A stretch of 64,000 nt of DNA from an uncultured Planctomycetaceae bacterium. GTDB taxonomy: Bacteria > Planctomycetota > Planctomycetia > Planctomycetales > Planctomycetaceae. Under the pieces are notes generated by a model. That model worked only from the letters and a program-made list of their open reading frames with translations. It searched no databases and had not been told where the DNA came from. The stretch covers positions 1,053,126 to 1,117,125 of the forward strand of contig CAWFAK010000007.1 of NCBI GenBank assembly GCA_963813715.1, given 5' to 3'. Shown here one piece after another: positions 1-64,000 of this stretch. How positions within the stretch are numbered: the first letter of the stretch is position 1; the number at the start of each line of letters is the position of its first letter. Both the position numbers and the translations under genes were made by a program.

Positions 1-2098
1 GCCCGTTCTGCTCGAGCGCTTCGACCTCAGTCAGCAACTTCGCCAGATCGTCGAGTTTCTCCCGCTGCGACGCCAGATCGATCAACAAGAGGCGGATTTG
101 CAAATTGGCCGGCTCGGCGTCGGCGACTTTCCGCCAGAGCCGCTCTGCCACATCGTAGTCGGCGACCGAGAAAGCCAGGCGGCCGATCGGGAAGAGCAGA
201 TCGAGCTGGTCGGACGCCGAGAAACCTGGCGCCTCCGCGAGGGACCGCAACTGATCGATGCGCCAACGCCGTGGCGACGGACAAGATAACCCGCCCGTGC
301 CAACCGCACAGCCACGCTGTCGCCCAGCTGCCGTTGCATCTCGCTCAAGAACCGCTCGGTGTCGTCCCACCGTTCCAGGCGCGAGGCGAGCGACGTGAGC
401 GCGGTCCACAGCCGCACGTCTTTGGGCGCCTTGTCGATCGCCGCTCGCAACGTTCGCGTTGCCGCGTCGCTTTGATCCTTGCCCAGCTCGACCTCCGCCT
501 CGAGCAGTGCGACGTCGACGGAGAACGGCTGTTTGAGAACTTCGCGCAGCTGCGCGTCGATGACTGTCCAATTCCGCTCGGCGGGGGGCTGTCCGAGCGT
601 CTTCAGAATCGTGAGCCGCAGCAATTCTGCGTCCGTGTGCGCGGGGGCATCAGGACGCTGCCGCAAGCGACGCAGCTCGACAATGGCCTCGTCGACGCGG
701 CCCTGAGCGCCAACGTGTCGGCTAGGCCGACTCGCGCGGGCGTGAATTCTGGATCGACTTCGAGTGCCGCCCGATAGGCGCCGACTGTCCAGTCCTCGCG
801 CCCGAGGCGCTATAGCACTGAGCGAGCCGCAGCTGAGCGTCCTTATAAAGCTGGGGCCAGCGTTTGAGTTCCCCTTCGACGGACTCCAGCTCGTGAGTCG
901 CTTCGGCCCATTTCGACTCGATGATGCGGATGCGCACCGTCAGATAACGGACGATCGGGCGAGCCATTTCGATCGGACGCAAGCGATCGATCAACGTCTG
1001 CGCTTGCTGAATGTCGTTCGTTTCCAGGCGCAGATTCGCCAAAGTCCACAGGAGCGCGGGAGCGCCGTCGGTCGCTTGCAGGCCGCGGCTCAAGCACTCG
1101 CACGCCTCTTTGACGCGCCGTTCGTGCAGCTCGATCGACGCCAGCACGAGATAACACTCGGCATTGGTCGGTTCTTGGCGCGTAGCCCTGTCGGCGTAGT
1201 CGCGAGCCTCTTTCACCGCGCCGGCCGCTAGTGCCGCCTGCGCACCGAGCAGCAACGCCGGGCAACTGGACGGCGCCAATCGGAGCGCCTCTTTGACGTC
1301 CGCGGCGACCGCGTTTTGCAAGGTGTCTTCGCCATGCTGCGAATCGGCGGGGCGGGGCAAAGACCCGGTGGCACCTTTCCTTGAGGCCGAACTCTGCCGG
1401 GCGACGAAGACTTGCCGGATTGACGGATCGTCTGCGTGCGCCTGCAGGAATCGCGCGCGAGTAATGTAGGCCTCGCTCTTCGCGTGGTTCTGCTTCTCGG
1501 CCACCATGTTGGCGAGCACGACGACGGCCGCCTGCCCGTCGCGGAGCCGCTCGGCAATGATCAGCGCCGACTGCTCGTAAGCCTTGATCGATCCGGGATC
1601 CTTCTTGATGGCCGTGGCGTAGGCGTCGACGGCCGGCTGCAGTTGCCCCAAGCCTGCTTGAGCGGCCCCGACCTCTGACCACAACTCGGCGTCGTCCGGA
1701 TGCGCCTTCAATAGAAATCCGAGCTGGTAGATCGCGTCCTGATAGCGTTCCGCGCGAATGGACGTGTCGACGAGCCGGCGCCGCGCCTCCTCGTTGGCGG
1801 GATCGCGGAGAATGATTTCGCCGAACCAGGCGTGCGCTTCGCCGAACTGACGATCTTCGTACAGCAGGTTCGCGAGTCGCAGCATCGCTCGCGTGTCGTC
1901 CGGCGACATTTGCAGGTAGGTGCGGAAGAATCCAGCCGCCTCCTGGCTGTTGTGGGCCTGTTTGGCGCGCTCGGCTTCGCGGAGGAAAGCCGTCGATTGG
2001 TGTCCGACCTGATAGGCGTGCAGTCCAGAAATGATGAGACCGCCGACGGCGATCGCCACCACCAAGATCAGCAAGAGTTTGCTATTCAAACGACGCAT
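1..2098 (-). CDS. Large tetratricopeptide-repeat protein with N-terminal membrane anchor (exosortase/EPS-associated); runs off the window start; apparent frameshifts near 790 and 250
   Basis: ORF 722..2098 has a hydrophobic N-terminus followed by TPR-like helices (A..Y..A+..DP patterns). TPR-like sequence continues in ORF 82..666. Confidence 0.8.
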
Positions 2099-2204
2099 GG
2101 GAAGAGTCTGCTGTCAGCTGCGAAGAGCGAGGGGACTTTGGCTGCAAAGAGCCGCGAGGGCGAAGCCGTTGACGCCGCGGTCGGCGTGCAGGTTCGCGAG
2201 CGCG

Positions 2205-3080
2205 TCACTTCCAAGAACGCAGGGCCTTCGAACCGAATCGGCACACGCCGATGACCAACAAGCAAAGTGCTGCAGCGACCGCGACAACAGCCGCGGGCGA
2301 CCGCGGCCAGGGCGTCCCCAGGTCGGGTCTCGAGAGAGGAATGTTTTGCAGGGAAGTCGATATGTCGCGATAGGTCAAAAACAGTTGAATGGGGTTGGCG
2401 AACCTCACCATCCCCACGCAGGCGAGATAGAGTGCGCCGTAGAGTGCCGATCGCTGCAGCCAGGACGTTGATCGCCGTTCGGCCCACGATGCGACCGGCT
2501 CGGCCATTCGGCAGAGTTGGGAGGTGGCTCGCTCTCCCACGGCTCGCCACAAACCGCAGCCGATCATTGCCCCGAACTCGAGCGCCAGGACATCTCGAAT
2601 CGACGGATCCCGGAGCGGAATCCAAAACTGCAGAGTCTCCGCGAGGATAGCCAGCAGTAAGCAGCCCATTGCCACTGGGATCATTTCGGTCGCGCGGGCG
2701 CACCGTTTGGGCCAGGATGTGCACCAGGCAGCCGACCACAAAAATCCGACGGGGATAAATGCCAGCACGTTGGCAAACGGGTCGAGCGGCTGCGCAGGAT
2801 CCCAACGCAACGATGCCCACACGCCCTCGAGGCGCGAGTCGAGGTCGGGAGCGGCAAAGATCCAAGGGATCGTCGAGAGATAGAGAAAACCGAGGGAAGC
2901 CAAAAGTGCAGCCGTGATATAGGCCGACTCGACCTGTCGCCAGACTCGGCCGGCGCGTTGGTCCGCGGCCTCGACGTTTTGTGCCGGCATGGATTGCGAT
3001 TCGAGCCGCCATCCTCGAGCGGCTGCCGGAACGCTCGAGGGACCGACGGTTGCGGCCGGTTCGTTCTGTGTACCTTCCAT
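2205..3080 (-). CDS. VanZ-family membrane protein
   Basis: ANVLAFIPVGFL and AETLQFWIPLRDPSIRDV match VanZ motifs. ATG at 3080 is preceded by AAGGAGG. Confidence 0.75.
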   Translation of the reverse strand: MEGTQNEPAATVGPSSVPAAARGWRLESQSMPAQNVEAADQRAGRVWRQVESAYITAALLASLGFLYLSTIPWIFAAPDLDSRLEGVWASLRWDPAQPLDPFANVLAFIPVGFLWSAAWCTSWPKRCARATEMIPVAMGCLLLAILAETLQFWIPLRDPSIRDVLALEFGAMIGCGLWRAVGERATSQLCRMAEPVASWAERRSTSWLQRSALYGALYLACVGMVRFANPIQLFLTYRDISTSLQNIPLSRPDLGTPWPRSPAAVVAVAAALCLLVIGVCRFGSKALRSWK

Positions 3081-3251
3081 GGCCTCCTTCACGCGTCGGT
3101 TCGAATAAAAATCGGCACCCAGTCGCGCCCACCGCTCCGCGTAGGCCCGACTCCGTCGTGCCCCCGCGTCCAATGTCCGGCTGCCGCTCGGTCTCACCGT
3201 GCTCGATCTTTGTTGTAATTGGCGCGCAGCATTTGCGGCAACCGACGACCA

Positions 3252-4313
3252 TTACAATGTCGCCGTGGTTTGCGCGACGACGGGCTCGACGACGCGCCAG
3301 CGGAGCGAGCGATCGACTCGGCCATCGCCCTGCAGTTGCTGGATGCGATTGATGCGGAAGTATTTCGACCCCGAGAGATCGTCTGCCGTCAGTCCGTGTT
3401 CGCGATAGGCGGCATAAATCTGTTCGACGCCGCGCACCACCGTCCAGCGGGTGCGAAACTCGGGGAAGGTGCGGGCGATTTTGTCGCAATTAACGCGATA
3501 GCAACGCGCGTCGGGTCCGCCTCCCTGGGCATAGCTGACCATGCTTCCCGGCACGGCCTGCCGGACAATCTCGGCGACGTCGCGAATGCGATAGTTTTCC
3601 TCGCTCGAGCCGACGTTGAACGCCTGGTTGTGAATCCGCTCGCGCGACGCTTCGAGGACCACCAAAAAGGCCTGAGAAATATCCGCGATGTGGACGAGCG
3701 GCCGCCAGGGAGTGCCGTCGCTTTGAATGAGCACTTGCCCTGTCGCGTGGGCGTACGCAACCAGGTTATTCACCACGACATCCAGTCGTAGCGAGGGGGA
3801 GATGCCGTACGCCGTTGCGTTCCGCATAGAGGTGGGGCTGAAACGTTCGTCGGCCAGCTCGGCCAGATCTCGCTCGACGCGGACCTTCGACTCGCCGTAG
3901 GGCGTGATCGGGTTGAAGGTGCCCTGCTCGTCGATCGGCTCGTCGCCCGCCGCGCCGTACAGACTGCATGAAGAGGAGAAAATGAAGCGTGGCACGCCAG
4001 CCGCCTTGGCGAGAAACGCCAGACGTACCGAAGCCCGATGGTTGATGTCGAAGGTGCACTTCGGATTGACGTTGCCGAGCGGATCGTTAGAGAGCGCGGC
4101 CAGATGGATGACGGCGTCGAAGCCCGCCAGGTCCGCCTGCTCGACGTCGCGGATGTCTTTCGCGATAGCGGGTATCTCTGCAACCGGGTGACCGAACGAG
4201 CACCCCTCGAACAGGCCGCTGTCGAGACCGATCACGGTGTGGCCGGCCGCCTGCAGAAAAGGCGCCATCACCGCGCCGATGTATCCACGATGCCCCGTCA
4301 ACAACACTTGCAT
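3252..4313 (-). CDS. NAD-dependent epimerase/dehydratase (extended SDR)
   Basis: TGHRGYIG Rossmann motif, [16 protein letters not shown] and the YGESK catalytic motif. Confidence 0.92.
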
Positions 4314-4369
4314 GGATCGATCCCCGCCCCCGCTCCTCGCGCGCTTGGCCTGCCTCTAAAACGATTTGT

Positions 4370-5048
4370 TCAAAGGTCGTGCCGGCCCGACGCACTCAGC
4401 ACGGCCTTGCGGCAATAAAAGGCCTCGGCGTAGCGGCTGGGCGAGTTGGCTTCCATCCCCCGCAGGCGCAACACGGCTCGGAACGTTTGCTCGTCGAACC
4501 ACGATTTTGACCGCTGCGAGGCGAAGCACTCAAGCAGGATGGCGATTTTCCGCTGACAGATCGCGTCGGCGATCGGCACGAACACGTTCGGCTGGCCGAA
4601 GTCGCCGTCGTATTTGGGAATCTCGTATTCCAGAATCAGGTGGTCGCGGAATGTGTTCCAGGTCAAATCCGAAATCAGCCGATGGTCCTGGTGACGGTCG
4701 TCGCGGAAGTGGGTGAAGATGACGTCCGGCTGAAATTCGAGCTTGAGCGACTCGAACTCGTCCTTGATGGCCGCGCCGACGAATGGAAAAAATCCGTCGC
4801 GATAATTCTCAAGCGTCACTTTTTTCTGACAAGCGTTTGCCAGGAAGGCGGCCGCGCTGGCTTGAGCCTCGCGCGATCGCTCTTCACTCGCGCTCGAAGA
4901 CGACCCAGCGGATGTCGATCTGCCGATTGCTCTCCAAGAGCGACAGGACCGTGCCACCGCAGCCGATTTCGATATCGTCGCTGTGCGCCGCCAGGCAGAG
5001 CACCTTGAGCGGTGCGTCCCCCGGATTTAGCAGTGGCAGTGTGAGCAC
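4370..5048 (-). CDS. PIG-L/LmbE family deacetylase (apparent frameshift near 4895)
   Basis: The N-terminal frame reads VLCLAAHSDDIEIGCGGT. The downstream frame has DDRHQDH, YEIPKYDGD and FASQ...AEAF. Confidence 0.88.
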
Positions 5049-5074
5049 AGCCGTGTTTCCCGTGCGCCGCGCGG

Positions 5075-6766
5075 TCAGCGCCGCGCCTCTTCGTAGATCG
5101 CCTGCACCGCCGCGTTCTCACGCGTGCCGAACCAACCGCGAAACATCAAGATGTCGCCCCGCCGGACGGCGTCGAGCAGGTCGGCCCGGCGTTCGACGAT
5201 CGGTCCGTCCGCCACGTTGATCACGCTGAACGCGCCGGGATAAGCCAGCCGGTCGCGCTCGGACGTCGATGCGATGCCGCCGCGCAATTCGCGATAGCCG
5301 CTCAGATGAGAGTAGTAGCCCGCGTACTGAAACTCCGGGATGATCAGCACGTCGGGAAACTGGCGGGCGAGCCGCCGCATCTGCTCGGCCCGCACGAACC
5401 AGTTGTCGACCTGCTCCTTCTTGCCCGCACCGTTGCCGGCCAGGGCCAGCGTCACGTTGGTGTCGACATAAAACAGGGTGCAGCCCCAACGACGTTTGGC
5501 GTAGGCGATCTTGCCGGCCATTTCGGTCACGGGATCGAAGCCCATGAAGTCGTGCCGCCAGGGAGTTGTGGCTTGTTGTCGGACGATTCGCGACGGGCGA
5601 ATGCAAATCCCCGTCTTGAGGCCGGCGTCGGAAAACAGTTTAAATACCTCGTCGGCGATCGTGTCCATTTCGGGAGCGAGCTGCGGCAGCTTTCGCGGAT
5701 CGCCGACGAAAACCAGCGGTGGATACTCTTCGCCTTCGACATCCCAGACGATCACTCCCTGCGCACCCCGCAGCTCGCACTGCTCGAGGCATCGCCGGGC
5801 TCGCTGTCGCAGGAGCTGGTTCTTGAAGTTCTCTTGTCCGTCGGCCGTCGTCACATCGACGCGAGGGTCGTTGAGCCAGCCGCGAGGGTTCGTCGACGAG
5901 TGGTGCTGAGGGGCCGAGCTGGCGAGCATCAACATGGCGATCGGACGGCGGTCCGGCCAGTTGAGCACGCGGGGCGAGCGCTCGCGGAATTTCGCGAAGA
6001 CGTCGCCGGCCAGATCGGCCAGTCCCGCAGGCGGCGGCCCGAAGCGGAGTGAGATCGCGATGCGGACCGACTTCCCCGGATCCAATCGGCAACCGTCGAC
6101 GTGCACGAAATCGGACGTCTGTTTGCTGAGCGTGCCGACCATCAGGTTGTAACCCGGATTGACCGTCTCAAAATCTTTTTCGAGCTGCAGGCGAAATTCC
6201 GAGTCGAGGTTGGTGCCCACGCCGACGAGCGTCCCGCGGCCGTAGTGGGCGATGATGGCCGCCACGTCGTCGACGGCGTCGGACGTTGTGTGCAGGTCGT
6301 TATCCCAGCCGGGGCCGGTCGGCGTGATGGGAAACGCCAGATCGAGCACGTTCATGTCGAGCGCTCGAATCTGTCGCTCGCCGCGGTTCGTAAAGGTGAT
6401 ATCGAGATTCAGGCGATTCGTGCTCTCGTGATAGACGCACGTAATTTGCCCCTGGCTCCAGTTCTGCACGAGCGTGAGGGATTGCGGATCGAACGACGTA
6501 GTAGGCATGGCACTGCCCGGCACATCGTCAACGTCGCCGGACTCCCAGACCACATGCCGCAGACGAGGTTGGCCTTTTTTGAGCAGCTGCGTGCCCGCAT
6601 ATGTCAGCGAGACCAGACCGGCGTCTTGAAAGCCGGCAACCAGTCCATCGGCCGCGCAGGCCTTCGCCGCGAAGCTGGAGCAAAATGTCCCGCAGCAAAG
6701 CGCCGCGACGACCAGGGCCAGCGGCCCGCGCGATCGTCGTCGGCTCAAGGAAAGAGGTCTTCGCAC
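5075..6766 (-). CDS. Secreted hypothetical protein, possibly carbohydrate-active
   Basis: 563-aa ORF with a signal-peptide-like N-terminus, co-oriented and tightly packed within the operon. Confidence 0.7.
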   Translation of the reverse strand: MRRPLSLSRRRSRGPLALVVAALCCGTFCSSFAAKACAADGLVAGFQDAGLVSLTYAGTQLLKKGQPRLRHVVWESGDVDDVPGSAMPTTSFDPQSLTLVQNWSQGQITCVYHESTNRLNLDITFTNRGERQIRALDMNVLDLAFPITPTGPGWDNDLHTTSDAVDDVAAIIAHYGRGTLVGVGTNLDSEFRLQLEKDFETVNPGYNLMVGTLSKQTSDFVHVDGCRLDPGKSVRIAISLRFGPPPAGLADLAGDVFAKFRERSPRVLNWPDRRPIAMLMLASSAPQHHSSTNPRGWLNDPRVDVTTADGQENFKNQLLRQRARRCLEQCELRGAQGVIVWDVEGEEYPPLVFVGDPRKLPQLAPEMDTIADEVFKLFSDAGLKTGICIRPSRIVRQQATTPWRHDFMGFDPVTEMAGKIAYAKRRWGCTLFYVDTNVTLALAGNGAGKKEQVDNWFVRAEQMRRLARQFPDVLIIPEFQYAGYYSHLSGYRELRGGIASTSERDRLAYPGAFSVINVADGPIVERRADLLDAVRRGDILMFRGWFGTRENAAVQAIYEEARR

Positions 6767-6767
6767 G

Positions 6768-7658
6768 CTACGGCCGTGTTTCTGCTTTTTGGATCGGGAA
6801 TTGGCCAGTCAGAGTCGTCGCACTATGGTTGTTTCCGTTCTTGCGGACCGTGTCCCCGTTTCCGCCGCCCACCGGTCCGCTCTGCGATCCCTTCCAGACT
6901 TCCCAGGGGGCGTTGCCCTGGCCGTAAATCTCTTCCAGCTGCTGGCGGTCTTTGAACGTGTCCATGCAGGTCCAGTAGCCGCCGTAACGATAGGCGGCCA
7001 GCTGCCGGTCCTGGATCAGGCGCTCAAAGGGTTGCTCCACCAGCTCTTCGCCCTCCCGCATGTAGCGGAAGACGTCTTTGCGAAAGATGAAAAAGCCGCC
7101 GTTGATCAGCAGGCCGGAGCCGCTGATCGGCCGCACGGAATTCACGGTGTCGCCGTCGAAGCCGATGATGTGCGAGCTGTAAGGCGGGCGCACAGCCAGG
7201 AAGCTGGCGATCTTGCCGTGCCCGCGAAAGTGATCGACGTATTCGTCGAGCGGCAAATCCGTCAGCCCGTCGCTGTAGTTTGCGAGAAACACTTCTTCGC
7301 CTTCGAGATGGCGCTCGACCGCCCGCAGCCGCTGGCCGACCTTCGAATGGAGTCCCGTGTCGACGAAGGTGATCTTCCAGTCGTGAATGTCGCTGTTGAG
7401 CAGCTGCAGGTTCTGCCCGCCGTTGGTCAGAATGAAGTCGTTCGACACGCACTCGTTGTAGTTAAGGAAGTAGTTCTTGACGGCGTCCGCCCTGTAGCCC
7501 AGGCACAGGATGAAGTCGTTGTACCCGTAATGGGCGTAGTACTTCATCACGTGCCACAAGATGGGGCGATAGCCGATCGTGATCATGGGCTTGGGAACGG
7601 GGTCCGGATATTCCTGAATCCGCGTGCCCAGGCCGCCGCAAAAAAGAACGACTTTCAT
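6768..7658 (-). CDS. rfbF: Glucose-1-phosphate cytidylyltransferase
   Basis: GGLGTRI...PKPM, ILWHVMKYYAHYG, INGGFF and WTCMDTFKD motifs. Confidence 0.9.
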   Translation of the reverse strand: MKVVLFCGGLGTRIQEYPDPVPKPMITIGYRPILWHVMKYYAHYGYNDFILCLGYRADAVKNYFLNYNECVSNDFILTNGGQNLQLLNSDIHDWKITFVDTGLHSKVGQRLRAVERHLEGEEVFLANYSDGLTDLPLDEYVDHFRGHGKIASFLAVRPPYSSHIIGFDGDTVNSVRPISGSGLLINGGFFIFRKDVFRYMREGEELVEQPFERLIQDRQLAAYRYGGYWTCMDTFKDRQQLEEIYGQGNAPWEVWKGSQSGPVGGGNGDTVRKNGNNHSATTLTGQFPIQKAETRP

Positions 7659-7758
7659 CGGTAAGACTCGACGAGGGAGTGCTGGCCGTTCGTTGCCCGG
7701 CCGAATCGATCAGTGCGCGGTAAAGTCTGCGTTGTCAGAGTTGCGACGTAAGACGCTG

Positions 7759-9136
7759 TTAGGCGTAGGGTCGGAAGACGGGTTTCACCGGCGGACCGAC
7801 AAGATACTTTTCGACGCCGTTGTCGAGCGCCTGCCGATAAACGCCCAGCGCTTCGGCCGCCGCTTGGATGGTCAAGTCGATGTCGCCATCGGTGTGGGAG
7901 TAACTCACGACGAAGGACGGCGCCAATACGCCCCGTTTGAGCAGTTCTTGCAAGAACAAGGCGCGAAACTCTTGGCTCGGCCGACCCTGCCGGTCGCGCG
8001 TGGTGAATAACAGGCAGCACGGGCGCCCCAGGCACTCCACCTGCCGCTCGACGCCGGCTTTTTGTGCCGCGGCGGTAACGCCCGCCCGCAACCGCTCGCC
8101 CTGACGATAGAGATGGCCAACGACGTCGTGATCGCGATAGGTCTCCATCGTGGCGATGGCCGCGGCCAGCGCGTGTGTTTCCGCTCCGTGCGTCGTCGAG
8201 AGCAGAAAGACTCGCTCGCCGTCGTGATCGAGGCCGCCCAGCCGCATCACGTCGCGGCGGCCGGCCAGGGCCGAAACTGAAAAGCCGTTTGCCATCGCTT
8301 TGCCGAACGCTGATAGATCGGGCTGGATGCCGTAAACGTGCTGGGCACCCGACTTGTGCCAGCGAAAGCCGGTGATCGTTTCATCGAACACCAGCAGCAC
8401 ACCGTGCCGGCGGCAGGTCTCCTGCAGCCATGAGAGAAAATTGTCGCGAGGCTCTTCGAGGCGAGCGGCTTCCAGCACCACGCAGGCGATCTGGCTGCCC
8501 GATTCGCGCATCAGTTGCTCGACACTCTCCCGGTTGTTGTAGGCGAACTTGAGAGTTCGCGAGCGAGTCCATTCGGGAACGCCAGCGGGCATCGGCGTGC
8601 TGCCGATAAACCAGTCGGCCGTCGAGAAGAACGGATGATCGCCGCAAATCGCGATCAAGTCGCGGCCGGTATAGGCCCGCGCCAGACGAACCGCGCCGTC
8701 CATCGCGTCGGAGCCGTCCTTGCAGAACTTGACCATCTCCGCACTGGGAACGAGCTCCAGAAACCGCTCGGCGCACTCCACTTCGATCGGCGCGGGACGG
8801 CCAAAGTTTGTGCCCAGTGGCAGCTGGCGGGCCGCGGCGTTGATCACCGGCTGGTAGGCGTGTCCCAGCGTGACCGAACGCAGTCCCATGCCGTATTCGA
8901 TGTATTCGTTCCCATCCAGGTCCCAAACGCGACACCCCTTGCCGCGAGCGATGAACGAGGGAGCCAGCTGCGGAAACTGGTCGTCCCCCTTCGCGTAAGT
9001 GTGGCACCCGCCGGGAATGACCATGCGCGCGTTGGGCCAGCCCTTTACCGTGGTCGTACCGCCGTTCAGTTGTGGCAACCTCCGTCGCCGGAACCGTCGT
9101 GGCGGGGGAAAGGTCGGTGGGAACGTGGGAAGTCAT
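7759..9136 (-). CDS. Class III PLP aminotransferase (glutamate-1-semialdehyde aminomutase-like); apparent frameshift near 9025
   Basis: IPGGCHTYAKG, GCRVWDLDGNEY, FDETITGFR and FGKAMANG (PLP lysine). Confidence 0.88.
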
Positions 9137-10504
9137 CGCGACATCACCGCTTCAGAAGGCTGCAGCGTTTGAGGAGCGGACGTCGCTACGGGGCCAACGC
9201 CAAAAACCGCGTCGTATTGTTCCGTAAGAAGGACCTGCCAGGCAGCCACTCCATGCTCGAGGCTCCTGGCGACTGCCTGGCGGTCCTCGTAGAGACTGTC
9301 GACGATGGCCAGCAGCCGATTGCCGTCGAAGGCATCGATCGGCACGCTGGCTTCGTCCTGTCGGAAGCGATGGACAACGAAGTCAACTTTCGGATCGTAT
9401 GACACGGCCGCGACCGGCACGTGGCACGCGTACGCCAAGACCACGCCGTGCAGGCGGCTGGCCACCACGACGTCGAGCGTCTGCAGCACGTCGAGCAGGT
9501 CCGGCACCGTTCGGGCGGAGGACACCTGTAGCCGACCGTTCGACGGCATGCGCGCCGCTGCTTTCGAGTCGGGCGACGAGATCGGCCATCACGCGATGGT
9601 CGGCCCCGGCCGTCGCGAACAGCACTACTTCCTCGTCGCGCAACAATACGCTTCGCACAAAATCGGCCAGCCGCTCGAGGTAACTGTCGTAACGGCGTCC
9701 ATCTGGTTCGGGCCACGCGTACGGGTCACACCAGGCAATGGGGCTGATGCCGATGCGGCGGCGCAGATGCCCCTCGGGTAGGTTCGTCGGCATGCGGAGC
9801 GAGAACGCCAGGTCGGGGAACCAGTGATTGGGCTCCGGTGCGCCGAGGTCGCGCGCGAGATCGACTGCAAAATCCTCACGGAACGAGCAATAGTCGGCCG
9901 TCTTCAACGCGGATCCGACAAGCCAGCGACCGAGCGCCGAACGCAGCGTGGCCGAGCCCGAGCTGAGGATAATGAAACGTGCTCCGGCCCGTCGCGCGAG
10001 CCAGGCGAACTTGAACATCGCGTAGGGATGGCCCCACGGCCCGCCCCAGAATTCGTCCAACTGCCCGCCGCCGCAGACAACCACATACCGGCATTTTCGG
10101 ACGACCTGCGCCGTCGCCCGCCAATGTTGCCACTCCCGCCACGGTCCGGTCGCAACGTTGAGTGTTCGCCGCAGCGCCGCCGTGACGCGAGACGAGACCC
10201 GGTTCACGCGCTCCAAGCCCCTCTCGATCAGCCCGCGCAGTCCCCGGTCCGTCTCGTTCCCCCGGCTAAAACCGTTCAGGGTCCGTGCATCGAGGGCGAA
10301 CGCGTGAATGCCGTGCCGCTGAGTCGTGTCAGCTGGGTTGAGCGTAAAGGCGACGATCTCCACGAGCGGCAGTCGGGCGCGAATCTCCTCGATCGCCGCC
10401 GACATGATGGCGGCATCGCCGAGATTGCCGAAGCCGCACGGGCTGAGCACGGCGACCGCAGACGGCTCGGTCGACGTGAAGTTGGTGCCAGAATTCAAAT
10501 TCAC
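9133..10504 (-). CDS. Polysaccharide pyruvyl transferase family protein (apparent frameshift near 9545)
   Basis: GFGNLGD, GGGQL, SFRE and PDLAF in one frame; SRLHG and YDPKV in the next frame. Confidence 0.88.
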
Positions 10505-10527
10505 AAAGTCACTCGGTGGTCGACTTG

Positions 10528-11746
10528 TCAGGCGGACGCTATGGAGGTGATCATCGTCGAGGAGGTTTCGATCTGCGGGTACAGGTTGGCAACGCCGCGG
10601 ACGTCGGCATCGGATGTCACGAACACCGTCCCCACGGGGAACGCGCTGTCGTACATGCGTTGAATGTCGTAGCGATACACGTGCGTGCCGAAATGAAACG
10701 AACCCGCTACCAGGTGCAGAGCCAGCCGGAACGTGCAACGGTACGACTCGCCCGGCTCGAGGGCAAAGCTCGGCTGCCCCAGCCGCTCCGTCGAAGTGTC
10801 GAACACTTCGTAGCCGTTTTCGTCCTTCAAGTAGATCGACAGCGACAGCCGCCGGCAGGGGCGATTGGCTTTGACGTCGATGTCGACCCAGACGGTCTCG
10901 CCCGACTGGTAACTGATCTTCGGGCCGTCCTCGCCTCGGATGACAAAGCTGGCGATGTACGCGTCCTTGGCCTCGCTGTCGGTCTCGATACGATTTTCGG
11001 TCAGGTAGGTCTGAACCACCTCCTGCGTCGGCCCCTGCTGCACGACCCGGCCGTGATCGAGCAACAGCGCGCGGTTGCAGAGCGTGGCCACGGCGTTGAG
11101 GTTGTGCGACACGAAGACGACGGCCGCGCCCCCCTGAATGATCTCTTTCATGCGGTCGATGCACTTGTTTTGAAACGCGTAGTCGCCGACGCTCAGAACC
11201 TCGTCGACGATCAGGATCTCGGGGGCGACGTGGGCGGCGACCGCGAACCCCAGTCGCGCGTACATGCCGGTCGAATACCGCTTCACCGGCGTATCGAGAA
11301 ACTCGGCCAGCTCCGAGAACTCGACGATCGCGTCGAACCGGCGGGCGATTTCGGCGCGGTTCATTCCCAGGATCGTTCCGTTCAAATAAATGTTCTCGCG
11401 CCCCGTAAGATCGGGATGGAAGCCGGCGCCGATCTCGATCAGCGCCGACAGCCGTCCGTTGACGACGATCGAGCCGCAGGTCGGCTTCAGCACTCCGCTC
11501 AAGAGTTTGAGAACGGTGCTCTTGCCCGCGCCGTTGTGACCGATGATTCCCAGCACCTCGCCCGGCTCGACGGCCAGCGACACGTCGCGCAGGGCCCAGA
11601 ACTCGCGGGCCTCGTCGACGCCCCTATCGCCGCCGCGCAGCAATCGCCGCAGGACGCCCGGCACGGCGTCGCGCAGCGATCCGTAGAGTTCGCCCTTGCG
11701 AAACTTCTTGCCGACGTGCTGCATGTCGAGCGCGGCGCGCGTCATG
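10528..11746 (-). CDS. wzt: Polysaccharide ABC transporter ATP-binding protein with C-terminal Wzt_C-like domain (second set)
   Basis: GHNGAGKST Walker A, YSTGMYARL signature, ILIVDEVL Walker B and a C-terminal beta-rich domain. Confidence 0.93.
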
Positions 11747-11818
11747 ATCCCTCGATCCACCGCTGGGCCAAAACCATCTCCTCAACGAACTCGCCAATTC
11801 CAATCATCTCGCGTTCGC

Positions 11819-13271
11819 TCAGGCCATCCGCCGTTGGGGACTATGTTCGAGCAGGGCGACTGCAAGCCAGGCAGCCATCGCGAACAGAACTAGACCGGGA
11901 ACCGTGGACAGCAGCAACCCGACCTTTCCGCTCAGATGAGCGGCGACAAAGACGTCCGCCAACCGCATCAACTCGGCCGGAAACATCAGGGCTGCGAACA
12001 GGGCGAAATAAAGTGCGGTCTTCGTGGGCGACGCGCCTGCCTCGCGATTCGTGGAATAGAGTACGGCCAGCGGGAGGAGCAGTAAGACGAAGTAGTGCGA
12101 CCAACACAAGGGCGAGAGCAAACAACTGCCGACCACGAACAGTGAGAACGCCACGTCCGCGAAGCGAGCCGTCGGCGGCTGGGGCCCTCGGCGGACAATC
12201 GCGAAACAGACGGCCCCGAGCAGGCACACGCACACGGCCGCGTAGAAGCCGAACGATCGTAACAGCGGCACGGACAAGATGTAGCTGGCCTGGGTCAGAA
12301 TCTGATACAGCGAACAGTTGTCGAACGCGGCCGCGTGGGTCGCGGCATCGAAGTGAGCCGTCCGCGAATATTCGACGAACGATTGGAACCCAAAGCACAG
12401 CACGGCCAGTACATTCAACGCCAGCGTTGCGAACAGCGCGGCCGCACAACTCAGGCGGGCGCGGAGCAGAAAATAGACGAGCAACAGCGCCGGAAACAGT
12501 TTGAGCGAGATCGCCACTCCGAGCGCGATCCCGCTGGCGACGAACCGGGCTTTGTGCAACCAGTGCCAGCTCAACGTGACCAACAGGGCGAGCAGGGCCC
12601 CAGTCTGCCCTGCGCAGCACCCAGCTCATCGGCTCGCAACTGAGCAAGAGCGCGACGACCAGCGCCTTCTGTTTCCAGTCCCAATCAAAGCGCAATTCGC
12701 GATCGATCAAAAACAGCGTCGCGAGCATGAAGCCGACGGAGAGCAAGGCAAACGCCAACGAAGTCCCATGCACGCCGAAGAGATAATACAGCGGGATGAA
12801 CGAAAGAATCATGAACGGCGGATGCGCCTGTAGCGACAGTACCCGCGCGACGTCGTAAAGCTTCTCGTCCTCCTCGCGCCCAACTCGGGCCACAGCGGCT
12901 GCAACGACGACGGACGCGGCTCGTCGTCGAGGGCTTTTTCGATCAAAGGGCCAATCTGCGTGGTCGGCAGCGGCCGATGTGCCAACGCCTCTTTGGCCGC
13001 GACCAGGTCTTGCATGATCGCCAGCGGAGCGACATAGGCGATGTGGATCGAAACAGCGATCACCAGCAGGCTGAACAAGCCGACGGGGACCACCAGGACC
13101 AGCGTCGAAGGAATTGGGCTCTTGCCCAGAAAGGAGCGCCACGGCGGCCGCCGCGCTGATGCCGGCAAGCACCAGCCAGGAGACCGCATGCAAAATGAGA
13201 TAAATCTTGAGCATCGTGTTGGAGAGTCGGCCGCGACTCGCCAGAGATCCAATCGTCAGCGATCCGATCAT
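11819..13271 (-). CDS. GT87/DUF2029-like multi-TM (GT-C) glycosyltransferase; apparent frameshifts near 12860 and 12600
   Basis: HPPF, AISLKLFP and SPLCWSHY motifs across three frames, with many hydrophobic segments. Confidence 0.75.
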
Positions 13272-13293
13272 CAGAGTTCCGAGAGACGGCCGA

Positions 13294-14137
13294 TCAGATG
13301 CACTCCGCGAAGATGTACTCGAGCCGGCGGAAAATCGCGACGGCCCCGCCGAAGATCCCCACGGCCGCCATCGTGCTATAGCCGAGCCAGGCGAGATTCG
13401 GCGTCTGTCCCAGCACGACCGCGTCCGACATCCCCTCGAGCAGCGGCGCAACGGGGTTCATCAGCAATACCCACTCCCAGCGGCCGAGGATCGACGCACT
13501 AAAGAAGACGGGCGTGACGAAGATGGCAAACATCACAAAGATTTCGACCAGGTACTTCACGTCTCGGAAGAAGAGCCCGGCCGCCGACAGAAATATCGCC
13601 AGCCCCGCAGTCAGCAGGATCAAGAGTACGACGATCGGCGGCACCCACAGGAGGTTGACGCTGATGGGCACTCCCACACAGGCCAGAATCACCGTCAGCA
13701 CGCACGAGGCGACGACGAAGTCGAACAGGTTCGCGAGCACGGCCGACAACGGCACGACGAGCCGCGGAAAATAAATCCGCGTCACCAGGCTCGAATTGGA
13801 AATCAGCGAGCTCGTCCCCTGGCGGACGGACGACACAAAAAAAGCCCAGGCGACCGATTTGACGAACACCGGCGTCAAATCCCGCATCGAAAGGGCCTGG
13901 TTGGCAACGCGGGCCATCGCCACCCGCACCACCACTCCCGAAACAACAATCGCCGCCGGCATCAGGATGGCCCAGAGCAGGCCCATCACCGATTGTTTGT
14001 ACCGCACGCGGATATCGCGCCACGTCAGCATGTAGAGCAAATCGCGGTAGCGAACGATCTCGCGCAGCCAATCCCAGGTATGGGAGAGGCCTCGCTCGCG
14101 ACCGATCGGCAGCGCCAGGGACGGGTCTTGCGCTCAT
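13294..14137 (-). CDS. wzm: Polysaccharide ABC transporter permease (second set)
   Basis: RDIRVRYKQSVMGLLWA, IYFPR, FRDV and MNPV. The ATG overlaps the upstream stop (ATGA); apparent frameshift near 14085. Confidence 0.9.
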
Positions 14138-15450
14138 TGAGCCGGGCACTCCGCGAGCAGTCTGTGCTCGATCAACGTTTGGGCTGCCTCGTGAATCAAG
14201 TCGAACGGCAAGCCGGACCGTTCGGCAATTTCCAATAGCGAATGGCTCTCATCGCAGAAGTTGAGCACCCACAGCATGGCCGATTCCCGTCGTCCCGCGT
14301 CCAATCCGCCGATGGCCTGGTACAGCCCGCGCTTGCCCAATTGCGGCTCGCACTTGGGTTGCAGGTTGCGATAGCTGGCGTTGTTCTCGAGTATGCGCAA
14401 CACTGCGAGGTAGGCGTCGAGCGAGTCGGCGAGCGCTTCGGCCCGCACGAACGACAGGTTGTCGGCGGAGGTGTGGTATTCGGGGAAACGGCCGTGCGGC
14501 GTGCGCGTTAGACTACCAACCGGCAAGTTGAACCCGGGCGAGCAATACTGTCGCTCGTCGTAGCCGTAGGGCGTGAAATCGCGGACCTCGTGCTCCGTCC
14601 CGCGTTCCCGCAATACCTGTGTCACGGCCCGGTCGATTTCGGAGTCGCCGCGGCGACTCCTCTTATAGTGCAGCTTTCCGGCGTCTCCCACGCAGGCCGC
14701 CACCAACCCGTGGCGGATCTGGCAGGTCCGTTCTTCGTTACGGGCCAGCCAGGTGATCGAGCCGATCGTGCCGGGAATGAACAGAAAGCGATACGAATAG
14801 CGAAGGTCGCCCCCCGCCAGCACCTGCGCCAGCTTCGTCAGGAGCGCCACGCCGGACAGGTTGTCGTTCGCCAGCGACGGATGACAAACGTGGCAGGAGA
14901 AGAGCACCTCTGCGCTCGTACGGCCACGGAGGAACATCTCGCCGTAGCTGAGTGCGCCGTCAGTCAGGCCGGAGTCGATGAGCACCTCGTACTCGCCCGG
15001 CTCCAGCCGTTTGAGTTGCTCCTGCGAGAGGCAGAATCCCCACGTTTCTTTGTAGTAGGACGTGCGATAAGGCACCCAATCCGGCTGCGCAGGATGCGCG
15101 TGCAGGTGCGGCTTCAATTCCTCGAGCGACAACCGCCGCTGCACGGGCACGCTGTACTGCAACACGTGCAAATTTAATTTGTGGAAGTCGACGATCTTTT
15201 CGCCCCGCGGATTCTTGATCCAGGCGTCGCGAATGTTCCACTCCCGCGGCACCGTCCAGTCGAAGACCGGCGTTCCGGTCGGCACTTCGTGAATCTCGAG
15301 CGGGATTTCGCGGCCGAGGCGCTTGAGCGTCGTCCGCAATCCCTCGCCCGTGATGCTGCGGCACGTCGGATAAAGCTCGGCGATAAGCGCGTGCATCCAC
15401 TCGCCCGCCGCACGCAGGTCGACTTCAGACAGGAGCGGATTCGTTTTCAA
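14134..15450 (-). CDS. DUF4910 / M28 aminopeptidase-like protein with C-terminal winged helix
   Basis: RSITGEG, FDWTVPREW, HPSLANDNLSG, YGYDERQYCSPG, YHTSAD and CEPQLGKRGLY. Confidence 0.9.
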   Translation of the reverse strand: MKTNPLLSEVDLRAAGEWMHALIAELYPTCRSITGEGLRTTLKRLGREIPLEIHEVPTGTPVFDWTVPREWNIRDAWIKNPRGEKIVDFHKLNLHVLQYSVPVQRRLSLEELKPHLHAHPAQPDWVPYRTSYYKETWGFCLSQEQLKRLEPGEYEVLIDSGLTDGALSYGEMFLRGRTSAEVLFSCHVCHPSLANDNLSGVALLTKLAQVLAGGDLRYSYRFLFIPGTIGSITWLARNEERTCQIRHGLVAACVGDAGKLHYKRSRRGDSEIDRAVTQVLRERGTEHEVRDFTPYGYDERQYCSPGFNLPVGSLTRTPHGRFPEYHTSADNLSFVRAEALADSLDAYLAVLRILENNASYRNLQPKCEPQLGKRGLYQAIGGLDAGRRESAMLWVLNFCDESHSLLEIAERSGLPFDLIHEAAQTLIEHRLLAECPAQ

Positions 15451-16028
15451 GACGGAACCGCCGGTGCGGGTTGGGTCAGGGATAGCCGCGGATCGTCCAA
15501 GCCCTGACAGTCGGCGTAACCGGCGTCCTGGTCGGAGATCATGCTGACGGGCAGCGGCCAGGGAATGGCAAACAAGGAATCGTTCCAGCGGACGCCGGCG
15601 GCCGACGCGGGAATGTAAAACTCGGTCATTTGGTAGGCGACTTCAGTGTCATCGGCCAGAGTTTGAAAGCCGTGGGCGAAATTCTTCGGCACGTAGAGCG
15701 TGCGGCGGTTGGCCGACGACAGTTCGACGGCGAAATGCTTGAGAAACGTGGGCGACTCGACTCGCAGGTCGATGATCACGTCGAAAATGGCACCCGCCGT
15801 GCATCGGACGAGCTTCACTTCCTGCGAGGGCGGACGCTGAAAGTGCACCCCCCGCACCGTTCCCCGCAGACGGTTGAACGAGAGACTGCACTGTGCCAGC
15901 TCGGTCTCCAGGCCATGCTCCTCGAACTCCCGGCGGCAGAAGGTGCGGGCGAAAAAACCTCGCTGATCCTCTCGCGGCTCGATATCGATCAGAAAGGCGC
16001 CCGCGAGCCGGGTCTCGGTGAATTTCAT
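15447..16028 (-). CDS. rfbC: dTDP-4-dehydrorhamnose 3,5-epimerase family
   Basis: DQRGFF, RGVHFQ, DLRVESPTF and AHGFQTL. Confidence 0.93.
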   Translation of the reverse strand: MKFTETRLAGAFLIDIEPREDQRGFFARTFCRREFEEHGLETELAQCSLSFNRLRGTVRGVHFQRPPSQEVKLVRCTAGAIFDVIIDLRVESPTFLKHFAVELSSANRRTLYVPKNFAHGFQTLADDTEVAYQMTEFYIPASAAGVRWNDSLFAIPWPLPVSMISDQDAGYADCQGLDDPRLSLTQPAPAVPS

Positions 16029-16119
16029 ACTTTTCGTCCGAGCCTTCGGTGCTGCTCGGCAGCTCCTCGTTTCATCGCTTGTTCACGGACTCCGTGCCGT
16101 GAACGAAATCGGGGGAAAC

Positions 16120-17982
16120 TCAATTGCTGGGGTCCATTCTCGTCAGGTTGATCGTCCGTACAACGGACGCCTCATCATCTAAAGTTCCGCTCACCAAGCT
16201 GGTTTTATCGCCCGCAATGCGGATCACGCCTTCTTGCATTCCGCGCTTGACATAAACCAGATCACGGTCGTCGCCCCGTGCATGGATAATGCAATCCGGT
16301 GGTGTGGCGGTTTCCGCCAGGAAGGTCCCTTCGTGCGGCGCCAGAGAATAGAAGTCCCCCACGAGGGACTCGATCGAAGCGGCTAAGTCCCGCTGTTGGA
16401 AATCTTGATCAATCGTTTTGGGAAGTCGGATGGCACGGGTGGCAATGACCGCGGGGATTCGGGTGATCGCCGAGGCACCAAAGCGGTCGAACTCCTCACT
16501 TCTGTAAGGCATGGCGGTGCGATGGTCGCCGGTGATGAACAGCAGTCCATTCTCAAAAAAACCGCCGGCCGCCAGCCGATCGTAGAACGTCCCCAGGGCG
16601 GCGTCGCATTCGCGTCGAACGGGCGCTTCGCCGTCAACCGCGCTGCCGTCCAACGCCAGGAAGGGCCGGTGACTCCAGAACGTTTGGATCACGACCAGAA
16701 ATGGGGCGTGCGCGTTAAGCTGCTCGATCTCTTTCAGGCCAATCTCGTACGCTTTACGGTCTGGCACGGCTCCGAACGGGCCGAGGACCTTCAGCGCTTT
16801 GAATCGCGGATCCTCACCTCCAACGATTCTTTGAAAACCAACCTCCTTCAGCCATTCCCTCTGCCCCAGACAGTCAAGATCGCCCGCTCCGATGAACTCG
16901 GTCTGATAGCCGAGCCGGGCGACCGTCTGCGGCAGCGCTCGCGAAAGCTTCGGGTAATCGTTCAGCCGAGGTGAGCCCGCAAAGTTCCATTTGGCCTGTT
17001 CGGGCGGTATCGGAAACTGTCGCCCCAGCAGACTGACTAGCCCACCAATTGTCGTCCAGCCGTTTGCGTGAAAATTCGTCAGAGCCGTTTCGCGTCGGGC
17101 GATTTCGTCGAGCCTTGGCGTCCAGTTCTCGACGCCGGAAAAAAAGTCCGAATGAAACGCCGACAGACTTTCAATCATGACGACAATCACGTTGACGCGT
17201 TTATGTCGTCCCGGCTTTACGATCGGCGGGATGGGTGCCGCGGCTTCCAGTTCGGCGCGGAAGGCGACGCTGAAGCCCTGCCGCACAAAACAATCTTTAT
17301 TCCGCTCGACGACGTTTTCGTAAAGCGGCTTGTCGTTCGGGCAATAAAAGTAGGGGGATGCGGGGAAAATGTAAGTCGCCAGCGGGAGGGCTGTAAGCGG
17401 CAGCAACCATCGCGGGTGGTGAGACCCCAGCAGGGGCTTCGTCATTAAATGGACTGAGGCTCTCGCCAAAATCAGCGCAGCTCCGAGCAATGCGAGCAGC
17501 TTCAAAGGATTGGAGTGAAGCACCGCTTTCGACCCGGAATTTGACCATAATCCGACCATATGCAAGTCAGATGAGAACGTGACGACGTCATGAACATAGA
17601 GCCGGGTGTTGAAATAGTGGTAGACGAACACGTCGAAGACATAGATGAAGATCACTGCGAGACAAAGGCAGAGACACAGCCTTGCGAGGATAGCGCGCGA
17701 GAGTCCGGCCCCCGACTTGAGCACCGCGGCCAATGAGTAGAGAACAAACACGGCAGCGAAAATCCCCGAATCGCGTTTGACGATCGACAGGAAAAGCGGG
17801 CCGGCGGCTCCCGGACTCATCAATTGAAACCGGTGCAACAGAGCGCCGATCAAAAGCACGATGAAGGCCGGTTCCGGACGGGAAGCGAGTTGCCGAAGGC
17901 GACGGGGCAGCGTGGGGGAGACACCGCCGACAGACGCTGCCAGAGTCGGACTCGGCACGGCCACGCGGAGGTCGCGATTCAT
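16120..17982 (-). CDS. LTA synthase/OpgB-like alkaline-phosphatase-superfamily membrane transferase
   Basis: About five N-terminal TM segments, then VMIESL, NGWTT (Thr nucleophile position), SHRPF and TGDH. Confidence 0.82.
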   Translation of the reverse strand: MNRDLRVAVPSPTLAASVGGVSPTLPRRLRQLASRPEPAFIVLLIGALLHRFQLMSPGAAGPLFLSIVKRDSGIFAAVFVLYSLAAVLKSGAGLSRAILARLCLCLCLAVIFIYVFDVFVYHYFNTRLYVHDVVTFSSDLHMVGLWSNSGSKAVLHSNPLKLLALLGAALILARASVHLMTKPLLGSHHPRWLLPLTALPLATYIFPASPYFYCPNDKPLYENVVERNKDCFVRQGFSVAFRAELEAAAPIPPIVKPGRHKRVNVIVVMIESLSAFHSDFFSGVENWTPRLDEIARRETALTNFHANGWTTIGGLVSLLGRQFPIPPEQAKWNFAGSPRLNDYPKLSRALPQTVARLGYQTEFIGAGDLDCLGQREWLKEVGFQRIVGGEDPRFKALKVLGPFGAVPDRKAYEIGLKEIEQLNAHAPFLVVIQTFWSHRPFLALDGSAVDGEAPVRRECDAALGTFYDRLAAGGFFENGLLFITGDHRTAMPYRSEEFDRFGASAITRIPAVIATRAIRLPKTIDQDFQQRDLAASIESLVGDFYSLAPHEGTFLAETATPPDCIIHARGDDRDLVYVKRGMQEGVIRIAGDKTSLVSGTLDDEASVVRTINLTRMDPSN

Positions 17983-19270
17983 CACTCGACCTCCACGCGC
18001 GGAATCGGCACCACAAAACGTCCTCCCCATTGTCGGACATAAGCCAGTTGCCGCTTGATCTCGTCCTGCAGGTTCCAGGGCAGGATCAGCACGTAATCAG
18101 GTCGTGTTTCCCGGATCCTGTCGGGGTGGTGAATGGGGATGTGCGTTCCCGGCAGAAATTTTCCTTGCTTGTACGGGTTGCGATCAACGGTGTACTCGAG
18201 CAGGTCGCTCCGCACGCCGCAGTAGTTGAGCAATGTGTTCCCTTTTCCGGGAGCCCCGTAGCCGGCGACCGACTTGCCGGCATTCTTCGCCTCGATCAGA
18301 AACGATAAGAGGGCCCGCTTGGTCTTGTTCACTTCGGCGGCGAAGTCGGCGTAACTCTCCAACCGCGTGAGGCCCGCCTCGGCCTCGCGCGATCGCAGCG
18401 CCCCCACGCTCTCTTTCACAGGGCGAGATTCGTTCTCCGCGTGTCGGGCAAAAATCCGTAGCGAGCCGCCGTGCGTCGGCAGCTCTTCGACGTCGAAGAG
18501 CGTCAGTCCGTGAGCGGCGAAGATCCGCTCAGCCGTGGTCAGCGAAAAGTAGGAAAAGTGCTCGTGATAAACCTGGTCGAACTGCATGCCCTGCATGGTC
18601 CGCAACAGGTGGGGGAATTCGACCGTCACGACGCCGTCAGCCGCCAACAGGATTTTGATACCGCCGACGAAGTCGTTGAGGTCGGGAACCTGGGCCAGGA
18701 CGTTGTTGCCCACGATTAGGTCGGCCCGCTTGCCGGCCGCGGCCAGTTCGCGGGCTAGCGCCTGCCGAAAAACTTGACGAGCGTCGGCACGCCCTCGCGA
18801 TTGGCCACGTCAGCGATATTCGCAGCGGGTTCGATCCCCAGGCAGGGAATTTCGCGGGCCACGAAATGTTTGAGCAGGTAGCCGTCGTTGCTGGCCAGTT
18901 CGACGACGTGGCTCGCCGGACCCAACCGCAGCCGCTCGATCATCTCTTCCGTGTAAAGCCGTGCGTGCTCAACCCAACTCGTCGAGTACGACGAGAAGTA
19001 GGCATACTCGCTGAAGATGTGCTCGGCGCTCACGAATTCTTCGAGCTGTACCAGGAAGCATTCGCCGCAGACATACGCGTGCAGCGGGTAGAACGGCTCC
19101 ATCTGGTTGAGCTGCTCGCGGCTCAAGTAGCTTTCGCACAACGGCGACATCCCCAGGTCGACGAACGTCGCGCTCAGCGGAGCCGCGCAGAAGCGGCACC
19201 GCGCCGACGCCGTTTTGCCGGTGCCGCCCGTTGTTTTGCTCGCTGTTTCGATGGCGTGAGCGATGCTCAA
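17982..19270 (-). CDS. NDP-sugar C-methyltransferase family (Zn-binding N-terminal domain); apparent frameshift near 18760
   Basis: CRFC...CGECFLVQL, ELASNDG, YHEHFSYFS, GYGAPGKG and ILPWNL. Confidence 0.9.
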
Positions 19271-19280
19271 TTACCTTTCC

Positions 19281-20192
19281 TCAGCCGCGCAGGTTGCTCG
19301 CGAGTTCATTCCAGAGCATCCGCCGGTAAGAAACCGACCTTCTCAGCAGGTAACGACAGATTCTGACCTTTTCCGGAATTCCGATTGGCGAACGCAAAAC
19401 TGCCTGGAAATACCCGAAGAAGGATCTCCACGTCGGCCAGTACCAGCGCGACGTCGAATTGGGAGAGCAAAGCTTCAGGTTCTCGCGATTGCTGCGCAGT
19501 TTTGTCGCCGTGCCCGGCGCCTCGCGCCGGTAAAACAGGACTTGGGGCACCTCGCAGAACTGCCCATACAGCGCCAGTTCCGCGATCATGACCATGTCGG
19601 CAGCAGGATAAGGCTGCTCCAGCATGGTTTGACGCAGACTCTCCGATCGGAAGAGCCCCGCGTGCACGTTGTTGTAGTAGGAATGGTCAACGACGTGGCG
19701 GAATCGTCGACTGGGACGGGAGTCGTCAATGACCAGGTTTTCCTCGAAAGCGCTCAGGATCCGGCCGTCCTGATCGATCGCCATCGTCTTGCCAAAACAG
19801 AGCACGACTTCTGGGCGCTCGTCCAGAACTTTTTTGCACACTTTCAGGAGATCGCGGTCGCAGACGTCATTGTCGGCGGCCCACTTGAAATATTGCCCTC
19901 TCGCTTGCTCAAAAACAAAATTGAAGTTCCGGGGCGCTCCGACGTTCGTGGGCTGTCGGAAATAACGGATGCGGGGATCCTTTCCGGCAACCTCCTGGCA
20001 GATCTCAGGCGTACGATCGTCCGACGCGTTGTCGGAGATGACTAGCTCGAAGTCCGAAAAACTCTGGCCGAGAATCGACTCAAGCACCGGGACAATGTAT
20101 TTTTCCCCATTAAAAACCGGCATTCCGATGCTAACAGGTGGGGGCATGCGGCGCTGCGCGTTCGGGCAAGCGATCATTTCGACCGGCATCAA
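19281..20192 (-). CDS. Glycosyltransferase family 2
   Basis: SIGMPVFNGE, ISDNASDD and KWAADND. Confidence 0.9.
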   Translation of the reverse strand: MMPVEMIACPNAQRRMPPPVSIGMPVFNGEKYIVPVLESILGQSFSDFELVISDNASDDRTPEICQEVAGKDPRIRYFRQPTNVGAPRNFNFVFEQARGQYFKWAADNDVCDRDLLKVCKKVLDERPEVVLCFGKTMAIDQDGRILSAFEENLVIDDSRPSRRFRHVVDHSYYNNVHAGLFRSESLRQTMLEQPYPAADMVMIAELALYGQFCEVPQVLFYRREAPGTATKLRSNRENLKLCSPNSTSRWYWPTWRSFFGYFQAVLRSPIGIPEKVRICRYLLRRSVSYRRMLWNELASNLRG

Positions 20193-20222
20193 GGCTTCAT
20201 CCGCAAACCGCCAGCTCGCGTT

Positions 20223-21188
20223 TCACGCAGGCCCCCTTTTTACGCAGGCACCGGGCCGCCGGTACGATTTGCGGCCTCGGGCATGTAGATCAACTCGCCG
20301 TCCGCAGGCGGCCGTTCGTCGTAAAGAGCGGCGGTCTCGTCGGGCAGTCGGGCGTAATCGCTCCCTCGCAAAAAGTCTCTCAAGGTCGTCCCTGTGCATG
20401 CCGAATCGATCAGCGGTGCGCACCCGCCGAGCCAATACGTCGTCCAGGTGGACGGTCCTGAAATCGATGCTGAACCGCGTGAGGCCCGACGTGTTTCGAA
20501 ACCGTCGAATGCATCTGGGCACGGAGAAGATGACAAGTCCTCCCGCCTCGCACACGATCCGAAGTTGCGAGTCAAGTTCGAGGGCTTCCTCGGCCTGGGG
20601 TTGTTTTCGCGTGTCGACCTTGATCTGCTTCGAAGCCTCCCGCCGGCTTTCTTTGTTCCATTTGTAGTAGTCGTATTCCCGCGAACTGTTTCGAACCGCC
20701 TGGCCCCAATACTTCGGATGGAAGGCCATGGTATTTTCTTTCCGGATGTCGAAGACGGGCAGCCACCAATTCAATTGACAGGGGGGCGCGGAGAACCAGG
20801 TGTCGCGGTGCGGGTGAAAGGCATAGGCGAGCCCCGCGGTCAGGTAGTCGTCGGGCGCCATGGTTCGCAGGCGAGGCACGTCAAAATAGGTTTTTTCGAG
20901 ATCGCAGTCTAAGTCAGTCAAGAGGCCCTGAATCAGCTCTTTCGAGCGCGGGTGGTGGATGAACTTCGGTTTGAGCACGGCCAGGATCTCGACATATTGC
21001 TCGACCGGAATAAAGCGGTGCGCGACCTCCGGATCGTGCGGAGCGAACGCGTCCCGCGCTAGCTCGCTGGCGAACTGGCAAAGCTCCAGCGACCGGCGCG
21101 TCGCTGAGTAAACCACTAATTGCCCTTCGTACAACAGCTCCCGCCGTTCGTTGTCATCGGTCTTGGCATTGAAAAAGATCGTGTTCAT
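20223..21188 (-). CDS. Probable Fe(II)/2-oxoglutarate-dependent oxygenase-fold protein (local frameshifts about 20520-20420)
   Basis: HRD facial-triad motif, NWWLP, a distal His in an alternate frame (AQMHSTV) and RFSIDFR. Confidence 0.65.
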   Translation of the reverse strand: MNTIFFNAKTDDNERRELLYEGQLVVYSATRRSLELCQFASELARDAFAPHDPEVAHRFIPVEQYVEILAVLKPKFIHHPRSKELIQGLLTDLDCDLEKTYFDVPRLRTMAPDDYLTAGLAYAFHPHRDTWFSAPPCQLNWWLPVFDIRKENTMAFHPKYWGQAVRNSSREYDYYKWNKESRREASKQIKVDTRKQPQAEEALELDSQLRIVCEAGGLVIFSVPRCIRRFRNTSGLTRFSIDFRTVHLDDVLARRVRTADRFGMHRDDLERLFARERLRPTARRDRRSLRRTAACGRRVDLHARGRKSYRRPGACVKRGPA

Positions 21189-21230
21189 CGTTCACCTCGC
21201 CCAAGTTTGTCGAAGCTCACTCGCCGGAGA

Positions 21231-21875
21231 TCATTGCGTGCCGTCCGCCTGCCGCTCACCGATCACGCGGCATGGTGAGCCGCCCGCGATGACGCCGGCC
21301 GGCACGTCGTGCGTGACCACGCTGCCGGCGGCCACCACTGCGCCACGGCGTACAATCACCCCCGGCAGCACAACGGCCCGGGCCGCCACCCAGGCGGCCT
21401 CTTCGATCACGATCGGCTTCACGATCAGGTCAAACGTCACCCGGCGATGGTCGTGGCTGCCCGTGCACAAGTAAGCCCCCTGGGAGATGCAGGCGTCCTC
21501 AGCCACTTCGACGTCGGCCAGGTTGTCGATCCAAACGTCCTCGCCGATCCAACAATGCGCGCCCAGTCGCAGTCGCCAGGGGAACTTGATCCGTACATGC
21601 GGCTTGATCACCGCCCCGGCGCCCACCGCAGCCCCGAAGCGACGCAGCAGCCAGCACTTGATACCGTAAAGTGGCATCCATCCCGACTGAAAGACGACGA
21701 GACTCGCCACGTACCACAACACGCGGATGAGCGGCCCGCGGCCCGGACTGTAATCCTTTGGCGGTGAATAGGCCGACAGGGATGCCCACTGCGCTCGCGG
21801 CACGGTGAGCAGCGAGTCGCCCGACGGCGAGGCAACCGCCGGATCGAGCGTCGTCGGATCGTCCGTCGCCGTCAC
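21231..21875 (-). CDS. wcaF: WcaF-like hexapeptide-repeat acetyltransferase
   Basis: LLRRFGA, IKFPWRL, WIGEDVWIDNL and CTGSHD. Confidence 0.85.
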   Translation of the reverse strand: MTATDDPTTLDPAVASPSGDSLLTVPRAQWASLSAYSPPKDYSPGRGPLIRVLWYVASLVVFQSGWMPLYGIKCWLLRRFGAAVGAGAVIKPHVRIKFPWRLRLGAHCWIGEDVWIDNLADVEVAEDACISQGAYLCTGSHDHRRVTFDLIVKPIVIEEAAWVAARAVVLPGVIVRRGAVVAAGSVVTHDVPAGVIAGGSPCRVIGERQADGTQ

Positions 21876-21885
21876 GTTGCGCGGT

Positions 21886-23065
21886 TCAAGAGACAAGAGC
21901 GGGCTTTCCGTGCGGTGCACGCACCGATTCGTAGATCGTTTCAAGCCGCGCGGCGGTCGTCGCCCAGTTGAATCGTTCTGACAGCAATTCTTTGCCTGCA
22001 GGAGCCGCGGCCCGCCGCCACTCGGCGTCGTCCAGGCAGGCGCCGAGCGCGGTCGTCACGGAACTCAACTCGGGCTCGCAGTCGCGGCCGACCCCGGCAT
22101 CAACGAGGTCCTTCCACAAGTTGACCCGCCGGCTCAACAGGACGGGCAATCCGCTCTGGACGGCGTCGACGGCCGCCAGCGCGAAGTTCTCCTGGTACGA
22201 GGGAAGAATGAAGAGGTCGCTCGCGGCCATCGCCGCCCATTTGTCGCGGCCATAAAGCACGCCGGTGAAAGTTACGGCACCGTCGAGACCGCGCCGCGAC
22301 ACCTCCTCCCGAATCGATTGGACGTACGCCGGGTCGCCCGGCCCGACCAGGAGCAAATGCGTCTGTGGGCGTTGCCGCCGCACAGCATCGAACGCGGGGA
22401 TCAACAGATCGAGCCCCTTCTTCGAGTGCAGCCGCCCGAGAAACAGCACGACGGTCCGCCCTCCCAGCTCGGCGTGCCGGTTGAGGAACTCGTCGCGCAG
22501 CTCGGCGCGGGCAATCGGGCGGCGACTCGGTTCCCAGCTCGACGATGTGACCCTGTGGCAGTCCGGGGCACGTGATGGCCGCCAGCCGTTCTTCTTCGGG
22601 GTGCGTGTAGCACATACCGCTGGCCCGCCGCAGCAGGGGCCACTCGAGCAGACGTCCATAGCACTGTTTCTTGAGCCAGCCCCGCTTCACCGAATACGGA
22701 TCGAGCATGCCGTGCGGCATCACGAGGAACGGAACCTGCGCCGCGAGGCTGGCACGGGCCGCGGCCAGGCTCGCGAACGTCCACAGCGTGTGCGCATGAA
22801 CGACGTCGCTTTCGCGCACGCCGGAGCGGATCGCCGAGCGGAATTGCGAGCCGAAGCAGTAGCCACCGCGAGTGGGAAAGACTTCGAGTTCGTAGGACCG
22901 CGCTTCGGCCGTCCGCCAACCGTTCTGGCCCTGGCTGAAGAAATCGGTCGTCAACACGCGGACCTGGTGGCCGCGCACCGCCAGCTCGCGGGACAACCGG
23001 TCGACGACGACGGGCGGACCGCCCGCGGCCGGATGCATGTACGGAATGACGTGCGTGATTCTCAT
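21886..23065 (-). CDS. Glycosyltransferase family 4 (apparent frameshift near 22525)
   Basis: AAGGPP, PHGMLD, FLGRLHSKKG and PSYQENF. Confidence 0.9.
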
Positions 23066-24172
23066 GCGTGACCGTTGCCGTTAAAGGTGCTGCGCAACAG
23101 CTCGTCGTATTGGCCGGCGACGGCGCTCGGTGAACAGCGGGTCGCGACGAGCGAGCGCATCGCGTTCCCCTGCTCCGCGGCCAGCTGCGGCGATTCGAGC
23201 AGCCGGACGCAGCGATCGGCCAGCGCGTCGAAATCGTGGCTGCCTAGCACGCTCTCGCTGCCGAGGACCTCGCTCAAACCGCCGTTCAATACCGACGCGA
23301 CCACCGGCACCGCGTGCGAGGCGGCCTCCAGGCATGTGAGCCCCATTGCGTCCCAATCGGAATTGAACTCGAGCACGTCGATCGAGTGATAAAAGTCGGT
23401 CAGGTCGGTCTGCCAGCCCAGCCAGTGAATCCGCGAAGCCACGCCCAGCTCGCCGGCCAGTCGCTCGAGAGCGGCCCGTTCGACCCCGTCGCCGGCAATC
23501 ACAAATTCGGCGTTCGGGCAGCGCGCGGCCACGCGCGAAGCGACTTGCAAGAAGACGTCGAAGCGTTTCCGAGCAATGAGCCAACCCGCGTTGCCGATCA
23601 AGCCGCGACTTGAGCGGCAGACCGAGCCGTTGCCGCGCCGCCTGCTTTTCACCGGGCTCCGGCAGATCGGGCACCGTCAGCGGGTACATGATCGTCCGCG
23701 TCTTGCCGACGAGCGACGGGTAGAGAGCCTCCGCCTCGTGCCGAATGTAGTCGGAACAGAATGTGACGAACTGAAATCGCGAATGAACCATCGCGTACAT
23801 CCGCCGCCACGACCAATCCGGCTTGACCCCCCGGTGGTGGTAATGCACCGAGAGAATCCGATGCCCGCGGCACGCCGGCGCGACGGCCAGCACGCCCGAG
23901 AGGGTCGGCCCGTGCATGATCAGGCTGTCGGCCTGCAGCTTGCGAAACGTGCGCCGCACGCTGAGGTGCGAACGCCAGCCGAAGCGGCCTCGATAGTCGA
24001 GGGCCGTCACCGGGATGTTTTCCGCTTCGAGCTTGGGGACGAACCTGCCGGCCGGATGCATCGAAACGACTTCAGACGAATGCCCATAAGGGCGCAGCGC
24101 CTGCATCAGCCGAAAGGCCCCCTGCTCGGTGCCCCCCAGGTTCGTACACTGCAAAACGTTCAGGACGTGCAT
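23062..24172 (-). CDS. Glycosyltransferase family 4 (apparent frameshift near 23610)
   Basis: NLGGTEQ N-terminus, GWLIARKRF and DAMGLTCLEA. Confidence 0.85.
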
Positions 24173-25381
24173 CAGCGTTCGTTCACAATCGGGCCGATTC
24201 GCGGCGGGCACAGAATTCGTGATCGGGGCAGACCTCGGCGAAGAGACGCACCCAACGCTCGACGATTGCGGAGGGCCGAATCTCTTGCGCAGCTGACGCG
24301 ATGCTTGCGACATTCGCCTCAGCGTGGCGGGCGACTCGAGCACGCGGAACATCGCGTCGGCCAGTGCCGTAGCGTCCCCGGCGGGTACGACGTAACCGTT
24401 TTCATCAGGTCGCACGAGCTCGGCCGCGGCGCCGACCGCGTCCGACGCGACGACCGGCAGCGCGGCCGCGATCGCCTGGTTGATGACCACGCCCCAGCCG
24501 TCGTGCCGCGACGGAAGGACGAACAAGTCGGCCCGGGCAAAGTACGGCGGCAGTTCGGCCACGGGATGAAAACCGGCGAATGTCACCCGCTCGCGCAGCC
24601 GCGGGTCGAGGCGGGCAATCAACGTGTCCTTCAATGGACCAGTCCCGACGAGCGACAACGTGGCGTCCGGCAGCTTATCCGCCACGCGAGCGAATGCCTC
24701 GAGCAGCACGTCGATCCCTTTGCGCTCGATCAGCTGGCCGCAATACAAGATCGATCGCGTGCCCCGCGTGCCTCGGTCGGACGCGTCGATCGCGAAATAG
24801 TCTTCCACTTCACAGCAGTAGGGTGTGTTGTGAATCGGACAGGCAGCGTCGGCACTCTTCGCATAGGCCTGTTGCGCCAACTGACCGATCGCGGCAATCC
24901 CTGCAGGTCCGCGGAGCGCGCGGCCCAGGGCGAACTGCCGCAACGAACCGAGCAGTCGATTGCGACCCCGCACACCGGGACGCTCGGCCCAAAAGATCCA
25001 GGGCAGCCCGCTTTTCCGCAGACGATTCATCACGAGATGGCAGGTGACGCTGGTGTAGCCGGCGACGACAACCACGTCGGGCTTCCAAGAGGCGATCGTC
25101 CGCCACGCGCCCGGATTGATGTGAGTGCGAATGCCGGCGACCTGAAAGCCGCGACCCGGTAAAAAGCTCGCGTAGTCCGGCAGCGACACGCGCCCCCAAT
25201 AGGTGTCGGGCGCGCTTTGCTCCATGTAAAAGACGCGCGGCTCGATCCGCCCATCGGTCCGAATGGCCTCGAAGAGATCCTGCACGTACGGCGACGGCAT
25301 CAACGTCAAAAATGCGGCCCGCAACCGGCGCGGAAAGCCCGCGTCGCGCGATTGACAAACGGCAGTGGCCAGATGCGACAT
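24170..25381 (-). CDS. Glycosyltransferase family 4 (3' end approximate)
   Basis: PSPY, GQLIERKG and PSRHDGWGVVINQA. The provided ORF reads on into the next gene, probably because of an indel near 24250. Confidence 0.85.
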
Positions 25382-25403
25382 GACGGAAGCGTGTGTGTAG
25401 AGA

Positions 25404-26506
25404 CTACCGGGCAGCGGGTGGCAGGCTTAGTGAATCGAGTCTTGCGGGTGCAAGTTCTTGTGACACGGTTGCGACAGGCAGCGCGGACGATTCGGCAGGC
25501 ATCGCGACCGGGCCGCCCGCGCGCGCCTCGCGAATCCGCCGCAGTGTTCCCCGTTGATATTCGCGACGCGTTTTCATCCACCGAGCGAAATCGGGCCGCG
25601 AGATCGACCGCCGTTCGCTCAGAAACCGCGGGAACCACCAGAGCGCGGCGAGCGCTCCACGGGCGGCGACCAGCGGGCGGCGCCGCGCGAGCACCTTCAG
25701 AACGTCCGCGACCAGCAACAGCGGATACCACGCCAGCACGTCCGGCAGCGGCACCCGCAGCAGAAACGCCCCCGGGTGCATCACGATTTGCGCGACGTGG
25801 TAAACGGCTCCGGGGTCGTTCTTCCGGCCGTGCATCACTTGCTCGTGGATCACCGGCACGTGCGGGTAATAGTGGATCTCTTTGCCCAGGCCGAAGAAGC
25901 CCAGGCTCAGCGGCAGCTCTTCGCCGTAGAGGTAGTATTTTTCATAGTAGCCGCCGGCCTGCAGGTAATCGGTGCGGCGAAACATGACTGCGCACGCGAT
26001 GAACGTGTAGGCCGGGCAGATTTCGGTGCCGTCGAATTGCGGGTTGCGCGGCCCCGCTCGTCGAGCTGGCGAAACGCGAGACAGGCCACCTGCGGATTCG
26101 TTTCGAGGTATTCGACGGCTCCGGTCAACCCGGCCGTTTCGGCGAAGCGACTGTCGTCGTCGTGAAAGACGACATACTTTCCGCGGGCCGAGGCGACCAT
26201 CAGATTGCGGACCATGGGCAACGGCAGCGGCGCGAACGTCTTCACGCACTTGACCGTCGGATAGGCCTCCACTAGCCACTGGAAGATTTCATCTGTCGGC
26301 GAATTGTCGACGACGAGAATTTCGACAGGCCGGTACGCCAGCGCGAGCACACTCTCGATCCCCTTGATCAAGAGCTCGCGCCGCATCCAGGCGACGAACG
26401 TGACCGTCACCAAGGGACGTTCAGCGTCCGACGACGCAGGCGTTTCCCGGAGCACATCGGTGTCGCGGGTCAGTGATTCAATGCTTGTGGGAGAAATGAC
26501 AGTCAC
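25404..26506 (-). CDS. Glycosyltransferase family 2 (apparent frameshift near 26050)
   Basis: VVDNS and FHDDD (DxD) in ORF 25907..26506; GGY...YGEE in ORF 25404..26279. Confidence 0.85.
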
Positions 26507-26547
26507 GCTTGGCGTTCAGCAGTTGAAACGAGTCGAGCGAACAAGAG

Positions 26548-27930
26548 TCATCGGCTTACGGGCGGTTCGTAGCGGGTTTGCGCGGTCACTCGGAGCGGTC
26601 GGCGTTGGACCGGGCACGCATAAGTGGGCGCCGCCGTCCGGAGTCCCGCGATGCCGAGCACCTCGGAAATCCGCATCAAGAAGAACAGGGCCATCAGGGC
26701 GTAGAACGTCGAAAAGTTGACCGAGCGGCCGCAAGCGAAAATCGTGGCCACGCCGCCGGCATAAACCAGGAAGGCGGGGAGCGACCTCAAGCCCACCGGC
26801 AGCAGGTCGTCCCAGGCGCGAACGACCACGCCGGCCGCAGCCGGCACGAGCAAAAGCCCTAGGAAGCCGAAGTTCAAGTAGGCCTCGCCTAGGAAGCCGG
26901 GCGAGACCGTGAGCGTCGGCTCGCCGAAGCGGTCGAGCGCCTCGTGCGCCCGAGCCAGCACGAGCCCGGCGTCGGCGACCGGCTTGCCCGGCCAGAGGGC
27001 ACGCGGAATCGGATTGACCAACTGGGTGAAATAGGTCGACCCGTACTCGGGCGACATCCCGTGTTCCTCGGCTTTAATGATGAACAACAATTCGCGATAC
27101 ATCTCGACGCCGACAAAATCGACGTTCATCACCACGCTCGCGTCGAACTTGCCTGCGTTGCGGCCGGCCACCACGGCGGCCGACCAGAAGTATCCGCCGA
27201 CGAGCCCGCAGGGTATGCCAACCACGATCAGCGCCCGTCGCAATCGCGGCGACGCGTTCCAGAAGATGGCGGCCGCCAACGGCAAGGCGATCGGCAGCAC
27301 GATCGACCGCGTTCCGCTGAAGAACGATTTCAAGAACATCCAAAGCACAAACACGGCGCAGAACCAGCGATGCCGCGTCGGCGCCCGCTTCATGAACGCG
27401 AGCGCAATCGCCAGAGGCACAACGGCCGGCAGGAACACCTGCAGCTCGTAAACGATCGTGCTCCACGACCCGTAACGCCCGCGACCGAGCGAGCCCGACC
27501 AGCGGGGCCGCATCCCGGTGAGCCCCTCGAACAGCTCCGCCACATCGAATTGCGTGTACAACAAGATGCTGCCGAAGCCGATCGTCGCACCGGAGGCGAC
27601 CAGCATCCACAACATCCGCGGCTGCTCGAGCATCCGCATTAGTCGTGTGAACGGAGCGAAGAGCGGCACGTGAATTCCGTGAAACGCGGCCAGAAAGGTG
27701 CACGTCGCCAGGACCACGCAGAACATGCCGAAGTCGTACTCGAGCTGCGTAAAGCTGGCGAGATCCTTGGGCAACCGCAACGCTTCGAGCAAGTACCAAT
27801 AGATCACCGAGATCAGCACCGCGGTCCGCGGCGAAAGCAGCCGATACAGCCCACGGCGCAGATCGAAGACGATGCACGCCAGGATGAAGCCGGCAACGAG
27901 GACCGCGGTAAATGTCGATTGGGCGTTCAT
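26548..27930 (-). CDS. wzy: Wzy-like polysaccharide polymerase (multi-TM)
   Basis: About 10-11 TM segments with SGTRS, IPRALWPGKP and GEAYLNFG motifs. Confidence 0.8.
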   Translation of the reverse strand: MNAQSTFTAVLVAGFILACIVFDLRRGLYRLLSPRTAVLISVIYWYLLEALRLPKDLASFTQLEYDFGMFCVVLATCTFLAAFHGIHVPLFAPFTRLMRMLEQPRMLWMLVASGATIGFGSILLYTQFDVAELFEGLTGMRPRWSGSLGRGRYGSWSTIVYELQVFLPAVVPLAIALAFMKRAPTRHRWFCAVFVLWMFLKSFFSGTRSIVLPIALPLAAAIFWNASPRLRRALIVVGIPCGLVGGYFWSAAVVAGRNAGKFDASVVMNVDFVGVEMYRELLFIIKAEEHGMSPEYGSTYFTQLVNPIPRALWPGKPVADAGLVLARAHEALDRFGEPTLTVSPGFLGEAYLNFGFLGLLLVPAAAGVVVRAWDDLLPVGLRSLPAFLVYAGGVATIFACGRSVNFSTFYALMALFFLMRISEVLGIAGLRTAAPTYACPVQRRPLRVTAQTRYEPPVSR

Positions 27931-29213
27931 GCTCGGTTGATGAAACCACCGCGGGCAAAGACCGGAGCGGGCTCGGTTCCGGCCAGCTGCGTGAGAATTT
28001 CGCGGACTCGTTCCGCGTGCACGTCCCACGAGAAGGTGCGGGCTTGCTGAGCGGCGGATACGCCCATTTCCGATGCCCGCTCCCGGTCTGCTCGCAACGC
28101 CTCCAGCCGCTGGGCCAGTCCTTCGACGTCGTCGGGCTCGAGCACGAAGCCGTCGCGTCCTTCCCGCATCAGGTCGGGTCCGGCCGAATGCGTGCTGGCG
28201 ATCACTGGCATCCCGGTCGCCATCGCTTCGGCAATCACCAGCCCGAAACCCTCAAAGACGGAGGGGAGCACGAGGACGTGTGCCGAGTGCATTTCCCGCA
28301 CGATTTCGGACTGGTCGAGCCGGCCGGTCATGCGGACCGTGTCGCGGTAGGCGTTCAGGGGACGCATGTCGGCGGGAAGCGGACCGGCGAGCGTGAGCTC
28401 CACGCCGGTTCCCCGAATTTTCTCGAACGCTTGCAGGAGGTACTTCACGCCCTTGCGCTGGCCTACGCCGCCCACAAACAACACGCGGAACGGACCATCC
28501 GTGGGGCGACGGACAAACGCGAACTGCTCGACGTCGGCGCCGAGCGGCAAGAGCAGGATCCGATCGGACGGGATGCCCACTTGCTCGAGCGAGGTCTTGG
28601 TGAACTGGCTAGCCGCGACGCAATAGTCGGCCGCGTGCGGCTCCTCTTCGAGTCGCTCGCGGTACCAGTCCGGGAAAGCGAAATTCGAGATCGTCGAGGC
28701 CCACTCCGGGTGCCGGATCGATTCCTGCGACAGCAACTCGATCGCCCGCGGCACGTGGGCCGTGGCGAACTCAGCGATCGCGATGATCTCGCGTTTTCTC
28801 GCTGCTTTGAGGCTTTCGAGACAGCTGCCCTGAAAGCCCCAATAGCCGTCGCAATCGCGGACCCAGCGTTTGGCCACCCAGTGATCGAAGAACGCGTCGC
28901 GGTGGAAGACGCAGTTCTCGGCGACTTTTCCCAGTCCGAGCGCACGGCGGGCGATCAGCTCCGGCACCTCGTACCGCCAGCGACGCACAATCTTTTCGTG
29001 CGGCAGGCCGTGCTGCGTCCGTCGACGCAGGGCCCGATCGACACGTCCGATCTTCGACGCCCAGCGATCGGGAAACCGATCGGGTTTGTAGTAGCCACTG
29101 GTAATGAACAAATCGAGCGCGCGGGCGCGTTCGACCGCAAGCGCGTGCCGATACGCGTGCTGCTTGCCTGAATGCGCGACCCGAATCCGAATTTGTCTAC
29201 CCAATTTGATCAT
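27927..29213 (-). CDS. Glycosyltransferase family 4
   Basis: FVGGVGQRKG and PSVFEGFGLVIAEAMATG. Confidence 0.92.
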   Translation of the reverse strand: MIKLGRQIRIRVAHSGKQHAYRHALAVERARALDLFITSGYYKPDRFPDRWASKIGRVDRALRRRTQHGLPHEKIVRRWRYEVPELIARRALGLGKVAENCVFHRDAFFDHWVAKRWVRDCDGYWGFQGSCLESLKAARKREIIAIAEFATAHVPRAIELLSQESIRHPEWASTISNFAFPDWYRERLEEEPHAADYCVAASQFTKTSLEQVGIPSDRILLLPLGADVEQFAFVRRPTDGPFRVLFVGGVGQRKGVKYLLQAFEKIRGTGVELTLAGPLPADMRPLNAYRDTVRMTGRLDQSEIVREMHSAHVLVLPSVFEGFGLVIAEAMATGMPVIASTHSAGPDLMREGRDGFVLEPDDVEGLAQRLEALRADRERASEMGVSAAQQARTFSWDVHAERVREILTQLAGTEPAPVFARGGFINRA

Positions 29214-29246
29214 CTGCTGAACAGCGGACTGCCACGAAGCAAGCGG

Positions 29247-30267
29247 TCACCGACTGCCGTTTCCCGTGCTGGCCGAAATCGCCACCGGCTCCGGCTCGAC
29301 AGGCCGGCTGGCGCGGAGGGCGTCTTCCCGAAGCACCTCGTGCCACGAAAGTGAGCCCAGGCCCCACGCCTCCGCGGGATCGACGCATTTGCGGCGATTG
29401 AGTCCGACGGCAATTTTTACCGACTCGCGCCTAACCGATTTCCGCTCCCGCACGGCCCGCGGCAAATGCCACAAGAACTCCCCCCAAACGCGTGGCTCCG
29501 TCAGCAGCCACCCGCTGCGCGCGGCGTAACGCGCCTGCCCGGCGAGCTTGCCCAAGAGTGCGGGAACGACCCACGGTCCCGGATAGCGCATCACGACGCT
29601 GATGGCTTCGTTGCGGGCGTGGCGTTGGTGCACGCGCCGCTCGTTGCGGTTGAGCGAAGAAAACTCGTGATAGACAATGATTTCGTTCCACTGGACGACG
29701 CGGCAGCCCGAGTCCCAGGCACGCAGCGCGAGATCGGGCTCCTCGTAACCGTGGAAATAAATCTCCGGCAGCAGCCCGGTCTTTTCGAGCATCGAGCGGC
29801 GGATTGCCGCGCCGCAGCACGCGAACGAGCTGCAATGCCATTCCCCGGAGACTTGTCCTGCGGGGGCCAGCGTCGCCGGGTTTTCGGGACCGATCACCTG
29901 GAACGAAATGATGCCGATATCCGGCTCGCCGTCCATCCGCGCGACAATCCGCGCAGGCATCGTTTTCGATAAAGCGGCTGTCGTCGTCGAGGCAGACAAT
30001 GTAACGGCCCCGCGCCCGCCGCAAAATGTCGTTCCGCGAGGCGATCGACCCCTTGTTCACCGCGTTGCGAACAATGGCCACCTCGGGGAATTGTTGGCAA
30101 ACGACCTCGTAGGTGCCGTCGGTGGAGGTGTCGTCGACAACCAGCACTTCCGTGTCGATTCCCGTCAGCGTCCGGCAACTCTCGAGCGTCTTGACCAGTT
30201 CGCTCACCCGGTTGCGGGTCGTGATCATGATGCTGACATCGAGCGGGCGATCCGGCGTGGTCGTCAT
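29247..30267 (-). CDS. Glycosyltransferase family 2 (apparent frameshift near 29960)
   Basis: [17 protein letters not shown] and CLDDD; downstream frame has [10 protein letters not shown]. Confidence 0.85.
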
Positions 30268-30816
30268 TGGCGGTACCCCACCACGCGTGCGGGCACGCCC
30301 ACGACGACCGCCCCCGCGGGTGAATCGGCCGTGACCACGGCGCCCGCGCCGATCACCGCTCCGTCCCCCACCGTCACGCCCTTCAGCACGATGGCTCCCG
30401 CGCCGATCCACACGTCGTTGCCGATGCGCCGTTTTCGCAGACGTCAATGGTTGCGATCCCACGCTCTGCCCGGCCTGCGTGCCATGGTCATGGTCGGTGA
30501 TGTAGCAGGAAGGTCCAATCATGCAGCGCTGGCCCACAACGATCGAGTCCGATGCGTCGAGCATCGTGAAGCGGTTGATGTATGTGCCCGCGCCGATGCG
30601 GATCCGCGGCTCCGCGCGACGCTCACCCGACGTGAGCAGCACAACGTGGTTGTCCAAAGCCGCTTCATCTTCGAGGACCACGTCCCAGGGGTTGCGGGGG
30701 ACTTCGATCGCCTGAATCCAACAGCCGCGTCCGACGCGCACTCCGCGAAAGCGAAGCCACTGGCGACGAAGACGACGACGAACTCCGCACCATGCCTGAT
30801 AAAATCGCTCGATCAT
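30264..30816 (-). CDS. Hexapeptide-repeat acyltransferase (apparent frameshift near 30430)
   Basis: [10 protein letters not shown] and [13 protein letters not shown]; next frame has [16 protein letters not shown]...GVPAR. Confidence 0.85.
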
Positions 30817-31831
30817 CGCAACCCGGGAGCCGCCACTCGACCGACCGTCTGACGCCAGGCAGCCCACACCGGGAAGCCCAGCAGAAATTTCCATTTGGCC
30901 AGGCGGACGTTCCAGGGGAGCAACGTCCGATAGAGCCGCCACGCGGCGGCGAACTGTCGTTCGCGCAACAGGGTGAACGCCACGGGTCGCGGCGTGGCGG
31001 GAGATAATCCGCCGCCGCTCGACTGCACGCTCGCGCCCTCCGGGGTAGCAATCCCGGCACTCGTTGGCGATCAGTGCCTGGGCCGCGTGAAAGCCGTACT
31101 CCCATTTCCGCGTGACCTGGTCCGCCGCGCCATCGCGGTAGCCGAAGGTCGGAGGGCTAACCACCTGCACGAAGCCGCGTGCCGTTCCCAGAGCCATGGT
31201 AAGGTCCGAGTCCTCGCCTTCTCGCATCGACGATTTGAACCCACCGCACGCTGCTCAGCGCATCGCGGCGGACGACGAACGACAACGCGCCGAACCAGCG
31301 CCACGCGTCCCCGCTGCTGTAATAGTCGTCGAACGGCAACGTACTGACCGGCCCACGCGAAACCGACTGCAACTCGCCCGCTGTTCGGAACACCTTGGGC
31401 CGTCCGGCAATGAAAGCCGGCCGGCCGTATTGCGCGATGACTTCGCGATAAGCGGTTAATGTCCAGGGAAGCCAAACGTCGTCGCTATCGAGAAACGCCA
31501 CATAGTCGCCCTGCGCGTTGCGGACGCCGTTGTTGCGGGCTTCGGCCGGCCCGGCGTTGGCCTGACGCAGGAAAATGAGTCGTCCGGCATATTCGGCCGC
31601 GACGCCGGACAAATCCTCTTTGGAGCCGTCGTCCACCACGATGACCTCGAAATCTCGGTCCTCCTGGCGAAAGACCGACTCGAGCGTTTCCCGCAACAGG
31701 TCGGCGCGGTTGTACGTGGGAATCACGATCGAAAATGAGGGCGGCTGAGACACGATTCGGCGATGTTTCAACGTTGTGTGGGAAGGCGGGGCGCTGGCGG
31801 GCAGTGTTCGGTTAGTCGAGGGGTACGACAA
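30813..31831 (-). CDS. Glycosyltransferase family 2 (apparent frameshifts about 31250 and 31130)
   Basis: SIVIPTYNR, VVDDGS and FLDSDD; continuation contains EDSDL. Confidence 0.85.
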
Positions 31832-32693
31832 AATCGTCGAGCGTCAGTTGATCGTGCTCGGCCGGACAAAAGGCCAGCGGTTTCTTTCCGTAAAAGCAGG
31901 CCCAGCGACTGAACGTGCTCGGCACCGCCAGCACCAGGTCGCACTGCGCGAGCAGGTACATGTCCTCGACCAGGTTGCCGTCGGCGAGCATCCAGTTCAG
32001 CCCCTCAAAGTGCCGCGGATCCTGAGGGACGTGCGACGTGATGACAAAACACGGCTGGCGCGGCCGCAGCAGGTCGACGAGCCGCCGCATGACGGCCGCG
32101 TATGTTTCGGTCGGGCGAAAGAACTCTCCGTTCTGATAGGTCGCGTAATCGCCCTGGCGGATGTGAACGCCGACGACGCATTCGCCTCGGGCCCGCGCGG
32201 CGGCGATTTTCTGCTCGACGTTGGCCTGGATCGATTCGACCGGCCGGAAGTAGTGCCGGATGGCGTCAGCGTGCTTGTGGAACAACTCGTAGTTGCGAAA
32301 CTGCCAGCCCAACAGAAAGCAAACGGACGTGTCCTGAATTTTGTCCAAGTGATCGGGCTGGCTGAGATCCAAGTCCTCGGCCGCATTATACGGCCAACTG
32401 ACGAAAGTGCGGGTGATGCGGTTGTCGACGTGCAGACGGCGGAGGGCTCGCGCCGTCACGTTGCTGACGCGGAAGGCGTACTCGCGCACCTGCGGAATCG
32501 AAAGCCGTCGTTGCCGCTCGGGAAACGTGCAGCACGCGGACGATACCGTTCCCATGAAGTATTGAGCATAGTCGGCAAACGCGATGTTCAGCAGCCGAAA
32601 CCGGTGCTCGGCCGCCAACGCAACCAGGTGACCGCCAAGCACCAGTCGATTGCCGAGTTGTCCGCATTTGCTGGCGACAATGAGCGTGGTCAT
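31812..32693 (-). CDS. Alpha-1,2-fucosyltransferase family (GT11)
   Basis: GQLGNR, VGVHIRQGDY and STFSRWA are GT11 motifs. gmd and fcl lie in the same locus. Confidence 0.82.
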   Translation of the reverse strand: MTTLIVASKCGQLGNRLVLGGHLVALAAEHRFRLLNIAFADYAQYFMGTVSSACCTFPERQRRLSIPQVREYAFRVSNVTARALRRLHVDNRITRTFVSWPYNAAEDLDLSQPDHLDKIQDTSVCFLLGWQFRNYELFHKHADAIRHYFRPVESIQANVEQKIAAARARGECVVGVHIRQGDYATYQNGEFFRPTETYAAVMRRLVDLLRPRQPCFVITSHVPQDPRHFEGLNWMLADGNLVEDMYLLAQCDLVLAVPSTFSRWACFYGKKPLAFCPAEHDQLTLDDFVVPLD

Positions 32694-32863
32694 TGAATTC
32701 GAGGCAGCGTGACGAACTTAAAAACAAAGACGCGGGCCACAACCTTCGGCAAGGACCTGTTCTTCGAACTTACCATCGCAGGAGACGGCCCGTCTGGTCC
32801 TTTATGGATTTCGATTCTGCAATCCGTGTGATTGACGACATTGAGACATCGTGCGTCGGCGCG

Positions 32864-34058
32864 TCAGCGACGCGGAGCATCCCCGCCGATCGAAAGTCCG
32901 TTCGGATTGGCCCGGGGCGACTGGGTGGCCCTCGACTCGAGGACGGTCAGCGCCGCCAAGCGGCCGCTAGTCGGCAATCGATCGGAAAGGAAGCCGCCGC
33001 ACCACCGTACCCACGTCCGCAACAGATAGACGATGCCCATGAGTCCGCCGATTCCGACAATGATTTCATCAAGCGAATTCCCGACGAGGCCACTCCCCAG
33101 CAGGGTTCCGGTCAGTCCGCACGCGCAGGCCGCGACGAAAGCGGCCAGCGCGCCTTTTCGTGACAGGGGCCGCACTCCGAGGGACGCCAGCAAGGGCAAG
33201 TCGGTGTAACGCACGAAGGCCCCGTACGCGATGACATTCACGCGAAACGGGATGTCGAAGAGCAGCATCACGCCGACGTGAAAAATCGTCACCAACGCCA
33301 AGACCAGGCAAAACGAACGACGCCGGAGCGCGGCCGGCAGCACGGCGAGCTCGAGCGCGACCGTCGCCCAATCGGCCCCCTTCCAGAACCAGGCGGATTG
33401 AATCGGGCAGCGCCAGCTTCGCACCCCAGGTTTCACGGCCCGTCACCAGGTAGTTGGTAGCGAGGTGCCCGTAGGTGCATTTTAAGTCCGGGTTGAGCCA
33501 GCCGGTGGTGGCCTTTGCCCAACCGCTGGTGAAGAGGGCAAACCCGACGAGCAGCGCGAAGAGCGCGACGGGCCACGCGTCGGCCTCGGTCCCCCTCGCC
33601 TCCGATGTGTCCGTGGTCGACCGACGCGTGGCGTCGACCGACAGTGCTCGTCCCCAACCGGCAAAGCCCAACACCAACGGAGCCACGACCAGCAGAATGT
33701 CGTGGTCGATCTTGCCGAGCGAATACCGCCAAGAGTCGAGAGCCAACAGCGTTAGCCCCGTTCCGACCGATGCCAGAGTCGTGCGCCACCCCACGAAGAG
33801 CAGCGCAGCAAACAGCGTGAGCAGCAGATTGATCCCCAGGATCACTCCGCTCGGCGGCACGTTTGTGAACAGGGCTGCCGGTCCGATCGGCGGATTGAAA
33901 AAGGCCCGTGGCGCAGAGGGGATCCACACCGCGACCGGAACCACGGCAACGAGGACGAAGGCCGCGTACAACATGCGATAAATGGCCAGGTCGCGTGCGG
34001 AGAGCGCATAGCTTTCGATCAGGCGCCGTTCGGACCTCCGCAGGAAGTTGCCGATCAC
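32864..34058 (-). CDS. HTTM/VKGC-like integral membrane protein (apparent frameshift near 33410)
   Basis: Multi-TM protein with YSLGKIDH, TSGWAK, LELAV and FHVGV...IPF. Confidence 0.65.
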
Positions 34059-34603
34059 CGCGGCCCTCCCGCCAGCGGAACGATTAAAGTGCCGCCTGGA
34101 GTCCGACGGGATTCGACTCGCGTTCCGTCCGCGCCGAACGTTTCTGCCACTCGATACCAGCGGATCTCGGCACGCGAGACGGGCCGCCCCGGAACGAGAC
34201 TCTCCGCCCGCCCGCGCAACCAGGCCCGTAGCGACGCTTTGTTTTCCGCAGAATTGCGCGACAGGTTTCCAGCCGCAAACCCGGGAAAAATCGTCTCTTG
34301 AATGCGGCGAATTCGTGAAGCCTTGGTGGGAGTGGGGGCTGTGTCGCTTGTCGGCCGCAGCGCGTTTGCGGCGATGGCCGCGCGGTGACCGTCGGGAAAC
34401 TCGGCGAGCAGCTCGTTCGGAGTAAACGAGAACTCCTGTCCTGCGGAAATGAACACCGCGTCGTACTGCGTCATCTCCACGGCGCCGTCGCGATAGCCGC
34501 TGCTGCCGGAAAACGTCGGCATCGTGAGGGCCGGATACGGTTCGCCAAAAAAGTGAATGAACGCGCACTGGACGGCGAGCAAACCGCCGACGACGGCAAA
34601 CAC
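34055..34603 (-). CDS. Membrane-anchored hypothetical protein translationally coupled to the HTTM-like gene
   Basis: N-terminal hydrophobic helix followed by EPYPALTMPTF; GTGA stop/start overlap at 34055-34058. Confidence 0.65.
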   Translation of the reverse strand: MFAVVGGLLAVQCAFIHFFGEPYPALTMPTFSGSSGYRDGAVEMTQYDAVFISAGQEFSFTPNELLAEFPDGHRAAIAANALRPTSDTAPTPTKASRIRRIQETIFPGFAAGNLSRNSAENKASLRAWLRGRAESLVPGRPVSRAEIRWYRVAETFGADGTRVESRRTPGGTLIVPLAGGPR

Positions 34604-34679
34604 GGCGCCACGCGGGGCGTGAGGCAGGGTTCCGCCATCAGATCGCCGCGTTGTTCCCGATCACTCATCGCAGTCAGAT

Positions 34680-35798
34680 TCATTCGCCGAAAGACGGATA
34701 TGGTCCGCCCCGCGTCCGCAGGCGACGTGTAACTTGGGCGATCGATTCGGCGGCCCGAAACCCGAGCGAGTGATAAACCAGGCGATAGGCCCGCGGGAAA
34801 CAACCCGAGGCGTCGAGCCGGTACTTCGGGTGCTTGCTACGGGCCAGCTCGGCCACTCGTCGTGAGGCCTGCCGGTCGATTTGGTACAGTCCGCGAGCCG
34901 ATTCGATGCGACCGTGGGCAATCGCGTCGCGGCGTTCCTCGGTCAGCTCGCCTTTGGCTTGCAGGTGTTCTTCCACCGCGTCGATGATCGCCAATCGCAG
35001 CATCAACGTGCGATACGGGTCCTTGCGGCAAACCGTAGTTGAACTCCAGAGCCGATAGACGGCTCCCGCCGTCGGGCAGAACTGGAAACGCTTGTTCGCG
35101 ACCAGCATCCGCAGGTAAAGCTCGTACTCCTGGCAGCTGGGCTGGTCGGGACGCCAATTGCCCACGTCGACGATCGCCGCCCGGCGCCACAGCGGACCAC
35201 CCGTGCGCGGCAAGAGGCCGCGGACCAGGTGGACCCAAAGGTCGTGCGGCTCCGGGATCGACGGCCGCTCTTGCCACAACTTTTGGTTGTCTTTCCAGTA
35301 CTGCAGGATCATCGGAGCGTAGGCGACGTCGACCTTCGTCCGGTCGAATTGGTTTAGTTGCCGCTCGATCTTGTCGGGCAGCAGGTAATCGTCGGCGTCG
35401 AGATACTGGACCCATTCGCCATCGGACAATTCGAGCAGCCGGTTCCGCGCGACGTTCCCGCCAAGGTTGGGACCCGTTTCGACGCGAATTGCGTCGCCGA
35501 ACGAACGAATGATGGGCAGGCTGCCGTCCGTCGAGCCGTCGTCGACGACCACGACCTCCTTGTTCGGCCAGGTCTGCTCGAGGGCCGATTGAATGGCCTG
35601 CTGAATCCAGCGTGCCGCGTTGTAACACGGGATGAGAATGCTGACTTTGGGCTCCGCGAAGCGCGGCGTGCTCTGTTGTTCGCGGACAACGTTGCCCGAG
35701 ACCGCTGTCGACGTCGATCCGGCTGAGTCGCCGGTCATCGGCTCGGGACCAGAGCGGCCATTCGCAGGAAAGCCAGGAAGATCGGTTCGGTTCATCAT
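34680..35798 (-). CDS. Glycosyltransferase family 2
   Basis: SILIPCYNA, VVDDGSTD and YLDADD. Confidence 0.9.
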   Translation of the reverse strand: MMNRTDLPGFPANGRSGPEPMTGDSAGSTSTAVSGNVVREQQSTPRFAEPKVSILIPCYNAARWIQQAIQSALEQTWPNKEVVVVDDGSTDGSLPIIRSFGDAIRVETGPNLGGNVARNRLLELSDGEWVQYLDADDYLLPDKIERQLNQFDRTKVDVAYAPMILQYWKDNQKLWQERPSIPEPHDLWVHLVRGLLPRTGGPLWRRAAIVDVGNWRPDQPSCQEYELYLRMLVANKRFQFCPTAGAVYRLWSSTTVCRKDPYRTLMLRLAIIDAVEEHLQAKGELTEERRDAIAHGRIESARGLYQIDRQASRRVAELARSKHPKYRLDASGCFPRAYRLVYHSLGFRAAESIAQVTRRLRTRGGPYPSFGE

Positions 35799-35893
35799 TG
35801 GGTTCGAGCAACACGCTCGACGTCTTGCCGTCGGCAAAGCTAAACGCGGGACGCTTACGTCAATTGTGGAGAGGGATAGGCGGGAGGCGGGAA

Positions 35894-37201
35894 CTATGAG
35901 GCTGAGAGCGTCGATTCGGCCGCTTCGCTCGCGGCGCGGGGCTGGAAGTGCACCTCGTGTTCGGCGGCGAAGAGCCCTTCGCCCTGGGCTGGCAGTTGGC
36001 CCGTGCCGAAGAAGTTGCCTCCTTCGACATAAAACACTCCCGCGTTGCGGACGCAATCGATGATTTCACCGTTGACCATGGCCTGAACAGTGAACCGGTA
36101 GCAGCCCGGCAACAGCGGCAACTTGGGCACGACGAACGTGACCGTTCCGCCGTCCGGTTCGACCAGGCTCAGATCCGAGCGGACCAGGCGGGAGTCGAGC
36201 AGCAACACGCGCTGGGCCAGTTCGTTCTCGACGCCCAGCGACACGCGCATATTGCGGAGCGTCCGCTGCGATTGCGTCTCGAATTGCAGCGTGAGCGCCG
36301 CAGGCGCGCCACACTGGAAGTTCATGACGCTCTCGCCGCTGCCGTTGGAGAAGGACACGGACTTGAAACGGATCTCGCCCGTCCCCTGCCGATCGTGCCG
36401 ATCCTGCAGCGGTTGCATCGCGCCGCGGCTCACGGACCGCAGGTAGCGTTCGACGATGGTCGACGTGGGGCCGCTGTCTCGCAGCCTGCCCTCCGACAGC
36501 CAGATCGCCGACGTGCACATGGCCTCGACGGCCGCCATCTGATGGCTGACGAATAAAATGGTCCGACCCGATTGGGCCACGCCGCTCATCTTGCCCAAGC
36601 ATTTGTTCTGAAACGCCTGGTCACCGACGGCCAGCACCTCGTCGACGATCAGAATTTCCGGATCGAGGTGGGCCGCCACGCTGAAGGCCAATCGCACGCT
36701 CATCCCCGAGGAGTAGCGCTTGACCGGCGTGTCGAGAAACTTTTCGACCTCGGCAAAGGCCACGATTTCATCGAACTTGCGGCGGACTTCCGCGCGGCTC
36801 ATCCCCAGGATCGAGCCGTTGAGGAAAATGTTCTCGCGACCGGTCAGCTCCGGATGGAATCCCGTGCCGACCTCCAGCAGGCTGCCGATCCGCCCCATGA
36901 TCTCGACGCGGCCTTCGGTCGGCTCGGTGATCTGCGAGAGGATCTTGAGGATCGTGCTCTTGCCGGCCCCGTTATGCCCGATGATCCCCACCACTTCGCC
37001 CGGTTTCAGCTCGAATGAAATGTCGCAAAGCGCCCAGAACGATTCGTCCTCGGTCGAGCGTCCCGAGAGGGACTTGAATCGCTTGAGCGGATTCGTGATG
37101 AAGCCGGCGAGCGTTTCGCGGAGCGTCGTGTATCCGCTTTCGCGCGCACCGAGCTGGTAGTGCTTGCCCAACCCCTCAACACGTATGGCGAAATCACTCA
37201 T
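35894..37201 (-). CDS. wzt: Polysaccharide ABC transporter ATP-binding protein with Wzt_C-like domain (first set)
   Basis: GHNGAGKST, YSSGMSVRL, ILIVDEVL and a C-terminal domain. Confidence 0.93.
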   Translation of the reverse strand: MSDFAIRVEGLGKHYQLGARESGYTTLRETLAGFITNPLKRFKSLSGRSTEDESFWALCDISFELKPGEVVGIIGHNGAGKSTILKILSQITEPTEGRVEIMGRIGSLLEVGTGFHPELTGRENIFLNGSILGMSRAEVRRKFDEIVAFAEVEKFLDTPVKRYSSGMSVRLAFSVAAHLDPEILIVDEVLAVGDQAFQNKCLGKMSGVAQSGRTILFVSHQMAAVEAMCTSAIWLSEGRLRDSGPTSTIVERYLRSVSRGAMQPLQDRHDRQGTGEIRFKSVSFSNGSGESVMNFQCGAPAALTLQFETQSQRTLRNMRVSLGVENELAQRVLLLDSRLVRSDLSLVEPDGGTVTFVVPKLPLLPGCYRFTVQAMVNGEIIDCVRNAGVFYVEGGNFFGTGQLPAQGEGLFAAEHEVHFQPRAASEAAESTLSAS

Positions 37202-37264
37202 CGGACTTCTCGAACCTGACGATCAACAGCGCTGCCTTGGAGTCCAGGTGTTGGACGCAACGCA

Positions 37265-38183
37265 TCAAACAATGTCGGCGAAGCGGCGTTCCGTCTTGCG
37301 GAAGTACAACAGTCCGGCCGCCAGAAAGATCAGCATGACCGCGGTGGAAACGGTGACCGACGTCCAGTCGAGCTCTTCACCCATCAGCGTGGAACGAAAG
37401 CCGCTGATCATTCCCACCATCGGATTGAGGGCATAGAGGGCCCGGTAGCGTTCGGGCACCACCGACACCGGGTAGGCTACGGGGCTGGCGAACATCCAGA
37501 TCTGGACCAGGAATGCCAGCACGTAGCGAAAGTCGCGATAGACAATGACTAGCGCCGCCAAGAGCGTCCCGAAGCCGACCGTCGTCAGAACCGTACCGAC
37601 GAAGAAAATCGGCGAGAGCAGCAGGCTGGCGTGAAAGCCGACGCCGTACCAAATCATCAGCACCAACAGCATGACGAACGACACGCCAAAATCGACGATG
37701 CCGTTTCCCATCGAGGCGATCGGCAGAATCAGGCGGGGGAAATAGACCTTATTCACCAGGTTGGCGTTGGCCATCAAGCTCTGCCCGGCCTGGGTCACGG
37801 CCGTGGCAAACAGAGTCCAGGGAAGCAATCCGGCAAAGACGAACACCGGATACGAACCCTTCACGCTATGCGACATGCCCCCCAGGCGGCCGAAGAAAAT
37901 CGTGAAGACGGCCATCATCAGGAGTGGCTGGATGATCGCCCACATCGCCCCCAGCACGGTTTGCTTGTAACGAATCTTGACGTCGCGCCAGATGAGGTAG
38001 CCCATCAGTTCGCGATAGCGCCACAGCTCGCGAAAATCGACCATCCGCCAGCCCGACCGGGGCTCGATGATCGTGTGCTTCAGTCGCGGGACCGAAGGAA
38101 TCCTGCGCGACAATGGGCTCGACCTCCGCTGCGGTGGCGAGCGGAACGGCGGGCGGCAGAGAGGTGACGATCTCTTCGGACAT
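37265..38183 (-). CDS. wzm: Polysaccharide ABC transporter permease (first set)
   Basis: ELWRYREL, RDVKIRYKQTVLG, KVYFPR, LNPM and ERRFADIV. Likely start is MSEE at 38183, with an indel near 38100. Confidence 0.92.
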
Positions 38184-38276
38184 CTTCGTTAGCGGTTCGC
38201 CGGACGTGGGAAATATGGCGCCGCGGCGCGGGATGGCGCGGCCGCGTCGCAAGGTGCGGTCTTACAGATTTCGCTT

Positions 38277-38960
38277 TTAGAGCTCACGATTGAACTCGTA
38301 AATCCGCCGGGCCAGGTCAAGCAGCCTCGTTTGGACATCGCCGGTCTCGTTGGTCTGCAGCAGCGTCTTGACCAGGGGCGGCCATTCGCGGCGTCCCCAC
38401 AGCGTCCGATGCAGTTGGCGAGCACCGTTGCGGTCGACGTAAGTTCCCGCTTCCAACTGGTACCAATAAGCCACGGCCACCCGCTGCACACCCTGTTGAT
38501 AGTGCTGAATCACCAAATGGACGGCTGGCGCGTCCGGCAACGTCGTGGTTTCGCTTTGCAGCAGTTCCCAACCGTTGTTCGTATAACAGAGCTCGGGGGT
38601 GTGCGGGGTCCAATCGTCCTGGGACGTCCAAGCCGCCCGATGCACGAAGACGACGGCACCGGCGGACTCCGCGTAACGCCGTTCGTTGTGATCAATGGCT
38701 CCCACGTTGGCGAACGCCGCATCCACCTGCAACTCGGTGCCGGACCAGGGTCCGATCACGTGCGGCAGGTCCGAGAGGGCATGCAGCGGCGCTCGCGCGG
38801 TCGATGTCAAAAACAACGCCTTGACGACCCACCCGCCTCCCTGGATCAACGCCACGCAGGCGACGGCCAGCCAGATAGCCCGGCTCAGGCTGCCGCCATT
38901 CGCACGAGTAGCCGGTTCCGCGGTGGGCTGAGGCAAGTGCGGCGAAAGAGTAGTGGTCAT
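38277..38960 (-). CDS. epsI: Exosortase-associated EpsI-family protein
   Basis: One TM segment, then LPHVIGPW, HTPELCYTNNGW and VAYWYQ. Confidence 0.82.
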   Translation of the reverse strand: MTTTLSPHLPQPTAEPATRANGGSLSRAIWLAVACVALIQGGGWVVKALFLTSTARAPLHALSDLPHVIGPWSGTELQVDAAFANVGAIDHNERRYAESAGAVVFVHRAAWTSQDDWTPHTPELCYTNNGWELLQSETTTLPDAPAVHLVIQHYQQGVQRVAVAYWYQLEAGTYVDRNGARQLHRTLWGRREWPPLVKTLLQTNETGDVQTRLLDLARRIYEFNREL

Positions 38961-39031
38961 GAGAAGCGGTTCACGATCAGCGAGAACTGTTGAGCGCCGA
39001 CCACTGGAGTCCGGCGGCGCCCGGCGCGGGC

Positions 39032-40065
<1,034 letters not shown>

Positions 40066-40187
40066 TGTGACTGATCATTCAGATACTTCCTCGAACGCAG
40101 AGAGCTTGTCGATCAAAGATGAATGAAAACCAATGGTCGGAATAAGAGCTGACGACGTGATAAGGCGCGGCTGGAAGACACGGTTCG

Positions 40188-41273
40188 TCACGCGCTGCCG
40201 ATCGTCTTGGCGGCGGCCGTCGCGCTGCGCTCGATCCGGTCGCGGTGGCGCTCGTACCAGGCCAAGGTCTCGATCAACCCATCCCGCAGGCGAGTCGATG
40301 CCTTAAAGCCGAACTCGCGTTCGGCGCGAGACGCGTCCAGGCAGCGCCGCGGCTGCCCATCGGGCTGCGAGGGATCCCAGCGAATCTCGCCGGTGAAGCC
40401 GCCCAGGTCGCAGATCATTTCGGCCAGTTCCCGGATGGTGATTTCCTGGCCGGAGCCGAGGTTGACGGGTTCCGGCTTGTTGTAGGTCTCGGTGGCCAGC
40501 GCGATCGCCTTGGCGGCGTCGCGGACGAAGAGGAACTCCCGCGAGGCAGCTCCGGTGCCCCAGACGTCGATGTGAGCGGCGCCGGCGTCCCGGGCCTCCA
40601 CCACCTTGCGGATCAAGGCGGGAATGACGTGGCTGGAGCCGGGATCGAAATTGTCGCGAGGCCCGTACAAGTTGACGGGTAGCAGCGTGATCGCGTTGAG
40701 GCCGTATTGCTGGCGATAGGCCTGGGCCTGGACCAGCAGCATCTTCTTCGCCAGCCCATAGGGGGCGTTGGTCTCTTCGGGATAACCGTCCCAGATCTGG
40801 TCTTCGCGAAACGGGACGCTGGTGAGCTTCGGATAGGAGCACATGGTGCCGACGGAAACGAATTTCTCGACGCCGGCGAGGCGCGCCTCCTCCATCAACT
40901 GCAGACCCATGATGGCGTTGTCGTAGAAGTAACGGCCCGGGTTCACGCGGTTCGCGCCGATCCCGCCGACGACCGCGGCCAGATGGACGATGATGGCCGG
41001 ATTGGCGTCTCGAATCAGGGCGCGGGCGGCGTCGCGGTCGCGCAGGTCGTAGTGGGCGCTGCGGGGCACCACGATCTCCGCCGGTTCGAATCGCTCGAGC
41101 GCACGGCAGACGAAGCGGCCCAGAAAGCCGGCCCCACCGGTGACGACGATCCGCTTGCCATGGAGAAAGCGGTTGCGCGATCGCTCGCCCGCGGTCGATT
41201 TCGGCGGGACAACGTCGATCCAATCGACCGTCAGCGTGCCTGTGTCCGACTCGTTCCGCGTGGTGATCTGCAC
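40188..41273 (-). CDS. fcl: GDP-L-fucose synthase (in frame with the upstream GT4; start uncertain)
   Basis: [36 protein letters not shown] and [10 protein letters not shown]. Confidence 0.92.
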
Positions 41274-42688
41274 GTCGCCGCCCGGCTCGACCGGGCGTCC
41301 GTCCGCCGCGATCAAAGTTTCGCGCAAAAGGCGGGCGAACCGCAACGTCGAGCGCCGACGATCGTATTCCTCTTCGGCGAGGCGGCGGGCGCTGCGGCCC
41401 ATCGCTTTGCGCTCGGCCTCGTGATCGGCAAACCAACGAATGGTGTCGGCGAGGTCTGCGGGATGGCCCGGGGCAACCACCCGCCCCGTTCCGGACTCGG
41501 CCACGACGCGACTGGCTTCCGAGCGTTCGTCGGCGATCACGAGTGCCGGCACTCCCGCCGCAAGAATCCCATAGAGTTTGCTCGGCACCAGGCAGCCCGT
41601 CACGCGGGGATCGAGCGGCACGAGATGCACGTCCGCCGCACTCAAGCTGTGGGACAACTCAGCCAGCGGTTGGTAGTCGCGAAACCGCACGTTCGACAAC
41701 TGTTTGACCCGTGCCGTTTCTTCCAAGCGGGCTCGCGAGGCTCCGCCACCGATCAGCACCAGTTCGATCTGGGGTCGGTCGCGCAATCGCTCGGCCGTCT
41801 CGAGAATCTCATCGAGATTCTGGCAGAGGCCCATATTGCCCGAATACATGACCACGAACTTTCCGTCGAGCTGTTCGCGCTCGCGAAACCGATTGCGTCC
41901 GGCAACAGGCGCGATGCGAGTCGTGTCGACCCAGTTCGGCAGAGACGTAATCCGCTCGTCGGGAATTCCGCTGTCGGTGAGCAGGGCCCGCATGTCCTCA
42001 CCTAACACGATCACTCGGTCGGCCCGGCGGTAGACGGCAAATAGCGCACGACGCAACAGCCGCGTAAACCAGCCGTCCCGCACCTTGCCGACGGCGATCG
42101 CCACGTCGGGATAGATGTCCTGCAGGTAGACGACCAGTCGGCAGCCGTGCCACCACTGCAGACAACGGCCCAAAAGAGGCAACAGGAACGGGTCGGTCTC
42201 GACGACGACGATCTGCGGACGCGGCGCGAAGAGGGCCACCACGGCCGCGCCGAGAAAGTAGGTCAGCATGCTCAGGCCGCGCCCACGATCGAGCGCTTGC
42301 CCAGCTGCAAATGCGGCACGCGGCGGATGGTCACGCCCTGGTGCCGCTCGGCCCCCCACGACTTGTACGGAACGCCCGCGGGGTTTTGATTCGGCTGACC
42401 GGCGACGACGGTCAGGTCAAACTGGTCGGCCAGGTCTTCGCAAAGCTCGGTGAGCAGCTGCCCGGTCGCTTCGGCATCGGGCCAGTACGAGCGATTCAGG
42501 ATCAGGACCGAGGGCTTTGCACGAAGCGCTGCGGGCGTGCCGACTGCCTGCGCGCTGTCTGCCGGCAAATCGGCCGAAGCGCCGCGATCCTCGGCGTCAG
42601 AGCCCTCGACCGCGGTCGAGTCCTCCGCGGTTGCCGCTTTTGATGAGCGATCGGCGAATGGCGTTGTGGGCACGTTGACGGTTTGCAA
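41274..42688 (-). CDS. Glycosyltransferase family 4 (WbuB/WcaI-like); apparent frameshift near 42285
   Basis: NRSYWPD...[20 protein letters not shown] and [12 protein letters not shown]. Confidence 0.88.
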
Positions 42689-42739
42689 GGGGTGGCAGTC
42701 GATTCTCGCGTGAGGGATATCGAAGGTCGGGGCAGTTGG

Positions 42740-44290
42740 CTAACGGCGGGGGTCGCAGGCGGTCATGAGACCGATCCGGCCGACGCGATCGGGGTGATGA
42801 AATCGGCCGCGGTGCGGCGCGGCGTCAACAGGCTGGCTCCGGCGGACTGGAAAAAGACCGTCTCCAGCTGGGACTTCGACTGTCTCGAACAGGCAGAGAA
42901 TCTTTTCCAGATCCACGGCCGCAAGGTTGGGCAAGCGTTCGCCCGCCACGCGCAGATGGCCGATCCGGTGCCCGGCCGCCACCAGCGGCAGCTCGACACG
43001 CCAGGTGTCCTCCTCGTCGACGGCGCGCCGGGCCCACGAGGCGTGGAACCCTTCTTGAATCATCGGCGCGTTGAGGTTCAGCTCGAGATTATTGACCGGC
43101 AAATCGACGGCGGCTTCTTTGAGACCGCTCCACACGTGGGCCCATTGGCAGTTGCCCTGGAGATGCACAGCAGAGTCCGAATCGCCACCGCGTCGTCGCC
43201 CGTTGACGCGGAAAAACGAGCGTCCCAGAGATTGAAAACGCGAAGCGACCAGCTGCAACTCCGAATGGCCGAACATGCGCGAGACCACGAACATGACGAT
43301 GATCGCTCCGCCGCTGATGACGGCCACCATGTCGTTGCGCCAGGTGATGCTCGCCAGCACGGCCATCGCGCAGGCGCCTGAACCCAGAGCCACGATGCCC
43401 ACCGCGCTCGTGCTGCCAAAGCGTTCGGTCAGCCGATGATGTAAGTGGCCGCGGTCCCCGCTGAAGATGCTCCGGCCGGTCAGCTTGCGGCGCAGGAGCG
43501 CGGCCGTCGAATCGAACAGCGGAATCGACAACAAGCACAGGGGCACCGCCAACAGCACGGCGCCGGACCCCTTGTGCGAGGTTTGCACCGAAAGTGCTCC
43601 CACTAGCAGACCGATTAACATGCTCCCGGCGTCGCCCAGGAAAATTCGGGCACGGGGGAAGTTGTATCGTAGAAAGCCAAGCAGGCTGCCGCCGAAGGCC
43701 GCCGCGACGAGGGCATGCCCGCGGTGACCGTTCATTGCCGAGAGCACGACGATCGCCAGCGAGTCGATGATGCCGATCGTCGTCGCCAGACCATTAATGC
43801 CGTCGAGCAGATTGATCGAGTTAATCGCGGCCAGGAGCCAGATCAGCGTCACCGGAATGCTGATCAGACCCAGTTCGATCGTCCAGCCGAAGAATTGAAC
43901 CTTGTCGATCACCATGCCGCAAAGGACCAGGATGCTGCAGGCGAAGAGCTGGCCGAGGAGTTTTTGCCGGCCGCGGAGCCCGACCGCATCGTCGAGCACG
44001 CCCAAGAGCACGATGATCGTGCCGGCCGAGAAGAGGCCGATCAGGTCGTGAGAGCTGAGGCGCAGCGATGCAGCCGCCTCATCCCGCAACAGGAAGACGG
44101 GCACCACAACCGAAATCGTCGCCAGGTAGGCGACAATGCCGCCCCCCAGCGCAACCGGTCGCAGATGTAACTTGCGGCGGCTGTCGGGGTGGTCGGTCAG
44201 GCCCGTACGTTCACAGGCCCACCGAACAAACGGCACCAGCGACAGACTGACCGCACACGCGGCGCAGAAAGCTAACCCGATCGACGCCAT
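42740..44290 (-). CDS. WecA/MraY-family polyprenyl-phosphate HexNAc-1-P transferase with C-terminal extension
   Basis: RKLH, GVLDD, NLLDGINGL, FLGDAG and DRGHLHHRL. Confidence 0.9.
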   Translation of the reverse strand: MASIGLAFCAACAVSLSLVPFVRWACERTGLTDHPDSRRKLHLRPVALGGGIVAYLATISVVVPVFLLRDEAAASLRLSSHDLIGLFSAGTIIVLLGVLDDAVGLRGRQKLLGQLFACSILVLCGMVIDKVQFFGWTIELGLISIPVTLIWLLAAINSINLLDGINGLATTIGIIDSLAIVVLSAMNGHRGHALVAAAFGGSLLGFLRYNFPRARIFLGDAGSMLIGLLVGALSVQTSHKGSGAVLLAVPLCLLSIPLFDSTAALLRRKLTGRSIFSGDRGHLHHRLTERFGSTSAVGIVALGSGACAMAVLASITWRNDMVAVISGGAIIVMFVVSRMFGHSELQLVASRFQSLGRSFFRVNGRRRGGDSDSAVHLQGNCQWAHVWSGLKEAAVDLPVNNLELNLNAPMIQEGFHASWARRAVDEEDTWRVELPLVAAGHRIGHLRVAGERLPNLAAVDLEKILCLFETVEVPAGDGLFPVRRSQPVDAAPHRGRFHHPDRVGRIGLMTACDPRR

Positions 44291-44483
44291 TGGCCCGCAG
44301 CGTCCTTTCGGACTTCAGTCACTCCGAACGTCCCAGATCCCAAAACTCTTCAGGACCGGGTTCCCAAACGAACACCAATCTCCGTGAATCGCAACATCGC
44401 GTCGAAACGTCCGGCACGAACTTCCTCTCGTACCGGGGCCAAAGCGCTAACCAATTCGTTCCCGCTCGCAGACTGAATCCATT

Positions 44484-46678
44484 TCAAACCGACGAGGCCG
44501 TCGCGATTTTCGCCGTAATCGTCGGTGCGTAATAAACTTCGCCGGGCACGCCGATCATCACCGCGCCCAGAATGCGGACATCGAATGAACGCAAGAGCTC
44601 GCAGGCCGAGTTCACTCGGGGAATTTCGCTCACATCCCGTAGCAGGGAGATCACCACGCCGTCGGCATGCCGCGCGACAACGCGCGTGTCGACGATCGGC
44701 AGTACGGGCCCTGCGTCGATCACCACGTTGGTGTAGGCCTCGCGCAACTCGTCGACGATGCTCTTGACCAAGTCGTCGTTGCGACCCGAAAGCCCGCGAT
44801 GACCCCAGGCCCCGGCCGGCAGCAGGTAGAGGTTTTCGACCGGTGTCGACAACACGGCATCGAGCAGCTCGACCTGCCCGGCGAGCACTGCCCCGAGACC
44901 GGTGCGAAGTCGACGTCGAAGATGTTGTGCACCATCGGCCGTCGCAGGTCGAAGTCGACCAACACGGTCTTCCGACCCATCCCCGCGAAGCTGACCGCCA
45001 GGTTCACGGCAACGGTCGTTTTCCCCTCGCCGGCCACGGCGCTTGTGACGAGCACAACCTGATGCGACTCGGACGGGGAAAAGACGAGCCGGGCCACGAT
45101 CCCGTCGATCGCTTCCTCGAAGGCCGGATGTGCGGAGGTGTCGTTGCCTTGCGGCCGCCACACGTGCGGCACCGTCCCCAAGAGCGGCAGACGCAGCGAG
45201 TCGGCAATCTCGTGCATCGTGTTCAGACGCCGGCGGCGGAGGTCCCACAACACGACGAGGGCACAGCCGGCGGCAAAACCGGCGCCGCCGAAGCCCGCGC
45301 TCAGCATCCTCCGCCGTTTATGGTCGTCGCTGGGAATCGTCGTGGCGGGGCTGAGCTTCACCACGCGCGATTTCAGCGTGTTGATTTCGATGTTGGCTTC
45401 TTCCAGCTCCTTCTGAATGCGGCTGCGGAGATCGTCCAAGGCCTTGATTTCCGCCCGCATCAATTCGGCATCAACCGAGGAACGGCCGAACTTATCCGCC
45501 TCGGCCCGCAGCGTCGCGACCTTGACGGAGAGCTCCTTTTGCTGCGACTGCAGCACCTCCACGGAGGCGGCCGACAACTGGTCCGTCGCCAGGGCCGTGT
45601 TTTCCTTCTGCGCCGCGACCTCTCGCCTCAAGGCGATCTTGCGGCTGTCAATCTTTTTGCGCATCCGTTCGACGTTGGCCTGGTAGCTGGAAACGTATTC
45701 CTTCTCGGCGGCGCCGAACATCGTTTTCTTGGCCTCATCGATGTGGGCCTGCTGGCGGTCGAGCTCTGCCTTGGCGCTCACGATGCTGGGGTCGGTGAGT
45801 GCCGCCGCCTCAACCTCGGCATTCGTCACGGTGACGTTCGAGCCCGGCACCGATTGGCCGGCGTGTTCGCGGGCCTGTCGCGACCGCTGCGCCCGCTTCA
45901 AATCGAATTCGACCTGGTTGAGCTGCGTCCACAGGATCGAATACTCCTGCAACGTGTTTTTCTGCGCGAGCGTGAGGGCTTCGCTGTCGCCGGTGCCCAG
46001 CGTGTCGACCAGCTCTCGCAGGCCGGAACGCTTTTTACGCAAGCTGGCTTCGGTCTCGGTCTCTGCCTTTTGCAGGGTATTGATGCGATTCAGCTTTTCC
46101 TGGTGCTCGCCGTAGACGTGGTCCTGCAGGTAAACATCGACGATGGTGTCCGTCAGCGTTTCTGCTGTGCGCTGGTCCTCGCACGTGAAACTCACCTGCA
46201 TGATTTCGGCTTCGTCGGGGAACGTGACATTCACCGCATTTTGCAGCCAGGAGAGTGTGCCGATTTGCTGCGTGACGAGCGGCAATCGGGCAACCGCTTC
46301 GCGCTGGAGGGCGGCCGTCAGCACGCCCGGGCTCCGCAGCAGTTGGCGCTGCGTGCGTTTGTAGACCTCAAAGGCGGTCGATCCATCGTGGTTTTGTCCC
46401 TGTTCGAGGATCGTCGACTGGCCCATCGCGACCCGCAGCACGGCCGTGGCCGTCGAGAGACTCTTCACGCTGGACCACGCGGCGACCGCGCCCACCGACC
46501 CCAGAACGAGGCCGACCACACTCGCCGCCAGCCACCGCCGACGCAGCGCATGCGACGCTTCGCCGAGGAGGTTACGCTCCGGCGCGAACGGTGCCGCGTC
46601 GAGCGACACTTCGCCAATCGTCAGATCTCCGCGGCGCAGATCGGCCGAGGGAGTTGTGGTTCGCAAATCCGTCGTCAA
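44484..46678 (-). CDS. wzc: Wzc-like polysaccharide co-polymerase/tyrosine autokinase (apparent frameshift near 44900)
   Basis: TM, coiled coil and TM, then [26 protein letters not shown] and a C-terminal YY. Confidence 0.88.
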
Positions 46679-46803
46679 CTTACTGTCTCGATTGAGATTG
46701 GCTCGATTGACATTGGTCCGAACAAAAGCTGGCTTCGTCGCCAGAGAGGCTTACCGATAGAACAGTCAGCGATAGAAAACGGGGCGGCGGGTCTCGCCGG
46801 CGT

Positions 46804-47790
46804 TTACGATCGCGTTTGCAGTAACGTGCTCTTTGCGGCAACGCCTCCCGCGCTCTGTCGAACAACAACCAGTGGTCCTGCGGTCATGCGCGGGAACAGC
46901 CGGGTGAGGAGGAGCACTTCCACTCCGAGCATCAAGAGGGCCAGCGGCACCATCAAGAGACCGGCAAAGTCGTGAAAGACCCGCTCCGCAAATTCCACTC
47001 CAATCCATTCCTGGACGACACCGGTCGCAGCAATGCGAAAGATATTCGCGGCCAAAGCAATACCCGCCGAACTCGCCAAAACACAGATCTTTTCCCAGAC
47101 AGAAAGCGGCAAAAGAAAGACGGCCGCCGTCGTCACCGCGGCAAAAGTCGTCAGCATTCCCAGTCCGTTGCAGGCTTCTGCCACGCCAATTTTCCCATGG
47201 GTCAGGCAGATCACGTTGCCACTCGCGACAGCAGGTATGCCCAAAGTTTGGAGCACATAGGTGCTTCCCGAAGTCGCCAAATGCTGTAACGGGCCGCCGA
47301 GACGGCCGCCCACCGCACCTGGCAAAGGAATCATGAAAATCAAAAAAACGATCGCCGGCCATGCCCAGGAGATCGCCGTGTAGCCTCCTACGAGCGTCGT
47401 CGCACCCGCGATGCACACGATGAAAGCCAGGGGTTCCGCGAGCACGTAGCCGAAATAGTCGGCGAACAACCGAAAAACGAGGCTTACCACGACAAGCGCC
47501 AGCCCCAGCCAGCGGCCGCGAATTGGTGTTTTCACCGCTACGAGCAAATCGCGTCGCTGCCAGAGTAGCCATGCCGAGATGAATGGGACGAGAAATCCAT
47601 GCGAATAATTGGCTTCGACACTCCACCGCCCCGCCAGATGCGCCAGTGCGCCCGCGTAGCACGCGAGGATCACCGCTGCCATCACGATCAGGCCGATGAG
47701 CGATGAGCGACTCGACCATGCGAGCGCGTGCGCACTCTCGTGCGTCGCGACCGGCGTTGTTTTTCTTCTGCCAATGACCAAGTGCATCAA
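46804..47790 (-). CDS. Exosortase (EpsH family)
   Basis: YSHGFLVP plus the catalytic Cys-Arg-His set: VAEACNGL, ANIFRI and VFHDFAG. Confidence 0.92.
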   Translation of the reverse strand: MMHLVIGRRKTTPVATHESAHALAWSSRSSLIGLIVMAAVILACYAGALAHLAGRWSVEANYSHGFLVPFISAWLLWQRRDLLVAVKTPIRGRWLGLALVVVSLVFRLFADYFGYVLAEPLAFIVCIAGATTLVGGYTAISWAWPAIVFLIFMIPLPGAVGGRLGGPLQHLATSGSTYVLQTLGIPAVASGNVICLTHGKIGVAEACNGLGMLTTFAAVTTAAVFLLPLSVWEKICVLASSAGIALAANIFRIAATGVVQEWIGVEFAERVFHDFAGLLMVPLALLMLGVEVLLLTRLFPRMTAGPLVVVRQSAGGVAAKSTLLQTRS

Positions 47791-48562
47791 CGGTTCGTCA
47801 GCGCGGGGATCGATCCGTCACGCGCGTCGTCCACTCGAACAAAGCGACATTCCATTACGTGCGCTACAGTCAGTTCGGGTCGACATGCTCAGTTCGCAAG
47901 AACCACAAACTGCTGTGTGCGATTTTTTTTGCATCCTCCGACAGACCGTCGTGCGCGGCATTCCGTGCACATGCTTCTCCGCGTTCGCGTGCTGTTCCTA
48001 GGGGAGCGAGGGCGCGCGATGCGCAGACCTTCGGCCCGTCGGTTATGCAACCTCTTAGCGACGCAAAGTCCTTGATTCCGCGTGCTTACAGGCGGGAACA
48101 TGGCTCGGACGAAGAGCGCGTCTGAGCCGGCAGGAGTTGAGGCTGGAGCACTAGGTGCGTCCCACCTCGCGGGGGAGCGACCTCAATCGGCCCCTTATCA
48201 GGTAAGCAGTGGCGGCCCGTTATGCCGCCTGCGCCTCATGCATGGGCGGCATCCACAGTCGTACTCGCGATTCCGTTCATTACGGTACATGAATCATTGA
48301 ATCGGTGGGGGCCTGTAAAGTCAAGGAAATTCTCCTACGTACTTTCCCTTACAAAGCCTGAATTCTGGCCGCTAAACGCACTTTTCAGCGTTTTCGTGTG
48401 CGCTCTACGGGCGGAGGTGCTGCTTGCTTAGACAACCCGGATGAAGTCGGTCGTCTCGCAATTCGAAATGAAGAGTCCACGCGTTCGACAACCAGCGTTG
48501 CCAAACGCGTGGACTAATGGCCAGAATTCGCGCGAGATCGGCTCGGGCGAATCGCAAACTTA

Positions 48563-49294
48563 TCAGTTATTGCCGCCACCGCCGAGGTTCGAGCGGAACC
48601 GCATGCCACCGCGTCGCGTCCCACGCGGGCCATTCACTTTCACTTCCGCCACTTTCTTGCCACCTTCTTCGGTGACGACGGTGACGGTCGCGCCCGGCTT
48701 GAGGGCCGGATCGCTGAGCCCCTTCTGGCTGACGCGAGCGCCGATCGTCAACTTGGCTTCGCTACCGACCATGAAGGAGTGGTCCTTGCCCGTCAGAAGC
48801 GTGACCACAAGGATGTTCTTGTCGGCGTCAACGCTCTTGATCTTGCCGGGGAACTCATTGTCATTGTCGTCCGCAGCTTCTTCGGTCTTGGCGGCTTCGC
48901 CCTTCGCCGCAGAATCGCCCCGGAAACCCGCAGTCGTCTTCGACGTAGCGGCGTCTCCGCTCTTGGCCTTGTGATCGACGCCCAGCAGCACCTGCGACGC
49001 AGACGTTCCCGCGCCGACGATGGTCACGTGCAGTCCGGCGTGGAAGCGCGGGTCCTGCAAACGCTTGTGAACGATGCCGCCCCTTGGGCCGACGATCTGA
49101 GTGGTGGGGGCAATCATGTAGGTTTTGTCGCCGCTCTGCGTGTGCACGGTCAGAGTGCTCTTGGCGGCGTCAACCTTCACGATCTCGCCCTTGGTTCCGT
49201 TCGGCACGTCCGCACCGACGGCCGGCGTGGCGAGGGCGGCGAACGCCGCGATGGCCATCGCGCACAATAAACTTCCAATCGCTTTCTTCGACAT
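48563..49294 (-). CDS. Secreted protein with two tandem beta-barrel (OB-fold/DUF5666-like) repeats
   Basis: Signal peptide MSKKAIG...AVGA. The repeats GEIVKVDAAKSTLTV and GKIKSVDADKNILVV are each followed by L.DP....G..VT.V. Confidence 0.7.
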   Translation of the reverse strand: MSKKAIGSLLCAMAIAAFAALATPAVGADVPNGTKGEIVKVDAAKSTLTVHTQSGDKTYMIAPTTQIVGPRGGIVHKRLQDPRFHAGLHVTIVGAGTSASQVLLGVDHKAKSGDAATSKTTAGFRGDSAAKGEAAKTEEAADDNDNEFPGKIKSVDADKNILVVTLLTGKDHSFMVGSEAKLTIGARVSQKGLSDPALKPGATVTVVTEEGGKKVAEVKVNGPRGTRRGGMRFRSNLGGGGNN

Positions 49295-49571
49295 GCTTTG
49301 ATACCTCCAAAGTGAGTACATTTTTGCCTGCAATCCGTTCGCGTTTGCCCGTTGTTCCATTGTCCGGATCGGCTTATCGTGCGCTCGGCCACATAAAGTG
49401 TCAAACGGATTCGAGCAGATTTCAGCTGCCCGATCGGCCGCCATCGTCCCAGACCGGGCGTGGGCGGAATTTGTTGACAAGCTTACCCCGTCCGCGAAGT
49501 TTGCCGCGCGACCCGTGCCACGCAACTCCTTCGTAGAATTCGCCGGACCAGCCGGACGCGGGCCACGTAAG

Positions 49572-49586
49572 GCGAATCGAGTGCCA
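49572..49586 (-). promoter_or_regulatory. Possible sigma54 -24/-12 promoter
   Basis: Minus strand reads TGGCAC-TCGAT-TCGC: correct spacing, one mismatch to TTGC. Confidence 0.35.
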
Positions 49587-49609
49587 ATCTAGGGCCTAAC
49601 CCCCGGAAT

Positions 49610-49624
49610 TGGCGAACGATTTGC
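49610..49624 (+). promoter_or_regulatory. Probable sigma54 -24/-12 promoter of the HEAT-repeat gene
   Basis: TGGCGA-ACGAT-TTGC with exact spacing, followed by AGGAGG (49638-49643) and ATG 49651. Confidence 0.55.
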
Positions 49625-49650
49625 AACTCAGCCTTTTAGGAGGCTCAGCC

Positions 49651-50292
49651 ATGCGCAAACACGCAAATCATCACGCAGAACCTGATTCCCCAGTGCACAC
49701 CGCGGTCGTTTCGGAACCGGGCGACCTCATTTCTCGCCTGATTCAAAACCTTTCCGCACACCACGTTGTCGAACGCGAGCGAAGCCGGGCTGCATTGGTG
49801 GCCTTGGGCGGGCCGGCCGTTGGGCCGTTGCTCGGGGCCTTTGCGTCCGCCGACGAACGGGGCCGACTTGAGATTTGTAAGGCCCTCACCGAAATCGCCG
49901 ACCCCGCCGCCACCCGGCTGCTGATCGAATGTCTGGAAGACGACCATCAGGACCTCCGCTGGATCGCGGCCGAGGGACTGCTGAACATTGACGGTCCGGC
50001 AGTCGAGCCCCTGTTGGTCGCACTGATCGATCGTGCCTCGGCCCACACGATTCTCGACGCGGCGGCCCACGTTCTGCGCGGACTGTCGCGACGAGTTTCG
50101 CGGACGATCTTCGATCCGGTCCTTGTCGCCGTGCGCGGACCGGAGCCGGGCGTCAGCGTGCCGCTCGCAGCGCAAACGGCCCTCGCGCAGTGGCGCGAGA
50201 ACGCCGGCGGAATCGACCGCAGGCGCTTCGTGCCCGTCACACCGGGTGCCGAAGGGCGACCCGAGCAGCCCTGGTACGACCGGTGCGCCTAA
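49651..50292 (+). CDS. HEAT/PBS-lyase repeat protein
   Basis: Repeats such as RAALVALGGPAVGPLL and LRWIAAEGLLNIDGPAVEPLL; strong RBS. Confidence 0.8.
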   Translation: MRKHANHHAEPDSPVHTAVVSEPGDLISRLIQNLSAHHVVERERSRAALVALGGPAVGPLLGAFASADERGRLEICKALTEIADPAATRLLIECLEDDHQDLRWIAAEGLLNIDGPAVEPLLVALIDRASAHTILDAAAHVLRGLSRRVSRTIFDPVLVAVRGPEPGVSVPLAAQTALAQWRENAGGIDRRRFVPVTPGAEGRPEQPWYDRCA

Positions 50293-50313
50293 ACGCACCG
50301 GTCGCATCGTGGA

Positions 50314-51150
50314 CTAGCGCCGGCCGATCACCCAGCGGGTGAACTTCACGGCTTTGAGCCCCTGCTCGGCCAGCACCTGGCTGACGAGCTTGGCTTGATC
50401 CTTTGCGAAGGGCTGGAAGGTGAGCACGCCGGCATCGTTGTAGAACGTTTTGAGCTGCCCCTCGACGATCTTGTCGATGATGTTGTCCGGCTTGCCCGAC
50501 TTCTTCGCCTGGTCGCGGAGACGTTCGCGCTCCTTCTCGACGATGGCCGGATCGAGCTCTTCGGGATAGCAGCAGATCGGCTTCATGGCGACGATATGCA
50601 TCGCCACGTCCTTGAGTAGCGGGCTCGTCTTCTTGTCGCCCGACGCCTGAAACAGCACGCCCGTCTTGTGGTCGTGATGGACATAGGCGCCAACCGGGCC
50701 CTTCACCCGCGCGATTCGCGTGACGATCATCTTCTCGCGAATCTTGTTGATCATCTCGTCGAACATTTCATGGAACGACTGGTGGCTGCCGGCCGGCTTC
50801 TGCAGCAAAAGTTCATCGGAGCTGAGCGCACCGGGCCCCTCGAGCAGGTGCCGCACCAGCTTCTGGCCGAACTCGGCCACATCCTGCCCGGTGGCGACCG
50901 GGGGCGACTCGCACTGGATCTCGATCATCGCCGCTTCGCTGCCGTCGGCGGCCACGAGCGCGAAGATCCGCCCTTCCTCGGTCGGATTGTCGGCCCGTTT
51001 CTCCTTCACCTTGCCGACTTCCCGCTTGAGGATCTCGATCGCCTTGGCCTCGTCGCCGCCCGCTTCCGTGAGCGCCCTTTTGACGAGCATCATCGGCAGA
51101 TCGGTCTTGTCACGCAGCGCCTTGACTGCGGCCGCGGTGATTTCCGCCAT
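50314..51150 (-). CDS. tsf: Translation elongation factor Ts
   Basis: MAEITAAAVKALRDKT, EGRI, GAYVHH, DVAMHIVAM and SGKPDNIIDKIVEG; directly downstream of rpsB. Confidence 0.95.
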   Translation of the reverse strand: MAEITAAAVKALRDKTDLPMMLVKRALTEAGGDEAKAIEILKREVGKVKEKRADNPTEEGRIFALVAADGSEAAMIEIQCESPPVATGQDVAEFGQKLVRHLLEGPGALSSDELLLQKPAGSHQSFHEMFDEMINKIREKMIVTRIARVKGPVGAYVHHDHKTGVLFQASGDKKTSPLLKDVAMHIVAMKPICCYPEELDPAIVEKERERLRDQAKKSGKPDNIIDKIVEGQLKTFYNDAGVLTFQPFAKDQAKLVSQVLAEQGLKAVKFTRWVIGRR

Positions 51151-51259
51151 TGCAACTCTCTCCTTGTCGGCCGCCCCGCGGGAAATTCGCTCCACGGATC
51201 GTGACCGTAAATGACCAGACACGTTTCGGCCGGCCGCAGTTCGCGGCCCGCCGCGCTGT

Positions 51260-51299
51260 GTAATTCTGCTGCGCTCGGCGTAATTCTGCTGCGCTCGGC
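51260..51299. repeat. Perfect 20-bp tandem duplication in the rpsB-tsf spacer
   Basis: GTAATTCTGCTGCGCTCGGC x2, with a degenerate third unit at about 51308-51328. Confidence 0.9.
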
Positions 51300-51342
51300 T
51301 TGCTGGCGTAGTTTCTGTGGCGCTTGGCTCGCCGGCCGCGCG

Positions 51343-52086
51343 TTACGAAATCGAGGGAATCGGACGCGGCTCGTCCTTCGCGGGAGCTTCGGGCTCTTCC
51401 GGAAGTTGGGCCCGGCCCGTGACGATCGAATCGGTCAGGTAGCTGAGGATCAGCCGAATCGAACGGATGCTGTCGTCGTTGCCCGGAATGGGCAGATCGA
51501 CCACGTCCGGATCGGAATCGGTGTCGATGAGCGCGATCACCTTGGCTCCCACGTTCCGCGCTTCGCGGACGCAGTTCTTCTCCTTGCCCGGATCGATGAC
51601 GATGACCGCCTCCGGCATGCGGTTCATCGTGCGGATGCCGTTCAGATTGCGGAAGATCTTCTTCTTCTCGCGCATCAGCGTCGACTGCATCTTCTTGGAG
51701 TAGGTTGCCAGCTGGCCGCTGGTGTCGAGCGCTTCGAGTTCTTCAAGCCGCTTGAGCCGGCTGCGGACCGTACGGAAGTTGGTGAGCGTGCCGCCCAGCC
51801 ACCGCTCGGTGACATAGGGCATCCGCGCGGCCTCGGCCGATTCCTGCACCGCCTCGGCCGCTTGTCGCTTGGTGCCGCAAAACAGCACCAGGCTGCCATC
51901 GGCGGCCACTTTCTGCAGGTACTTGCGCGCCCGCAGCAGGCCGGTCACCGTCTGCTTGATGTCGATGATGTGGATCAGATTGCGGCGCCCATAAATGTAG
52001 GGCCGCATCTTCGGATTCCACTTGCTCGTGCGATGCCCGAAGTGCACGCCCGAGTCGAGAATTTCCTTAACAACAATCTCCGACAC
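51343..52086 (-). CDS. rpsB: 30S ribosomal protein S2
   Basis: [26 protein letters not shown] and PGNDD. Confidence 0.98.
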
Positions 52087-52292
52087 GTGTCACGTTCTCC
52101 CGACGACAGTCCTCGACCGAATCGTGCGAAGGCTTCGCATCTCGATTCGGCACAGCCCGTTTAAGGGGCCGTTGCGATTTGACCGCCGCCACATTTTGAA
52201 AAGGTGCAAAACCGCCAGCCGACACACCTTGCGCCGGCGCTGGCTTTCCCCACTTGGCGGCGACCACCTCGGGCCGCTCCGCCGCGCGGGAA
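52087..52292 (-). ncRNA. Candidate structured rpsB 5' leader
   Basis: Three hairpins (52256-52283, 52214-52244, 52116-52151) whose G-U pairs form only on the minus, mRNA strand. Confidence 0.5.
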
Positions 52293-52298
52293 GGGTGA

Positions 52299-52327
52299 AT
52301 CTTATTGCCCCCCATGAGAGGGGTCAA
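52299..52327 (-). promoter_or_regulatory. Sigma70-type promoter of rpsB-tsf
   Basis: TTGACC (52327-52322), 17-bp spacer, TAAGAT (52304-52299). Confidence 0.75.
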
Positions 52328-52411
52328 ACGATGTTGTGATGGCCGGCCTCCGACCCCGGACCCGGCCGCCTAGGCGGGCACTCCCGGGACCACCGCCTGT
52401 CGCCCATTCGA

Positions 52412-52824
52412 TCCCGTCCCGACTCTCAAGTCCCCGTGTCCCGTCCCGATTGAGTCCCGTCCCCCCGAGATGAGTCCGGTCCCGACTACCCCCGACCGAC
52501 CTAGTGCCCGTGCCGCCTCGCCGTCCCAATGATTAAGTCCCGTCCCAATGTTCGAGTCCCATCCCAATCCAATCCCGTCCCAACTTGTCCCGTCCCCCCT
52601 GAGAGGGGAAAAACCGGCCAACCAAGATCAATAAGTCCAGCAGCAATCAGGAGTTCCGATCTCCCTTGGTGCCTTCGTGTCTTCGTGGGGAAAAAATCCG
52701 TCCTCCGCGATCGGATGAATTCCACCGAAGCAGTCCCCGTCCTCAATGTTCCCGTCCCACCGTTCGAGTCCCCTCCCCGCCGTTCGTGTCCCGTCCAATC
52801 CCGTCCCGACTTTGTCCTGTTCCC
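52412..52824. repeat. Two clusters of co-oriented TCCCGTCCC motifs
   Basis: Exact copies at 52412, 52439, 52455, 52538, 52573, 52588, 52750 and 52799. Near copies at 52475, 52557, 52734, 52769, 52789 and 52815. Confidence 0.85.
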
Positions 52825-53222
52825 GGTCCGAGGAGATCTCGAACGGGCGCGGACACAAACGAACCGCCTCCAAAACGCTCAGTCCACGCGCCGCGTGGCG
52901 GTCCTAACCCCGGAGCGGCAGCCGGCCACACGCACAGGTGTAGGCCGAGTGGCTCAATTTGGTGCGGCGCCACGGCGCGCCCAACCTCTATTTTACCCCG
53001 TGCCGTATTGACGCAAGATCAGCTTGTGGCGTCGTGTCTTCCGTTGGGATTGCGCTGACATCGAGCGCGCTTCGGGTTAGTGGTTCCGACCGTCGCCTCG
53101 CCCCGCCAAATCGCGATTGAGCCGAATCGTCCGATGGGCTATCACTCGCCTTCCCTCCGTGGCAGCTCTCCCCTGCCGCACGCATCACTTCCCGCGACGT
53201 TCCCCGTCCGTTCGAGATCCCA

Positions 53223-54200
53223 ATGTCGATTAACGACATCGCCGCCCCCGGCGCGCTCACGCGCCGTGAGTTCTTGCAGGCTGCCGGCTTGTCGGCGACG
53301 GTTCTCGCCCTTGGCTCGCGGCCCGGCGCCGTGGAAGCCGCGCCGGCCGATTTGAATTTGCCGCTGATCATCGATTGCCACACGCATGTTTACGGCAGCG
53401 ACGACGTCGAATATCCGACGATCGCCAATCCCTGTCGGCCGCCGGTGGGAAAAGGGACGCCTGCCCATTTGCCGGCGCAGCTCGCCGCTGCCGGCGTGTC
53501 ATTCGCCACGGCCGTGCAGGTGAGCACCTATTACGGTTGGGACAATCGGTTTCTTGCCGACACGGCTCGCGCGAACGTGGACATTCTGGTCGGCGTCTGC
53601 ACGCTCAACCCCGACGATCCGGAGAGTCCCGAACTGTTGGAGCGGTTGGTCCGCGGCTCGAATATCCGCGGCTTGAGGAGCATTCCCGGAGTCAGTGGAC
53701 GCTATGTCGACGACGGCGTCGAGCGGCTGTGGGCGACGGCCGATCGGCTGGGCATCCCGGTCAACTTGAACACGAATCGACAGAAGCGGGACGAGATCGA
53801 GACCCTCGCGCGGCGGCATCGCAGCCTGAAAGTCGTGCTCGATCACTGTTTGTATTTGTCCGCCGGCGCGGAGGGACAGGCCGTACTGGCCGATCTGCTG
53901 CAGCTATCGCGGTTGCCGAATGTGTACGCCAAACTTTCCTGCGTCGTCACCGGCAGCGCGGAGAGCTATCCCTTTCACGACATGCACGCGCCGCTACGGC
54001 GGGTGATTGCCGCCTTCGGCCCCGATCGCTGCGTGTGGGGCAGCGACTTCCCCTGCGAGCTGTGGTGTCCCAAGGCGACGTACGCCGAGCATCTGCGCGT
54101 CTTCACGCGCGAGCTGGGGCTCGACGCAGAATCGCAGCGCTGGATTCTCGGCGAGACCGCGCGGCGCTGTATTTTCGAGCGCCACGCCGTATCTCCGACT
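53223..54200 (+). CDS. Amidohydrolase_2 family protein with Tat signal (3' end uncertain, indel near 54165)
   Basis: TRREFL twin-arginine motif, IDCHTH, VLDHC and WGSDFP. Confidence 0.85.
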
Positions 54201-54292
54201 GTGTCGTGTTGCCGGCTGCATCGTGGTGCGAACGCGCTCTGCCCGCCGGCCGCGTCACCCGATACCGCCCCGCACTTTTTCGAGGTCTCGTC

Positions 54293-55237
54293 ATGCTCCA
54301 TCGTGTTCGCGCTTTCACCCGTGCCCGAGCTTTCACATTGTTTGTTCCCACGGCAGCCGCGCTGACGGCCAGTCTCGTGCTCGCTTCCTCCGCGGCGGCG
54401 GCCGAGCCGGCCGGAGACATCGTCCAAGAACACAACATTGTCTACGGCAAAGGCGGCTCGGAGGACTTGATCCTCGACCTGGCGCGGCCGGCGCAGGCGT
54501 CGGGGCTCGTGCCGGGCATCGTGTACATACACGGCGGCGGCTGGCGCGGCGGCTCGCGCAATTCGTATCACAACGAAGTTCAAGAAGCGGCCCGCCGCGG
54601 CTACGTCGCAGTAACGGTCGACTACCGCCTCACTCAGCCCGACGCAGAGGGCAAGGCGAAATACCCGTTCCCCGCGCAGCTCGAGGACGTCAAATGTGCC
54701 GTCCGCTGGCTGCGGGCCAACGCCGACAAGTATCACGTCGATCCCAAGCGAATCGGGGCGACGGGCGAATCGGCGGGCGGGCACCTGGTGCTGTTGCTGG
54801 CCGTCACCGGCGACAACAAGCAGTTCGAGGGGACGGGCGGCAACCCGGACGTGTCGAGCCAGGTGCAGGCGGTCGTCAACTGGTTCGGCCCGACCGACCT
54901 CGCGCGGATGTACGGCTACAACAAAGCCGTCGACCCGCTGCTCTCGGCGCTCTGCGGCGGCACGCCTCAGGAGCGACCCGACCAGTACAAGGCGACCAGC
55001 CCGGTGACCTACGTGACGAAAGACACGTGCCCGGTGTTGACGCTGCACGGCACGGCCGACAAGCTCGTCCCCGTCGACCAGGCGAGCGAGTTCGACGCGG
55101 CCATGAAGAAAGCCGGCGCGACCAGCGTGGTGATGATCATCCAGGGCAACGGTCACGGTTTCGGCGGCAAAGTTCGTCGCCAAGCCGACGACGACACGTT
55201 CGCGTTCTTCGAGCAACACCTGAAGCAGGGTAAGTAA
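54293..55237 (+). CDS. Secreted alpha/beta hydrolase (HSL-type esterase)
   Basis: Signal peptide, HGGGW oxyanion motif, GESAGG nucleophile, HGTADKLV and GHG. Confidence 0.9.
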   Translation: MLHRVRAFTRARAFTLFVPTAAALTASLVLASSAAAAEPAGDIVQEHNIVYGKGGSEDLILDLARPAQASGLVPGIVYIHGGGWRGGSRNSYHNEVQEAARRGYVAVTVDYRLTQPDAEGKAKYPFPAQLEDVKCAVRWLRANADKYHVDPKRIGATGESAGGHLVLLLAVTGDNKQFEGTGGNPDVSSQVQAVVNWFGPTDLARMYGYNKAVDPLLSALCGGTPQERPDQYKATSPVTYVTKDTCPVLTLHGTADKLVPVDQASEFDAAMKKAGATSVVMIIQGNGHGFGGKVRRQADDDTFAFFEQHLKQGK

Positions 55238-55270
55238 GCGACGCGAGCACCGAGCAGCGTGAGCTTACTC

Positions 55271-55292
55271 CTCGGTCCCAAGCTCCCCCTTG
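55271..55292. repeat. REP-like hairpin fragment carrying the target duplication of IS copy 1
   Basis: CTCGGTCC-CAAGCTCCCCCTTG. The last 14 bp are the exact reverse complement of 62809-62822. Confidence 0.85.
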
Positions 55293-56476
55293 AGGGTGTC
55301 CGGGAATTGAATTGAGCTAAACCCAAGGGCCTCCGGGCGTTTATGTTTTTTCTGCCAAGAAGAAACTAAACGCCGCAGGAGGGCCCAAGGATGGGAACTC
55401 GTGCCAAGGCCGGCACGTCGTTGGAAGCGTTGGTCAAGCTGGCGATGCCGCTTTTGAGGGAAGCCGAGCGGCAATGTCCGAGAACAGGGCCGGGAGCAAA
55501 GCCGATCATTCCGGACTGGTTCGTTGGAGTGTTGATTATGGTGGCTGTGCTGAAACGAAAGAAGACCAAGTCCGCCCAATTTCGTTTCGTAACCGACAGC
55601 GCGAACCGGCACAGATTCGAGACCTCACCGGAGAAAAGCAGTTTCCCTCGCGAAGCACGTTTTTCAGTCGGTATCGACGCTGTCATCGGCTCTTTACGGA
55701 GGCCATCAAGCGGCAAGGGCAGCAAGCGATCGCGGAGCAGATCGTCGACGCCAGCCAGGTCGCGGTGGACAAGAGCCTGGTTCCCGCCCGAGGTCGTCCG
55801 TGGCACAAGCACGAAAAGGAAAAGGGGAAGATTCCCCGGGGTGTGGATCGCGAGGCGGCGTGGGGCTACTCCGAACATCACGGCTGGGTCTACGGCTACA
55901 GCTTCGAGGTGGTGGTCTCTTGCAAGCGGAAAAACACGGTGTTTCCGCTGCTGGCTTCGGTGGGAACCGGGAGCGCCGCGGAGGTGCGAACGTTCGCGGA
56001 AAAAATTGACCATTTACCGCGTGAAGTGAAATGCGTCTCAGTGGATAGCGCCTACGACGCAGGTTACCTCGGTGAGCGCATCGAATTTGATCAGGCAGGG
56101 CGGCGGACAGGGCGTCGCTTCTTGTGTCCCGAAAATCCCCGCTACCCTCGCAAAAAGACCAAGCGCTGCGGGGCCGACGCGGCGCGGGCCCACAGCCGCG
56201 AGCTGCGACGAGCCAGAAAGAAGTACTTCGAGAGCGCCGCCGGGCGACGCCTCTATCGACGGCGCAGCCGCACGGTCGAGCCCTTCAACAGCTGGTTGAA
56301 GTCACTCTTCGAACTGGACACGCGTGCGTGGCATCGCGGACTCGTCAACAACCAAACTCAGAATCCTTGCCGCCATCTTCGTGTATCAATTGCTTGTGCG
56401 CTACAACCACCGCTGCGGAAACAACAACGGACGACTTCGTTGGCTCACCGATGCCCTCTGAATTCCCGGACACCCT
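55293..56476 (+). mobile_element. DDE insertion sequence, copy 1 (IS5/IS982/IS1182-like DDE_Tnp_1 clan)
   Basis: Perfect 16-bp TIRs AGGGTGTCCGGGAATT (55293-55308) and its reverse complement (56461-56476). Near-identical inverted copy at 62823-64000. Confidence 0.92.
55391..56461 (+). CDS. DDE transposase (apparent indels near 55610 and 56362)
   Basis: VAVDKS (D), VDSAYD (D), YRRRSRTVEPFNSWLK (E) and WGYSEHHGWVYGY. Confidence 0.88.
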
Positions 56477-56496
56477 CAAGCAGAGCTTGGGACCAA
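56477..56496. repeat. REP-like hairpin fragment of the same family (second target site)
   Basis: CAAGCAGAGCTTGGGACC. Its first 16 bp are the reverse complement of 62700-62714-type CCCAAGCTCTGCTTG. Confidence 0.8.
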
Positions 56497-56523
56497 GAAA
56501 ATCAAAACACTGGCGGACGAGCC

Positions 56524-57852
56524 CACAACTGTCCGGTTAAAAGTCGAAGAGACACAGTTGGTTATGACAAGTGGTTGCCGGGTTTGGAACGGTCTGCTCG
56601 TTTAGCGCTTTAACTAAAGGGGTTTTCTCGAAAAGAGTGACACTCAGAATCTGCAAGATTTCGTAAAGGCTGCGCTGGATCTGGAGTTCGCGTTTCATGA
56701 TCGCCACCAGCACGTAGGTGCTCACCGCGATCCAGAGTTGAGTCTTCACGGCATTGGGTGTGTTCCCCAAGAAGTGCTTGATCCGCAGATGTTGCTTGAC
56801 CCACTTGAAGAACAGTTCGATTCCCCAGCGTCGCCGATACAGTTCGGCGACGGTCCACGCGGGAAGTTCGAAGTGATTGGTGACGAAGGTCAACCGGCGG
56901 CCGGTCTCCAGGTTCAAGTAACGGATCCGACGCAATCGATCGGGATACTTGCGTCGCGTGCGGTGATCCTTGAGAAGCACCGTCTGGTCGCTGCGCAGTC
57001 CCGTCGAGCGGTCCACCATACGCGAGGCCTGCCGGCGGACTGTCAGGTTGCACTTCGCGCGCACCAAAAAGAAGGCCCCCGCGCAGTGGATGCGATGCAG
57101 CCGTCGATAGTCGTTGTAGTCGCGGTCCATCAGATAGAAGGAGCCGGGTTCGATCGGCAGATCGTCCAGCAGAGCGCAGTCCCGCGTTTTTGTGCTGGAA
57201 ACCCGCAGAAAACAGGGAATGTTTCCCCGCAGATCCAACAGCGTGTGGAGTTTGATGCCAGCCTTTTGCCTCTGCGAGTGGGCCCACGGAAACAGCTTCA
57301 GACACAGCTCGATCACGGTCGCGTCGAGCGCATAGGCGGTGTGCTTCAGCTCGATGCCAAGATCGTCGGCCGCGTACAAGGGCCGCGCCCGCTCGATGAG
57401 GGCCAGCCCCAAGTCGCGATAGATTTGCCAGTCGCGCGTTCGGTTGGCGTCGGCCAGGGTGCTGCGCCGATCGCCCCGCGAAACCCGGCGTGGTAAAGCT
57501 TGTCGCTGACGGCCCGCAGACGAATCTCCAGGTCGCGAAGGCTCTCGCGTCCGGTCAGCTGCGCGAACGCCATGGCCAGAAACTGATCGCGACACGAGAA
57601 ACCTCGGACCCGCCGATGTCCTTGATATCGTCTCACGCACGAATCGAAAATCCGCCGCGGGAGAAACTCGAGCAGCTGCGGAAACACCATCTGACCCTCG
57701 TACATGACCTGCCTCCCTCCTGCTGGAATCAGCAGAAAGGATGGTCTCGAAAGCCATCGCAGCTGAAGTCGTGCGCCGCCTGGATCGACGATGAAACTCA
57801 GAATTCATGCGTATTTGCGTCGTGAGAGACTGTCGTTAACCGGACAGTTGTG
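56524..57852 (-). mobile_element. IS4-family insertion sequence with 9-bp TSD
   Basis: 17-bp perfect TIRs CACAACTGTCCGGTTAA (56524-56540 and 57836-57852). Direct repeat GGACGAGCC at 56515-56523 and 57853-57861. Confidence 0.95.
56537..57705 (-). CDS. IS4-family transposase (DUF4372-type N-terminus); apparent frameshift near 57470
   Basis: AFAQLTGRESLRD, ALDATVI, GIKLH, MDRDY and the YREK signature YRRRWGIELFFKWVKQHL. Confidence 0.92.
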
Positions 57853-57907
57853 GGACGAGCCGCCAGTGCCACTCGTGCCTGAAGCCGGCCCCCACTCCAA
57901 TCCGGGA

Positions 57908-57936
57908 TTGACCGAAAGCGGCCGGAAAAGGATCAT
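57908..57936 (+). promoter_or_regulatory. Possible sigma70 promoter of the LPS core operon
   Basis: TTGACC, 17-bp spacer, GATCAT; about 170 bp upstream of hldE. Confidence 0.35.
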
Positions 57937-58100
57937 TTCACTCGCGCTAATCGGCAAAGTCTCGGCCGAAAATCGCCCAACGCGCCCGATTGTCGCAAAG
58001 CTCACACTTGGAACCCGATCAAACCTGGAACCGGCCGGCTCACACCGGCCGCTCGCCTTCGGGGGGCAACGGACGCCTCCCGCAGTGATACCGCAAGGGA

Positions 58101-59626
58101 ATGCGGGCCGTGTCTTATCATTTGATTGATCTCGTCCAGAACCTGGGCCGTCCGCGGATCCTGGTGCTGGGCGATCTGATTCTCGATCGCTACACCTGGG
58201 GCGACGCCGAGCGCATCAGCCAGGAAGCCCCTGTGATTCTGCTCCGCGAGCGCAGCCGCGAGGTGCGCCTGGGCGGAGCGGCGAACGTCGCCAACATGCT
58301 CCGCGGCCTGGAGGCCGACGTGAGCCTGGCCGGCGTGGTCGGCAACGATGCCGACGGCCGCGAGCTGCGAGACGAACTCGAGCGGCAAGGCGTCGATTGC
58401 GCGTCGGTGATCGTCGACCCCGAGCGGCCGACCACGATGAAGGAACGCTTCATCGGCCCGCGCAGCAGCGGCATCCGCATCAGATTCTTCGCGTCGACCG
58501 CGAAGTCCGCCGCCCGCTGCCTGAGCCGGTGGCCGAGCATCTTATTCAATCGCTGCTGGCGACACTGTCGTCACACCAGGCCGTGCTCATTTCCGATTAT
58601 GGCAAAGGCGTGTGCACGCCCGAGGTCTGCCGCCGGCTTATTGCCGCGGCGCGACAAGCGGGGCTGCCGGTGATTGTCGATCCTTCGTCATCGGGGGACT
58701 GCCGGAACTTCGCCGGCGCCACGGCCGTCACGCCCAACCGCATGGAAACCAAGCGGGCGACGGGGCGCGAGATCGCGAAAATCGACGACGCGATCGCCGC
58801 CGGCCGCCGGCTCTGCGCGGACCTGGGGCTCGATCACGCGTTTATCACCCTCGACAGCGACGGTATCGTCGTGGCGCGAGCGGACGGCTCGGCCGAGCAT
58901 CTGGCCACGCGAAAGCGCGAGGTGTACGACATCACGGGCGCCGGCGACATGGTGCTGGCGATGATCGGCGTCGGCGCGGCGGCGGGCATCGCGCCCTTCG
59001 ATCTGGCGCGGTTGGCCAACGTGGCCGGCGGCCTGGAGGTCGAGCAGGTGGGTGTGGTGCCGATTCGTCGCGACGATCTGCTCGCCGATCTCTTCACGGC
59101 AGAGCGGCCGACGGCCGACAAAATCTGCTCGCTCGACGTGCTGGAGCGGCACGTGGCCGCTCGGCGGCGAATGGGCAACCGCATCGTGCTGACGAATGGT
59201 TGCTTCGACCTGCTCCACGTCGGTCATGTGAGCTACCTGCAAGAGGCGGCCCGCGAAGGGGACTGCCTGATCGTCGCCGTCAACAGCGACGCCAGCGTCC
59301 GCCAGCTCGGCAAGGGGCCCGATCGGCCCGTCTTCGCTGAGCAGCAGCGGGCCGCCATGCTGGCCGCGCTCGAGGCCGTCGACTACGTGACCATCTTCGG
59401 AGAGGCGACGCCCCACGCGATTCTGACCCGCTTGAAGCCCGATCTGCTCGTCAAAGGCGGCGGCTACGCGTCGCACGAAATCGTCGGTCACGAGCTGGTC
59501 GAAGCGTACGGCGGACAAGTGAAGGCGCTCGGGCACGTGCCGGGAATCTCGAGCACGATCGTCCTCGAACAACTGCGGAATTCCAAAGACCCGACCTCCA
59601 GCGAGTCCGGAAGGCAGGCCGCATGA
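58101..59626 (+). CDS. hldE: Bifunctional heptose-7-P kinase / heptose-1-P adenylyltransferase (apparent frameshift near 58460)
   Basis: GDLILDRY, RISQEAPV, GGAANVA, SDYGKG and DITGAGD; C-terminal TNGCFDLLHVGH and VKGG. Confidence 0.93.
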
Positions 59627-60669
59627 AAATCGCCCTCTTCCTCCCCAATTGGATTGGCGACGCCGTGATGGCGACGCCGGCCCTGCGGGCGCTGCGGGCG
59701 AAATTTCAAGATGCGGAAATCGTCGGCGTGCTGCGACCACCCATCGGCGACGCGCTCGCCGGACTCAATCACTTCGATCGTATCCTCGAGCATCAGCCGC
59801 ACGGTACGGCCGCCGACGCCCGCGGCTGGCGATTCGTACGACGACTGAAGAGTGAGCAATTCGACTTGGCCGTGCTGTTTCCCAATTCGTTGCGGAGTGC
59901 CGTTGTGGCCCGGCTGGCCGGGATCAAGCGGCGCGTCGGCTTCGCCCGCGACGGTCGACGTTACCTGCTCACCGACGCGCTCGAGCCCAAGCCGCGGGCC
60001 GTTCCGAATCCGGTGCTCGACGAATATCTGCGACTGGCTGGCCATCTCGACTGCGACGTCCGCAACCGGGCGACGCAGGCGGCCGTGCTTCCCGAAGATG
60101 AGCGCGAGCTGGCCCGCTTCTGGAAACCGCATCCGGCCGACTTTCCCACGCGCGGCGTCTTTTGCCTCAATCCGGGCGGAGCGTTCGGGGCGGCCAAGCA
60201 CTGGCCGACGGAAAACTTCGCCGACCTGGCGCGGAGCATCGTCGACCATCTGGGGCGAACTGTATTGGTACTGTGCGGCCCGGCCGAGCGGGAAGAAGCG
60301 CGGAACATCGTCCACCTGGCCTCGCGCGAGCGGGTCGTCAGCCTGGCGGACTTTCGCACGAGCATCGGCCTCACCAAGGCGGCCATTCGCTCAGCCGAAA
60401 TGCTGGTGACGACCGACTCCGGCCCGCGGCACTTCGCCCAGCCGTTCGGCGTGCCCGTGGTAACGATCTTCGGCCCCACGCATCAAAAATGGAGCGACAC
60501 GAACGACGCCCACGCCGTCCATTTGCAAATCCAGGTCGAGTGCGGCCCTTGCCAGCGGCGGACCTGCCCGCTCGGGCATCACCGCTGCATGCAGGACCTG
60601 TCGAGCGAATGGGCCTTCGACGCCGTGATCGCCCAGCTCCTGCGGCACCGCCGGCCCATCGCCGCCTGA
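59623..60669 (+). CDS. waaF: LPS heptosyltransferase II (GT9)
   Basis: PNWIGDAVM, NPGGAFGAAKHWP, TDSGPRH, FGPT and CPLGHHRCM. Confidence 0.9.
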   Translation: MKIALFLPNWIGDAVMATPALRALRAKFQDAEIVGVLRPPIGDALAGLNHFDRILEHQPHGTAADARGWRFVRRLKSEQFDLAVLFPNSLRSAVVARLAGIKRRVGFARDGRRYLLTDALEPKPRAVPNPVLDEYLRLAGHLDCDVRNRATQAAVLPEDERELARFWKPHPADFPTRGVFCLNPGGAFGAAKHWPTENFADLARSIVDHLGRTVLVLCGPAEREEARNIVHLASRERVVSLADFRTSIGLTKAAIRSAEMLVTTDSGPRHFAQPFGVPVVTIFGPTHQKWSDTNDAHAVHLQIQVECGPCQRRTCPLGHHRCMQDLSSEWAFDAVIAQLLRHRRPIAA

Positions 60670-60707
60670 CACATCACACGACCGTAATCCGAAACGAGAA
60701 ACCTCCG

Positions 60708-61855
60708 ATGCGCATCGCCCTAGTGAAACGCCGTTATTCGCTGAAAGTCGGAGGGGCCGAACGCTATTGCGTGAACCTGGCCCGCCGGCTCCGCACATAC
60801 GGCCACGATGTCACCTTCATCGGCGAGTCGATCGATCCCGAGCTGTCGAGCGAAGTCAACTTCGTGCCGATCACGGTCAATCGGCTCACGTCGTGGACCA
60901 AGAATCAGTCGTTCGCCGAAAACACCGGGCGGGCGGTGAAGGAAGGGCGGTTCGACCTGGCCTACGGACTGGGGCGGGCCTTCGAGCTGGACGCCATCCG
61001 CATCACCGACCGGCTGCAGTCGCACTGGCTCAACGTCTATTACCGCAATCCGGCCCACCGCGCGTTGCAAAGGCTCAACCCGCGGCATCGCACGATGATC
61101 GCGCTCGAGCGAACGATTTTTCACTCGTCGAACGTGCGGCGGATCGTCACGCAATCGCGGCTCGATCGCGAGCTGGTCGTCCGCTATTACGGCATTCCCG
61201 AGGAAAAAGTCTGCACGATCTATAACGGCGTCGATCTCAACGTCTTTCATCCGGGCGTGCGGGCCGACCGGAACGATCTGCGGGCCGAGCTGGGCGTCGA
61301 GCCGACGCGGCCGCTCTTGGTGTTCGCCTCGATGGACTTTCAGGGCAAGGGGCTGCGGTCGCTATTGCGGGCCTCGCCATCGCCCGCTCGACACGCGCAT
61401 TGCGGCTGGCCGTCGTCGGCAAGGGGCCCATCTGGCGATTCCGCCGCATGGCCCGGGCACTCGGCGTGGAGGAATCGGTCCTCTTCGTCGGCCACCGCTG
61501 CGACATTCATCGCTTCTACGGCGCGGCCGACCTGTCGCTGATGCCCACCACCTACGAGCCCTTCCCGAACGTGAATCTCGAATCGCTGGCCTGCGGCACG
61601 CCCGCGCTCACCACGTCGACAGCCGGCGGCGCCGACCTGATCGAGGACGGCAAGACGGGCTACCTCGTCTCGAACGTCCACGCGATCGAAGAGATTGCCG
61701 AGCGGATCGACGGATATTTTTCGCTGAGCTCGGCCGAGCGGGCCGTGATGTCGGCTGCCTGCTGGGACAAGGCCCAACAGATGACAGTGGAGAAAAACGC
61801 CCGCGAGACATGCGAGCTGTTCGAAGAGGTGCTGCGTGAAAAGTTTCGCGTTTGA
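60708..61855 (+). CDS. Glycosyltransferase family 4, WaaG-like (apparent frameshift near 61372)
   Basis: GGAERY, IYNGVD and PTTYEPFPNVNLESLACG. Confidence 0.88.
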
Positions 61856-62659
61856 CGGCTGGGACGGCGGACGCCTGACCGTCAATCGCGAGTTCGCCCC
61901 TCTGCTGACGCAGCATGCGTTGACGACGTTCGACGCCATCGCCAACTTCGCCGGGGGCCGCGTCGCCAAAAACGTCCTCCGCGAGCGGACGACCACGCGG
62001 CTCGACCTGGCCGACGGCAACGGCGCGTCGCGCACACTCTATTTAAAACGGCACCAGCGGCCCAGCGCGTGGGAGCTGGTGAAGCCGCTGTTCCGCTTGG
62101 CGCGGCCTATCGTCGGCGCCCGCAACGAGTGGGAGGCCATTCTGCGCTTCCACGAGAGCGGCATCGCCACGATGGTCCCCGTCGCGCTGGGCGAGTCGGG
62201 CAGCCGCTCATTTCTCGTGACGCAAGGCATCGAAGACTGCGAGAAGCTCACGGCCTGGATGCAGGCGCATCGGCATGCGCTACATAACGGCCAGCTCGCC
62301 GCGCTGCGCGACATCGTCGCCGGCGTGGCCGACGTGGCCCGCACGATGCACGCGGCTGGACTGCATCACCAGGATTTTTATCTCACGCATCTGATGGTGC
62401 CGCAACGCGGCCCGGCCGCTCCGATCCACGTGCTCGATCTGGGCCGGGTCCGTTTTCAGCCGCGGCTGGCCCGCCGCTGGATCGTGAAGGACCTGGCGCA
62501 GCTCAACTTCTCGGCCGCCGGCGTCTCGGCCAGCGACCGGCTGCGATTTCTCGGCGCTACCTCGGCCACCGACCAACGCGCAACGACCGCGCACTCGTGA
62601 CGCGGATTGTGCGCAAGTCCCGCGCTATCGCCCGCCACACGCAAAAGAACGGCCTCTGA
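61836..62659 (+). CDS. Lipopolysaccharide kinase (WaaP/InaA/Kdo family); apparent frameshift near 62555
   Basis: LYLKRH, ARNEW, HQDFYLTH, LDLGR and KDLAQL. Confidence 0.88.
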
Positions 62660-62693
62660 GCAGCCGCGCGGCTGGCGCGCGTCATTCGACTCT

Positions 62694-62822
62694 CTCGGAC
62701 CCAAGCTCTGCTTGGGACCGCACGTCCTCGAAGCTTCCGCTTCGATTCTTCTCGCTTCCGAACTCACTGGCTTCGCCACCGACGCAGAGCTTCGGGTAGG
62801 TGCGGCCCCAAGGGGGAGCTTG
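62694..62822. repeat. Composite REP/REPIN-like inverted repeat, truncated by IS copy 2
   Basis: Left arm CTCGGACCCAAGCTCTGCTTGGGACCGCAC...CGAAGCTTCCGCTTCG. Right arm CGACGCAGAGCTTCG...GTGCGGCCCCAAGGGGGAGCTTG. Confidence 0.85.
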
Positions 62823-64000
62823 AGGGTGTCCGGGAATTCAGAGGGCATCGGTGAGCCAACGAAGTCGTCCGTTGTTGTTTCCGCAGCGGTGGTTGTAGCG
62901 CACAAGCAATTGATACACGAAGATGGCGGCAAGGATCTGAGTTTGGTTGTTGACGAGTCCGCGATGCCACGCACGCGTGTCCAGTTCGAAGAGTGACTTC
63001 AACCAGCTGTTGAAGGGCTCGACCGTGCGGCTGCGCCGTCGATAGAGGCGTCGCCCGGCGGCGCTCTCGAAGTACTTCTTTCTGGCTCGTCGCAGCTCGC
63101 GGCTGTGGGCCCGCGCCGCGTCGGCCCCGCAGCGCTTGGTCTTTTTGCGAGGGTAGCGGGGATTTTCGGGACACAAGAAGCGACGCCCTGTCCGCCGCCC
63201 TGCCTGATCAAATTCGATGCGCTCACCGAGGTAACCTGCGTCGTAGGCGCTATCCACTGAGACGCATTTCACTTCACGCGGTAAATGGTCAATTTTTTCC
63301 GCGAACGTTCGCACCTCCGCGGCGCTCCCGGTTCCCACCGAAGCCAGCAGCGGAAACACCGTGTTTTTCCGCTTGCAAGAGACCACCACCTCGAAGCTGT
63401 AGCCGTAGACCCAGCCGTGATGTTCGGAGTAGCCCCACGCCGCCTCGCGATCCACACCCCGGGGAATCTTCCCCTTTTCCTTTTCGTGCTTGTGCCACGG
63501 ACGACCTCGGGCGGGAACCAGGCTCTTGTCCACCGCGACCTGGCTGGCGTCGACGATCTGCTCCGCGATCGCTTGCTGCCCTTGCCGCTTGATGGCCTCC
63601 GTAAAGAGCCGATGACAGCGTCGATACCGACTGAAAAACGTGCTTCGCGAGGGAAACTGCTTTTCTCCGGTGAGGTCTCGAATCTGGCCGGTTCGCGCTG
63701 TCGGTTACGAAACGAAATTGGGCGGACTTGGTCTTCTTTCGTTTCAGCACAGCCACCATAATCAACACTCCAACGAACCAGTCCGGAATGATCGGCTTTG
63801 CTCCCGGCCCTGTTCTCGGACATTGCCGCTCGGCTTCCCTCAAAAGCGGCATCGCCAGCTTGACCAACGCTTCCAACGACGTGCCGGCCTTGGCACGAGT
63901 TCCCATCCTTGGGCCCTCCTGCGGCGTTTAGTTTCTTCTTGGCAGAAAAAACGTCAACGCCCGGAGGCCCTGGGTTTAGCTCAATTCAATTCCCGGACAC
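62823..64000 (-). mobile_element. DDE insertion sequence, copy 2 (inverted; last ~3 bp beyond the window)
   Basis: TIR at 62823-62838 and AATTCCCGGACAC at the window end; nearly identical to 55293-56476. Confidence 0.92.
62838..63906 (-). CDS. DDE transposase, copy 2 (apparent indel near 63685)
   Basis: Same protein as copy 1; intact C-terminus QILAAIFVYQLL...WLTDAL. Confidence 0.88.

What the first reader, a model, noticed from the sequence alone, without database searches (positions are those of the whole stretch)
55279..56489. A DDE insertion sequence that appears to target REP-like hairpins, with ends continuous with the REP stem
Seen: all three visible IS junctions abut CTTG/CAAG, the stem of the palindrome GGnCCCAAG-loop-CTTGGGnCC. 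They come from two REP copies with different loops (CTCCCC and CAGAG). The duplicated segment is stem+loop+stem (14 and 13 bp). If CTTG belongs to the TIR, it is only the loop (6 and 5 bp). Either way the duplication length tracks the loop length, which suggests recognition of the palindrome arms or the hairpin structure rather than a fixed stagger. Established: REP targeting is documented for IS1397 (IS3 family) and IS621 (IS110 family), and IS1182-family elements favour palindromes. Inference: this ~356-aa transposase may be a poorly described REP-homing element.
Basis: partly seen in the sequence, partly recalled or inferred. Interest (0 to 1): 0.8.

Follow-up and report, generated by a model that had tools for sequence, protein, structure and literature searches.

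The report
Insertion sequence homing to REP-like hairpins
This is a 1.2-kb jumping gene from an unnamed transposase lineage that always lands at the same spot in one small DNA hairpin repeat and duplicates the hairpin's tip, which is a clear new example of a behaviour already known from other insertion sequences.

Summary
Window 55292-56477 is a 1186-bp insertion sequence (ISa) with perfect 17-bp inverted ends (GAGGGTGTCCGGGAATT). It carries a 356-aa DDE transposase gene, broken here by two frameshifts and intact in another copy. All 22 readable ISa-type junction flanks (9 in this genome, 13 in metagenome contigs) lie at one position in a hairpin, (G)GnCCC^AAG-loop-CTT^GGGnC(C). Three complete copies carry perfect 11-bp repeats (AAG plus a 5-nt loop plus CTT). 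The window's two copies share a 12-bp version with a 6-nt loop, split between them by a rearrangement. Three empty sites show the intact hairpin. The nucleotides outside GAGGG vary with the target, so CTT/AAG come from the target, not the element. The duplication therefore equals loop plus 6.

The transposase has a DDE_Tnp_1 domain and is closest to IS1182, but it is far below every NCBIfam family cut-off. More distant relatives elsewhere make 8-bp palindromic duplications in AT-rich sites.

The behaviour has precedents: IS186 (GGGG-N6/7-CCCC with the core duplicated), hairpin targeting by IS1182-family IS1272, and REP targeting by IS3, IS4, IS5, IS110 and IS256 elements. The hairpin family is low-copy. 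Verdict: a real, well-supported new member of a known kind, of moderate interest.

The parts
55274..55291 (+). Left half of an interrupted REP1 hairpin: arm GGTCCC, then AAG-CTCCCC-CTT. It lies 37 nt after the stop codon of an alpha/beta-hydrolase gene.
   Evidence: Read directly. The same arm and context lie downstream of the orthologous gene in a same-genus genome.
55292..56477 (+). ISa, 1186 bp, with perfect 17-bp terminal inverted repeats at 55292-55308 and 56461-56477.
   Evidence: the inverted repeats. Searches show six copies in the genome: 5 at 99% identity or more and 1 at 86%.
55391..56461 (+). Transposase gene, here a pseudogene. One base is missing near 55610 and one extra A is at 56362, relative to the intact 356-aa copy (P0001). 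The stop codon abuts the right inverted repeat.
   Evidence: DDE_Tnp_1 at E 1.4e-9 and DDE_Tnp_1_6 at 27.8 bits.
56478..56494 (+). Right half of a different REP1 hairpin: AAG-CAGAG-CTT, then arm GGGACC.
   Evidence: The paralogous empty site with the whole hairpin is at C12:6201-6223.
56524..57852 (-). ISd, an unrelated IS4-family element. It encodes a 423-aa transposase, has the inverted repeat CACAACTGTCCGGTTAA, and makes a 9-bp duplication GGACGAGCC at 56515-56523 and 57853-57861. It sits at the centre of another hairpin repeat, CACTGGCGG-ACGAG-CCGCCAGTG.
   Evidence: (NF033592 at 215.8 bits, cut-off 115).
62697..62719 (+). Unoccupied REP1 hairpin GGACCCAAG CTCTG CTTGGGACC, followed by a companion hairpin CGAAGC-TTCC-GCTTCG.
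   Evidence: It folds at -10.6 kcal/mol with z -5.4, and 0 of 200 shuffles fold as well.
62804..62821 (+). REP1 half, GGCCCC AAG GGGGAG CTT, abutting the right end of the second ISa copy. In the element's orientation it reads AAG CTCCCC CTT GGGGCC and is the partner of 55274-55291.
62822..64000 (-). Second ISa copy, in inverted orientation and cut by the end of the contig and window.

Best explanation
ISa is an insertion sequence of the IS4/IS5/IS1182 type, with a DDE transposase and terminal inverted repeats. Its transposase directs insertion to one specific palindromic repeat (REP1), (G)GnCCCAAG-loop-CTTGGGnC(C). Shown: the element's two ends are joined between CCC and AAG on each strand of the palindrome, so repair of the staggered gaps duplicates the hairpin tip, AAG+loop+CTT. 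Shown: the cut positions are fixed relative to the arms and not to each other, so the duplication is 11 bp with 5-nt loops and 12 bp with a 6-nt loop. The apparent continuity of the element's ends with the stem is 1 nt of ambiguity (G and C) plus target-derived CTT/AAG. Inferred: movement is cut-and-paste. Inferred, at roughly 60:40 over cruciform recognition: a symmetric transposase complex reads the two arm sequences in ordinary duplex DNA and tolerates a spacing change of 1 bp, as IS186 does. The window copy itself is a frameshifted, probably non-autonomous copy whose two flanks come from two different REP1 sites. The most likely cause is an inversion, by homologous recombination or intramolecular transposition, between it and the inverted copy 6.3 kb away.
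For: Specificity. All 22 ISa-type junction flanks are REP1 at the same nucleotide: 9 in this genome and 13 in metagenome loci L044-L054. Some are orthologous or paralogous repeats of one site: L048-R equals L046-R, L044-R equals C14-R, and C12-R is a paralogue of C7b-R. Only 9 strict CCCAAG-N2-10-CTTGGG sites remain unoccupied in 7.49 Mb, and only 3 of them are hairpin-repeat copies by context.

Duplications. Perfect 11-bp repeats are present at C14 and C5 (AAGCGGAGCTT) and at L046 (AAGCAGAGCTT). A 12-bp AAGCTCCCCCTT is shared by junctions 1 and 3 of the window. An 85%-identical relative in a different imperfect hairpin has a perfect 12-bp repeat (L047).

Empty sites. C12:6201 is the paralogue of the window's right junction. 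C12:6298 and C14:39273 are empty in this genome but filled in metagenome loci L051 and L052, and the homology starts exactly at AAG. A same-genus genome has the orthologous REP1 after the same hydrolase gene, without ISa. The hairpin is therefore a target and is not carried by the element.

Where the element ends. The end GAGGG is conserved in relatives that sit in unrelated targets. L045 has CGT|GAGGG. A related 160-bp miniature element has a perfect 12-bp repeat that starts with G and ends with T, so the flanking T/A is not part of the inverted repeat.

Both orientations of ISa relative to the REP1 unit occur, as expected for a symmetric target.

The transposase is intact in copy C14, with a DDE_Tnp_1 domain. 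Conserved D127, D219, E297 and K304 appear in a 14-member alignment.

Precedent for arm-defined, variable duplications: IS186, GGGG(N6/N7)CCCC (passages of PMC5009759).
Against: The 12-bp case in ISa proper rests on pairing two junctions of two different copies. No undisturbed 12-bp pair was found for ISa itself. A synteny test of the inversion in a related genome was uninformative.

Of the 5 both-flank ISa copies, 3 have perfect repeats (C14, C5, L046). The other 2, L044 and L045, have mismatched flanks, which I attribute to recombination or chimeric assembly without proof.

Most metagenome loci come from close relatives of this genome: where their flanks match it at all, identity is 73-100%, and L045's flanks have only a 41-nt match. 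They are separate sites but not separate lineages.

Because the target is palindromic, the exact element boundary cannot be fixed from ISa copies alone, since all 22 flanks have T before GAGGG.

Nothing computational separates duplex-sequence recognition from hairpin or cruciform recognition. Insertion into sites with an imperfect inner stem (AAG/CCT at L051; AAG/TTT at L049 and L053) mildly favours duplex reading.
Confidence: 0.8

Rival explanations
1. Structure-guided insertion. The transposase recognises the extruded hairpin or cruciform rather than the arm sequence, and joins the element's ends on the 5' side of the stem. This would be the duplicating counterpart of the hairpin-replacing transposition proposed for IS1272.
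For: Wan et al. 2017 (PMC5678879; abstract and the first part of the Discussion read) predict exactly this outcome: duplication of the stem-loop if the ends join at the 5' foot. The closest named family, IS1182, contains hairpin-targeting IS1272 (PMC4923244 passages). In this genome, different members and derivatives of the family sit symmetrically in three different hairpins with different sequences. ISa is in REP1. ISb is in CACGGTTGAGC-AA-GCTCAACCGTG with a 10-bp repeat. Miniature elements are in ATGCCC^AC-N8-GT^GGGCAT with 12-bp repeats. REP1 folds stably.
Against: More distant relatives insert in 8-bp AT-rich quasi-palindromes (AACTAGTT, ATATATAT, ACTTAACT) that cannot extrude. One miniature element has a perfect 12-bp repeat in a site that is not a full hairpin (C5:1413583). 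ISa uses REP1 copies with mismatched inner stems. ISa ignores the companion hairpin CGAAGC-NNN-GCTTCG, which shares the AAGC-NNN-GCTT core, in 0 of 22 junctions. That points to sequence reading of CCC/GGG.
Confidence: 0.25
2. CTTG/CAAG is part of a 21-bp inverted repeat, and only the loop (5 or 6 nt) is duplicated.
For: All 22 ISa flanks read ..T|GAGGG, and most read CTT|GAGGG. The palindromic target makes this reading formally consistent with every empty site.
Against: A 99%-identical copy has CGT|GAGGG (L045-L). Several flanks read differently in the element's orientation: L049 and L053 have CCCTC|AAG..TTT GGG, and L051 has ..CCT GGG. The 85% relative L047 has CCCTC|AGT on the right. ISb has CTC/GAG there, matching its own target stem. 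Relatives in unrelated sites keep only GAGGG.
Confidence: 0.06
3. There is no transposase specificity. Insertions are random, and only those in harmless extragenic hairpins survive selection, or hairpins attract any element through a host factor.
For: Hairpin repeats in this genome carry other, unrelated elements. The IS4-family ISd sits at the centre of a REP3 hairpin. A 787-bp element occupies the loop of the orthologous REP1 in a same-genus genome.
Against: Survivorship cannot place 22 of 22 junctions at the same phosphodiester bond of one rare hairpin type. This genome also has 118 strict copies of another hairpin repeat and much other intergenic DNA.
Confidence: 0.03

Closest known systems
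IS186 (IS4 family, E. coli)
   Same: It has a DDE_Tnp_1-type transposase. Its target is a short palindromic pair of arms, GGGG...CCCC, around a core whose length varies (6 or 7 bp, rarely 4 or 5), and the core is what is duplicated. The motif is rare in the genome and is hit in both orientations (PMC5009759, passages read).
   Different: In IS186 the arms lie outside the duplication and the target is not a repeat family. ISa duplicates 3 bp of each arm plus the loop (11-12 bp) and its target is a dispersed hairpin repeat. The ISa transposase gives no hit to any IS4 model at E up to 1.
IS1272 and the IS1182 family
   Same: The best NCBIfam match of all 14 aligned family members is the IS1182 model, and the C-terminal DDE_Tnp_1_6 domain is present. 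IS1272 and TnSha1 insert into the stems of hairpins. Papers citing the 2015 review by Siguier et al. say some IS1182 members target palindromes, and ISfinder is quoted as listing direct repeats of 2-60 bp.
   Different: IS1272 deletes the hairpin tip and makes no duplication, and it shows no primary-sequence specificity. ISa duplicates the tip and is sequence-restricted. ISa's protein is 356 aa against a 488-position model, scores 54 bits against a cut-off of 270, and matches only the C-terminal third.
ISRm22 (IS4 family, Sinorhizobium meliloti) and other REP-targeting elements listed by Tobes and Pareja 2006
   Same: All copies lie in REP sequences at one fixed point on the palindrome axis, with a short direct repeat. 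Hybrid copies with mismatched repeats are explained there by recombination between copies. ISRm22 has a PF01609-type transposase (PMC1525189, passages read).
   Different: ISRm22 makes a fixed 6-bp repeat. ISa's repeat is 11-12 bp and depends on the loop. ISa's hairpin family is low-copy.
IS1397 / ISKpn1 (IS3 family) and IS621 / ISPpu9 / ISPpu10 (IS110 family)
   Same: They home specifically to REP or BIME palindromes.
   Different: They use unrelated transposases. The IS3 elements have two reading frames and 3-4-bp repeats in the loop (the 3-4-bp figure is recalled). The IS110 elements are DEDD enzymes guided by a bridge or seek RNA and lack inverted repeats (abstracts). ISa has classical inverted repeats and a single DDE reading frame.

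Membership tests
IS1182 family | Transposase reaches the NCBIfam NF033551 cut-off (270 bits) | tested here: not met
   P0001 scores 54.1 bits, E 1.2e-14, and only residues 242-334 match model positions 365-482 of 488. All 14 aligned members hit this model best, and all are below the cut-off. The same model finds no match over its cut-off anywhere in this genome.
IS1182 family | C-terminal DDE_Tnp_1_6 domain (PF13751) | tested here: met
   P0001 scores 27.8 bits against a gathering score of 25.1. Twelve of 14 members match at E up to 0.01.
IS1182 family | N-terminal DUF772 (PF05598) domain and a protein of about 450-580 aa (recalled as typical, not from a call) | tested here: not met
   No PF05598 hit at E up to 1. 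The protein is 356 aa, and the 120 listed homologues are 308-358 aa.
IS1182 family | Palindromic targets and direct repeats of variable length | tested here: met
   Repeats are 11 and 12 bp in ISa, 10 bp in ISb and 8 bp in relatives, all in dyad-symmetric sites. The family trait is quoted.
IS4 family | Match to an IS4 transposase model, and the Y-(2)-R-(3)-E-(6)-K signature (signature recalled) | tested here: not met
   No IS4 model among the hits at E up to 1, whereas the neighbouring ISd scores 215.8 bits on NF033592. The conserved residues Y289, R292, E297 and K304 give Y-2-R-4-E-6-K, one residue off.
IS982 family | Transposase model NF033520 (cut-off 130 bits) and inverted repeats ending 5'-AC | tested here: not met
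   The score is 31.2 bits. ISa's ends are GAGGG. The AC rule is from PMC7335449.
REP (repetitive extragenic palindrome) | Short G+C-rich imperfect palindrome able to form a hairpin, lying outside genes | tested here: met
   Fold energy is -10.6 kcal/mol with z -5.4. Compensatory arm variants occur: GGTCCC/GGGACC, GTTCCC/GGGAAC, GGCCCC/GGGGCC. The inspected copies follow gene ends or lie in clusters with other hairpins.
REP (repetitive extragenic palindrome) | High copy number (usually more than 100 per genome; PMC2817692 abstract) | tested here: not met
   There are 9 strict copies, of which 3 are clearly of the repeat type. The relaxed pattern gives 35 against 32 in a reversed-genome control. 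About 10 empty plus 5-6 occupied copies are recognisable by context. By contrast, REP3 (CACTGGCGG-N5-CCGCCAGTG) has 118 strict copies against 0 in the control.
REP-homing insertion sequences (functional kind) | All or nearly all copies interrupt the repeat at one fixed position, and empty copies of the repeat exist | tested here: met
   All 22 junction flanks meet this. Three empty sites were matched to filled ones.

The most novel reading that the evidence does not exclude
The roughly 356-aa transposases form an undescribed insertion-sequence family, centred on Planctomycetota, in which the target's dyad symmetry sets the positions of strand transfer rather than a fixed protein-imposed stagger. 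The duplication is then whatever lies between the two half-sites: 8 bp in simple palindromes and 10-13 bp when a loop intervenes. Recognition may be of an extruded hairpin. That would make this the naturally occurring 'stem-loop duplicating' pathway that was only drawn as a hypothetical alternative for IS1272. Different family members in one genome would then have each specialised on a different hairpin repeat.
Probability: 0.25. Interest if true: 0.65.

Novelty: new member of a known kind. Interest (0 to 1): 0.42.

Why it matters
It adds a clean, well-documented case of a DDE element that lands only in a harmless extragenic hairpin. It comes from a transposase lineage that current NCBI family models do not name, and from a phylum whose mobile elements are little studied. 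The family counts 544 clusters at 50% identity with E up to 0.001, and 73 with E up to 1e-30, among 1.84 billion representatives. Because the loop length changes the duplication length, the element is a natural test bed for how a DDE transposase complex measures the stagger between its two strand transfers. It also allows a test of whether such a complex can read DNA structure. In practice, knowing the true ends (GAGGG...CCCTC) and the target helps annotation. It also explains assembly breaks: three of the six copies lie at contig ends. Finally, it explains local rearrangements such as the inverted 6.3-kb segment in this window.

Tried and rejected
1. I looked for multi-copy relatives in five other genomes to get more duplication statistics. 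Each had one element, some of them broken, so nothing was gained.

2. A protein search of the plasmid collection gave one weak hit (30% identity, annotated only as 'transposase') and no family name. The ESM Atlas gave only 'Transposase DDE domain-containing protein'.

3. I tested the inversion hypothesis by synteny. The same-genus genome G007 has the hydrolase gene and REP1, but its downstream neighbour corresponds to C12:~30600 of this genome. It matches neither candidate flank, so the test was uninformative.

4. I considered that the hairpin halves are the element's own long ends. This is rejected because intact single hairpins exist at paralogous and orthologous empty sites. The loops also differ between copies whose interiors are 99-100% identical.

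5. I considered that the empty hairpins are excision footprints. This is rejected because the 9-13-bp arms, the companion hairpin and the spacer are conserved outside the duplicated segment.

6. I considered programmed frameshifting for the broken gene. This is rejected because copy C14 has one uninterrupted 356-aa frame.

7. A relaxed REP1 pattern census is no better than its control (35 versus 32), so I use context and not the pattern for copy counts.

8. The script paired the wrong outer end for L040, and L022 has only 3 nt of left flank. Both are counted among the 11 of 17 loci with no repeat.

ISfinder and TnPedia could not be consulted, and no supplementary files were opened.

Full report
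WHAT IS THERE. The window holds three perfect copies of the 17-mer GAGGGTGTCCGGGAATT, at 55292(+), 56477(-) and 62822(+). Shuffles expect 0.22, and 0 of 100 reached 3. The first two bound a 1186-bp element, ISa (55292-56477). The third is the right end of a second, inverted copy that runs off the contig at 64000.

The window is the end of contig C7 of an 18-contig, 7.49-Mb genome. BLAST against that genome finds six ISa-type copies. Five are 99-100% identical (C7a, which is the finding, plus C7b, C14, C5 and C10), and one is 86% identical (C12). There are also four copies of a sister element, ISb, about 69% identical in the 3' part. Three ISa copies lie at contig ends.

Copy C14 has one open 356-aa frame (P0001). 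Relative to it, the window copy has one base missing plus a substitution near 55610, and one extra A at 56362. Copy C5 shares the first lesion. The window copy is therefore a pseudogene with intact ends.

THE JUNCTIONS. On the strand where the end reads GAGGG, every flank reads ...[G/T][G/T]nCCCA[A]G-loop-C[T/G]T|GAGGG. This holds for all 22 ISa-type junction flanks. Nine are in this genome and 13 are in metagenome loci L044-L054, whose transposase matches are 97-100% identical to P0001. My regex flagged L049 and L053 as 'other' only because they read AAA for AAG. Three pairs are the same or a homologous site: L048-R and L046-R, L044-R and C14-R, C12-R and C7b-R. Both orientations of ISa relative to the neighbouring companion hairpin occur.

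Among copies with both flanks, C14 and C5 have the perfect repeat AAGCGGAGCTT and L046 has AAGCAGAGCTT, each 11 bp. L044 and L045 have mismatched flanks. The window copy has the loop CTCCCC on the left and CAGAG on the right.

The left flank of the window copy and the right flank of the inverted second copy share AAGCTCCCCCTT (12 bp, or 14 with the ambiguous C and G). The simplest history is one insertion into a 6-nt-loop hairpin, a second insertion into a CAGAG hairpin 5 kb away, and an inversion between the two inverted copies. Tobes and Pareja explain hybrid ISRm22 copies in the same way. I could not confirm this by synteny.

THE HAIRPIN IS A TARGET AND IS NOT PART OF THE ELEMENT. Window 56478-56523 plus 57853-62821 is duplicated in inverted order at C12:6217-1187 (96.7% over 5000 bp). 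There the CAGAG/CTCTG hairpin is whole, at C12:6201-6223.

Two metagenome junctions, L051-R and L052-R, map to C12:6298 and C14:39273 of this genome. Those sites carry whole hairpins and no element, and the homology begins exactly at AAG.

A same-genus genome, G007, has the orthologous hydrolase gene (90% identity over 588 nt) followed by the same arm, ctcctcGGTCCCAAG. There the arm is interrupted in the loop by an unrelated 787-bp element. An unoccupied copy in the window (62697-62719) folds at -10.6 kcal/mol, z -5.4.

WHERE THE ELEMENT ENDS. A palindromic target makes the boundary ambiguous. For C14, the element boundary could be moved outward by 0-4 nt, giving repeats of 11, 9, 7, 5 or 3 bp, or inward by 1 nt, giving 13.

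Three observations place the end at GAGGG. First, relatives in unrelated targets conserve GAGGG and nothing beyond it. Second, a 99% copy has CGT|GAGGG (L045), and the 85% relative L047 has CCCTC|AGT. Third, a 160-bp miniature element with related ends has a perfect 12-bp repeat, GAATTTCCGCGT, whose outer bases are not complementary.

So CTT/AAG are target bases. Both strands are joined at CCC^AAG, and the duplication is loop plus 6. Whatever boundary is chosen, the 5-nt-loop and 6-nt-loop sites differ by one base pair.

THE FAMILY. P0001 has a DDE_Tnp_1 domain (E 1.4e-9) and a DDE_Tnp_1_6 domain (27.8 bits against 25.1). Its best NCBIfam hit is IS1182, at 54 bits against a cut-off of 270 and over the C-terminal third only. 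IS982 scores 31 bits. There are no IS4 hits. All 14 aligned members behave alike.

Homologues are about 356 aa and unnamed. At 50% clustering there are 544 representatives with E up to 0.001 and 73 with E up to 1e-30. Most titled genome hits are Planctomycetota.

Of 17 both-flank loci outside this genome, 5 have exact repeats of 8 bp or more: 8 bp at L021 ACTTAACT, L024 ATATATAT and L031 AACTAGTT, 11 bp at L046, and 12 bp at L047. One locus has a 2-bp repeat and 11 have none. Single flanks of distant relatives mostly begin A-N-N-T-A. The family norm therefore looks like an 8-bp AT-rich quasi-palindrome, although only 3 of the 13 distant loci (L017-L041) show it perfectly.

In this genome ISb sits in the palindrome CACGGTTGAGC-AA-GCTCAACCGTG inside a miniature element, with a 10-bp repeat. 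That repeat is perfect in two copies, and six empty copies show a 10-bp overlap. The 150-160-bp miniature elements with GAGACYGTCCGGKAATT ends sit in ATGCCC^AC-N8-GT^GGGCAT with 12-bp repeats, two of them perfect and one with a single mismatch. Only ISa and ISb encode this transposase here.

HOW IT MOST LIKELY WORKS. A symmetric transposase complex captures the palindrome, and each half attacks 5' of A in CCC^A on its strand. Because the half-sites, and not a rigid stagger, fix the positions, the duplicated tip grows with the loop.

I favour reading of duplex sequence, at about 60:40, for three reasons. Distant relatives use palindromes too short to extrude. ISa accepts hairpins with mismatched inner stems. 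ISa never uses the companion hairpin that shares the AAGC-NNN-GCTT core.

Cruciform recognition is not excluded. It is the outcome predicted by 'pathway b' of Wan et al.. Cut-and-paste chemistry is inferred from the family only.

COMPARISON AND NOVELTY. Arm-defined variable duplications are documented for IS186: 41 sites with a 6-bp core and 16 with a 7-bp core among 59. Hairpin-stem targeting is documented for IS1272 and TnSha1 of the IS1182 family, with deletion instead of duplication. REP homing at the palindrome axis is documented for elements of five families, including PF01609-type ISRm22.

My literature searches found no description of this transposase lineage or of this hairpin target. 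I searched for insertion sequences targeting REPs, IS1182 family with palindromic targets, IS186 target sites, REP sequences as DNA targets, and Planctomycetes with ISfinder. ISfinder itself was not available.

The hairpin family fails the usual high-copy criterion for REPs. However, it lies in mosaic clusters with an abundant repeat, REP3, which has 118 strict copies against 0 in the control.

I file ISa as a new member of the known kind 'palindrome- or REP-homing DDE insertion sequences'. It is not a member of any named family by the models tested.

Noticed in passing
window 56515-57861: ISd is a single-copy IS4-family element (56524-57852, 423-aa transposase). It has a 9-bp duplication, GGACGAGCC, and lies exactly at the centre of a hairpin repeat, CACTGGCGG-ACGAG-CCGCCAGTG. 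That repeat (REP3) has 118 strict copies in the genome against 0 in a reversed control. A second, unrelated transposase family therefore also sits symmetrically in a hairpin here.
   Followed up: partly
window 56478-64000 and G000:C12:1-6223: The 5-kb segment between the two ISa copies is duplicated in inverted order at the start of contig C12 (96.7% identity). An 86%-identical ISa variant lies there at the same hairpin junction, so the element is more diverged than its flank. Possible explanations are independent insertion at the same site, gene conversion of the C7 copy, or two strain variants in the assembly. This is unresolved.
   Followed up: partly
G000:C8:601683-602530: A Y1_Tnp (PF01797) gene at C8:601996-602223 is flanked by copies of the hairpin ATGCCCAC-N8-GTGGGCAT. 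One is at 601683. The other starts at 602351 and is interrupted by a 150-bp miniature element. This looks like a REP-associated tyrosine transposase with its own repeats.
   Followed up: partly
G000, e.g. C8:602369-602518, C5:1413583-1413742, C8:24745-24903: These are 150-160-bp miniature inverted-repeat elements with ends GAGACYGTCCGGKAATT, which match 14 of the 17 positions of ISa's end. They carry 12-bp duplications, mostly in the ATGCCCAC hairpin. No autonomous partner is present in the genome, so they may be moved by the ISa or ISb transposase.
   Followed up: partly
L040:1390-2500: An ISb-like element in another MAG is flanked by GAGCAAGCTC on the left and GAGCTTGCTC on the right. The two flanks are reverse complements and differ only in the central AA/TT. 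This could be a loop flip, recombination between oppositely oriented copies, or a mechanistic signature. It is unexplained.
   Followed up: no
L065:2083-2870 (genome G007): The orthologous REP1 hairpin after the same hydrolase gene carries a 787-bp element with roughly 30-bp imperfect inverted repeats (TCCCGAGGATTTT.CATGAA...). Its 246-aa reading frame has no Pfam or NCBIfam hit at E up to 0.001.
   Followed up: partly
L044:1-500: In a metagenome contig, the left neighbour of an ISa copy is the end of another multi-copy repeat that is 100% identical to five or more places in this genome (C9:9453-9813, C8:126609-126969, C7:321770-322130 and others). It abuts the REP1 arm, so the hairpin clusters collect several mobile elements.
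   Followed up: no

Follow-up and report, generated by a model that had tools for sequence, protein, structure and literature searches.

Swaps of target duplications between copies of one insertion sequence (IS) are already in print, for IS26 and for the REP-targeting ISRm22. In Sinorhizobium meliloti 1021, ISRm22, an element with a DDE transposase of the Transposase_11 type, is described with all of its copies in REP sequences and some of them between unmatched direct repeats; these hybrid repeats were explained by recombination between copies (Tobes and Pareja 2006, PMC1525189). For IS26, intramolecular transposition in trans is reported to leave inverted copies of the element, and the same short repeat in inverted orientation, around an inverted segment (He et al. 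2015, PMC4471558). Chromosomal inversions bounded by copies of one IS are also described from the E. coli long-term evolution experiment, where about 70% of the large rearrangements were attributed to IS-IS recombination (Raeside et al. 2014, PMC4173774). The target sites have a precedent as well. REP doublets, or BIMEs, are short palindromic intergenic repeats arranged in inverted pairs, which have also been reported from Planctomycetes and are known targets of ISs (Di Nocera et al. 2013, PMC3733652).

The locus described here resembles these systems in the features just named. It lies in the window, a stretch of 64,000 nucleotides from an uncultured Planctomycetaceae bacterium, in which two inverted copies of an IS enclose an operon for the core of the lipopolysaccharide (LPS). 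We consider it fairly likely that the inversion of this operon exists as a real molecule; the rearrangement is probably ordinary and harmless.

Swapped target duplications and the ancestral gene order

The left neighbour of the inverted block, itself outside it, is an alpha/beta-hydrolase gene on the plus strand (54326..55237; BD-FAE esterase-like, PF20434, E 6.6e-60). It is followed by the left stub of a REP-like doublet, doublet A (55271..55291, plus strand), whose last 12 bp are the target AAGCTCCCCCTT (55280-55291), and by IS copy 1 (1186 bp, 55292..56477, plus strand) with ends GAGGGTGTCCGGGAATT and AATTCCCGGACACCCTC and a DDE transposase at 55391-56461. On the far side of copy 1 lies the left stub of a second doublet, doublet B, in inverted orientation (56478..56514, minus strand), with its 11-bp target AAGCTCTGCTT at 56478-56488 (minus strand). 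The remainder of doublet A is found only after the operon, again inverted (62694..62821, minus strand), and the 12-bp target recurs at its end (62810-62821). IS copy 2 follows in inverted orientation (62822..64000, minus strand). Its last 4 bases are missing, since base 64000 is the final base of contig C7, which terminates inside this copy. Over 1186 bp the two copies, on opposite strands, are 99.6% identical and differ by three indels and by two substitutions near the contig end. The 6344-bp block between them holds an IS4-family element and the genes hldE, waaF, a GT4 glycosyltransferase and a kinase.

The original prediction of a reciprocal swap started from the flanks of copy 1, which indeed do not match each other: the right flank reads CAAGCAGAGCTTG, and the left flank CAAGCTCCCCCTTG (55279-55292) is the reverse complement of 62809-62822. 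Counted on both strands, the 7.49-Mb genome holds its 12-bp core AAGCTCCCCCTT only three times: to the left of copy 1, on the inner side of copy 2, and on contig C12 at the corresponding site; hence the match of the target halves is not due to chance. The duplications are shorter than the 14 and 13 bp first proposed. Short relatives sitting at non-palindromic sites show that the element's own ends are GAGGG...CCCTC, which rules out the longer reading, places the IS at 55292-56477 and leaves duplications of 12 and 11 bp. The swap is plainly present in the assembly for target A, which is divided between the outer end of copy 1 and the inner end of copy 2. For target B the inner half is present and fits the empty site on contig C12 and on metagenome contig L188, and the outer half lies past the contig end. 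What adjoins copy 2 on its outer side is a prediction.

Rejoining the two parts of doublet A was expected to restore a complete inverted repeat of about 137 bp. The length and the long hairpin hold (137 bp, −43.8 kcal/mol, z −7.6 against 200 shuffles, DNA parameters), but the repeat is imperfect: ungapped pairing covers 12 of the first 13 positions and 28 of the first 52. The inner 1329-bp IS4-family element (56524..57852, minus strand), with its 9-bp duplication GGACGAGCC at 56515-56523 and 57853-57861, was not mentioned in the original prediction.

The reconstructed site A, free of the IS, exists in nature. We searched runs X1-X4, contig sets from four studies (24 candidate runs, short-word contigs, best share 0.62). 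Joints were discounted as repeats or as other organisms if one side was shorter than 35 letters, or if they fell within the IS4 element or linked REP arms. One of the four runs (X2) joins 55278 to 62822 on opposite strands, with 14 letters compatible with both sides. A metagenome contig, L192, carries the same empty site with 183 of 199 positions matching. In this empty allele the left stub of doublet A (55271-55291) runs on into 62809 and downward.

For doublet B, the hairpin predicted beyond copy 2 is found as an intact site adjoining nrdR on C12. Positions 1-6180 of C12 are the reverse complement of 57853-64000 of the window at 94.6% identity overall and belong to a second strain; beyond this match come the intact doublet B and then nrdR. 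It is not a poorly polished duplicate of the window, because the changes are biased towards synonymous ones (42 synonymous and 4 nonsynonymous in the GT4 gene). Rejoined with 57853-57990, the doublet B stub agrees with C12 in 170 of 174 positions and with L188 in 172 of 175. Both contigs also carry the empty site of the inner IS4 element.

Gene order in relatives points the same way. hldE adjoins nrdR in all nine, and esterase and kinase converge in the four that have the esterase in view, as had been anticipated. The uninverted order and both empty sites are therefore seen directly, in C12, run X2, L192, L188 and the relatives, which supports the gene order of the window as the derived state, with the two IS copies as its breakpoints.

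Assembly error, recombination or transposition

Swapped duplications at a contig end in an assembly of mixed strains are by themselves no proof of an inversion. One could argue that the strain is in fact uninverted and carries two inverted IS copies, and that the assembler left copy 1 through the wrong flank. The path would then run from the esterase through copy 1 into the flank of the other copy, backwards along the block, and stop at the second IS end. Such a path would also have to stop inside copy 2, where C7 ends and at the very IS base where C12 starts, although the contig end is equally well explained if the contig of the second strain took nrdR. The assembly has many indel errors, and strain haplotypes overlap at contig ends (four long duplications at 93–95%). 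Haplotyping errors and chimeras are described as common in long-read metagenome assemblies (bioRxiv 10.1101/2025.04.22.649783). Three of four short-read contigs that carry a whole IS have unmatched flanks; hence this repeat does shuffle flanks in assemblies, but that figure rests on short reads, which are unable to span the element. The assembly itself appears to be built from long reads, judging by its indel pattern and contig sizes, and for long reads a repeat of only 1.2 kb is short. Moreover, the two other complete copies in the genome both have matched 11-bp duplications, so the assembler crossed this repeat correctly twice.

Other IS families of the assembly served as a partly usable control, from which three FAM0 copies and the FAM6 ends were left out (not parsed). 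Matched flanks were found in four of five copies for FAM3, and in four of five for FAM0 over only 4 bp; FAM5 has inverted flanks and no duplication. One of the five copies tested in one of these families has hybrid flanks and is a second such case, which counts against a real inversion.

A contig joining the esterase, the IS and the doublet B stub was absent from all four short-read runs and from the 22 loci at IS ends, and in those runs no contig bridged a complete IS together with unique sequence on its two sides. The pattern of the esterase-side junction had no match in the metagenome collection; since L192 has one different base at that junction, such a result does not show absence. Taken together, we regard a mis-join as possible but clearly less probable than a real inversion.

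If the inversion is real, the most plausible history begins with two insertions. A REP-targeting DDE IS would have inserted twice, in opposite orientations, into the REP-like hairpin doublets that flank the native operon: doublet A between esterase and kinase and doublet B between hldE and nrdR. Each insertion would have copied the hairpin core at its target, of 12 and 11 bp. The nearly identical inverted copies may then have recombined homologously, flipping the 6344 bp in one strain, so that each copy came to lie between a target of site A and a target of site B. Independent insertions come easily here: the IS occupies the partner hairpin within doublet A on L192, and the partner hairpin within doublet B on L188. 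We infer the order of events and the RecA-type recombination, and for this scenario as a whole we see the chances as evenly balanced.

The swap fits recombination and a one-step intramolecular transposition alike. The copy in doublet A could have attacked doublet B in inverting orientation, making copy 2 and the inversion together in the manner of IS26, a reaction described to yield exactly such inverted matched repeats (PMC4471558). In their substitutions, copies 1 and 2 show a common haplotype, distinct from the copies on C14, C5 and C10, and no uninverted intermediate with two copies was seen. However, the IS of the window has matched duplications (both other copies in the genome, and contig L186), unlike IS26 in that study (PMC4471558), which points to simple insertion, the normal behaviour of this IS. 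Both doublets have also been struck independently in other samples. We know of no replicative mechanism for this transposase group, which further counts against a single step, and we consider such a step unlikely.

The operon and its orientation

All four genes of the operon lie on the plus strand of the window. They encode an hldE-like bifunctional heptose kinase/adenylyltransferase (58101..59626; NF008454 415 bits, below the cut-off of 521, scored on the intact C12 copy), a waaF-like heptosyltransferase II (59623..60669; TIGR02195 156.5 bits, cut-off 134.6), a GT4 glycosyltransferase (60708..61855; PF13439 and PF13692) and a Kdo/WaaP-family LPS kinase (61836..62659; PF06293, and NF011703 at 137 bits, below the cut-off of 170). 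Several frames are broken. The break in hldE at 58458 and that in the kinase at 62552 are probably sequencing errors, with an extra base in three of four and in all four runs, respectively. The frameshifts in the transposase of copy 1 look like errors too (compensating indels at 55610/55611 and 56362 in the short-read contigs of all four runs). The short-read contigs restore these frames, so that pseudogene readings of hldE, kinase and transposase can be discarded. Near 61372 the GT4 frame is interrupted by an indel, which C12 lacks.

The inversion cuts no gene. A sigma-70-like promoter motif, TTGACC-N17-GATCAT (57908..57936, plus strand), a match to the consensus only, lies upstream of hldE within the inverted block and is present in all 12 loci examined. 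Operon, promoter-like site and IS4 element would flip together, and whichever way it lies, the block is bordered on both sides by the same 1.2 kb, an IS read from its right end. For these reasons the event was probably neutral, with no effect on the operon, as far as can be judged from the sequence.

It had been suggested that the block may still flip, or that it may be mobile as a composite transposon. With nearly identical copies in inverted orientation, re-inversion always has a substrate at hand, and the genes carried have to do with the cell surface; both points favour a functional device such as a reversible switch of LPS-core expression. In phase-variable invertible switches of the shufflon or fimS type, a promoter or a piece of coding sequence is repositioned with respect to the target gene, and a dedicated site-specific recombinase acts at short crossover sites. 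In and at the block only DDE transposases were found, in a search confined to the block and its edges; the block contains no invertase or recombinase gene. The promoter-like site is inside the block and travels with the operon; flipping is therefore not an evident on/off switch, and there is no evidence that it is meaningful.

He et al. (PMC4471558) point out that a segment bracketed in this way could in principle behave like a composite transposon, and the block is indeed cargo between two copies of one IS. Nevertheless, it lacks one direct duplication around the whole unit, its outer flanks being two different targets, and its cargo is not foreign: it sits at its native place, syntenic in nine of nine relatives, and the sole second copy is the allele of the other strain. 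A functional device of either kind is highly improbable.

The bracketing element among known systems

The bracketing IS has the general traits of IS4-like elements: a DDE triad (candidate residues D127, D219 and E297, all conserved), a single ORF (an intact frame of 355 aa in the C14 copy), terminal inverted repeats (17 bp, perfect) and a duplication near 10 bp (11–12 bp). The signature of the IS4 family is Y-(2)-R-(3)-E-(6)-K (PMC2266710). Among 120 homologues the conserved residues are Y289, R292, E297 and K304, that is Y-(2)-R-(4)-E-(6)-K, which departs from that signature, and no IS4 model matched. The IS1182 model NF033551 reached 54 bits against a cut-off of 270, over the C-terminal part only, and the IS982 model NF033520 reached 31 bits against 130. 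Judged by these NCBIfam models and the signature, the element appears to lie outside the curated families. The inner element, in contrast, is an IS4-family member (NF033592, 215.8 bits against 115; terminal inverted repeats; 9-bp duplication). It is present in a single copy in the assembly and sits in a second type of REP hairpin, CACTGGC-N7-11-GCCAGTG, with 120 matches in the genome.

The transposase belongs to a group of about 356 aa with at least 1616 clusters at E≤1e-30. In 150 genomes of the family, mostly short-read ones, no relative was found at E≤1e-60, a search too strict to be informative, and a plasmid search gave one weak match. The IS variant on C12 is about 86% identical to its best full-length match among all retrieved copies. 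With 89 of its 157 changes at third positions, it is suggested to be a real isoform.

The target preference is seen directly. All 46 junctions of the IS lie directly after REP hairpins of the form CCC-AAG-N5..7-CTT (49 motif matches in all, of which three were assigned to other elements and left out). Insertion thus falls at a fixed position in the REP consensus, type 1 of Tobes and Pareja. The length of the duplication appears to follow the hairpin loop. Tentatively, these observations may be combined into one picture, which we hold to be rather unlikely. An unclassified clade of DDE transposases of about 356 aa would recognise a REP hairpin by two half-sites, with a cut 5′ of AAG on either strand and a stagger that stretches with the loop (11, 12 and perhaps 13 bp), and short relatives with the same ends would make 8-bp duplications at unstructured sites. 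The block would be bracketed repeatedly, as a live polymorphism of two orientations in soil populations. In the literature outside subscription journals and ISfinder we found nothing on palindrome-targeting ISs of Planctomycetes with target duplications, which does not imply that they are absent from print.

As an inversion the case is of small importance, a well-controlled example of a textbook kind of event from an uncultured soil bacterium. Of more use is that the REP doublets flanking a core operon of the cell envelope serve as insertion hot spots. Four hairpins around the LPS-core block have been struck, in different samples, and the operon is therefore prone to inversion, or to deletion if copies land in direct orientation. 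The remaining interest lies in the bracketing IS, which appears to have no curated family and whose duplication length, apparently set by the hairpin, is relevant to the way in which DDE transposases recognise palindromic targets.

Compared with the described systems, our locus differs in the following ways. Most inversions of the E. coli experiment are large, and mapping and PCR confirmed them (PMC4173774); ours measures 6.3 kb, was recovered from a soil metagenome bin and is known from an assembly. Our REP doublets are likened to those of Di Nocera et al. (PMC3733652) by general form rather than by membership of a named family such as GTAG or CGTC. IS26 is an IS6-family element that transposes replicatively, studied on plasmids with 8-bp repeats and without matched duplications in that work (PMC4471558), whereas the bracketing IS has matched duplications elsewhere and takes hairpins as targets. 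ISRm22, finally, is filed as IS4 and has 6-bp repeats (PMC1525189). The bracketing IS makes duplications of 11–12 bp, has G...C ends and carries Y-(2)-R-(4)-E-(6)-K, and in contrast to the ISRm22 case both partners of the swap and both empty sites can be traced.

Gene order around the inverted block

The bracketing IS is present in the window as two inverted copies, at 55292-56477 (copy 1) and 62822-64000 (copy 2). They are 99.6% identical and differ by three indels and two substitutions, the substitutions lying near the contig end. As the original prediction held, copy 1 has on its left a flank that reappears, reverse-complemented, as the inner flank of copy 2. The 12-bp core of this flank occurs three times genome-wide, every time at site A, the doublet of REP-like hairpins between the esterase and kinase genes (site B is the doublet between hldE and nrdR). 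Rejoining the flanks had been predicted to give a complete inverted repeat of about 137 bp; the 137-bp piece does fold (z -7.6), but the repeat is imperfect.

Our comparisons indicate that the window order is derived. Contig C12 of the same bin aligns over positions 1-6180 to the opposite strand of window 57853-64000, with 94.6% identity. Because the differences are mostly synonymous (42 of 46 in the GT4 gene, 17 of 23 in hldE), C12 represents a second strain's allele of the block. Its order runs IS, doublet A, kinase, GT4, waaF, hldE, empty IS4 site, intact doublet B, nrdR. The comparison with relatives points the same way: hldE adjoins nrdR in all nine same-genus genomes compared, and in the four where the esterase is in view it converges on the kinase, as anticipated. 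In four of the other five the neighbours within the stretch compared are different, and in one the contig stops before the kinase. The predicted empty site A is found in one of four public short-read runs, where one contig runs from 55278 directly into 62822 on the other strand, 14 letters at the joint fitting either side. Metagenome contig L192 agrees with the empty site A built in silico at 183 of 199 positions; on the B side, L188 agrees with the reconstruction at 172 of 175.

In locus L023 of G002, nrdR is split at its 3' end by some 1.1 kb of DNA that looks foreign (3760-4860). A variant copy of the gene end comes after this DNA, which resembles what is left of an element that integrated into nrdR.

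The two copies enclose a block of 6344 bp, and "LPS core-like" is a fair label for its genes. The hldE-like gene contains both domains and scores 415 bits (cut-off 521), the waaF-like gene scores above its cut-off, the GT4 glycosyltransferase is placed at family level, and the kinase is of the Kdo/WaaP family, under the RfaP cut-off. An IS4-family element of 1329 bp (56524-57852) sits about 250 bp upstream of hldE. Its 9-bp duplication falls within the loop of another type of REP hairpin, CACTGGC-N7-11-GCCAGTG, to which the genome has 120 matches. Since C12 and L188 lack this element, it is a recent strain-specific insertion.

The original idea of a composite transposon carrying the operon found no support. 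Neither did an on/off switch: a sigma-70-like motif that precedes hldE by 164 bases lies inside the block and is present in all 12 loci examined, the inversion cuts no gene, and the IS right ends face the block from both sides in whichever orientation. What changes is only which gene lies far upstream, the esterase or nrdR, in either case beyond 1.2 kb of IS.

Real inversion or assembly mis-join

We consider the inverted form probably real, with an assembly mis-join as a serious alternative. Bin G000 (7.49 Mb, 18 contigs, 82.6% complete) has frequent single-base indels that short-read contigs correct, which suggests a long-read assembly, and haplotype chimeras are described as frequent in long-read metagenome assemblies (bioRxiv 10.1101/2025.04.22.649783). 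The public runs that match the bin best are soil metagenomes. The window (G000:C7:1053126-1117125) terminates at the final base of contig C7, which halts within copy 2 at the base where C12 begins. This would suit a mis-join, although a contig end is equally expected if the second-strain contig took nrdR. An artefact is also favoured by overlapping haplotypes in the bin, by unmatched flanks in three of the four short-read contigs with a whole IS, and by another IS family here, in which one copy in five is a hybrid. However, the repeat is short (1.2 kb), the assembler crossed the other two complete IS copies correctly, and both stretches that the join connects, one on the esterase side and one on the IS4 side, occur once in the assembly. 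The new junction was unspanned in four short-read runs, a metagenome pattern search and 22 IS-end loci.

Elsewhere in G000, the start of C9, the end of C10 and the start of C13 overlap over 4.7-8.6 kb at 93-94% identity, a further sign of several strains; C13 carries the empty site of an IS copy on C10. One FAM3 copy (G000:C8:69254-70808; FAM3 is a 1512-bp IS with 11-bp duplications in GGGAC repeats) has flanks that are inverted, not direct, and none of the copies tested is its reciprocal partner. It is a second hybrid, either real or mis-joined.

Ends and targets of the bracketing IS

The intact transposase (355 aa) matches PF01609 and PF13751 and conserves D127, D219 and E297, with the motif Y-(2)-R-(4)-E-(6)-K. 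It reached no NCBIfam IS cut-off (IS1182, 54 of 270 bits; IS982, 31 of 130 bits), and it is off the IS4 signature, as outlined in PMC2266710, by one residue of spacing. At least 1616 of 8000 candidates scored are unnamed relatives. Planctomycetaceae or Pirellulales stands in the title of most records in which this element end occurs, so a planctomycete host is probable.

Forty short elements share the terminal motif. Just outside the boundary first proposed, nearly all of them have a G at the left end and a C at the right end, and in elements such as L122 and L077 an 8-bp duplication lies, by eye, outside this pair. The pair therefore belongs to the IS itself, which runs GAGGG...CCCTC over 1186 bp. 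Its duplication measures 12 bp at site A and is one base shorter, 11 bp, at site B, which revises the ends and duplication lengths originally given. MITE-like elements (L064-L178, mostly 120-160 bp) share the GAGGGTGTCCGGGAATT ends and are common in Planctomycetota-titled records; they have mostly 8-bp duplications in AT-rich sites, and some have REP-like interiors.

We examined 49 end-motif junctions from the bin, two relatives and 22 metagenome loci. A script called 45 hairpin sites, L181 was added by eye, and three belong to other elements. All 46 junctions of the bracketing IS, which are not independent as some sites recur, lie in CCC-AAG-N5..7-CTT-GGG-like hairpins; REPs have been noted in Planctomycetes (PMC3733652). 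The spacing is mostly 11 bp, proven from two sides at C14, C5 and L186, and the C14 and C5 copies both have exact 11-bp direct repeats. It is 12 bp at site A (proven by both filled sides and the empty allele) and at two other sites, and 13 bp at one, on one-sided evidence. All four hairpins around the block have been struck, in different samples: A-proximal in C7 and C12, A-distal in L192, B-proximal in C7 and B-distal in L188. The C12 copy, an 86% variant in the same hairpin and orientation, is either an independent insertion or a recombination replacement.

Each of at least four IS types in the genome seems to use a short palindromic repeat of its own. FAM0, a 983-bp IS on several contigs, has 4-bp duplications and occupies a repeat of a third type (CCCGAAGCGTGAGCGAGGG). 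Short GTCCC/GGGAC repeats, the FAM3 target type, cluster upstream of rpsB (52390-52825). FAM5 (a 1357-bp element at G000:C7:320763-322141 and four further copies) sits between the arms of an inverted repeat and lacks a direct duplication, which recalls the IR-replacing mode that has been reported for IS1272.

Mechanism and known systems

Should the inversion be real, we would favour recombination between two inverted insertions that arose independently, because the bracketing IS gives matched duplications in other places and each doublet is a hot spot in its own right. One-step intramolecular transposition would leave the same pattern and is less favoured; papers on either route describe it (PMC4471558, PMC1525189, PMC11708052), and the haplotype shared by copies 1 and 2 is compatible with both.

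Inversions between IS copies are reported as common in experimental evolution (PMC4173774). Swapped duplications around inverted copies have already been described for IS26, and hybrid repeats of a REP-targeting DDE element for ISRm22. The inversion would thus be a further case of a known kind of event. The part worth following is the unclassified hairpin-targeting IS, which differs in mechanism from IS1272, described as targeting inverted repeats without duplication (PMC5678879).
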